NCBI GenBank assembly: GCA_964016885.1
Contig: OZ024759.1
Span: 37,200,001 to 37,264,000 of the forward strand
Direction: 5' to 3'
Length of the DNA: 64,000 nucleotides
Origin: Eledone cirrhosa
Lineage: Eukaryota
A program made the position numbers and the translations under genes. The first letter of the stretch is position 1; each line of letters opens with the position of its first letter. Below the pieces are notes generated by a model, which searched no databases, was not told where the DNA came from, and saw nothing but the letters and a program-made list of their open reading frames with translations. Shown one piece after another: positions 1-64,000 of the stretch.

Positions 1-1471
1 TATTATTATTGTTGTTGTTTTATATATATAGTTATATATATAACTATTATCATATTTATTGTTGTTGTTGTGTTCGTTATTTTCTTATCTTTTCTTTTTC
101 ATTTTCTTCATCCATTGATCTTTTTATCCCCCCCCCCCCCCCCTCCCCCTCCCTCTCTCCACAAATTTTCGATATATTTTTTTTTCTATTTTTTCATTAA
201 TTTTTTTTTCCGCTTTTATCTTTTTTTTTGTATGCTCTAGTTTTTCTATTTTTGTATGTGTTATTATTATTATTATTTTTTATTTGTTTTGTTTTGTAAT
301 ATTCTTTTTCATTTGCCTTGTCTCAGTCCTTCACCGCAATTGCCGCCAACACACCGCCACCACGACTACCACCAACACACCACCACAACCTCCAACACAC
401 CCCACCACCACCACCTCCAACACACCGCCACCACTACCTCCAACATAACCTCACCACCTTTAACATACCACCACCTCCAACGCACCGCCACTACAACCTC
501 CAACATAACATCACCACCACCACCACCTTTGACATACCACCACTACCACAACAACAACCTCCAACACACCACCACCACCTCAAATACCAACATATCGCCG
601 CTACCAGTACCACCAACAACAACAAACCCTGTCTTTCTAACATACCACCACCACCATCGCCAACACCCCATCGCCTTCAACACCACGACCACCACCCCGC
701 CACCACCTCCCTTCTAACATATTTCGCTTATTAACCATTCTTTCTGAATCTTCCATGTTTTTCTCTCATCTGTCTCTTTGTATTCTTTATTTTACATCTC
801 TCCCTCTCTCTCTCTCTCTTTCTCTCTCTCTCACACACCCTCTCTCTCACACACCCTCTCTCTCACACACCCTCTCTCTCACACACCCTCTCTCACACTC
901 TCTCTCTCGCACTCTCCCTCTCACACCCCCTCTCCCTCTCACATACCCCCTCCCTCTCACACCCTCTCCCTCTCACACCACCCTCTCCCTCTCACACACC
1001 CTCTCCCTCTCACACACCCTCTCCCTCTCACCACACCCTCTCTCACACTCTCTCTCACACACCCTCTCTCACTCTCTCTCCCACACACCCTCTCTCTCTC
1101 TCACTCACCCTCTCTCTCACTCACCCTCTCCTCTCACTCACCCTCTCTCTCTCACAGCCTCTCTCTCTCTCACAGCCTCTCTCTCTCACACAGCCTCTCC
1201 TCTCTCTCACCCTCACTCTCTCACACCATCTATCACATCCTTTCTCACATCCTCTCACACTCTCACTCTCACACTTTCTCTCTACACAAAATACATGTTC
1301 ATACACACACACATATATATATAGAGAGAGAGACATACACATACGTACACACACATATAGACTCAGTTACACACATTTGGGTTCATTCCTTCTTTAGCCT
1401 CATCACTATCACGTGTCTTTTCTTCTGATTATTATTATTACTTTACATCTGTCTCAAGCCCCTTTTTTCGA

Positions 1472-3735
<2,264 letters not shown>

Positions 3736-3842
3736 GAGAAAGAGAACAGAAGTGATATTGAAGGAAACGAGAATACTTGAAGAAAATTAGAAAATGTTTG
3801 TAACATGTGTAGGGAGAGTGAAACTGATTAAAACATACATAG

Positions 3843-3887
<45 letters not shown>

Positions 3888-4110
3888 ATACAGTTCTGTT
3901 TCCAACTTCCTTCTTTCTCATCCGACAGCCACGTTTGTTTATTATTAATATCCGCCATTTTTATTTTATATATATATATATGTGTGTGTGTATATGTAAG
4001 TATGTGTGTATGTATATATATATATATATATATATGTGTGTATATATATTTATGTGTGTATATATATGTGTATATATATATGTGTATATGTATATATAGG
4101 TATATATATA

Positions 4111-4157
<47 letters not shown>

Positions 4158-4725
4158 GTAAGTGAGTGTATATATATACATGTAAATGTTACCTTCTTTT
4201 CTTTCCTCGTAATAATTTAACCTGACACTTTCCTTCATTCTTCCATGTTCGGCAATTTCTTCATTTTTTTTTCTTTCTTTCTTCATTTTTTTTTCTTTCT
4301 TTCTGTGAATCACGTCGTTCTTTTAGGTTAAACACTTCTCTTCCCCTCTCTCTCTCTCCTTCTAATATAATCCTTCCTTCTCTCTCTCTCTATCTATCTC
4401 TAATCTAGTCCTTCCTCTCTCTCTCTCATCTAATCCTTCCCCTCTCTCTCTCTCTGTCTCACACTCTCTCTCTCTCTCTCTCTCTTTCTCTACACACAGT
4501 GGCTATTCTTTGGCTTATATGTATATGAATAAACGTATATCTGTATGTATATATATATATATATATGTATATACATATATATATACACATACATTTATAC
4601 ATATATATATATATTTATATATATATACACACATATATATATATATGTATATACATATATATTTATATATATATATGTATATACATATATATTTATATAT
4701 ATATGTATATATATATATAATATAC

Positions 4726-4785
<60 letters not shown>

Positions 4786-6484
4786 TATATTTTCTATGCA
4801 TGTAAAAATTGCATTTTAAAATGCCTATATGTATGTATGTGTGTGTTTGTGGTATGTATATCTGTTGTTTGTATGTGTTTATGTGCCTGGTTTGTATGTT
4901 TGTGATATGTGTATGTGTGTATATGTGTGTTTTTGTGGTATATGTATGTGTTGTTTGTATGTATATGTATGTGTGTTAATGTGTGTGTATGTGTGTATAT
5001 ATGTGTGTTTATGTCCCTGGTTTATTTGTGTTAATATGTGTGTATGTGTTGTTTGTATATATGTGTTTATGTCCCTGGTTTATTTGTGTTAATATGTGTG
5101 TATGTGTGTATACATGTGTGTTTATGTCCTAGTTTATCTGTTATTGTGTGTGTAGTGATGGTTTCTCCAACTTTTTTGGCGGCCATTTTTTTTCAAGCAA
5201 TCAGCGTCTTTCGTTCATCAATCTTCATATTGTAACATTTCCTTTTTAACCTCTTTTATTTCTTTCACTTTATACTTTCTTAAACATTCCTTCTTCCTCT
5301 CTTTCTTTCTTCTTTTTTTCTTTCTCTTTTCTTTCTTTATTCTTTCTTTTTTTCTTTCTTTTCTTTCTTTTTTCTTTCTTTCTCATTCTTCCTTTCAATC
5401 CATTCTTTCTTTCCTTTTCTTTATTTCTTCTTTCCTTCTTTTCTCTTTCTATCTTTCTTTTTTCTTTCTTCCTTCCTTTCAATCCATTCTTTCCTTCATA
5501 TTCTTATTATTCGAAATATCGATTTTTCATTTCTCACTATATATCTTTCCAATGCTGTCATGTGTGTGTGTACATGTGTGTCTGTGTGTGTGTGTGTACA
5601 TGTGTGTCTGTGAGTGTGTTAATGTGTGTGTGTGAATGTGTGATTGTGCATGTGTGTATGTATATGTGTGTGAATGTACATGCGTGTATGTGTGTGTGTA
5701 TGAGTGTAAGGATGTGTATGTGTATGTATGCGCGTGGGCATGTGTGTTTGTGCATTTGTGTGTAAGTTTGTATGTGTGTGACTGTGCATGTATATACATG
5801 TGTGAATGTATGTATGTGTATGTACGGGTGTGTGAATGTGTATGTGTGTTTTAATCGCACATCCTCTTCAAGAATCTTTTCTTTCATTTTGTTTATCATT
5901 TAATCATATCTACCTAGTTATCTCCCCTCTCTATCTCCACCTTCTTTGTCTGTCTGTCCCTCCCTCTCTCTCTCTACTTATATGTATACATATATATATA
6001 TGTGTATATATATCTGTCTTCAAATGTCCTTACTTCTACGAGTATATCTATCCATATTTCTATCTCTCTCTATATATATATGTATATATGTATGTATATA
6101 TATATGTATATATGTATGTATATATATATGTATATATGTATGTATATATGTATGTATATGTATATATATATGTATATATGTATGTATATGTATATATATA
6201 TATGTATGTATATGTATATATATGTATATATGTACATATATGTATATATGTCAATAAGTGTATATATGTACATATATGTATATATGTACATATATGTATA
6301 TATGTACATATATGTATATATGTACGTATATGTATATATGTACGTATATGTATATATGTACGTATATGTATATATATATATATTTATATATATACCTATC
6401 TAACCGCCTTTCTATCTATCTATCTCATTACAAACATATCTCATTACCTACTTGCGTACCTATTTATCTATCGATATATATACA

Positions 6485-6515
<31 letters not shown>

Positions 6516-6522
6516 TATATAC

Positions 6523-6635
<113 letters not shown>

Positions 6636-6650
6636 TACATATATATATAC

Positions 6651-6689
<39 letters not shown>

Positions 6690-6718
6690 TCCATACATAT
6701 ATATATACATATATATAC

Positions 6719-6753
<35 letters not shown>

Positions 6754-6767
6754 CATATACACATATA

Positions 6768-6845
<78 letters not shown>

Positions 6846-6846
6846 C

Positions 6847-6907
<61 letters not shown>

Positions 6908-6920
6908 CATATACATATAC

Positions 6921-6977
<57 letters not shown>

Positions 6978-7083
6978 TATATACATATACATATATATAT
7001 ATACATATACATATATATATATATTATATATATATATAGGAAACAGTATGACCCCGACGGCAGAGCTCAATATATATATATTG

Positions 7084-7121
<38 letters not shown>

Positions 7122-7149
7122 TGATATATTATATACATATATATATATA

Positions 7150-7200
<51 letters not shown>

Positions 7201-7231
7201 CATATATATATACATATATATATATACATAC

Positions 7232-7317
<86 letters not shown>

Positions 7318-7340
7318 GTATATATGTATATATATATATG

Positions 7341-7371
<31 letters not shown>

Positions 7372-7484
7372 GTATATATGTGTATATGTATATATATATA
7401 TGTATATATATACATATACATATATATATATATACATATACATATATATATATATACATATACATATACATATATATAATATAC

Positions 7485-7531
<47 letters not shown>

Positions 7532-7560
7532 TATATAATAAATACATATATATATATATA

Positions 7561-7630
<70 letters not shown>

Positions 7631-8146
7631 GTGTGTATATCTCCATCCATCCACCACTCCACCCTCGCCACACTCCACCACAATATGTCTGTCATCCATT
7701 ATTGTTCCTGATTAATTTAGTACTCAGTCAGGATGACTTAGATCCGCCATTACAGTTGATTCACTGCTGCTGGTGATGTTGGTGCTGCTGTTGTGGTTGT
7801 GCTTCTTAATGCTGCTGCTGGTGGTGATGTTACTATTGCTGGCAGGTGGTGGTGATGGTGCAGCTGTTGTTACTACTGCTGCTGATGGTGGTGGTGCAGC
7901 TGTTGTGGTGGTGATGCTGGTGGTGATGGTGCTGCTGATGGTGGTGACGGTGCTGGTGTTGTTACTACTGCTGCTGGTGGTGATGGTGCAGCTGTTGTTA
8001 CTACTGCTGCTGCTGGTGTTGTTACTACTGCTGCTGGTGGTGATGGTGCAGCTGTTGTTACTACTGCTGCTGCTGCTGTTGCTTGTGCATGTAGACAGAG
8101 CATTTGTGTATGTTTTGGTTGATAGATAACTACCACTGTGTGTGTG

Positions 8147-8177
<31 letters not shown>

Positions 8178-8265
8178 CTTATATGTATATGTTTGTAACG
8201 GTCTGACATTGATTCACGACCTGACCAGGAAATCACATATAGACTCACGACAAAATTCTGTGTAT

Positions 8266-8310
<45 letters not shown>

Positions 8311-8647
8311 GTGTGTGTGTATAAATAAATATATATATGTATATCTGTATATATATGTATATATACCCATATACACCGTGTTACACCTACTGTACTGATG
8401 TTGTTGTTACAGTTCGGTTTATTGACATTCTCCATATTTCTAATTCCTATCCTTAAGATTGGAAATATTTCCACAGCCATACATAGGGTTTACTCTTGTT
8501 GTTGTTGTTGGTGGTGGTGTTGTTGTCACGGTAACGACGTTGGTAAGCCATCATATGTCAAATATATTTGTATATGTGCCTATATATATATATATATATA
8601 ATGGAAAAAACGAGGAAGTTTCGTTACACATACATAAGAGTCCCCCA

Positions 8648-8837
8648 ATTCAATCGGGGGTAACCACAAGTTAGTAACTCAACACATTAGTAAAGTGTAA
8701 ACATCAAGTTTAATATAAAAAATGACTTCTACAGGACTAGAATTGTTTCATTCAAAAGAAATCATCACGAAACCTTCCCTGACGAGTTTTTTTTCTTTGT
8801 ATGAAACAGTTCTAATCTTGTAGAAGCTATTTCTATA
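8648..8837. mobile_element. Fold-back repeat family H (hammerhead-bearing, Penelope/retrozyme-like), degenerate copy
   Basis: ttcaatcgggggtaaccac...ctcaacacattagtaaagtgtaaac...ttaatata..aatgacttctacaggactagaattgtttcattc, followed by an inverted arm cctgacga...atgaaacagttctaatcttgtagaagctatttcta. Confidence 0.75.
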
Positions 8838-9026
8838 ATAAAATTATATATATTTATATATATAAATATATATATATATATAGTAATAATAATAAATGTG
8901 AGGACTAAAATCTGAAGAGGACACGATAAAGATTATATATATAAACCCGTAGGGCGAAGATCCTGTTAAGGGTGAAAGCAGCTATACTTTGCTTAAACTT
9001 TAATATGTTCTTATAATAAATAAATG

Positions 9027-9064
<38 letters not shown>

Positions 9065-9218
9065 ACTCCAGAGGTGTGGACCGTATGCAAAGCATGTTTC
9101 TTGTGGAGTCTGTACAGACGGAGATACACTCACATATTTACACATGGTTACCGCTTGTTGTTTGTGGTGGAGGTTTTGCATTCAGATATATATATATGTG
9201 TGTGTGTTTGTATATATT

Positions 9219-9249
<31 letters not shown>

Positions 9250-9478
9250 TTGTACTTATATATATATTTATCTGTGTGTGTGTGTTTGTATATTGATATG
9301 TGTTTGTATTTATATATACATATATGTGTGTGTGTGTAGGTGTGTATATTTGTTCTAACTCCTAATATACATTTGATCTCATTCCAACAAAGTCGAGGCA
9401 CTTTGTAGGCGGACACTTGTAAATATACATACACACTTACATACATGCATACATATATGCTTGTGTGTATGTATATGC

Positions 9479-9532
<54 letters not shown>

Positions 9533-9715
9533 TATCAAAGCAATATGGACTCCAAAGGTCCTTGTCTGCAATATTGAGAAAAGCTGCCATGTATATAGAG
9601 AAGGTGTATATATACCTTAGGGAACCGGAGGTCAATATGGCGGCCGTGGAAGAAAGCATCACCCGCCATTGTTTAACTCCACCCGAAACACAAACAAATT
9701 CTTCTTCTTCTTCCT

Positions 9716-9820
<105 letters not shown>

Positions 9821-10496
9821 GACACACACACATATATATATATAATCTTTCTCTATATGTATGTCTTTACAAACATATGTGTATGGTTATTCGTCAGTAT
9901 ACATTATTGTGCATAGGGTGTGTATACATACACATTTTATATATAAATATATATATATATATATATAGTCATATATATATATATATAATTATATATATAG
10001 TCATATATATTCATAGTCATATATATATATATATGACTATATATATATACATATATTCTTATATATGCATATGTATATATATATATATATGTGTGTGTGT
10101 ATATATGTGTATATATATATATATATATGCTAGAGAGAGACTGGCAGACAGAGAAAAAGACCGACATGTAGACAGACAGACAGACAGAGGCAAATTGATA
10201 AATTAGTGGAGGTTTAGTGGAATGCATGGATGCCTCGCTCCTTCCAAGTATCGTGGATTTAACGTTAGACAAGAATTTCACATATTAAGGACGATGGTTC
10301 GATAAAACTGGAGAAGTGCAGAGAGCTGTGACCAAGCGTGACTGTTAACCAGTCTGGGGCCTCTTCTACGTGTGTGTCATGGTGTGTGTGTGTCATGGTG
10401 TGTGTGTGTCATGGTGTGTGTGTGTGTGTGTGTGTCCACACTTCGTTTGTGCATTGTTGACATACACTCACACACAAGCACATATCTACATTGGCC

Positions 10497-10561
<65 letters not shown>

Positions 10562-10844
10562 TATATATATATGAGTAATTGTGTATATCTATGTATATAT
10601 TCCTTCATGCCTATTTGTGTGTATGTATGTGTGTGTTTATATATACATATTTATTAGTGTGTATATGTGTAATACGTGTCAACGTTTGGCATACATACGA
10701 TAAGTTTTAAACATATTGGTGTTATTTCAACATAGACACACAGTGAAGAAATAGTTACACACACAAACATATGTATATATACATAATTCTATATATGTAT
10801 ATATATATTTATATATGTGTGTGTGTGTGTGTATGATGAGCACT

Positions 10845-10995
10845 TGACGTCTACTTTTCATGCTTGCATGGGTTATACATGCTGTCATGGACTTAGGCAG
10901 GACTGATCTGGTGACTGCGACTAGCACGTATTTTTTCGGTTGGATACCCTTCTTAACTTCTTCCATTTTACAGAGTGTACTGGGTGGTTTTCATC
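10845..10995. mobile_element. Degenerate interspersed repeat (SINE-like, family C)
   Basis: ttgacgtctacttttcatg...ggttggatacccttcttaac...tttacagagtgtactgggtg matches 48160-48285 (tttaatgtctattttcca...ggctggatgttcttcttaacaccaaacactttacagagtggactgggtg). Confidence 0.55.
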
Positions 10996-11207
10996 ATATA
11001 TCGTTTCAATTCTCTGCGTTGTTGTTTTCTTGTCTAGTGACCGTTGTGTTTTCATCCTAAATAGCTCTTTTCCTTTAAATACTATTGTTGCACTGGTTAG
11101 AATAATCTCGACACTAGAAGCCGAAATTATAGTGATTCCCAGAAGACAGCTGACGAGTGCTAGCTGTCTTTGTCTTTTTCCAGTTCTTCTGGTTCCTTTA
11201 TATGTCC

Positions 11208-11268
<61 letters not shown>

Positions 11269-11790
11269 AAATAATCAAGACCCCGACGACGGCTGAGCAC
11301 TGGCTATTTCCCTCGGGGTCCTGTTTCTTTTCTTATTACCCACTCTACTACCCTACGTATTACTACACTTTCTTTGTTTTATATACACACATAATATATA
11401 TATAGCGTAAACCAAGGAAGCATATACATGTTAAATGTCTGAAACTTTGTTTACACAAAATAAGGTCTCTTCCATCAGATTGAGCACTGTTATCTTTGAG
11501 CTTTCATCTACGAATTTCTACCAATATGTGAGTGTGAGTGTATTTGTACGTGAGTGTTTGGTTGAAGTTATTTTAGGAGAACCAGTACAGCAAGTGGAAA
11601 CTGGAATAACATGAGAGACGAAACTGTTTGATTCTACTTTCAATTGCATTTCACTGGCTTTCCTTGGACTGTCTTAACCATAAATTGACCAAATATCTAT
11701 GGATAGATAGATAGATAGATATATTGTTATATTTGGGGAGGGTCATATTGTTATAATATTGCCAGAAATAATAACAGAACACACTCACTG

Positions 11791-11870
<80 letters not shown>

Positions 11871-14800
11871 ATGGGTGTATATCTATATATATATATATAG
11901 TGTGTGTGTGTGTGTGTGTACGAGTGTGTGTACAGATATGTATTAACGCAGATAGCTGAGAAGACCTTTGTGTGTGGACACCACACACCAACACCACACC
12001 ACAGACCACTCCACAGACCAACACCACATACCACTCCACATACCACTCCACAGACCAAGACCAACACCACACCCCACAGACCACCCCACATACCAACACC
12101 ACCCCACGGACCAACACACCACCAGACCACAGCAACAGACCACCCCACAGCCTAACACCAACACCACACCACACAAGATGGCAGACATCTCCACCCAGCC
12201 GTAGCTGTTATTCCATGCTGTCGATACAATCTTCCTTGCGGCAAATAGACCTCACATAGAAATTGTTATTAAGCCTGCAAAGTAAATGTCATTAACGTAA
12301 TGTGTTTCACTCCATTTTGGATTTGGTGTGTGTGTGTGGTTGTTTGGTGTGTGTGTGGGTGGTTGTTTGGTGTGTGTGGGTGGTTGTTTGGTGTGTGTGT
12401 GTGGTTGTTTGTGTGTGTGTGTGGTTGTTTGGTGTGTGTGTGTGGTTGTTTGGTGTGTGTGTGTGTGTGGTTGTTTGGTATGTGTGTGTGTGTGTGTGGT
12501 TGTTTGGTGTGTGTGTGTGGTTGTTTGGTGGTGTGTGTGTGTGTGTGGTTGTTTGGTGTATGTGTAGCTATTTGTCTGGGTGTGTGTGTGTGTCTGTGCA
12601 TGTGTCTGTTGTGTGTGACTGTTAGTTTGTTATGCTCTGGTGATGTTGTTATTGTGTGTACGTGGCGGTGGGGAGAGGGTGTATGTATATGTTGTTCTCT
12701 TGCTGTGTCTGCTGATGATGATGGTGATGGTGATGACGATGATGACTATGATGATGGTGACAATATCAATGATGGTGATCATGACAGTGATGATGATGAT
12801 GGTGATGGTGATCACTATGACGATGCTAATGCTAGTGACGATGATGCTGATGATGTCTTGCTTCGTTGTTGTTGTTGTTGTTGTTGTTGTTACAATGGCT
12901 AGCCGTGTTTTTTTTTATTTTTGTGGTTAATTCTTTGTTTGTTTGTTTATCCCCCCCCCCCCCCGACTCTTCCCCTCCTCCCCTTTACTCCCCCCCCAGA
13001 CACTTCCCCCTCCTCCCCACTTACTCTAATACTCTTTCCCCACCCTCCACCCTCCTCCCCAACATAATTGCTATTGAATCTACTTTCACTGTTCTATATT
13101 CTCTCCCCTACACTCTCTCTCCCTTTCTCTCCCTTTCTCTTTCTCTCTCTTTATTTATCTCTATCTACTTCTCTCTCTCTCTCTCTCTCTCTATTTATCT
13201 CTCTCTATTTATCTCTCCTTCTCTCGCCCTCATTATCTCCCCCTCTCTCTATCTCCCCCTCTCCATCTCCCCTCTCTCCCCCTCTCCATCTCCCCTCTCT
13301 CCCCCTCTCTCTCTCTCTCTCTCTCTCCCTCTCTCTTCCCTCTCTCTCTCCCTCTCTCACCCACTACTCTTTACCCCTTCACTTTTAACTCGATTCCCAA
13401 TCTTTTAAACTCAATTTCCCCCCTCCCCGCCACCGATGACCATATTTATCTCCCCTTTCTACCTCTTTCATCACCCCCCCCCTAATCTCCCCCACCACCA
13501 ATACAACCATCATTATCATCATCATCAGCTGTGCTGCTATAACAGCCATTATCACTACCACCCTCACTAGGATCAGCACTACAATAATTCTCCCCCCCCC
13601 CTCTCCACTCATCCATTCAATTCCTACACGCCACCACAAACAACAACAATAATAACACCGTCGAGGCCTTCACAATTCTCATTACCACCAAATACCACTA
13701 TGACGATGGCTACCACCACCACTACCACCACCTCCTCCACCACCACCACCTCCTCTACCACCACCTCCTCTACCACCACCACCTCTACCACCTCCTCCAT
13801 CATCAGTGCCCGTACAGCATCAGTGCCTGCAACACCACCCTACCGACCACCAACACCACCATTCCGACTAAACACGAACACCATTACTAACATGACCATC
13901 ACCATCACCGACACCATCCTGACCACCACCACCCCAACTAACACACCATCACCGCCAACAACATCTCAACCATCACCATCACCGCCAACACCATCTCAAC
14001 CACCACCATTACCAACACCACCATCACCAACACCATCCCAACCATCACCACCAACACCATCCCAACCATCACCACCAACACCATCCCAACCACCACCAAC
14101 AACAACAACACTAATACCCACAATAAACCTCCTCCAACCCACCCCCACTCCTACCAACACTGAAACTCCTCTCTGTCATTACACAATTTAGATGGCCGCT
14201 TATTAAATTGATATGCCTTTCCAGTTGGCTGACGAACCTGCATGGTTGGCCTGTTCCTGAAACGATCGGTATTGCGTTAGAAACACTGTTTGAAAACAAT
14301 ATTAAAACACTGAAGCAACTTACTTTTTTAGAATAAGAAGGAAGGAAAGAAAGAAGGAAGGAAGGACAGAGAAAGAAAGAAAGAAGGAAAGATAGATAGA
14401 TGGGAAGAAAGAAAGGGGAGAAAGACGAGAAAGAAAATAAGCATAAACGAGAGATCAGCTTTAAGTTACACCTATATTGGTGAAAATATTAGTTAATCGA
14501 AAATTGCTCACTCACACACCTGCCCAATAAATAAATATATATATATAAATGTGTATATATATATATATACATATATATATATACATGTGTATATATATAT
14601 ATATATAAAAATATATATATATACATGTATATATACACATACATACACACACACATATATATGTATATATATATATACATATATATACATAGGTTTCTAA
14701 TTTAGTCCTAAATTAGAAATCGCTATTATCTCTGTTGTAAAGATTAACGTTGTTATTGTTATATTCAGCCTCCCACCCCCACATTTTTCTACACACAGTA

Positions 14801-15061
14801 CTGAAGGCTATATTGATATACACAAGAACATGTGTGTGTATATATATATATATATATATGTGTGGAAACATATAACTCGTTGTATATAATATATATACGG
14901 CTAAAATTAACATATATTTTCTCCTGTATTCTTTATTACCATCGTCTATCTTGCTTTTCCCTTTTTCTGTTTATGTCCCAATGAAGGATTATGGTCAGAA
15001 ACGTCAACATTCTCTTCCTATTCTATCAAGCATGAACCTAATTGCTTTTTCTTATTACCTT

Positions 15062-15127
<66 letters not shown>

Positions 15128-15827
15128 AGTAGGTTTCTATATATGTATATGAACAATTCCAGAGTCTTTAAAAACCACCAGTTTTCATACACAAATAGAT
15201 TTTCACGGTCATGTTTGATTTTAACTTAAAAATTGATTAATATTCAATATATATTGATATCTTCAGTTTTACGTCTGTATCCCCCCCTCCCTCTTTCTCT
15301 GCTTCTCCTTCTCTCTCTCTCTCTCTCTCTCTTTCTCATGTTTCTCTCTCTTTCTGTCCCTGCCTATTTATCACTCTCTATCTATCTATCTATCTCTTTT
15401 TTCTCTCTCTCTTTCTCTCTCTTTCGCTTGCTCTCCCTTTCTCACAGATAGACAGATAGATAGATAAACAGACAGACAAATAAATAGAGTGAGAGCGAGA
15501 GGGGTAATACACCCAGCTGCAATCTTTCTCTCTTTCGTCAAATATATTGATTACTTTAACTAATCGATTCATTGATTGATACGTAGGAGTAATTGATCGA
15601 TCGCTGATCGATCGATTAATTGATCAATCAACTGATTAGTTGATTGACAGTAATTTTGTGACAACAAGTAAAGAACATGGCGGATAAAATGTCAAAGAGA
15701 TCGATAGTTGAGTAGTTTGTTACAGATAAAAACATATTCATGTATATATGTTTACACATTAACTATTTATCACTATGCACACGCACACGCACACGCACAC
15801 GCACACGCACACGCACACGCACACACG

Positions 15828-15881
<54 letters not shown>

Positions 15882-16066
15882 GCCATTAAAATAAGTTACC
15901 AAACACTGTTATTTTTATTATAATTTAATTTACAATTGTTTCATCCTTGAGGAAGTGGTCAGAATCAATGATTATACAAATAAATACCTCAACAATTTCG
16001 TAGGATTTCGTTTACATTTCAAAAACTACATATATATGTATATACAGTGGCGAAAAAATCTGTCAC

Positions 16067-16101
<35 letters not shown>

Positions 16102-16488
16102 ATGTGTGTGTGTGTGTAGTGGCCGGAAAATCTGCCTTCACCGAACCAAACAATCTAGGCCAGTCACTTCTCGACACTAAACACTTCCACAACATTACTG
16201 AATGAGAAACTTGCCTTCATTCAGCCAAACAACGTCATTGACATATTTCCAATCATGCCGCCATGTTCCCCAACAACATGGATGTAACATATTTTATCGC
16301 AAGACGCCGATACATAGCCGCCATTTTGATTTAGTATTATCTTCGTTTGTTTTGTTGTTGTTGTTCTTTCGTTGTCGATGTTTCGTTGGTGTTGATTTGT
16401 TTCTTTGGGCTTTTTTTTTCTATTTTTATTAATCTTCACGGATCTGTTCACGAAATTTGTTTTTATGCACGTGTATACATATATGATC

Positions 16489-16527
<39 letters not shown>

Positions 16528-16609
16528 GATTTACATGTATATATATTTATATGCATATATACACACATATTTACACTATATATCTATATCTATATGTCAG
16601 TCCCGGGTG

Positions 16610-16774
16610 CAAGGACTCAATACATTAATAGAGTGTAAACACCATATTTAATATAGAAATGGCTTCTACAGGACTAGAACTGTTTCATTCAAAATAAATC
16701 ATTAGGAAAGCTTTCCTAATGATTTCTTTTGAATGAAGCAGTTCTAGTCCTGTAGAAGCCATTTCGATATTAAA
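16610..16774. mobile_element. Family H copy with a near-perfect 128-bp fold-back (16647-16774)
   Basis: tttaatatagaaatggcttctacaggactagaactgtttcattcaaaataaatcattaggaaag|ctttcctaatgatttcttttgaatgaagcagttctagtcctgtagaagccatttcgatattaaa. Confidence 0.85.
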
Positions 16775-18136
16775 CATAATATACCGTATAGTTATATATA
16801 TGTGTCTGTGTGTGTGTGTATAATCGATTAGGTGTAGGTGTCAGTAAAAGTGTGTGCTGCTCTAGTCGACATATTTTCGTATGTTTAATTATTCTGCTTA
16901 CCTCTCGTCTATTTGATTAGATATGTTCATTGCCAGCTTGTACTACTTCCTCCCACCCCTCTCTCTGTGTGTGTGTATTAATGCCATAGTAAGATAATCG
17001 GAGAGGGAGGAGATATAATGTCAAAGAGAGGTAGTCTTTGATATAGAGTCCAATAGAGAGAGAGACGGACTGTAGTCGGAGAGAGAGAGAGAGCCAGACG
17101 GGGAAGGATTCTAGAAACATTGTGAGCCAGCCGAACAAAGAGAGAGAGAGAGAAAGAAAGAGAAAACAGGACTATAGAGTGAGAGAGACAGCCAAACGGA
17201 GAGAGAGAGGTGGGGGAGAGACAGATATATATATAAAGGGAGAGAAGAACTCTAGCTCGACAAAACGGGAGAGAGAGAAGTACTTTAGAATGAGAGAGAG
17301 AGACAGCCAGAGAGAGAGAAAGAACTATAGAGTGAGAGACAGCCAGACAAAGAGAGAGAGGGACTATAGAGTGAGAGAGAGAGACAGCTAGACAGAGAGA
17401 GGGGGGGGGGGTAGCGAGTGAAAAGCTTTCATTTGTTGCCAAGTCTCTTCTCGCAAGATATCGTTCGTGTCTCCTAACGTCAAAAGCAATGAGATCTTTC
17501 CACCGTAACTTCCGTTAACACTAAAATAATTTCCTTTTTTTTTCTTTCAAATTACCGGCTACCTTCCCCCACCACCCCTATACACACTCCTCCACCCCCT
17601 CTCTTTCTTCTCCCCAATCTAATACTCTCCCCCCCCCACTCCAACACACACTCACCCTCTTTCTTCTCCCCCACTCCTGCACACACTCATACTCTAATTC
17701 TCCCTCTACCTTAACCTTCTCCCTCCCACCCTCACTCTACTCCACCTCATCCTTCTCCTCCCTTTCATTTGTACCATTTTTTTCTTCCTTTTCCTCTTTA
17801 TTACATCAACTTTGTCATATTTTCATTAAAGAATGTTTTTGTTATTCTATTTTTCTCCTAACAAGTTCCTTCCTCTTCCTGTTCTCCCACCTCCTACTTC
17901 CTGTCCTCCCACCTCCTACTTCCTGTTTTCTTTATACATAGCTATATATCGCCATCGCTTATGTAACTTTCTCTCCTATCTCTCTCTCTCTCACTCTGCT
18001 ACTTTCCCTTTCATTATCTCTCCTCTCCCTTCTCCCACTCTCTGTAAATTTCACATTTGTTGGCTGCCATATCGCGTACAACTCTCCCCAAAATACACAC
18101 ACTCATACACACTCACACTCACCCATACACACTGGG

Positions 18137-18320
18137 ATTGGCAGTATCGGTAGAGGGTCGAACGCCATGCTTTGCAGCAAAGTTACGGCCCTTGCCATTC
18201 TGAGTTCAAATCCTGCCGAAGTTAACTTTTCCTTTCATCCTTACGGGGTCGATAAAATAAAGTACCAGTAATTCACTGGAATAATTGCTGGCCTTGTGCC
18301 AAAAGTAGAAACAATTATTA
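18137..18320 (+). mobile_element. tRNA-derived SINE (family A)
   Basis: Pol III A-box-like TGGCAGTATCGG (18139-18150) and B-box GAGTTCAAATCC (18202-18213). Body cctttcatccttacggggtcgataaaataaagtaccagt...gctggccttgtgccaaaagtagaaacaattatta is shared with copies at 36101-36270, 46298-46396 and 52463-52532. Confidence 0.85.
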
Positions 18321-18351
<31 letters not shown>

Positions 18352-18831
18352 ACTGCTTTAAACAGACGGGGTGGTCATGGCCGGAAAACCTGTCATCGTG
18401 GACCTGCTTAATGGTGTCTGAGCTGACCAAGGGTTAAACAACGACAACAACAACAACAACTACCATATGAACATACATGTATTAGATAACACTAACTGTA
18501 CAGACAATCAACCATACACACATATATATATACATACACACATACACATAGATACACACATATATACATATATATATACATACACATATATATATATACA
18601 TACACATATATATATATATACATACACATATATATACATGCACATATATATATACATACACACATACACATACATACACATATATATATATATATATACA
18701 TACACATATATATACACATACACATACACACATATATATATACATACACATTAACACACCTACATTAACACACACACATTAACACACACACATTAACACA
18801 TGCTCTCACACGAGGGCACCCAATACGGTCA

Positions 18832-19085
<254 letters not shown>

Positions 19086-19184
19086 ACATTGAGAATTAGT
19101 GTGTGAGAGAGGGAGAGAGAGCGGAAGAGATGGATATATATATATAGAGAGAGAGAGGGAGAGAGAGATGGAGAGAGAGTAAGA

Positions 19185-19248
<64 letters not shown>

Positions 19249-20684
19249 TAGAGAGACACAGACAGAGAGAGAGACACACAAACAGAGAGAGAAAGTGTAA
19301 GAGAGAGACAGAGAGAGAGAGAAAGAGATAGTGAGGGAGAGAGACAGAGAGAGATGGCGGAGGTATTGGTAATACCCTAGATTAATCACATACGAATGAA
19401 AATTGCTTTGCAATAGCGGTAGCCATTGGTTTGGTGTTGAGCAAAACATCAAAAGCCGCCATTTGTAGAAGGACGCTAGAGAGAAATGACTCTCGAGGGA
19501 CACCTTCAAAAGATTGGTCTGTCATCAGCACACGCCTCATACTTTGCTAATACATGTGCCAATAGTTCTTGAAATGCCTTGACCTCAACGTACTGGCGGT
19601 GGTGGTAGTGGTGGTGGTGTGGTGGTGGTGGTCGTCGTCGTGTGGTGGTGTAGTGTCGTGTGGTGGTGGTGTGGTGCTGGTGTTGGTGGTTGTGGTGTAG
19701 TGTCGTGTGGTGGTGTGGTGTAGTGGTGGTGTAGTGTCGTGTGGTGGTGATGTAGTGGTGTAGTGGTGGTGGTGGTAGTATTATGACTGGTAATATATTT
19801 TAATAGCCACGATGTTGGCGCCGTTGTTAACATTATAGTTAGTTATTGTTGTTGTTGTTCTTATAGTTGTACTTGTTGTTATTGTTGTTGTAGTTATTGT
19901 TGTTGTTGTTGTTGTTGTCGTCCTACTTATAAATATTTCAGACATTACTGCTCTGTCATCGTCGTTGTTGTTGTTCCTGTTGTTATAGCTGTTGGTGTTC
20001 TTGTAGTAGTAGTAGGAGTAGTAGAAGCAATAGTAGTAGTAATAGTAGGAGTAGTAGAAGCAATAGTAGTAGTAATAGTAGTAGTAGCAGCAGCAGTAGC
20101 GGTAGTAGTAACAGTAGTGGTAGTAGTAGTGTTAACAGTACTAGTAGTAGTGGTAGTAGTATTTGTTGTTGTTCTCATTATTACTTTATAACTTCATAGC
20201 TGCCATCATATCGATCTGTTTCACAACCGGAAATGGCGATCGGGTGTTTGTGTGTATATGTTTGTGTCTACGTGTGTGTGTGTGTGTTTGTGTGTGTATA
20301 TGTTTCTGTCTACATGTATGTGTGTGTATGTACATGTATGTGTGTGTATCCATGTATGTGTGTGTATCCATGTATGTGTGTGTGTATGTACATGTATGTG
20401 TGTATGTACATGTATGTGTGTGTATGTACATGTATGTGTATGTATGTATGTGTGTGTATATCCATGTATGTGTGTATGTACATGTGTGTGTGTGTACATG
20501 TATGTATGTACATGTATGTGTGTGTATGTACATGTATGTGTATGTATATGTATGTGGTGATGTTATTGCTCCATTTCACTTGTGATATATCAAATCTATC
20601 TATGTGTGTCTGTATGTGTGTGTTGATATATGTATGTGTCTGTGTGTCAGTGTCTGTGTTTATATATGTCAGTGTGTGTGTCTG

Positions 20685-20717
<33 letters not shown>

Positions 20718-20720
20718 CTG

Positions 20721-20757
<37 letters not shown>

Positions 20758-20948
20758 CTGTATATATATATATATGTGTGTGTGTGTGTCTGTATATATA
20801 TATATGTGTGTGTGTCTGTATATATATATATATGTGTGTGTCTGTATATATATATATATATGTGTGTGTCTGTATATATATATATATATGTGTGTGTCTG
20901 TATATATATATATATATATATATGTGTCTGTATATATATATATATATG

Positions 20949-20989
<41 letters not shown>

Positions 20990-20992
20990 CTG

Positions 20993-21036
<44 letters not shown>

Positions 21037-21128
21037 CATATACACGCATGAGTTTGTCTATATATATATATATATATGTGTGTCTTTGTGCCTATATGTA
21101 TGTGTGTGTGTGTAAATATATATGTAAG

Positions 21129-21188
21129 GGCGGTGCCCCAGCATGGCCTCAGCCGGATGGCCGGAACAGGTAAAAGGGTAAAAGAATA
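21129..21188 (+). mobile_element. Probable SINE 3'-end fragment
   Basis: GC-rich island ggcggtgccccagcatggcctcagccggatggccggaacaggtaaaagggtaaaaga within (TG/TA)n, ending in a short tandem tail. Confidence 0.4.
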
Positions 21189-21415
21189 TATAGGTATATA
21201 TTTCTATGTATGTCTCTCTCTATATATATATGTATGTGTATACATATATGTATGTGTGTATATATATGTGTGTGTGTATATAAGTATGTGTGAGTATGTG
21301 TATGTATGTATATATGTATGTATGAGTATGTATATATGTATGTGTATGTATATATGTATGTGTAAGTATGTATATATGTATGTATGTATGTATGTGTATG
21401 TATGTGTGTGTGAGT

Positions 21416-21446
<31 letters not shown>

Positions 21447-21779
21447 TATGTGTATGTGTGAGTATGTATGTGTGAGTATGTATATATGTATGTGTGAGTA
21501 TGTATATATGTATGTGTGTATATGTATATATGTATGTGTGTATATGTATATATGTATGTGTGTATATGTATGTATATATGTATGTGTGTATATGTATATA
21601 TGTATGTATATATGTATATATATATATCGGGTGTGGGAGGGTGTACTGCTCCATTTCACATGTGATATATCAGTACTATATATTCTTGCATAATTTATAG
21701 ATCTATACTGAACTACCTCGCCTTGTCCTATTGCACCAGTCGTCAGACACTTTCATCTCAGACACCAGCACCACCAGCA

Positions 21780-22275
21780 TAAACATCACCATCACCATCC
21801 TTACCATCATTATCACCATCACCACCACCATCACCATTATCACCATCACCATCCTTACCATCATTATCACCATCACCACCACCATCACCATTATCACCAT
21901 CACCATCCTTACCATCATTATCACCATCACCATCCTTACCATCATTATCACCATCACCACCACCATCACCATTATCACCATCACCATCCTTACCATCATT
22001 ATCACCATCACCATCCTTACCATCATTATCACCATCACCATCCTTACCATCATTATCACCATCACCACCATCACCATCATCACCACCACCATTATCACCA
22101 TCACCATCCTTACCATCATTATCACCATCACCACCATCACCATCATCACCACCACCATTATCACCATCACCATCCTTACCATCATCTCCATCACCATCAT
22201 CATAAACATTACCATCATCAGCAGCACCACCATCATAAACATCACCAACACCAACACCAACATCATCATCATTAC
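21780..22275. repeat. (CAC/CAT)n-derived minisatellite
   Basis: Recurring atcaccatcaccatccttaccatcatt units. Confidence 0.9.
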
Positions 22276-22965
22276 CATTCTTGGCGCATATCTCCATCAC
22301 CTCCATTATCTTCATCGCCATTGCCATCACCTTCACTATTATCATTGTGTGTGTCTGTGTGTGTGTGTACCTCTGTGTGTGTGTGTGTGCCTCTGTGTGT
22401 GCCTCTGCCTCTGTGTGTGTGTGTGCCTCTGCCCCTGTGTGTGCGTGTGTGTGTGCGTGTGCGTGCCTCTGTGTGTGTGTGTGTGTGTGTACAAGCCGAA
22501 ACTGTTGCCTTATATGTGGTATAGTAGCCATCTTTATTAACAGAGTTCCTGTCCAGATGGATGAGATTGGAATTAGGTCGATAAATTATATTGGCGGGTC
22601 ACCGTGTCTGTTTTGATTGTCTGCTAGCCAGGGTTGTATCAGTTATACCAGTAATATATGTGGGTCAATCTTATTGACGTACTTACCAAGTCTCCAAGGA
22701 ACAAATTTATAGATTTGTTGCCATCGAAATAATCATAATATTATATATCGTTCTGCTACAGACACTCCCATCGAACTAAACCACACACACACACACACGC
22801 ACATGCACACATACATACATACATACATACATACATAGATAGATAGATAGATAGATAGATAGAGAGAGAGGGGTATAGTGACAGATATATATATATATAG
22901 AGAGAGAGAGGGGGGATAGTGACAGATATATATATATATATATACATTGATATATATATATATAC

Positions 22966-22996
<31 letters not shown>

Positions 22997-23424
22997 TATA
23001 TGTATATTCATATTTGTGGAAGTATGTTCACTTCTCAATAATAATAATGATAATGGAAATGATGATGATTTCTTTTATATAGTCAGTGAGGGCGAATAAC
23101 AACAGCAATAACAACAACAGTAATGACAACAACAGCAATAACAACAACAGCAACAACAGCAATGACAATAACAGCAATGACAACAACAGTAATGACAACA
23201 ACAGCAATGACAACAATAACATTAATACTAATAACAATGTTAGTAAAAATAACTGCATCAATAACAACGGCTATGAAATTAATATGGCCGCTGTTTCATG
23301 TCCACGCTGGGTAAACACACGCACACGCACACGCACACGCACACGCACACGCACACGCACACGCACACGCACACGCACACGCACACACACACACACACAC
23401 ACACATACACATACACATACACAT

Positions 23425-23457
<33 letters not shown>

Positions 23458-23936
23458 CCTATATGATATATTTAAAGGTTTGTGTGTGAATGTGCTCTGC
23501 GTGTGTTTTTCTATCTGAATACATGTGTGTGTGAATGTGTATATATATATATATGTAATTTTATATATATATATATATGTGTGTGTGTAATTTTATATAT
23601 ATATATATATACATATGTATGTATGTATTTATATATGTATTTATATGTATATGTATGTATTTATATATGTATTTATATGTATATATATGTATTTATATAT
23701 GTATTTATATGTATATATATGTATTTATATATGTATTTATATGTATATGTATGTATTTATATATGTATTTATATGTATATGTATGTATTTATATATGTAT
23801 TTATATGTATATGTATGTATTTATATGTATGTATGTATAATGGTGTCGATCGCTCGTGTAGATGCAAACAAACAGAACAAAAAAGACAATAAAACAATTA
23901 GACCATCCTATAACTATCAATTATGTAGAAATAATA

Positions 23937-24095
23937 CACCGCCACCTCCACCACCTTCTCTACTGTGAGGTACCAGCACCGCCACCTCCACCATCTTCTC
24001 TACTGTGAGGTACCAGCACCGCCACCTCCACCACCTTCCCTACTGTGAGGTACCAGCACCGCCACCTCCACCTCCATCACCTTCCCTACTGAGAG
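23937..24095. repeat. 40-bp minisatellite, about 3.5-4 copies
   Basis: caccgccacctccaccaccttctctactgtgaggtaccag repeated. Confidence 0.9.
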
Positions 24096-24486
24096 GGATC
24101 CCTACCCACACTACTGTTGCTAGTACAACACCACCACCCCTACCACTATCACCACCGCATCCATCGCCACCAACACCACCACCCCTACCACTATCACCAC
24201 CGCATCCATCGCCGCCACCACCACCACCACAACTACCACAACCACCACCACCTCTACCAACACCACCATCACCACAAACACCACCTCAAACACCACCACC
24301 ACCCCCACCGCCACCACTATTGTGTTACTAATGCCAACTAATTGATTGTACTGTTCAATGTCTAGATGTATTCGATGCATGACAAGTTGAAAGTGTTGCA
24401 CCGTCCAGCTAACACTGGCTACGCTTCATCGATCTCCATCTAGATCTTTTCTATACAGACACACACACCTGTACACACACACACAC

Positions 24487-24602
<116 letters not shown>

Positions 24603-24841
24603 GTATGTATTAGTTGGATATTCTTTAATAAAATATACACGTGTAGTTTCCATCTTTTTCATTCTTCCCATCTTCTCTGTGTGTTCCGTTCCTCACATTC
24701 CTCCGTCTATTCTCCGAAGAAAGATAGTTTCCGAGACGGACGTCAAAATAGCTTTTTCTGGACGTCAAACCAATAACTTCGATTTTCATACCTTTCTGCC
24801 CTCTTGTTGTTTTTATTCGTTTGTTTTGCTCCCCACTGTTT

Positions 24842-24900
<59 letters not shown>

Positions 24901-25669
24901 GAGAGAGAGAGAGAGACTAGCAACTGGTACAATAACTCTGGTCACCTGCCGTCGAAATAGATGTACATAGTTTTGACCCTACTGACAGTACTATTGGTCC
25001 CTCTGGGGTCACAGAGTCTACCCCTGCCGACAGTCCTGCTGAGAAAGTCACGGCCGTTTATTTGTGCCCCCAGCTGGACTTTTTAGTTTTAGGATGGTTA
25101 GAATTTTTTAATTTAATACCTGAATATATAACTTTTCAATTCCAATTACTCGCGTGAAGCTAACTTTATGTAAAATAGGGGAGATGGACTTTGCTGCGTA
25201 TTCTAATGTTTTTATCAGCAACCGAAACAAATACGAAGTACACCAAATCCAATGCTCCTAGGGGCGGCCATGGTTCTTCTTATTTGCGAGTGTAAACTCG
25301 GCCAGATTAGATTAGGGGCCTCCTAAGGTCTGTCTCTACCCTGTTTATATGTATACTCAGGCTGGCCGAAATAACACCACAGTTCACTACAGATCTATTC
25401 TGTTCTGGTGGTAGAGGTGAAGGATGTAATTTATCAATATTCGGAAGTTCACCACCGCCCCACAAAAGGAACGCTAAAGTCAAACCTAGACCTAGCTGTT
25501 TCTATATTTAAATAATCTATTGTGGCAGGAACTGTAATTTATATTGTTTAGAAATATAACTTAATTCTATTCCCATATAGAGTGCTCAATATATTCGCCT
25601 GTATACGGTTCGTTGAGCATCTTATATAATGATCTGTTAGACATGGAAGATATACGGTATATGTAAGAG

Positions 25670-25749
<80 letters not shown>

Positions 25750-25903
25750 AATATATGTATATATATGAATATATGTGTACACACATATATATATACATTG
25801 GCGTGTCTGTGTGTGTGTCTGTGTGTGTGTGTGAAACTATTTAGCTATCTATATGTGCAAGCACATTTATTTGCCGTCCTATGCTTTTAGCAGATCTCAT
25901 AGC

Positions 25904-25940
<37 letters not shown>

Positions 25941-26339
25941 CCCCCACACACACACACACATACAAACACACTAACACATACATCCCATACACATATAACC
26001 ACACACGCCCAGACACACAAACGTACATCGAAGCTCACAACAGTGATACGCCAGCATAATTATTTTCTCCTTAGCTGCCGTAGATTTCTATCAGCCATGT
26101 TTGTTTTCTGTCAGTGTTTGCCAACCCTCATAGTTAATAGGGGGATATCGAGAGGCTGTGGTATAATTTACTTCATAACATTGCATGGATATCTCAGCTG
26201 TGAGATAACTACATTATTTAGGCCGGTACAGACTCGCACGTTTGTACCGATAGGTAGATAGAGGGGTGCATGGATGGATAGATAAACATATATATATATA
26301 TATAGAGAGAGAGAGATAGATATAGATAGATAGATAAAC

Positions 26340-26374
<35 letters not shown>

Positions 26375-26580
26375 TATAGATATAGATAGATAGATAGATA
26401 AACATATATATATATAGAGAGAGAGAGATAGATAGATATAGATAGATAAACATATATATATATAGAGAGAGAGAGAGATAGATATAGATAGATAGATAAA
26501 CGTATATATATATATATAGAGAGAGATATAGATAGATAGATAGATAAACATATATATATATAGAGAGAGAGATATAGATA

Positions 26581-26963
26581 TATTTCTTTATTAGCCACAG
26601 GGGCACAAAAGAAGGGGACAAATACAAAGGGGGAAGTTTACATACAATAAAAACGTGTAAAATGTTATCACAGATGGAATTTAAAAGTTAGTCGATTTTC
26701 CCCAATAGAGGGAGACAGTTTATATGGGTAACACAGACCCCCGAAAAAAATGTGCAACCCTCATCTCCAGGAGTACGAAGAGCTTGTACTCCTTTCCTCT
26801 CCTCCTCCTTTTCCTCAACCTACAGGCTGATATAGAGAGAAGGCCCATTCACTCGGGCCATTCTCGCCACTTTCACCCACCTTTCATAAAACTTGCTGGG
26901 GTACAGCACCTCTCTCTCCATCCTGATTCTTCTTCCAAAGTGGTATTTGAAAAAAAGAATCAA
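26581..26963 (-). mobile_element. 3' fragment of an L1/Tx1-like LINE (ORF2 C-terminus plus 3' UTR)
   Basis: Minus-strand protein-like peptide LILFFKYHFGRRIRMEREVLYPSKFYERWVKVARMARVNGPSLYISL* ends at 26820. A ~230-nt UTR follows, ending in AATAAA (26587-26592), then a microsatellite tail. Both ends sit in the same GATA/TA/GA microsatellite. Family assigned by resemblance only. Confidence 0.55.
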
Positions 26964-28275
26964 TAGATAGATAGATAAACATATATATATATATATAGAG
27001 AGAGAGAGATAGATATCTTTATATATATATAGAGAGAGATAAAGAGGAGAGAGAGAGATACATAGATCAATCGAGAACCTACATTCACGCATGCGTGCAT
27101 ACACATACATATATGTATTCGTACATACATACATACATACATACATACATACATACATTCATATATATATACATATACATACATACATTCATATATATAT
27201 ACATATACATACATACATTCATATATATATACATATATATACATACATATATATACATACATTCATATATATATATATATATACAAATATATATATATAT
27301 ACATACATACAGAAACACACATAGAATGACAAACGTATACAGTGGCACCTATATAAGTTGGTTGCTCCACCGATTTCGACGATGTTCGAATGCTCTACTC
27401 ATTATATTAACAAATACACGACTAAGTGTTCCACAGACACGTGTACCGTTATGTAATCTACAGAGAGAAGCCATAAGAGATAATATAAGGTGGACGTTTG
27501 TATTACAGGTACAACCACATTTGACCGGCATCCATTAAGTCTCTGTCTACACAATTCACAATTTCTCTCCCAAGCTTATAGGATTATCTATGTTAAAGAT
27601 ATTTCCCGAGATGCCATCATGTAGTAGAACCGAACCCAGGGACGCCATGGTTACTAAACCAGTGTCTTAACTGCTAGCAATATATCTACCCAGGGACGCC
27701 ATCAGTGCTAAGAGAACGTCTTAACCACCAACAAACGGATTTTTATTTCGCGTTATTCTCAATTAAACATACATCTGCTCTCCAGACCAAGAAAACATAA
27801 GTGGTGGTGCTACTACTACTGCTGCTGTTGCTGCTGCTGTTGCTGCTGCTACTACTGCTGCTACTACTACTGCTACTACTACTACTGCTACTACTACTAC
27901 TGCTGCTGCTACTACTACTACTACTACTACTAAATACATCAATTCTATTACTACTACTACTACTATCACCATTTCAATTCTACATAAAACCATGTCATAC
28001 CACTACCACCAGCACCACCACTACCACCAGCACCACCACTACCACCAGCACCACCACTACCACCAGCACCACCACTACCACCAGCACCACCACTACCACC
28101 ACCAGCACCACTACACCACCACCAGCATCACCACTACTATAACAACACCACTCCCACACCACAACTACCACTATCACCACCACCACCACCACCACTACCA
28201 CCAACACCCCCGCCACTACCACCACCACCACCACCACCACTACCACCACCACCACCACTACCACCAACACCCCCG

Positions 28276-28306
<31 letters not shown>

Positions 28307-28579
28307 TTATATTATTGTCCGGGGGATATTTCCATCTATTTACAAATGCCTCTCACGGAGTCAATTGACATTGTAAAAATCCACTAAACAGCTCACACCC
28401 CCACACACCCGGGGGCCCCACTACCTGCCCCATTACATCACCACTACCAACAACTCCCCCACTACCATCACCAATACCATCACCAATACCATCACCACAA
28501 CCACCACCATGTGTGTGTGTGTGTGTGTATGTTATATTCCGTTTTTCGTATCATGCATATTCATGTATGTGTGTGTGTC

Positions 28580-28613
<34 letters not shown>

Positions 28614-28727
28614 CGTAAATGTGTGTACCAGTGTTTGTATGTGTGTGTATGTCCTCGGCATATGCCCAGAAGTGTTTCGCACTAAATATTGCTTGTTAAT
28701 AACTCTACATGCTTAAATTTAATCTGC

Positions 28728-28763
<36 letters not shown>

Positions 28764-28906
28764 TACAGATACACACACATATACACACTAATTCATACAT
28801 ACACACACAAACACATAAACACACACAACTTATTTCACTATGTAACTATTTATCTGTCTATATTTACACAATTCATATATTATATATGCATATATATATA
28901 TATATA

Positions 28907-28940
<34 letters not shown>

Positions 28941-29209
28941 TATATATATATGCATATATATATATATATATATGCATATATATATATATGCATATATATA
29001 TATATATATGCATATATATATATATATGCATATATATATATATGCATATATATATATATATATATATATATGCATATATATATATATGTATACGTGGGGA
29101 AGTAAGAAATCGGAGAATAGACCGTTAAAACATGTTTATTTAATATATATATATATATATATATGCATATATATATATATATATATGTGCATATATATAT
29201 ATATATATA

Positions 29210-29263
<54 letters not shown>

Positions 29264-29291
29264 TATATATATGCATATATATATATATATA

Positions 29292-29333
<42 letters not shown>

Positions 29334-29357
29334 TAAAAAAATAATGAATAATTTATC

Positions 29358-29417
<60 letters not shown>

Positions 29418-29629
29418 TATATATATATATATATATATGCATATATATATATATATATGCATATATATGCATATATATATATATATATGCATATATATAT
29501 ATATATGCATATATATATATATATATGCATATATATATATATATATATGCATATATATATATATATATATGCATATATATATATATGCATATATATATAT
29601 ATATATATGCATATATATATATATATATA

Positions 29630-29667
<38 letters not shown>

Positions 29668-29715
29668 TATATATATATATATATATATATATGCATATTT
29701 ATATATATATATATA

Positions 29716-29751
<36 letters not shown>

Positions 29752-30048
29752 TATATATATATATATGCATATATATATATGCATATATATATATATATAT
29801 GCATATATATATATATATGCATATATATATATATATTAAATAAACATGTTTTAACGGTCTATTCTCCGATTTCTTACTTCCCCACGTACACATATATATG
29901 TGTGCACATATATATATATGCATATATATATATATGCATATATATATGCATATATATATATATATATATATGCATATATATATATGCATATATCTATATA
30001 TATATATATATATATAGATAGACAGACAGGTTTAGACATATATATATC

Positions 30049-30114
<66 letters not shown>

Positions 30115-30573
30115 TAAACCTGTCTGTCTATCTGTTAAATTATCAATCTATCTAAGAAAGATATCTTACTATCTCTGTAGTTGTCTATATACCTGGCTAA
30201 ATATTGATCTATTTATCTACCTAGCTATCTCTCTTTCTGCCCACCTTACTACCCACCTATCTATATACCTACCTACCTAATTACTTGCCTTTCTAACTAC
30301 CCACATACCTACCTATCTCTCTATTTGCCTACTGACCTACCTACCTACCCACCTATCTACATACATACCTACACATCTATCTCTCTACCTACCTACCCAC
30401 CTACCCACCCACCTACCCACCTACCCACCCACCAACCCACCCACCAACCAACCCACTAACACTATCTACCGGACAGTCAGTCACTCTAATCACATATAAA
30501 GCCTTTTATTATTGTCACAATATTTCTCATCACTTCACATCTCTGTATAACACTTTAAAATAATCCTCCATTG

Positions 30574-30686
<113 letters not shown>

Positions 30687-31430
30687 TCTTCATTTTATCC
30701 CACAACTCGGGCTACTCTTTATATACACCTCACACTCACAACTTCCATCATCTCAAAACCCTTCGTCCTCTCTTCTTCTTGTTTGTCTATATAATTACCT
30801 AATACCCACTCATTAAACGATCACATTCAAATGATTAACACCAATCCTTGCCAATGAAGTTCTCTATTTGCCGTAAACATCATGGCCGCCATCGTCTAGT
30901 GAAGAGAAGAGAAGAAAAAATATAGAAAGGAAGAAAATTGATCTACCAATAAAGCTTATAATGGCTGCCGCCTGTTATTGGATTTATATGGCGCCTGCGC
31001 ATTCTTACGTAATGTTTATAATGTATGTGTATACCATATACATGTATGTATATATATATATATATATATATATACATACATACATAGAAGTACGAATATA
31101 TACCATATATAAGATGGTATGAATATATGTGTATATATATATAATGTGTGTATATATATATATACATATACACACCATATGTCTAATGTAATATACAGTC
31201 TATAATTTCTAAACCATTTCGAAAATAATCAGGAATTTAGTAATATAACCTTCTCATTATAAAGTTTATTTTTACATAGAATTTCGATAGAAAGTCTTTA
31301 GATATAAACACTTTAAAACAAACCTCGTTTTATCGTGGAACCAGGGGAAGTTTTAGGTGGTTTGGTACTAAAGGGGTTAAACCAAGAACTCGGAGATACT
31401 ATTATTTGAATTATCTTACGTTTGTATAAA

Positions 31431-31511
<81 letters not shown>

Positions 31512-31577
31512 AACACATTATCACAAAATTGCCACGGAGTGAAGCTTAAGCTTCAAATAAATGAATGTATGCATATA

Positions 31578-31611
<34 letters not shown>

Positions 31612-31667
31612 CGTGTGTGTGTGAATACATACATATTTCCATATGCCAGTCGCCAGATTGGACCAAG

Positions 31668-31732
31668 GAAACAATGTTTCCATTGGTCTTTCCCCATTGC
31701 TGATAATATCTGCCGATTGCAACTCCTCTGTA
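31668..31732. repeat. Short interspersed repeat, second copy at 46559-46630
   Basis: ggaccaaggaaacaatgtttccattggtctttccccattgctgataatatct vs ggacctaggaaacaatgtttccattggtttttccagttgctaatactatct. Both contain the hairpin ggaaaca-a-tgtttcc. Confidence 0.6.
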
Positions 31733-31802
31733 TATACACATTCTTGTGTATATAATGTATATAATATATATATATGCATGTATGTGTATTTGTGTGTGTG
31801 TG

Positions 31803-31867
<65 letters not shown>

Positions 31868-33483
31868 ATGTTAGTGTGCGTGTGTATAAAGTGTGCCGTT
31901 GTTTGGCCACAGTGCAGGCCACGTGGCAAACGTAATGAAGATTGCTTTCTATGGACATTACCCGGGACGAAAGTGACGGAACACAGAAGGGGCCACTCAA
32001 ATGGGGTGGTGTAGAGGTAGGGGGGAGACTATGTAGTCGGGGCTCGGGTGGGGCTGACGAAGGTTGATCTAACTCCATCTCCCACCACACTGTCCACACC
32101 GCCTCTCCCACTGCCGTACCACTAACCGCCTGTCGAAGCCGGACACCTAGAAACCTCTCCACGATGGTGTTGCTGGTATTGTTGTTGTTGGTGTTGGTGT
32201 TGGTGGTGTAGGTGTCGCTGGTGTTGTTGTTATTGGTGTTGGTGGTGTAGGTGTCGCTGGTGTTGTTGTTGTTGGTGTTGGTGGTGTAGGTGTAGGTGTC
32301 GCTGGTGTTGTTTTTACTGTTGGCGGCGGTGGTGGTGGTGATATTGATAGTGGTGGTGGTGGTGATGGTGGGTGGTTTCTCCATCTGTCTTGTAGAGCTT
32401 ACAACGTAATGGATGTGTAGTGTGTGTGTGTGTGTGTGTGTGTCTGTGTGTGTCTGTGTGTGTCTGTGTGTGTGTGTGTGTGTGTAAATTATAGAAATAA
32501 CTATTTACTGGGACAAATGTAGGATTAGAACCGAGGACCCTGTGAGAGGAGACAAACCTCTTATTGTAGCAACATGGCGGATATAGAGAATGTATTGTCT
32601 GTGTATGTATGTGTGTGTATATATATGTGTGTGTATGTGTGCGTCTGCGTATGTAAGTGTGTGTGTGTGTGTATATATATGTGTGTGTGTGTGTGTATAT
32701 ATATGTGTGTGTGTGTGTGCGTCTGCGTATGTATGTGTGTGTGTGTATATGTGTGTGTGTGTACAAATGTTAAAGAGATACAGACGGTGATAAATATATA
32801 AAGATAGAAAGACGTGTGGTATTGTTAAAGTTGATTATATTTGGTAAAGGTTATATCATTTGTAATGTAGACGACACCCTGGCGTGGAGAAATCCCCGGG
32901 ACAGCCGACACCACCACCACCCCATGTAGGGGCGGGGCACACACACATATACACTCACACATAGACACAGACGCACACACACACACATACACAAAGACAC
33001 AGACGCACATACACTCAAACACACATAGACACACAGACACACATATACACAAAGACACAGACACACGTACAGAGAGTCACATACATACACACAGACATAG
33101 AGATACAGATACACGCACACACACATATACAAACACGCACACACATATATAAACAGAAGCTCATATACACAGACAGACACATACACAGACCCGCATATGC
33201 ATAGATACATACATACATAAATATATATATATATATATATACATACACATATATACATACATAGATTCCTTTCCGTTCAAAAGTTTCTATAAGAACCATC
33301 AAAGAACTACACACACACACACACACACACACAAATATGTGTATATATGTGTGTGTGTGTGTGTGTGTGATAGAGAGAAAGGAGGGGTGGCAGTCTGTAA
33401 GTATGCATATATATATATAGATAGATAGATAGATATACATAGATATATATATATAAATACGCATGTGTGGGCATATGTGAGTG

Positions 33484-33526
<43 letters not shown>

Positions 33527-34878
33527 AACGTATTAATAAAATAGGGAACAGATCCCATTTGACCGCTCCTTTTGTGTGTGTGGTGCATGCCACTGTGTGT
33601 GTGTGTATATATATATATGTGTGTGTGTGGATGTCTCTGGGAGTGTGCATATGTGTGTATATATGTACGAGTGTATTTGCGCATGTGTATGCATGTGTGT
33701 ATATTCATGTGTATATATGCATGTGTGTGTATATGCATGTGTATACATGTATGCATGTATATATGCATGTGTGTGTATATGCATGTGTATACATGTATGC
33801 ATGTATATGTGCATGTGTGTGTGTATATGCATGTGTATGCATGTGTGTGTATATGCATGTGTATACATGTATGCATGTGTGTGTGTATGCATGTGTGTGT
33901 ATATGCATGTGTGTGTATATGCATGTATGCATGTGTGTGTATGTGTTATAGATTCCCAGATTGTTCCAATCTTGTCAAAGAGGTCCAAATTAACATCACA
34001 AAGAACTTTCATTAGATTCTTCCTGAAAGTTCTACAAGAAACCATATTGAGATGAATATTGCCAGTATTAGTGGTTGTAATGATGTCAACAGAAAAATAG
34101 GGGATGGCAGGGGTTGGGGTTGGTAGTGTGAGGGTTGGGTGGGGGTTGGTAGTGTGAGGGTTGGGTGGGGGTGGGTAGTGTGAGGGTTGGGTGGGGTGGG
34201 GGTTGATAAAGAAACATAGAAGAGAATAACATAAAACAGAAGAATTAATAGCGACAACAACAAAAACAACAATAACAATAGCGAAATAGTACAACAACAA
34301 CAACAATTACAGTAACAACAATAACGTGGTAGAACACAACAGCGAAACAGTACAACAACAACAATAACAACAGTGAAATACTACAACAATGACAACAACA
34401 ACAACAAGGTAGTAAACAACAACAAACAATGATGATGATGATGATTGCAATGATAATAATAAGCAATCGGAAAGGATAAAGAAATTACACAGAACAATAA
34501 TAGTAATAATAATAACAATAATAATAGTAACAATAATGATGAAGGGTCCAGGAAAAAAAGTGCAAAACGAGACAAAATGAAAGACATAGTTGGGAGAATC
34601 GACACGTAGCCACGTGTGTGGACATGTGTATATACACATATATAGAGAGAGAGATATATTAGCATATACATACACACACAGATATACACATACGTATATA
34701 TATATATATATATATATAGGTTAAGGGACTGTCCGTTTTTCCCTTCTGTGTTCCCTGTTTTGGATATGTATATATATATATGTGTGTGTGTGTCCACAAA
34801 AAAGTACAAACGTTGAAATAGACCTCACACATTGATATAAGTACATACACTAATATAAACATTTACCTCCACACACGC

Positions 34879-34967
<89 letters not shown>

Positions 34968-35299
34968 AATACGCTACTACATACATACATTACATACATA
35001 CATACATTACATACATACATACATACACACACACATAGATGCAATAACATATATAGCCAATAAAACGCAGAAAAACGCCCTACAAAGACACACATATATA
35101 TATATTTATATGTATATATATACACACACATATACATAAACACATATACATATACACACATACACGTGTATTACAACCAATGACGCGTGGCGGCGCGCAT
35201 GTCGACATGAACGGCACACGTGCGTGTGTGACAAACATTATACTTTCTGGTGAAAGTCAAGAGTGAACTACTGATGACAATACAATGAGGGAACTATAA

Positions 35300-35975
35300 C
35301 ACTGCTGCTGCTGCTACTGCTACTACTGCTACTGTTACTACTGCTACTACTGCTACTGCTACTGCTGCTGCTACTGCTGCTACTGCTACTACTGCTACTA
35401 CTGCTACTGCTGCTACTACTACTACTGCTACTGCTACTACTGCTACTACTACTACTGTTACTACTGCTACTACTGCTGCTACTGCTACTACTGCTACTAC
35501 TACTGTTACTACTGTTACTACTGCTACTACTGCTACTACTGCTACTGCTGCTGCTACTGCTACTGTTACTGCTACTGCTACTACTGCTACTGCTACTACT
35601 GCTGCTACTACTGCTACTGTTACTGTTACTGCTACTACTACTACTGTTACTGCTACTACTACTACTACTACTACTGCTACTACTGCTACTGCTACTACTG
35701 CTGCTACTACTACTACTGTTACTGCTACTACTACTACTACTACTACTGCTACTGCTACTACTGCTGCTACTACTACTACTATTGATACTGCTACTGCTGC
35801 TGCTACTACTGTTACTACTACTACTACTGCTGCTGCTGCTACTACTGTTACTACTACTACTACTGCTACTACTACTACTACTGCTACTACTGTTACTACT
35901 GCTACTACTGCTACTGCTAATACTGCTGCTGCTGCTACTGCTACTACTACTGCTACTACTACTACTACTACTACC
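35300..35975. repeat. (CTA/CTG)n trinucleotide repeat
   Basis: Mixed cta/ctg/tta triplets, giving poly-Ser, poly-Val and poly-Leu ORF artefacts. Confidence 0.95.
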
Positions 35976-36100
35976 ATCATCACCACATTCACTACTACCA
36001 CCACCACATTCACTACCACCACTACCACTATCTCTATATGATGCACGTTTTACCATCAACATCCTTGGAACACCATCGCCAATGACAACAAGAACACCAG

Positions 36101-36270
36101 GTTCTACTTTTGGCACAAGGCCAGCAATTACCCCAGTTCATTACTGGTACTTTATTTTGTCGACTCCGTAAGGATGAACGACAAAGCTAACCTCGGCGGG
36201 ATTTGAACTCAGAACGTAAAGGGCCGTAACTCTATGTTGCGAAGCATGTTGTCCGATGCTCTACCGATCT
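36101..36270 (-). mobile_element. tRNA-derived SINE (family A), reverse orientation
   Basis: Reverse complement of the 18137-18320 element: ggatttgaactcaga (B-box), actggtactttattttgtcgac, ttctacttttggcacaaggccagcaatt. Confidence 0.85.
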
Positions 36271-36308
36271 AAATAATAATGTTAAACTAACGATAACAAC
36301 AACAACAG

Positions 36309-39300
36309 GTGTAATAGTGTGATGGAGAACAAGAACAACAACAGTTGTAATAGTGTGATGGAGAATAACAACAGTTGTAATAGTGTGATGGAGAACAAGA
36401 ACAGTTGTAATAGTGTGATGGAGAATAACAACAACAGTTGTAATAGTGTGATGGAGAACAACAGTTGTAATAGTGTGATGGAGAACAACAACAGTTGTAA
36501 TAGTGTGATGGAGAACAACAACAGTTGTAATAGTGTGATGGAGAACAACAGTTGTAATAGTGTGATGGAGAACAACAACAGTTGTAATAGTGTGATGGAG
36601 AATAACAACAACAGTTGTAATAGTGTGATGGAGAACAAGAACAACAACAGTTGTAATAGTGTGATGGAGAACAACAACAACAGTTGTAATAGTGTGATGG
36701 AGAATAACAACAACAGTTGTAATAGTGTGATGGAGAATAACAACAACAGTTGTAATAGTGTGATGGAGAACAACAGTTGTAATAGTGTGATGGAGAACAA
36801 GAACAACAACAGTTGTAATAGTGTGATGGAGAATAACAACAACAGTTGTAATAGTGTGATGGAGAATAACAACAGTTGTAATAGTGTGATGGAGAATAAC
36901 AACAACAGTTGTAATAGTGTGATGGAGAACAAGAACAACAACAGTTGTAATAGTGTGATGGAGAACAACAACAGTTGTAATAGTGTGATGGAGAACAACA
37001 ACAGTTGTAATAGTGTGATGGAGAATAACAACAACAGTTGTAATAGTGTGATGGAGAACAAGAACAACAACAGTTGTAATAGTGTGATGGAGAATAACAA
37101 CAGTTGTAATAGTGTGATGGAGAACAACAACAGTTGTAATAGTGTGATGGAGAACAACAACAGTTGTAATAGTGTGATGGAGAACAACAACAGTTGTAAT
37201 AGTGTGATGGAGAATAACAGTTGTAATAGTGTGATGGAGAACAACAACAGTTGTAATAGTGTGATGGAGAACAACAACAGTTGTAATAGTGTGATGGAGA
37301 ACAACAACAGTTGTAATAGTGTGATGGAGAACAACAACAGTTGTAATAGTGTGATGGAGAATAACAGTTGTAATAGTGTGATGGAGAACAACAACAGTTG
37401 TAATAGTGTGATGGAGAACAACAACAGTTGTAATAGTGTGATGGAGAACAACAACAGTTGTAATAGTGTGATGGAGAATAACAGTTGTAATAGTGTGATG
37501 GAGAACAACAGTTGTAATAGTGTGATGGAGAACAACAGTTGTAATAGTGTGATGGAGAACAACAACAGTTGTAATAGTGTGATGGAGAATAACAACAGTT
37601 GTAATAGTGTGATGGAGAACAACAACAGTTGTAATAGTGTGATGGAGAACAACAACAGTTGTAATAGTGTGATGGAGAACAACAACAGTTGTAATAGTGT
37701 GATGGAGAACAACAGTTGTAATAGTGTGATGGAGAACAACAACAGTTGTAATAGTGTGATGGAGAATAACAGTTGTAATAGTGTGATGGAGAACAACAGT
37801 TGTAATAGTGTGATGGAGAACAACAGTTGTAATAGTGTGATGGAGAACAACAACAGTTGTAATAGTGTGATGGAGAACAACAGTTGTAATAGTGTGATGG
37901 AGAACAACAACAGTTGTAATAGTGTGATGGAGAACAACAACAGTTGTAATAGTGTGATGGAGAACAACAACAGTTGTAATAGTGTGATGGAGAACAACAA
38001 CAGTTGTAATAGTGTGATGGAGAACAACAACAGTTGTAATAGTGTGATGGAGAATAACAGTTGTAATAGTGTGATGGAGAACAACAGTTGTAATAGTGTG
38101 ATGGAGAACAACAGTTGTAATAGTGTGATGGAGAACAACAACAGTTGTAATAGTGTGATGGAGAATAACAACAGTTGTAATAGTGTGATGGAGAACAACA
38201 ACAGTTGTAATAGTGTGATGGAGAACAACAACAGTTGTAATAGTGTGATGGAGAACAACAACAGTTGTAATAGTGTGATGGAGAACAACAACAGTTGTAA
38301 TAGTGTGATGGAGAACAACAACAGTTGTAATAGTGTGATGGAGAATAACAGTTGTAATAGTGTGATGGAGAACAACAGTTGTAATAGTGTGATGGAGAAC
38401 AACAGTTGTAATAGTGTGATGGAGAACAACAGTTGTAATAGTGTGATGGAGAACAACAGTTGTAATAGTGTGATGGAGAACAACAGTTGTAATAGTGTGA
38501 TGGAGAACAACAGTTGTAATAGTGTGATGGAGAACAACAGTTGTAATAGTGTGATGGAGAACAACAGTTGTAATAGTGTGATGGAGAACAACAGTTGTAA
38601 TAGTGTGATGGAGAACAACAGTTGTAATAGTGTGATGGAGAACAACAACAGTTGTAATAGTGTGATGGAGAACAACAGTTGTAATAGTGTGATGGAGAAC
38701 AACAACAGTTGTAATAGTGTGATGGAGAACAACAGTTGTAATAGTGTGATGGAGAACAACAACAGTTGTAATAGTGTGATGGAGAACAACAACAGTTGTA
38801 ATAGTGTGATGGAGAACAACAGTTGTAATAGTGTGATGGAGAACAACAACAGTTGTAATAGTGTGATGGAGAACAACAACAGTTGTAATAGTGTGATGGA
38901 GAACAACAGTTGTAATAGTGTGATGGAGAACAACAACAGTTGTAATAGTGTGATGGAGAACAACAGTTGTAATAGTGTGATGGAGAACAACAACAGTTGT
39001 AATAGTGTGATGGAGAACAACAGTTGTAATAGTGTGATGGAGAACAACAACAGTTGTAATAGTGTGATGGAGAACAACAACAGTTGTAATAGTGTGATGG
39101 AGAACAACAGTTGTAATAGTGTGATGGAGAACAACAACAGTTGTAATAGTGTGATGGAGAACAACAACAGTTGTAATAGTGTGATGGAGAACAACAGTTG
39201 TAATAGTGTGATGGAGAACAACAGTTGTAATAGTGTGATGGAGAACAACAACAGTTGTAATAGTGTGATGGAGAACAACAGTTGTAATAGTGTGATGGAG

Positions 39301-42300
39301 AACAACAGTTGTAATAGTGTGATGGAGAACAACAACAGTTGTAATAGTGTGATGGAGAACAACAGTTGTAATAGTGTGATGGAGAACAACAACAGTTGTA
39401 ATAGTGTGATGGAGAACAACAACAGTTGTAATAGTGTGATGGAGAACAACAACAGTTGTAATAGTGTGATGGAGAACAACAACAGTTGTAATAGTGTGAT
39501 GGAGAACAACAGTTGTAATAGTGTGATGGAGAACAACAACAGTTGTAATAGTGTGATGGAGAACAACAGTTGTAATAGTGTGATGGAGAACAACAGTTGT
39601 AATAGTGTGATGGAGAACAACAGTTGTAATAGTGTGATGGAGAACAACAACAGTTGTAATAGTGTGATGGAGAACAACAGTTGTAATAGTGTGATGGAGA
39701 ACAACAACAGTTGTAATAGTGTGATGGAGAACAACAGTTGTAATAGTGTGATGGAGAACAACAACAGTTGTAATAGTGTGATGGAGAACAACAGTTGTAA
39801 TAGTGTGATGGAGAACAACAGTTGTAATAGTGTGATGGAGAACAACAACAGTTGTAATAGTGTGATGGAGAACAACAGTTGTAATAGTGTGATGGAGAAC
39901 AACAGTTGTAATAGTGTGATGGAGAACAACAACAGTTGTAATAGTGTGATGGAGAACAACAGTTGTAATAGTGTGATGGAGAACAACAACAGTTGTAATA
40001 GTGTGATGGAGAACAACAACAGTTGTAATAGTGTGATGGAGAACAACAACAGTTGTAATAGTGTGATGGAGAACAACAACAGTTGTAATAGTGTGATGGA
40101 GAACAACAGTTGTAATAGTGTGATGGAGAACAACAACAGTTGTAATAGTGTGATGGAGAACAACAGTTGTAATAGTGTGATGGAGAACAACAGTTGTAAT
40201 AGTGTGATGGAGAACAACAGTTGTAATAGTGTGATGGAGAACAACAACAGTTGTAATAGTGTGATGGAGAACAACAGTTGTAATAGTGTGATGGAGAACA
40301 ACAACAGTTGTAATAGTGTGATGGAGAACAACAGTTGTAATAGTGTGATGGAGAACAACAACAGTTGTAATAGTGTGATGGAGAACAACAGTTGTAATAG
40401 TGTGATGGAGAACAACAGTTGTAATAGTGTGATGGAGAACAACAACAGTTGTAATAGTGTGATGGAGAACAACAGTTGTAATAGTGTGATGGAGAACAAC
40501 AACAGTTGTAATAGTGTGATGGAGAACAACAGTTGTAATAGTGTGATGGAGAACAACAACAGTTGTAATAGTGTGATGGAGAACAACAGTTGTAATAGTG
40601 TGATGGAGAACAACAACAGTTGTAATAGTGTGATGGAGAACAACAGTTGTAATAGTGTGATGGAGAACAACAACAGTTGTAATAGTGTGATGGAGAACAA
40701 CAGTTGTAATAGTGTGATGGAGAACAACAACAGTTGTAATAGTGTGATGGAGAACAACAGTTGTAATAGTGTGATGGAGAACAACAGTTGTAATAGTGTG
40801 ATGGAGAACAACAACAGTTGTAATAGTGTGATGGAGAACAACAGTTGTAATAGTGTGATGGAGAACAACAACAGTTGTAATAGTGTGATGGAGAACAACA
40901 ACAGTTGTAATAGTGTGATGGAGAACAACAACAGTTGTAATAGTGTGATGGAGAACAACAACAGTTGTAATAGTGTGATGGAGAACAACAGTTGTAATAG
41001 TGTGATGGAGAACAACAACAGTTGTAATAGTGTGATGGAGAACAACAGTTGTAATAGTGTGATGGAGAACAACAGTTGTAATAGTGTGATGGAGAACAAC
41101 AGTTGTAATAGTGTGATGGAGAACAACAACAGTTGTAATAGTGTGATGGAGAACAACAGTTGTAATAGTGTGATGGAGAACAACAACAGTTGTAATAGTG
41201 TGATGGAGAACAACAGTTGTAATAGTGTGATGGAGAACAACAACAGTTGTAATAGTGTGATGGAGAACAACAGTTGTAATAGTGTGATGGAGAACAACAG
41301 TTGTAATAGTGTGATGGAGAACAACAACAGTTGTAATAGTGTGATGGAGAACAACAGTTGTAATAGTGTGATGGAGAACAACAACAGTTGTAATAGTGTG
41401 ATGGAGAACAACAGTTGTAATAGTGTGATGGAGAACAACAACAGTTGTAATAGTGTGATGGAGAACAACAGTTGTAATAGTGTGATGGAGAACAACAACA
41501 GTTGTAATAGTGTGATGGAGAACAACAGTTGTAATAGTGTGATGGAGAACAACAACAGTTGTAATAGTGTGATGGAGAACAACAGTTGTAATAGTGTGAT
41601 GGAGAACAACAGTTGTAATAGTGTGATGGAGAACAACAACAGTTGTAATAGTGTGATGGAGAACAACAGTTGTAATAGTGTGATGGAGAACAACAACAGT
41701 TGTAATAGTGTGATGGAGAACAACAGTTGTAATAGTGTGATGGAGAACAACAGTTGTAATAGTGTGATGGAGAACAACAACAGTTGTAATAGTGTGATGG
41801 AGAACAACAGTTGTAATAGTGTGATGGAGAACAACAGTTGTAATAGTGTGATGGAGAACAACAGTTGTAATAGTGTGATGGAGAACAACAACAGTTGTAA
41901 TAGTGTGATGGAGAACAACAGTTGTAATAGTGTGATGGAGAACAACAACAGTTGTAATAGTGTGATGGAGAACAACAGTTGTAATAGTGTGATGGAGAAC
42001 AACAGTTGTAATAGTGTGATGGAGAACAACAACAGTTGTAATAGTGTGATGGAGAACAACAGTTGTAATAGTGTGATGGAGAACAACAACAGTTGTAATA
42101 GTGTGATGGAGAACAACAGTTGTAATAGTGTGATGGAGAACAACAGTTGTAATAGTGTGATGGAGAACAACAACAGTTGTAATAGTGTGATGGAGAACAA
42201 CAGTTGTAATAGTGTGATGGAGAACAACAACAGTTGTAATAGTGTGATGGAGAACAACAACAGTTGTAATAGTGTGATGGAGAACAACAGTTGTAATAGT

Positions 42301-42965
42301 GTGATGGAGAACAACAACAGTTGTAATAGTGTGATGGAGAACAACAGTTGTAATAGTGTGATGGAGAACAACAGTTGTAATAGTGTGATGGAGAACAACA
42401 GTTGTAATAGTGTGATGGAGAACAACAGTTGTAATAGTGTGATGGAGAACAACAACAGTTGTAATAGTGTGATGGAGAACAACAACAGTTGTAATAGTGT
42501 GATGGAGAACAACAGTTGTAATAGTGTGATGGAGAACAACAGTTGTAATAGTGTGATGGAGAACAACAGTTGTAATAGTGTGATGGAGAACAACAGTTGT
42601 AATAGTGTGATGGAGAACAACAGTTGTAATAGTGTGATGGAGAACAACAGTTGTAATAGTGTGATGGAGAACAACAACAGTTGTAATAGTGTGATGGAGA
42701 ACAACAACAGTTGTAATAGTGTGATGGAGAACAACAACAGTTGTAATAGTGTGATGGAGAACAACAGTTGTAATAGTGTGATGGAGAACAACAGTTGTAA
42801 TAGTGTGATGGAGAACAACAACAGTTGTAATAGTGTGATGGAGAACAACAGTTGTAATAGTGTGATGGAGAACAACAGTTGTAATAGTGTGATGGAGAAC
42901 AACAGTTGTAATAGTGTGATGGAGAACAAGAACGATAACAACAACAATCTTGTGATGGAGAACAA
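36309..42965. repeat. Giant minisatellite, unit AGTTGTAATAGTGTGATGGAG(AAC)2-3 (27/30 bp), roughly 230 copies
   Basis: Directly visible tandem array. Unit lengths are multiples of 3, which explains the >2200-aa ORFs on both strands. Confidence 0.97.
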
Positions 42966-43749
42966 GAAGGTCAATTGATAGGAGATACGTAACAGTCCCA
43001 ATAGAGTGTGACAACAGTAACAGCAACAATAGTAACAACAACAGTTAGAACAACAACAGTAACAACTATAACAACAACAACAATAGTAACAACAACAACA
43101 ACAATAGTAACAACAACAACAATAGTAACAACAACAACAATAGTAACAACAACAACAACAATAGTAACAACAACAACAAACTCAATAAACTGTGACAACT
43201 TGAAATTGTCTTAAAAAGTAATTTAAACACTTTCCAAATAGATAGAAATAGAATGTTTAAATTTGGTGAGAATTTTGAGAAGATGGTGGTGGTGACAGTG
43301 GTGGTAGAGATGGTGGTAGTGGTGGTGACAGTGGTGGTAGAGATGGTGGTAGTGGTGGTGGTGGTGACAGTGGTGGTAGAGGTGGTGGTGGTGGTAGAGG
43401 TGGTGGTGGTGGTGGTGGTGGAGGTGGTGGTTGGGTGGTCATCGTGATGGTCGTGATCATGGTTGTGGTGGTGGTGGTGGTGGTGGTCATGGTAGTAGTG
43501 GTAGAAGTTGGTGTGGTTTTGGTGGGGGTCGGGTATGACCGCTTTAATGGACGTAGATTTTGGAAGACGAGAGGCGAGGGTGGGGTGAGATAAAATGAGA
43601 ATCTAGCTCGCAGGCCTCAACTGACCGGCGTTCTCTCTCTCTCTCTCTATCTATCTATCTCTCTCTATCTATCTCATACACACACATACGTTTCTCGCTC
43701 TATCTGTCTGTCTGTCTGTCTCTCTGTTATGTTTGTATATATGTAGATA

Positions 43750-43772
43750 TATACAGGTTGGTCAACCAAGAG

Positions 43773-43805
<33 letters not shown>

Positions 43806-44060
43806 CACAGGTTGGTCAAGAGAGGTGTGTGTGTGTGTCAGTGTATGTATATATATATATACACAGGTTGGTCAAGAGAGGTGTGTGTGTGTGTCAGTGT
43901 ATGTATATATATATACACAGGTTGGTCAAGAGAGGTGTGTGTGTGTGTGTGTGTGTATGAGTGTATGTATATATATATATATACACAGGTTGGTCAAGAG
44001 AGGTGTGTGTGTGTATGAGTGTATGTATATATATATACACAGGTTGGTCAAGAGAGGTGT
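43750..44060. repeat. Compound minisatellite, 6 units of cacaggttggtcaagagagg + (TG)n + (TA)n
   Basis: The core caggttggtcaa(gag)agg recurs at about 43754, 43808, 43864, 43918, 43986 and 44040, with variable microsatellite spacers. Confidence 0.9.
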
Positions 44061-44952
44061 GCTAGAAATAGAGGCTGGTCAAAGTAACATGTTTGTAACT
44101 ACGTTAGAGAATGTTATAAATCACAATAGCATTAAGCGAACTTTTGATTGGCTTGTCTAGCGGAGCCAGTGGCGCCACCATTTCACGTCTCTACTAAATC
44201 TTCATTGCTTTCCCCTTCAACATCCTCTCTCTCTCTCTCTCTCTCTTCGCCCTTTCTTTTACCATCTCTCTTCCCAATCCTCTTTTCACTCTCTGTCTCT
44301 CTCCTTCTCCCATTTATCTGCCTTCTCTCTCTCTCGCCATCTTTCTTTCTATTTACTCCTATTTTCGTTATGCTCTTCACTCTCTCTTTCACTTTCTCTA
44401 CTTTCACTTTCACTCTCCAGATTTCCCGCTCAATTTCCATCTCTCTACGACGATCACTTTAACAGTTCTATGTTTGTATAATTAACTTACACTTCCGGTT
44501 TCGTCATTACAATCAACCATTCTTGATGGATGTTTATTTTATTTTCTTCTGTTTTCACGTTTTCTTTTTCTCCTTCCTTCTTTTTCTTTTTACTTCCGTT
44601 GGTTCAACTAGTTATTTCCGTCAACAACAACACCTTCTTCTTCTTTTTCTTTTTCATTTTCTTTTTCATTTTCTTTTTCTTTTTCTTCTTCTTCTTCAGC
44701 GTATCACCCACTTCCTTTTCCTTCTTTTTCCTCTTCATCATCCAGTCCTACCCGCCATCATAATCATGTTGATCGTCCTCATCCTTTGGTCAACGATTAG
44801 GAAGAGGATGTTATGGTTGTTACTGTAAATTAGATGAGAAAACACGGACGCTACCGAGTACCATTCTAATTTACCTGGGACTCTCCAAGTCTCTTCCTAA
44901 CCCTCCATCCTCTCTCTCTATCTATCTGTTTTCCTATCTATCTACCTACCAG

Positions 44953-44997
<45 letters not shown>

Positions 44998-45441
44998 AAA
45001 AGGTTCAGGACCCCGACGGCTGAGCTCAAGCCGTTTCGACGGCTATTTCTGGACTGGTCCACCTGGTTTCTTACCACACTTCCTTCGTTATATATATATA
45101 TGTGTGTGTGAATTTGTGTTTAAACATACATGGTTGGTGTTGTTGTTGTTGATGTCGTCTGCCCCTATACCTGTATATAAAGGCACTGGTTTTAAATCAA
45201 AATATCTCCCTCCTCTCCCTCTCCCACCTTCTCTCTCTCTCACTTTCTCTGTCTCTCTCCCTCTCTCTCTCTATCTATCTACCACCTCTCCCTCCTCTCC
45301 CCCTCTCCTCCTCCGTCAGTCTTCTACAATAAACCGCCATTATTGTTGTTTAACCCTTTTCTTTGCACCTAATTAACCTTCTTAGTCTTTCAGTTTTTTT
45401 TTGTCTTTCCATGAAGTTCTGAAAGAATTGACGCAAAAATA

Positions 45442-45480
<39 letters not shown>

Positions 45481-45779
45481 CAGACAATACATACATACAT
45501 ACATATATACATATACATACATACATACATATACACACATTAGCACATTAAAGAAACGTGTATGTGTGTGTGTGCGTGTGTATACACATATATTCATATT
45601 CATATATATAGAGAGGTACATCGATACGCGTGTACGTACATATATATATGTACACTGCATACATACATATATATATATATATGTGTATATATATTTATAT
45701 ATGTATGTGCCTATATATATTTATATATGCAAGTGTGTTTATGCGTCTGTTTATTTATATATATATATATGCATGTATA

Positions 45780-45881
<102 letters not shown>

Positions 45882-46195
45882 ACAACTAAAAAAACAAAAG
45901 CCAGCCTCCATTTGGTATTTCTATTTTTTTTCTTATCTTCCTAGATAAGGTATTGAATCTATTCTGTTTAGTCAGGATTTAGCTGCAAGGTTCTCTCCCC
46001 CTTGTTTTGGCTTTTTCTTTCTGCTATTATTATATTTTATTGGAGGTATTTTCTTTTTTCTCCCTCTCACTCTTCCCCCTTCTATCTTTATGCAGTTTGT
46101 TGCCATTTTGACGAGTAATTTTCTGGTTTGTTGTTTTCTTCTTATTCTTTGCCTTCTTCTTCTTCTTCTTCTTATTATTATTATTATTATTAATA

Positions 46196-46396
46196 TAATC
46201 GATTTTCCCCTCCCCCCAAATTGCTGGCCTTGTGCCTAAATCAGAAACTATTATTATTATTACTGCCATTAACATGGCCATCATCATTAGTATCATCAAC
46301 TTTGCCTTTCATCCTTACGGGGTCGATAAAATAAAGTACCAGTAATACACTGGGATAATTACTGGCCTTGTGCCAAAAGTAGAAACAATTATTATT
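46196..46396 (+). mobile_element. Two 3' fragments of SINE family A
   Basis: 46196-46255 reads ...aaattgctggccttgtgcctaaatcagaaactattatt. 46298-46396 is nearly identical to 18225-18320. Confidence 0.8.
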
Positions 46397-46431
46397 GTTA
46401 TTATTATTTTCATTAGGGAAACCTACCAGTC

Positions 46432-46483
46432 GGCTTTCCTGATGATTTCCTTCGAATGAAACAGTTCTAGTCCTGTAGAAGCC
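46432..46483 (+). ncRNA. Candidate type I hammerhead ribozyme (family H, single arm)
   Basis: GGCUUUC-CUGAUGA(46439-46445)-U UUC CUUC GAA U-GAAA(46458-46461)-CAG UUCUAGUC CUG-UA^-GAAGCC. All conserved core nucleotides are present. Stem III is CAG/CUG, stem I is GGCUU(U)C/GAAGCC, the cleavage triplet is GUA. The first pair of stem II is a non-canonical U-U. Confidence 0.6.
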
Positions 46484-46629
46484 ATTTCTTTATTTAAATA
46501 TATATATATATATAATATATATATATATATATCTACAGTCGATCGACATTCGTCAAATCGGACCTAGGAAACAATGTTTCCATTGGTTTTTCCAGTTGCT
46601 AATACTATCTATGGGTCGTAACTCCATGT

Positions 46630-46751
46630 AAAAGGAGCAACGTGAAATAAAGTGTCTTGCTCAAGGACATAACACATCTCCCGATCTGGGAATCGAACTC
46701 ACAACCTCACGATTTCGACTCCAATTCTTTAACCACTCAACCACGCGCCTT
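46630..46751 (-). mobile_element. tRNA-derived SINE with CORE-like domain (family B), 5' part
   Basis: Minus strand: A-box region aggcgcgtggttgagtggttaaag, B-box gagttcgattccc, then gtccttgagcaagacactttatttcac, which resembles the CORE-SINE motif ccttgggcaagtcactt. Confidence 0.7.
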
Positions 46752-46759
46752 CACACACA

Positions 46760-46809
<50 letters not shown>

Positions 46810-46975
46810 GCCATCATCACTATCATATACATGTGTGTATATGTGTGTAATACACCTATCTCTCTACTGTTACCTTCACTGCTGTCCATGTGTTTTCCAC
46901 TTCTATTTCTTCCGCTATTTCTTTATCTAATCTTACTACACCCCTCTCTCTCCCTCTTTCTCACACACTCTCTCT

Positions 46976-47014
<39 letters not shown>

Positions 47015-47999
47015 ATATCACCCCCCTCTCTCTGTCTCCCTCTTTCTATTCTTTTGTTTTTCTTTCAATTCTTCCTGTTTCCTTCCATCCATGCCCACCC
47101 TTTCTGTCCTACTTCTACCAGACAGCTTTCTCTGTGAACAATATAGACTGGTGGTGGTGGCGGTGATGTTTGTTGTGATGGTGGTGGTGGTGGTGGTGAT
47201 GATGGTTGTGGTGGTGGTGGAGGTGATGGTGGTGGTGGTGATGCTTGTGGTGGCGGTGAGGTGGTGATGGTGGTGGTGGTGGAGGTGATGATGGTGGTGG
47301 TGGCGGTGAGGTGGTGATGATGATGGTGGTGGTGATGCTTGTGGTGGCGGTGAGGATGATCATCCTAACGAGAGTTACGATAGTGATGATGATGATGATA
47401 AGTATGAAGGTGTCTGTAATAGTTACAACAACAACAACAAGGAAGTACATGCAGTAATTGAATTACCGTCACGTGATCACCGGAAACACAGCTGCCTCCC
47501 ATGTGACTCTGTTCGACAACACATTCTTGTGGTTTCCGAAAAATTCAAATAAACACACTCACAAATCAAACACACACACACACTCACACACACACACACT
47601 CACTCACACACACACACACTCACACACACACACACTCACTCACACACACACTCACTCACTCACTCACACACACACACTCACAAATCAAACACACACACAC
47701 ACACACTCTCTCACTCACACACACACTCACTCACTCACTCACACACACACACTCACAAATCAAACACACACACACACACACACACACACATTCACCATCA
47801 TACACAAAATTGCAGACGAGCATGTGTACATACCAACACACACACACACACACACACACACGTACACACACACAGAGACAAACCCACATACATAAGATTG
47901 TAGACAAGAACATGTACATTCCAACACTTACACACACGTAAACACAGACAATCCATCGTGTACACACACACACACGCACACGCACATATGCATACATGT

Positions 48000-48037
<38 letters not shown>

Positions 48038-48149
48038 CTTCCGTGAAATTTCAGGTGGGGCAGAGAGGGAAGTGAATCATCATCATCGCCACAACCATCA
48101 TCATCATCATCGCCACAACCATCATCATCATCACCATCACAATCACCAT

Positions 48150-48465
48150 CGACATCATCATTTAATGTCTATTTTCCACATATATCGGCAAGAGAGATCG
48201 GATGACCATACATTGCTCACACGATCCCTTTGTGGCTGGATGTTCTTCTTAACACCAAACACTTTACAGAGTGGACTGGGTGTTTTTTTGTTGTGACACC
48301 AGCACTACCACTTTACATGGTGAACTGGGAACTTTCGGTTGTGGCCCCAGCAACCCCAGTTTACAGAATGGACTGGGTGTTTTTTTGTTGTGGCACCAGC
48401 ACTACCACTTTACATGGTGAACTGGGAACTTTCGGTTGTGGCCCCAGCAACCCCACTTTACAGAA
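48150..48465. mobile_element. Interspersed repeat family C copy with an internal ~97-bp tandem duplication
   Basis: Homologous to 10845-10995. The segment tttacaga(g/a)tggactgggtgtttttttgttgtg..caccagcactaccactttacatggtgaactgggaactttcggttgtggccccagcaacccca occurs twice (48263-48359 and 48360-48456). Confidence 0.6.
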
Positions 48466-48565
48466 TGTACTTTTATCGTGTTAAGGCCCCGGGAACCTAC
48501 ATGAGAATATTTATAATTACGTTTTGAAGTATATTTTCTGTGTTGGTCTCAGCTTATTTCTATGA

Positions 48566-48772
<207 letters not shown>

Positions 48773-48790
48773 TGATATAGCCAAAATTGT

Positions 48791-48952
48791 TTCTACAGGA
48801 CTAGAACTGTTTCATTCGAAGGAAATCATCAGGAAAGCTTTAGTCCTGTAGAAGCCAAGCCATCTCTATATTAAATTTGTTGTTTACACTCTACCAATGT
48901 ATTGAGTACCTTACTAACAGTGGTTACCTCCGATTGAACCCGGATCTCACAC

Positions 48953-49000
<48 letters not shown>

Positions 49001-49053
49001 GTGTGAGATCCGCGTTCAATCGGAGGTAACCACTGTTAGTAAGGTACTCAATA
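48791..49053. mobile_element. Family H composite: hammerhead on the - strand (48791-48838), a partial + arm, and a tail-to-tail inverted duplication of the 3' tail (48900-49053)
   Basis: ttctacaggactagaactgtttcattcgaaggaaatcatcaggaaagc is the reverse complement of the 46434-46480 core. attgagtaccttactaacagtggttacctccgattgaacccggatctcacac is mirrored across (TG)n(TA)n(CA)n with one mismatch. Confidence 0.8.
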
Positions 49054-49055
49054 TA

Positions 49056-49127
49056 CAAGGTGTCCCAAAAAGTGTTTACACATTACAATGCTGTTTAAGT
49101 GTGTATAAATATTTTTGGGACGCCCTG
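49056..49127. mobile_element. Tc1/mariner-type MITE
   Basis: Terminal inverted repeats CAAGGTGTCCCAAAAA...TTTTTGGGACGCCCTG in a TA context. A second copy lies at 63179-63255. Confidence 0.7.
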
Positions 49128-49451
49128 TGTATATATATATATATACACAAACTTATACATACATCAAATGTTGATCCATTTTACTACACACTTCTCATGT
49201 AAGTGTGTATTGAGCACGTTTATTGTTTTATTACGACAAAATATAACAGTCATATATATATGTATATATATAATGTATATAATGTATGTATGTGTGTAGT
49301 GTATATATATATATATATAATGCTGTTTTTTTTTTTTTCACAATGACGCACGTATTTTATATTTACCAGGTTTTAATGTGCGTGTATATTATATATATAT
49401 ATACATGTATATATATATATATATATTTACATATATATATATATACATATT

Positions 49452-49630
<179 letters not shown>

Positions 49631-49631
49631 T

Positions 49632-49770
<139 letters not shown>

Positions 49771-50142
49771 TTATATATATATATATATATATATATAAAC
49801 ATACATATATATGTATACATATATATATGTATGTGTGTATACATATATGTGTGTATATATATATATAGGTATTTCTCTGTGTATCTTAATAATGTGTGTG
49901 TATATATATATGTATACATATGTGGAAAAAGCTTCTCTTACTCCCATCATATCAATGTTACCACCTGAACAATGAGGTTGGGGGTGGGGCGGAGACATAC
50001 CCCACCCCACCACCTCCCCACCCCCTCAGTTTTATAATGTTCTATCTTGATGTCTTTATTGATGTTGCCATCGGTCCGGAAAATAACATTCTGTTTTTTC
50101 TATACACAAGTACGAAACTGTATACATCGGCGGCCATTTTAA

Positions 50143-50199
<57 letters not shown>

Positions 50200-50207
50200 T
50201 ATACACA

Positions 50208-50516
50208 CACATACATACATACATACATACATACATACATACATACATACATACATACATACATACATACATACATACATACATACATACATACATACAT
50301 ACATACATACATACATACATACATACATACATACATACATACATACATACATACATACATACATACATACATACATACATACATACATACATACATACAT
50401 ACATACATACATACATACATACATACATACATACATACATACATACATACATACATACATACATACATACATACATACATACATACATACATACATACAT
50501 ACATACATACATACAT
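50208..50516. repeat. Pure (ATAC)n tetranucleotide repeat, ~300 bp
   Basis: Uninterrupted atac run. Confidence 0.97.
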
Positions 50517-50634
50517 GGGTGGATGTATATCTACGTAGCAGCTTGTTTGTTATACTACGCATATAAGCATATATTCTTTTTAGAACTTTTTTCTTAATTT
50601 TGTACTTGTGTGTGTGTGTGTATATATATAGATG

Positions 50635-50667
<33 letters not shown>

Positions 50668-51380
50668 GTTTGTGTGTATGCATATATGTGTGTGAGTAAA
50701 TATATATATATATATATATAGTTTTATATATATATAGTTATATACATATATATAGTTATATATAGAGAGGGACAGACTGACAGACAGATAGGCACAGAGA
50801 GACAGAGACAGACAGGCAACTAGACACATACCTAACCCACCTTATTCCATAATTGCAATGTTTTTATGTCTTCCAATCGTCGTTCCAGAATTTCAACTAA
50901 AGCTGCCATCTTTACCTAAAACATACATAATATCCTGACCATAGCACACTACACCACCATACCACCACCCCACCACCACCTATACCACACCACCCCACCT
51001 ATACCATCCCTACCCATACCCGAGCGTCATCTTACCCGTGTCATGGTATCTAGAAAACTAGACAACTTTATGTTGGATAAAAACTACAAGATATTAAATA
51101 AAGGAAGAAAAATGGTAAAAACGGGAAAAAAAACCTTTAAAAACTGCCTAAATAAGTCTTTTATTCTATCTGACATGAAGTTACTGGAAACAATTTAACC
51201 TAGTTACGTGGCTTCAATGTTGGAACCACTATGTGGTCACTAAGTTGGCTAGAAATAGGAGTAAATCTACCTTAAATCACACTCTATCATCTTTAGCACT
51301 TCTAATACCAAAGAGCCAGCCAGCCAGCCCGTCTCCTTCACCCTCTCCCTACTCACCACCATTGGCACCTCCGTAGCAGT

Positions 51381-51914
51381 GGAGACTTCTGGTGCCCCTG
51401 GCCCTAGGACCACCTCCCTACTCACCACAGAGTTGGTTACCCGCGGCAATGGAGACTTCTGGTGCCCCTGGCCCTAGGACCACCTCCCTACTCACCACAG
51501 AGTTGGTTACCCGCGGCAATGGAGACTTCTGGTGCCCCTGGCCCTAGGACCACCTCCCTACTCACCACAGAGTTGGTTACCCGCGGCAATGGAGACTTCT
51601 GGTGCCCCTGGCCCTAGGACCACCTCCCTACTCACCACAGAGTTGGTTACCCGCGGCAATGGAGACTTCTGGTGCCCCTGGCCCTAGGACCACCTCCCTA
51701 CTCACCACAGAGTTGGTTACCCGCGGCAATGGAGACTTCTGGTGCCCCTGGCCCTAGGACCACCTCCCTACTCACCACAGAGTTGGTTACCCGCGGCAAT
51801 GGAGACTTCTGGTGCCCCTGGCCCTAGGACCACCTCCCTACTCACCACAGAGTTGGTTACCCGCGGCAATGGAGACTTCTGGTGCCCCTGGCCCTAGGAC
51901 CACCTCCCTACTCA
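51381..51914. repeat. 70-bp GC-rich minisatellite, 7 identical units plus a partial unit
   Basis: ggagacttctggtgcccctggccctaggaccacctccctactcaccacagagttggttacccgcggcaat starts at 51381, 51451, 51521, 51591, 51661, 51731, 51801 and (partial) 51871. Confidence 0.97.
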
Positions 51915-52462
51915 TCGTCATCGGCACAGAGTTCTCTACCCACAGGTGTGAGCCTTGCGAGCTGGAATGGCTGTTCTTCCAGCGTGTCTCCCTCACCATC
52001 TTCCGAGAAAACGTCTTCTCCATTCTGTCTGCCGGGGCCGCAGGGTGACCAGCGCGTGGGCCCCCCATTTGCTCTTAATAGTGAGAGTTGGAGAGAACGG
52101 GAGAACCGGAGGCAGTGAGAGTGGGAGTTTGGTTCCTCTGTGTTCAGACCTGGTGTATATATATATGTTTGACGGACACCCACTCATGGTACTGTAGGTA
52201 CTAAGCAGAATGTGGTTTACATTGTAGTTTTTACTCTGTATAAATACATTCACTACACATTCATCATCATCCAGTTTTTCTTACTTTATTATGCAGAGCA
52301 CAATTAGTCCCTAAGTAGGGGTGGGTCCTGTCTGACAGCGTTCCTTAGCGTCGCCGCGCTCCATGTGGTTGTGTCCGCCGGTCTGAGAATAAGTTGCTAT
52401 TCGTGGAATTAGTCTGAGACTATAATACTAATGTGGTATTAGTACTGGCACTATCTAGTCTG

Positions 52463-52532
52463 TGTTGAAATCCCGCTAAGGTCAACTTCGCCTAACATCA
52501 ATCCACGGTCAATAAAGTACCAATTAAGTACT
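52463..52532 (+). mobile_element. Degenerate SINE family A fragment
   Basis: gttgaaatcccgctaaggtcaacttcgcct...ggtcaataaagtaccaattaagtact resembles the B-box and body of family A. Confidence 0.5.
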
Positions 52533-53168
52533 AAAGTTAAGTACCAAAGATTTGCTGCTTTTGTATCTAAGAAATAATCAATAACTGTTGGTAGGGGGAG
52601 ACAACTCCACTGTCACTGGTGTTGTTGTTGTCGTGGTGGTGTTATTGTGGTGATGGTGGTGCTGGTGTTGTTGTTGTTGTGGTGGTGGTGGTGATGCTGG
52701 TGGTGTTGTTGTGGTGGTGCTGGTGGAGGCGATGTTGTTGTTGCGGTGATGTGGTGGTGGTGATGGTGTTCTCGTTATGGTGGTGGTGAAGGTGTTGTTG
52801 TGGTGATGTTGTTATGATGGGGATGTTGTTGTGGTGGTGGTGGTGGTGGTGGTGGTGGAGTTGATTTATATTGTTATTGTTCGTGTTGTTGTTGTGGCTG
52901 TTGTTACAGCTGTTGTGACAGGATCTACCACAAAAGCAGCCACCATCAGTATCGATACTGTTACTGCTGTTGTTGTTGTTGTTGGGATCATTGTAGTAGT
53001 AGTAGTAGTAGTAGTGTTGGTGGGATCATTGTAGTAGTAGTAGTAGTAGTAGTGTTGGTGGGATCATTGTAGTAGTAGTAGTAGTAGCCGTTATGGTGTT
53101 GTTGTTGTTGTAGTTGTAGTCACTAAATTCGTGACAGGTGTTCGACGGAACATGTAACACGAAACTTG

Positions 53169-53268
<100 letters not shown>

Positions 53269-53310
53269 TGTCAGTATCTATACACACACACACACATTGT
53301 CAGTATCTAT

Positions 53311-53343
<33 letters not shown>

Positions 53344-53456
53344 AACACACTAATACCACAGCCCACACAGACATACACACACACAAGGATATGCACGCAA
53401 TTTATACATTTGGTGACGTCTGAACACGGCATAGAATAATGACATGTACACACATA

Positions 53457-53507
<51 letters not shown>

Positions 53508-53691
53508 TGTGTGCGTGTGTGTGGGTGTGTATACTTATGTAAGTATGTATATATATATATATATATGTGTGTGTGTATATATATATACATATATGTATGT
53601 GTGTATGTATATATATATGTGTGTGTGTATATATATATACATATATGTATGTGTGTATGTATATATGTGTGTGTGTGTGTGTACTTGTGTG

Positions 53692-53722
<31 letters not shown>

Positions 53723-54589
53723 GTATGTGTGTATGTATATATATGTGTGTGTGTACTTATGTATATATATATGTGTGTATGTGTATATATATATATATAC
53801 TTATATATATGTGTGTATGTATATATATGTGTTTGTGTGTGTGGGAGGGAGACTATTTTTCTAATGTAAACATACGCATATACAGACAGATTGATACAAT
53901 TGTCATACACACACTCACCAATGTGTGTGTGTGTGTGCATATATGACTATAGTAGATATACACACACAGAACGAGCGACAGACAGACAGACAGACAGACA
54001 GAGGGGGAGAGGGGAGAGGCAAAGGTGGAGAGGGGAGAGGCACATATGGTGGGGGTAATTCATTGAGGGAACAGATGGGAGACGATAGTGTGGTGTAGCT
54101 GATACATCTATGTGGATAGGGGACTTGTGTGTGTATATATGTGTGTGTATATATGTACACATGTATATACACACACACACACACACACACATATATATTT
54201 ACATATATATATATACATATATATGCATATATATACATACATATGTATGTGTAAATATATATGTGTGTACATATATATACATACATGGACACACACTCAT
54301 ATGGAGACAGTCGTTCGTATATACAGTAATTCATACACATACACCCCACTTATACATAGATACACAGTTGATATAGGTGTTTTCTGAGACACATACACAC
54401 AGCTATATATGTAAGTATGTATATATATATATGTGTGCGTGTGTGTATATATATATATATGTATGTGTATAGATATATATATATGTATAGATATATATAT
54501 ATTTGTATATATATATATATATATATATATGTGTATATATATATATATGTGTATATATATATATATGTATATATATGTATATATATATG

Positions 54590-54804
<215 letters not shown>

Positions 54805-54833
54805 GTATATATGTATATATATATGTATATATA

Positions 54834-54866
<33 letters not shown>

Positions 54867-54885
54867 ATATGTATATATATATGTA

Positions 54886-54916
<31 letters not shown>

Positions 54917-54933
54917 ATATGTATATATATATG

Positions 54934-54967
<34 letters not shown>

Positions 54968-54968
<1 letters not shown>

Positions 54969-56424
54969 CTATCTATCTAAGGCGGGTAAAATTCCCGAGA
55001 TCCATGGACGAGTTCTCTCCAGCGGTCTCTGTCCCTCATTATCGCTGCCATGTCCTGCGTCTCCAACAGACCAGTGTCTGTCCTTAGGGCATCAACATAT
55101 GTTAACCTTGGTCTTCCTCTTCCAGTGTGTCCATGTAGGGGCTCCCAAAGGAGCACGGAGTGCAATGTCAACTCTGGATGTCGGTGAGCATGTCCAGCCA
55201 ACCTCAGTCTCCTCTGTGTCACTTTTGAGCTGACTTTTGGGAGGCTCCCATACAGCTCTGAGTTTTTCATCCTCAGTGTATACTGATTAATGTTCAGAGC
55301 CATCCTCAGCATTCTCGTGTAGCACCCATCCACCATCTGAGTGAGTCTCTTGGTCAGTGTCCAAGTCTCAGACCCATACAGCAGCACAGACTCCACTACA
55401 GCAATGAAGAGGCGGATTTTCAGGTCTCTACGAAGGTCCGACTTCCACACCGATCTCAAGCTGTGGCACGCTGCCCAGGCCTTGCTCTTCCTCTCAACCA
55501 CATCATCTTCCGTATTCCCAATCTTTGCTCCCAAATACAGGAAGTCCTCAACCAATTCCAGCGGCTTCCCGCCTACATTAGTGATCCCCTCTGGCTTCTC
55601 AACATTCTCTACCAGATATTTTGTTTTAGTCTCATTCATTCTCAGCCCCACACTCATCGACACAGTCTCAACCTCCCGCATCAAATCCTCTGCCTCCTTC
55701 ACTGTATTTGTCACCAAAACTATGTCGTCGGCAAATTCAGCATCCGATACCTTTTTCGCCCCAACTCTCCTGCTCTGAGCCGGTGCTACAGTAAAGCCAG
55801 AGTCCTGGTGTTTCTCCAGTGCAAGGCGCATACAATAGTCCACTACGATGATAAAAAGGTAGGGAGCCAATGTATCTCCCTGGAGCACTCCAGCCAGTAT
55901 CTCAAAGAACTCTGTCATCCCATCAGGTGTAATGACTTGGGCTTTGGTGTTGGTGTAGAGCAGTGATATCAGGTCCACTATCCTCTTGGGGATTCCATAA
56001 GCCTGTAAGATCTTCATCAGGCAGTAACGGTCCACAGAATCAAAGGCCTTCCTAAAGTCAATGAAAACCATGACCGCAGGAAGGCACTTTGCTCTAGCTC
56101 CCTCTAATATCCTCCTCAGCATCAGGATGTGACTGGTGGTTGATCTACCCTCTCTGAAGCCGTTCTGGTTGTCCCTGAGCTTCTTCTCCATCTCAGGCTG
56201 GATCCTGTTAAGAATCATCCTGTTGAGGGTCTTTGCCACAAGTGACGTCAGTGAGATCCCCCGGTAGTTGTTGGTGTTAGAGAGATCTCCCTTCTTTGGC
56301 ACTGGGACGATGTTACTGATCCTCCACTGATTCGGGGCAACTCCCTTCTCCAGTGCCCCGTTACAGAACCCCAGGATGATATCATCAAAATCACACCACT
56401 TCATCACCTCTGATGCTACTCCAT
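54968..56424 (-). mobile_element. 5'-truncated non-LTR retrotransposon (LINE, RTE-type clade): RT domain, C-terminus and (TAGA)n tail
   Basis: ORF 54977..56407(-) has LINE RT motifs: [74 protein letters not shown]. The C-terminus is RTE-like (RLRLAGH...RGRPR..Y.D...DRDRWR). The frame continues upstream as GVASEV (cf. DGIPAE) to the (TA)n junction. The stop codon is the first unit of a (TAGA)3 tail. Confidence 0.93.
54977..56407 (-). CDS. Reverse transcriptase ORF (partial, endonuclease domain missing) of the RTE-type LINE
   Basis: 476-codon uninterrupted frame with the RT motifs listed above. The annotated Met is internal to a longer, truncated ORF. Confidence 0.85.
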
Positions 56425-56467
56425 ATATATATATATATATGTATATATATATGTATATATATATATG

Positions 56468-56538
<71 letters not shown>

Positions 56539-56542
56539 GTAT

Positions 56543-56676
<134 letters not shown>

Positions 56677-57239
56677 GTGTGTATATGTATATATATATAT
56701 ATATGTGTGTATATGTGTATATATATATATATGTGTGTATATGTGTATATGTATATATATATGTGTGTATATGTATATATATGTATATATATATATATGT
56801 GTATATGTGTATATATATATATGTGTGTGTATATATATGTATATGTGTATATATATATGTATATGTATGTGTATATATATGTATATGTGTATATATATAT
56901 GTATATATATGTGTATATATATATGTATATATATGTGTATATATGTGTATATATATATGTATATATATGTGTATATATATGTATATATATGTGTATATAT
57001 ATGTATATATATATGTATATATATGTATATATATGTGTATATATATGTATATATATATGTATCTATATGTGTATATATATGTGTATATATATGTATATAT
57101 ATATGTATCTATATGTGTATATATATGTATATATATATGTATCTATATGTATATATATATGTATATATATGTATATATATATGTATATATATGTATATAT
57201 ATATATGTATATATATGTATATATATATGTATATATATG

Positions 57240-57270
<31 letters not shown>

Positions 57271-57917
57271 TAGTTTATCGCCTGATAAGTATGAAAAGCT
57301 TTTTAACATTTCGGGCATTAGTCCTTCATCGGGAGATAGAATGAGAAATAAAAGTATAGAAAGCTAGAGAAGAATGAAAGACGAAGAAACGGATTGTGGA
57401 GGAAAAAGCGTGTGTATGGGTTCAGTAGACCATTTTTGGGGTTAGGGACAACCTCCCTTGTACTGGGGCCACAATAAAATGAGAAATCACTAGTTTCGCT
57501 TGTGTAATGAGTTGGTCTGTGAAGGACCGGTGAAACTTTATTAGCGGGGAGGACGGATGTTACATAATGATGGCGCTGATGGTGATGATGTCGTGAGGAA
57601 GGAAGAGAGTAATGATGATGATGATAACGGAGATGATGATGATGGTGATGATGATGTCAATGACCAGAAGGACGATAATGGTGATAGCAATGATGATGAC
57701 GATGATGATGTTAATAGTGTTAATAATAACGTTTACTGTCTTCCGCCATTTTGATTTTCCCAAATTGTTTCCGACCACCATTACGTCCGCCATTATTCCA
57801 TCTAGGTTTTCTCTTCCGTTCACAATTTTACCAAAACAAATAAATCATTATTTATTTATTATTTACAAACTCATTTTCATTGTTATTTCAGGATATATAT
57901 AAACATATGCCTGTATA

Positions 57918-57969
<52 letters not shown>

Positions 57970-58048
57970 CTATGTAGCTCTTTACACCAAGATACATTAG
58001 TGCACATCAGACACCGTCTCCCATACATATATATATATATATATATTC

Positions 58049-58185
58049 AGGGTTCAATCGGGGCTGACCACATTAAGGTACTCAATACATAACAGAGTAA
58101 AATTATTTAATATAGAAATAGCTTCTACAGGACTAGAACTGTTTCATTCGAAAGAAACAGTTCTAGTCCTGTAGAAGCCATTTAT
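58049..58185. mobile_element. Family H copy, fold-back with the apex (CUGAUGA part) deleted
   Basis: ggttcaatcggggctgaccacattaaggtactcaatacat...tttaatatagaaatagcttctacaggactagaactgtttcattcgaaagaaacagttctagtcctgtagaagccattt, flanked by (TA)n. Confidence 0.8.
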
Positions 58186-58224
58186 ATATATATATAATTA
58201 TGTATCTCTCTCTTACATAATTAT

Positions 58225-58261
<37 letters not shown>

Positions 58262-58307
58262 CTTATATATATATATTATATATATATATATAATTATGTA
58301 TCTCTCT

Positions 58308-58351
<44 letters not shown>

Positions 58352-58362
58352 TGTAACTCTCT

Positions 58363-58404
<42 letters not shown>

Positions 58405-58655
58405 CACATGTGTGTGTGTGTGTGTTTGTATTGTTTTGTTTATTTATTAAAGCTGTCTCTCAGTTCATTGAGGATGTGTGAGAAAAGATCGTTATATTTT
58501 TTCCTTCCAATTCTATGATCAGTATTTTCCCTCAAGACTCTGGTTTCTCCTTAAAATAATTCTGCCACAATATTTCACTTCTATATTTTTTTACTTTTCG
58601 CTCACATTTATTGGTTTGATTACCAATCAACGTATAAACACATTTGCTAATATAG

Positions 58656-58691
<36 letters not shown>

Positions 58692-59179
58692 TTATATATA
58701 CTAAGGTGAAACAATTGTTCTCGGTATGGTGAACTAACTGTTGTGTAACCACTTTTACCTAACTCGTCCCATTGACTGAGTGCTCTACCACTACGGATAT
58801 TACCTTCCAGTGTTCTACCACTATATATATATATATATATATATAATGTATATATCAACATGAACACATTTGCTAATATAGCTATATATATGTATATGTG
58901 TGTGTATATATATACATTTGCAAATATAGCTATATATACATAGAGACATTCACCTGCACTGTGTATATATGTGTTTACACGTATACGCACACGCACTTAT
59001 ATGATGGCACTAAGTATGTATTAGACATACAGGTACACATCACACACTTACATACATTGGTGGTGGTGGTGGTGGTGGTGGATATGGCGGCGTTGGGCTT
59101 TGTGAATGTGAAAATCTTGGTAGAGGCGGCGATAAAGGTGGATATGAAGCCGAGGTCACACACCACACTGCATCTCAAA

Positions 59180-59582
59180 GTACTATTACACTACACTATA
59201 CCACATCACACTATACCACACTACATCACACTACACTATACCACACTATATCACACTACACTATACCACACCACATCACACTACACTATACCACACCACA
59301 CTACACTACACTAGACTACACCTCACTACACTACACCTCACTACACTACACCTCACTACACTACACCACACTACACTACACTACACCACACTACACTACA
59401 CCACACTACACCACACTACACTATACCACACTATACCACACTACACTATACCACACTACACTATACCACACTACACTATACCACACTACACTATACCACA
59501 CCACACTATACCACACTACACCACACTACACTATACCACACCACACTACACTACACCCCACTACGCCACACTACACTACACC
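59180..59582. repeat. (CTACA/CCACA/CTATA)n pentanucleotide repeat
   Basis: Visible 5-bp periodicity. Confidence 0.9.
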
Positions 59583-61831
59583 CCATCACACACTACGCCA
59601 GACCACCCTTTTATCTGTGTGACCTCGACCTTTTGTTTTGGGTTATTCACATAACCTGACCTCCCTTTATCTCCGCCTTTCCCCCTCCGTCCCCACCACC
59701 ACCTCCGTCCCCGCCACCCTCTCCGTCCCCGCCACCCCTCCACCACCGCTATCCCCGCCGCCACCATTTGATAGACAAGGGAACGAGGGGAAGGAGGAGG
59801 GGCGTTTTAAGTGGCTGAAGACAGATGGACAGACCCTCCCTCATTAGATGGACAAATGATGGGGTGGCGTATGGTGTGGGGGGGGGGGGACTTTTGAATA
59901 TGTCGGTTGTTGTTGTTGTTGTTTTGGCGGGTAGCACAGAGATTCTCTCACCTTATTGAACTTCAGTTTGATGATGATGATGATGTTGCTCTTTAGCCCT
60001 AGGCCGGTACAGGTGGACTAAAGGGAGGGAGTGAGAAGATATTGTGTGAGAGGGAGGAAGGGGGAGGTGATATTGTGTGAGGGAGGGGAGGGGGGTGATA
60101 TTGTGAGAGGGAGGGAGGGGGAGGTGATATTGTGTAAGAGGGAGGAAGGTGGAGGTGATATTGTGTGAGGGAGAGGGAGGGTGATATGTGATATTTAGGT
60201 CAACATTGTAAATAGATTGACAGACAGGTAGGTAAACATGTAGACATATTGATTGGTTCACTGATTGATTGATTGATTGGTAGATAGACAGGTGTGTATA
60301 TATATTATATGTATATATATATATGTTATATATATATATATATATATATATATAATCCGATAGATAGAGAGAGATATGTACTTTTAGATATACACCATCT
60401 CAGGTTCTCGTCTGCCCCTCTGTGTGTGTGTATGTATACGTTTGTCTGTATGCCTGTGTATGTGTCGGTGTGTGTATATGCATATGTCTGTGTGGGTGTG
60501 GATGTCTGTATACGTCTCTGTGTATGCCAGTGTATGTGTCTGAGTGTCTGTGTGTGTGTGTCTGTATACGTATGTGTGTATGCCTGTGTACGTGTCTGTG
60601 TGTATGCCTGTGTGTGTGTCAGTGTATGTGTCTGTGTGTATGCCTGTGTGTGTGTCGGTGTGTGTATATGCATATGTCTGTGTGTCTGTATACCCCTGTG
60701 TGTATGCCAGTGTATACCCCTGTGTGTATGCCAGTGTATGTGTCTGTGTATGCTAGTGTATGTGTCAGTGTATGTGTCTGTGTGTATGCCTGTGTATGTG
60801 TCGGTGTGTGTATATGCATATGTCTGTGTGTGTCTGTATACCCCTATGTGTATGCCAATGTATACCCCTGTGTGTATGCCAGTGTATGTGTCTGTGTATG
60901 CTAGTGTATGTGTCTGTGTGTGTCAGTGTATGTGTCTGTGTGTATGCCTGTGTATGTGTCGGTGTGTGTATATGCATATGTCTGTGTGTGTGTCTGTATA
61001 CGTCTGTGTGTATGCCAGTGTATGTGTCTGTGTATGCCAGTGTATGTGTCTGGGTGTATGCCAGTGTGTGTCTGGGTGTATGCCAGTGTCTGAGTGTATG
61101 CCAGTGTCTGAGTGTATGCCAGTGTCTGTGTATGCCAGTGTCTGTGTGTATGCCGGTGTATGCCAGTGTATGTGTCTGAGTGTCTGTGTGTGTGAATGAA
61201 AAGCTGACTGATAGATGATACGAATGTGTAAGGTGTAGAAAACTTTGTCAGTTCGGATGAAGGAGAGGGGGAGGAGAGAGGGGGTTGGGTAGTAGTGGGA
61301 GAGGCCGGTTGCATCCCTAACTATTGTAATCATGAAAGAAAGTGGGAGGGAGGGAGGGTAGGAAAGAGTTTGATGGACAAGAGGGAGGGAAGGGGAGGTG
61401 GACGTTCGGATAAAAACGAATTGAAGAATGGATACAACAAAAGGTGGTGGTGGGGTGGGGTAGGGTGGTGGATACTGGGAAAGTCCTCGGCAGAGGGAGA
61501 GGCTAGGATTGATAGTGTACTGAAAGTGGTGGTGGTAGTGGGGGTAATTGTGGTGGTGGTGGTGGTGGCAGTAGTAGTGGTGGTGGTGGATGAGGGGGTT
61601 GTGTTGGTGATGGTGGTTATCGTTGTTGTTGATTCACAAGACGTTCCAACCACGAACATCACCTATAATGTTTCAAACATTGTGTATCTAGGACTCCATT
61701 ATCCAATGTGTCTTTCTGTAAAGACAATAGGTTGTGATTTAAATGAAGGAGAGGGTGTTTAGCTCTTATTTCTTGTATCTCGATTGACTCCATTGAGTTT
61801 TCCCATTCTCTCTTACTAACCAAACATCTCT

Positions 61832-61868
<37 letters not shown>

Positions 61869-62654
61869 GTATATACTACTTACACACACACATGTATACT
61901 ATTACACACATACACACACACATATATATATACTACTAACACACACACATGTATACTATTACACACACACACACACACACACACATGTATATACTACTTA
62001 CACACACACATGTATATACTACTTACACACACACATGTATACTATTACACACACACACACATACAGATATATATATATATACTACTTACACACACACACA
62101 TATATAGAGCTAGGACCCTGTCCCATATAGACCCCACCCCCACCTAATCATCCCCCTCCCACCCACGCACCCCAACTACTGTCGATCTGTTTATATTTTC
62201 ATTGCGATTTAATTATTTTACTCTGAGCCCTACCCTGGCCCCTACGATGTCAGAGAGTGGTTCCTGGAGAAGGGTGTGGTGGCGGTGTGGCGAGAGTGGG
62301 GTCGTGTGGTGGCGGTGTGGGGAGAGTGGGGTCGTGTGGTGACGGGGAGGGTGGGGTGGCGGTGTGGGGAGGGTGGGGTCGTTTGGTGACGGTAGGGTTA
62401 GGAATGAAACATCCATCCTCACTCCTAGGATCAGAGAACAGTGTCACACACATACATACACAAGTGTATATATGTGTATATATATATATATATACATATA
62501 TGTGTGTGTGTATATATATATATATATATGTGTATATATATATATGTATATACATATATATATATGTATATACATATATATATATATGAATATACATATA
62601 TATATATATATATGTATATATATATGTATATATATGTATATATATATATATGTG

Positions 62655-62697
<43 letters not shown>

Positions 62698-62747
62698 TTA
62701 TTATTACTATATATATTATTATTACTATATATATGTATATATATATG

Positions 62748-62798
<51 letters not shown>

Positions 62799-62799
62799 G

Positions 62800-62832
<33 letters not shown>

Positions 62833-63178
62833 GTATATATATATATATACATATATATATATGTATATATATACATATATACATATATGTATATACATAT
62901 ATATATGTATATACATATTATACATGTATATATATATGTATATATATATATATGTATATACATATATGTATATATATATGTATATATATATATATGTATA
63001 TACATATATGTATATACATATTTATATGTATATATATATGTATATATATATATATATATGTATATACATATATGTATATACATATTTATATATATATATA
63101 TATGTATATACATATTTATATATATGTATATACATATATGTATATACATATTTATATATTTATATATATACACACACA

Positions 63179-63255
63179 AAGGGTGTTCCAAAAAATGTAA
63201 ACACACTTGGATTAGAATGCTGTTGAAGTATGTATATATTTTTTCGGATACCCTG
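63179..63255. mobile_element. Tc1/mariner-type MITE, same family as 49056-49127
   Basis: agggtgttccaaaaaatgtaaacacac...aatgctgttgaagtatgtatatattttttcggataccctg|ta. Confidence 0.65.
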
Positions 63256-63273
63256 TATATATTTATATATATA

Positions 63274-63408
<135 letters not shown>

Positions 63409-63416
63409 ATATACAG

Positions 63417-63475
<59 letters not shown>

Positions 63476-64000
63476 TACGGTGGTATATTTTATTTCTGCC
63501 ACCTACCGACACCATCTGCCTTGTACACCATCACCACCACAACCGGCCCCATCCCCACCAACACTACCAGCACAACCACCGGTCCCCACCTCCGCCACTA
63601 CCACATCTGGTCCTCACTGCCACCACCAATACCTCCCTCCCCCTCTAACTGTCTTCTGGTGGTTTGATGATGATGTAAGCGGGGCAAATCAAAGTAAACC
63701 AAATAGGTCGTAGAGAGAGAGAGAGAGGGGTTGAGGAGTAGAGGGAGTGAGGAGGAGTGAGGTGGTGGAGGAGAGAGAGAAAGAGGTGAGAGGGCGAGAG
63801 AAGTGTGAGAGATTTGAAAGAGCGAGAGATAAGTAGAGGGGGAGGAGAGAGAAAGAAACGAAAGTGTAAAAGTCAGGGGAGGAGGAGAGATGTGAGAGAG
63901 AGAGGAAGGGAGAGAAATATCTCCTCCTACTCCATTATGTGCACCCTTCAGCCGGAACTGATATCCCGGCATGCACCACAGCACCAATACAACAAGCCTC

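What the first reader, a model, noticed from the sequence alone, without database searches (positions are those of the whole stretch)
46432..46483. Hammerhead-ribozyme fold in a recurrent non-coding repeat, on the sense strand of a COE intron
Seen: the sequence reads GGCUUUC CUGAUGA [UUUCCUUCGAAU] GAAA CAG[UUCUAGUC]CUG UA^ GAAGCC. This is a complete type I hammerhead core with a 3-bp stem III (palindromic CUAG in the loop), a bulged stem I and a GUA cleavage triplet after 46477. The same core is intact on the - strand at 48791-48838 and mutated at 8779 (CUGACGA) and 16716 (CUAAUGA). Established: short type I hammerheads with weak stems, often acting as dimers, typify Penelope-like element pseudo-LTRs and non-autonomous retrozymes. 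Inference: this is an unannotated ribozyme-bearing retroelement family. The 46432 copy would be transcribed within COE pre-mRNA, ~2.1 kb before the exon acceptor, and could cut the intron co-transcriptionally. Caveat: the first stem II pair is U-U rather than the usual G-C.
Basis: partly seen in the sequence, partly recalled or inferred. Interest (0 to 1): 0.75.

Follow-up and report, generated by a model that had tools for sequence, protein, structure and literature searches.

The report
Hydra-clade Penelope end with hammerhead
This hammerhead-shaped sequence is the cut-short tail end of a very abundant Penelope-like jumping gene, one of tens of thousands of copies, and in the COE intron it is predicted to be folded shut rather than to cut the gene's RNA; across the family the motif begins a fixed 30 bases after a TATA box, so it likely sits at the very start of the element's own transcript.

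Summary
The motif is real (46432-46483, + strand, in a ~123-kb COE intron). It is the 3' end (pseudo-LTR) of a Hydra-clade Penelope-like element. Upstream walking reaches an RT + C-terminal GIY-YIG ORF, and 7 of 30 ORF loci carry this end inverted at their 5' break. A 23-mer of it occurs 31,535 times. Four subfamilies keep core and stems II/III identical while loop II and upstream DNA diverge; stem I shows a double compensatory change. It is not a retrozyme: no tandem neighbours among 100 matches. Cutting of COE pre-mRNA is not supported: this copy has lost its TATA box, a 5' fold-back remnant buries CUGAUGA (-18.0 versus -4.5 kcal/mol), and three other-family hammerhead hits lie sense in the same intron. 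One new point: in all subfamilies stem I starts 30 nt after a TATA box, a predicted +1. No RNA evidence was obtained. The scan had already noted Hydra-clade hammerhead stubs elsewhere in this genome. Verdict: new family of a known kind.

The parts
46432..46483 (+). Type I hammerhead motif (subfamily A): bulged 6-bp stem I, CUGAUGA, U-U plus 3-bp stem II, GAAA, stem III with 8-nt loop holding palindromic CUAG, predicted cut after 46477
46427..46497 (+). 5'-truncated 3' end of the Hydra-clade Penelope-like element; homology starts 12 nt before the core, so the family's TATA box is missing; short-end class running into (TA)n
46410..46423 (-). Short, diverged inverted remnant (likely the second arm of the insertion); pairs with 46432-46445 to form an 11-bp plus 2-bp hairpin of -15.3 kcal/mol that buries CUGAUGA
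46498..46532 (.). (TA)n tract at the 3' junction, the usual target of the clade
   Evidence: PMC8557442 section 11
46298..46394 (+). Unrelated abundant repeat just upstream (further copies at 18224-18320 and 36081-36186)
48601..48682 (+). COE (Collier/EBF) DNA-binding-domain exon; host gene on + strand
48760..48900 (-). Second copy, antisense to COE, two-armed; core intact, stem I changed, cleavage site paired by the other arm
16622..16777 (.). Head-to-head fold-back of two arms, both CUAAUGA; near-perfect hairpin (-88.6 kcal/mol for 16645-16774)
8684..8844 (.). Head-to-head fold-back, decayed arms
58103..58196 (.). Fold-back joined inside loop II; no CUGAUGA on either arm

Best explanation
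The motif is the hammerhead-bearing 3' end of a Hydra-clade Penelope-like retrotransposon, and the 46432 copy is a truncated stub lacking the TATA box, likely inert in the COE intron. Shown: link to an RT + C-terminal GIY-YIG ORF, tandem and inverted end arrangements, (TA)n/(CA)n junctions, two 3' end classes, four subfamilies with an unchanged core, and a fixed TATA-to-stem I distance of 30 nt. Inferred: in a tandem copy the upstream end acts as promoter, transcription would start at the first base of stem I, and the weak U-U ribozyme would cut part of the RNAs about 45 nt in and again at the downstream end. Because inserted ends run about 20-30 or 85-100 nt past the cut site, the template for reverse transcription would be uncut read-through RNA or a religated circle. 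At 46432 a fold-back remnant is predicted to pair with CUGAUGA before the rest of the ribozyme is made.
For: ORF link: L091/L068 runs EN remnant, microsatellite-rich 3' UTR, then hammerhead on one strand. L130 has inverted arm, ORF and direct 3' end. 7 of 30 ORF-selected loci have an inverted arm within 80 nt of the ORF's 5' break and 2 more have a direct end within the locus. In L204 the hammerhead lies 175 nt before the ORF's ATG. ORF motifs RWR, DKT, YRDDG, CxCX5C, YIG, CxxCxH match the Hydra clade description; GIY-YIG PF01541 E 1.6e-4; 781 homologues at E<=1e-20. Abundance: 402 exact 43-mers, 31,535 exact 23-mers; 22 head-to-head pairs under 1 kb among the first 100. Selection: between subfamily majorities 0 of 35 core/stem II/stem III/loop III columns differ, against 4 of 4 in loop II and 17 of 23 upstream; 2 stem I pairs change on both sides, 17 cells, 0 of 500 shuffles as high. 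TATAAAWA exactly 30 nt before stem I in 16 of 28 (A), 4 of 11 (B), 17 of 28 (C), 26 of 30 (D) arms. Context fold -18.0 versus -4.5 kcal/mol, stem I probability 0.0.
Against: No cleavage or RNA end was observed. Stems II and III show no compensatory change, and the stem I change is one lineage (D) counted many times; the measure 'pairs changed on both sides' does not beat shuffles (499 of 500). Sequence downstream of the motif is also fairly conserved (12 of 17 columns), so part of the conservation may serve end recognition. Native flanks also disfavour the hammerhead fold in silico for 2 of 3 copies tested, so the folding argument against the 46432 copy is only relative. The GIY-YIG score is just under Pfam's cut-off (22.3 versus 22.6) and Pfam gave no RT hit. 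21 of 30 ORF loci showed neither an abutting inverted arm nor a direct end within 3.5 kb. No intact full-length ORF was seen in the 12 stretches fetched for the young subfamily. No tree with published Hydra proteins was built.
Confidence: 0.82

Rival explanations
1. The sequence is conserved mainly as a recognition or priming signal for the element's RT/endonuclease, and the hammerhead is catalytically dead or nearly so.
For: Isolated hammerhead fold has probability 0.0007 (A) and 0.028 (D); no covariation in stems II/III; the downstream tail is also conserved; inserted ends do not coincide with the cut site; single metazoan PLE minimal hammerheads showed no cleavage in vitro (PMC4209133).
Against: Loop II varies at all 4 positions while flanking stems do not, and stem I keeps pairing through a double change; the same core/U-U/stem III layout recurs in published Hydra families of other phyla; a U-U hammerhead from axolotl cuts 22% in one hour as monomer.
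Confidence: 0.1
2. The 46432 copy cuts COE pre-mRNA co-transcriptionally and affects its splicing or level.
For: It is sense to COE, core-intact, the only descriptor hit in the window, and has a 4-bp stem III that could form as a monomer. Only 5 of 28 arms in the upstream-selected set keep core plus inner stems.
Against: Upstream 11-bp hairpin over the core; one of more than 31,000 arms; three other-family hammerhead descriptor hits lie sense in the same intron (L168, L169, L174); no same-strand intact partner of this family in the window for a dimer; no conservation in other species was tested.
Confidence: 0.05
3. A non-autonomous retrozyme or MITE-like element that only borrows Penelope enzymes.
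For: Most copies are short, non-coding, two-armed palindromes.
Against: [quoted passage not shown]
Confidence: 0.03

Closest known systems
Hydra clade of Penelope-like elements (Craig et al. 2021, PMC8557442; section 11, passages, supplement parts 2 and 52 read)
   Same: RT then C-terminal GIY-YIG; DKT; CxCX5C linker; CxxC and CxH around E/N; (TA)n junctions; 3' hammerhead. U-U at the base of stem II in 14 of 25 listed families; ACAG/CUGU stem III with GUA site in Hydra-1_aMil, Penelope-1_NV and Penelope-1_SK.
   Different: RWR for RWK; 8-nt loop III (0-3 nt in the published table); microsatellite-inflated 3' UTR making copies longer than 3 kb; tens of thousands of copies.
Hydra-1_Obim (Octopus bimaculoides; same supplement)
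   Same: Same clade, homologous ORF by eye (N-terminus, DKT, YRDD), (TA)n preference.
   Different: Different hammerhead sequence and stems; protein clearly diverged by eye (not aligned with a tool); reported without pLTR, whereas tandem and inverted ends are seen here.
PLE minimal/variant hammerheads (Cervera and de la Pena 2014, PMC4209133; parts 1-2 of 4 read)
   Same: Type I motif in PLE flanking repeats, mostly solitary or as close opposite-strand pairs; palindromic stem III region allowing a dimer (predicted duplex -12.8 kcal/mol).
   Different: No G10.1-C11.1 pair; short stem II; stem III long enough to form in a monomer.
Metazoan non-LTR retrozymes, axolotl HHR_Amex2 (Cervera and de la Pena 2020, PMC7229834; passages read)
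   Same: U-U mismatch at the base of a weak stem II.
   Different: Retrozymes are non-coding tandem repeats; this family is dispersed, head-to-head and ORF-linked.

Membership tests
Hydra-clade PLE | Single ORF with RT followed by C-terminal GIY-YIG endonuclease | tested here: met
   471-aa open stretch in L211 from RT core to EN; PF01541 E 1.6e-4, 22.3 bits against cut-off 22.6; YRDDG. All copies seen are broken or truncated.
Hydra-clade PLE | RWK and DKT motifs | tested here: met
   RWR (conservative variant, also in Chlamys-free Hydra-like position) at residue 38 and DKT at 116 of L204.
Hydra-clade PLE | CxCX5C linker; CxxC and CxH around the conserved E and N | tested here: met
   L207 and L204; CDLC before E read from the translation.
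Hydra-clade PLE | No CCHH zinc finger (no CxxC between GIY and YIG) | tested here: met
   VYK...YIG interval has one Cys (L065, L125, L126) or two Cys 8 apart (L207), no CxxC.
Hydra-clade PLE | Hammerhead at 3' end; insertion at (TA)n; tandem and inverted pseudo-LTRs | tested here: met
Hydra-clade PLE | Generally under 3 kb (descriptive, not strict) | tested here: inconclusive
   ORF about 2.1 kb; ORF end to hammerhead 1.5-2.5 kb in L211 and L207, inflated by microsatellites and nested repeats.
Hydra-clade PLE | Placement in an RT tree with published Hydra proteins | not tested
   Published sequences were read in the supplement but not available as tool inputs.
Type I hammerhead ribozyme | CUGANGA, GAAA, UH core with stems I-III in order | tested here: met
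   (90.6% of cells paired; slid controls 33-47%).
Type I hammerhead ribozyme | Covariation in stems | tested here: inconclusive
   Stem I only, one lineage; none in stems II/III.
Canonical type I hammerhead (Rfam models; G10.1-C11.1) | G-C at the base of stem II; match to an Rfam hammerhead family | tested here: not met
   U-U in all four subfamilies; no hammerhead hit at E<=10 for two copies. It matches the Hydra-clade variant instead.
Type I hammerhead ribozyme | Self-cleavage after NUH | not testable with these tools
   No RNA holder listed; contigs only.
Metazoan retrozyme | [quoted passage not shown] | tested here: not met
   0 same-strand neighbours under 1 kb among 100 matches; ORF-linked.
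Metazoan retrozyme | Circular RNA of unit length | not testable with these tools
   No RNA data.

The most novel reading that the evidence does not exclude
The element's promoter is locked to its ribozyme: transcription starts at the first base of hammerhead stem I (TATA + 30, pyrimidine-purine start, kept across four subfamilies whose spacer sequence has diverged). A deliberately weak U-U hammerhead would then split the transcripts into uncut capped mRNA for the RT and decapped, unit-length RNA that circularises and serves as template, which would explain ends running past the cut site and copies longer than one unit.
Probability: 0.3. Interest if true: 0.6.

Novelty: new member of a known kind. 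Interest (0 to 1): 0.3.

Why it matters
Hammerheads at Penelope-like element ends are known but their function is stated to be unclear (PMC8557442). This family offers four natural variants, one young enough to have copies 100% identical over 161-166 nt on five contigs, and a sharp prediction of where its RNA starts and is cut, so the question becomes testable with CAGE, end-sequencing and a run-off assay. For COE itself it matters little: the copy is one of many intronic hammerhead remnants.

Tried and rejected
Rfam scan of the whole window: the 150 listed of 839 matches were microRNA models on microsatellites. Focused scans of two copies gave no hammerhead. Sequencing runs: no RNA holder listed; three contig sets laid on 46250-46500 cannot show ends or strand, though they hold the family, including one run of a second organism. 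MITE reading rejected because the arms end at different sites and link to an ORF. An upstream block was also shared with another repeat family in the opposite sense; it did not break the walk to the ORF. TATA + 30 as a general rule: not seen among the 28 other-family descriptor hits in 1.0 Mb, so it is claimed for this family only. The first 92-nt alignment misplaced a gap in stem I and was redone on the motif alone; there the bulge gap sits one column off for subfamilies A and C, so the pair at columns 6/52 is valid only for B and D. Lunse et al. on PLE hammerhead dimers was not held; I saw only its citation in a review. Literature searches: hammerhead + Penelope + octopus, 5 papers, one on topic; Penelope + hammerhead + TATA + transcription start + pLTR, 0 papers; a search on intronic ribozymes not affecting splicing, 0 papers. 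The organism was not identified here; 'octopus-type' comes from earlier scan notes. Strand bias of intact copies in introns genome-wide could not be tested without annotation.

Full report
Observation. The 52-nt motif is at 46432-46483 as described. The window lies at G000:C20:37200001-37264000. PF16422 matches seven collinear plus-strand segments on C20, with one in the window; the exon is 48601-48682. The motif is therefore sense to COE, in an intron of about 123 kb, 2,123 nt before the acceptor. The bare core pattern is only marginally above chance (6 of 100 shuffles), but a full descriptor hits only this place and 0 of 100 resamples. Rfam has no matching hammerhead model, and the isolated motif does not fold better than shuffles.

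It is a repeat end. Four more loci in the window are head-to-head pairs of the same sequence. Genome-wide there are 402 exact copies of the 43-nt motif core and 31,535 of a 23-mer shared by all subfamilies. Among the first 100 of these, 22 pairs lie head-to-head within 1 kb, one tail-to-tail and none on the same strand. Copies are cut at varied 5' points and end either about 55-66 nt after the core start in (TA)n or about 125-140 nt after it in (CA)n or (TA)n.

It belongs to a Penelope-like element. Walking upstream through microsatellite-rich sequence reached a decayed ORF on the same strand. L091 links EN remnant to hammerhead; L092 has the end inverted at the ORF's 5' break; L130 shows inverted arm, ORF and direct end together. 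Of 30 loci chosen by ORF sequence, 7 have an inverted arm within 80 nt of the break and 2 a direct end in view; 21 show neither within 3.5 kb. In L204 a complete end precedes the ATG by 175 nt, a head-to-tail arrangement. The ORF carries RWR, DKT, YRDDG, CxCX5C, YIG and CxxCxH and lacks CxxC inside the GIY-YIG. These are the marks that Craig et al. give for the Hydra clade (PMC8557442 section 11). Pfam sees GIY-YIG just under cut-off and no RT. The 120 listed of 781 homologues are 37-54% identical and almost all unnamed. The family differs from the published octopus member Hydra-1_Obim in hammerhead and, by eye, in protein.

The hammerhead. In the supplement's table, 14 of 25 Hydra-clade families have U opposite U at the base of stem II, and three have the same ACAG/CUGU stem III with a GUA site. 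An axolotl hammerhead with the same mismatch cuts 22% in an hour as monomer and better as dimer (PMC7229834); single minimal PLE motifs did not cut detectably (PMC4209133). I found four subfamilies. Between their majority sequences none of the 35 core, stem II, stem III and loop III columns differs, while 4 of 4 loop II and 17 of 23 upstream columns do (38 copies picked by hand from the 97 arms, favouring arms without indels). Stem I has a bulged U, a bulged A or no bulge, and in D two pairs change on both sides. That is one lineage, and stems II and III do not covary, so the support is real but modest. Core plus inner stems survive in 5 of 28 A arms and 26 of 30 D arms (the sets include some duplicate, truncated and fold-back arms). 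The stem III strand can pair with itself (-12.8 kcal/mol), so a dimer is possible.

Promoter spacing. TATAAAWA begins exactly 30 nt before the first base of stem I in 16 of 28, 4 of 11, 17 of 28 and 26 of 30 arms of A, B, C and D; most of the rest have no intact box, and the -1/+1 pair is mostly pyrimidine-purine. The distance is tied to stem I, not to the core, since the bulge shifts the core by one base. By general knowledge of RNA polymerase II promoters (recalled) this puts the start site at the ribozyme's first base. This is a prediction; no RNA was available. A PLE start site within the pLTR is known for Penelope; one search for this spacing found no paper, and it was not seen in other hammerhead families here.

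The COE copy. Homology starts at 46427, so the TATA box is gone. Bases 46410-46423 resemble the reverse complement of the motif's own 5' part and form a -15.3 kcal/mol hairpin over CUGAUGA; the 46406-46483 RNA folds at -18.0 against -4.5 kcal/mol for the hammerhead. The hairpin is complete before stem I's 3' strand is made. Native flanks also compete with the fold in 2 of 3 copies tested, so this is a relative argument. Three hammerhead descriptor hits of other families lie sense in the same intron. Nothing singles this copy out.

Mechanism and verdict. Shown: identity, architecture, abundance, conservation pattern, spacing. Inferred: start site, cutting, circular or read-through template, inertness of the COE copy. 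Hammerheads in Hydra-clade ends, inverted 5' copies and (TA)n targets are published, and earlier notes of this scan describe like stubs in this genome (unchecked notes, not support). This is a new family of a known kind; the promoter-ribozyme spacing is the one point worth following. Papers seen: PMC8557442 (passages, section 11, supplement parts 2 and 52 and searches), PMC4209133 (parts 1-2 of 4), PMC7229834 and PMC6765202 (passages), PMC10919898 (listing only). The supplements of PMC4209133, which list many PLE hammerheads, were not read and could hold a relative of this motif.

Noticed in passing
L179-L203, e.g. G000:C4:318527991, C2:117867605, C19:18530783, C11:31817292, C1:187764790: Young subfamily D: copies 100% identical over 161-166 nt on five contigs; no intact full-length ORF seen in the 12 stretches fetched.
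   Followed up: partly
L168 +2946, L169 +3458, L174 +6117 (C20:37132947, 37143459, 37196118): Hammerhead descriptor hits of three other families on the COE sense strand in the same intron; 28 distinct other-family hits in 1.0 Mb examined.
   Followed up: no
L033:1935-2039 (minus strand): A full-length U6 snRNA copy (110 bits) lies antisense inside a copy of this element's 3' region, with flanking foreign sequence.
   Followed up: partly
L131 (G000:C25:25701000-25710900): Tandem array of 14 hammerhead motifs at 310-bp spacing, a retrozyme-like family; a 310-bp array was noted earlier in the scan.
   Followed up: no
L214:12-2336 (minus strand; G000:C3:90885000-90891000): 775-aa open frame that reads as an RT with a C-terminal GIY-YIG containing CxxC, a different Penelope-like clade by eye.
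   Followed up: no
window 48920-49033: Near-perfect inverted repeat made of this family's long tail around (TG)n/(TA)n/(CA)n; scores against microRNA models below their thresholds.
   Followed up: no
window 46298-46394, 18224-18320, 36081-36186: Another short repeat, about ten times deeper than the hammerhead end in run X1's contigs.
   Followed up: no
L071-L090: A ~100-nt block in this element's 3' UTR is shared, in the opposite sense, with the end of another abundant fold-back family, suggesting an old nested insertion carried along.
   Followed up: partly
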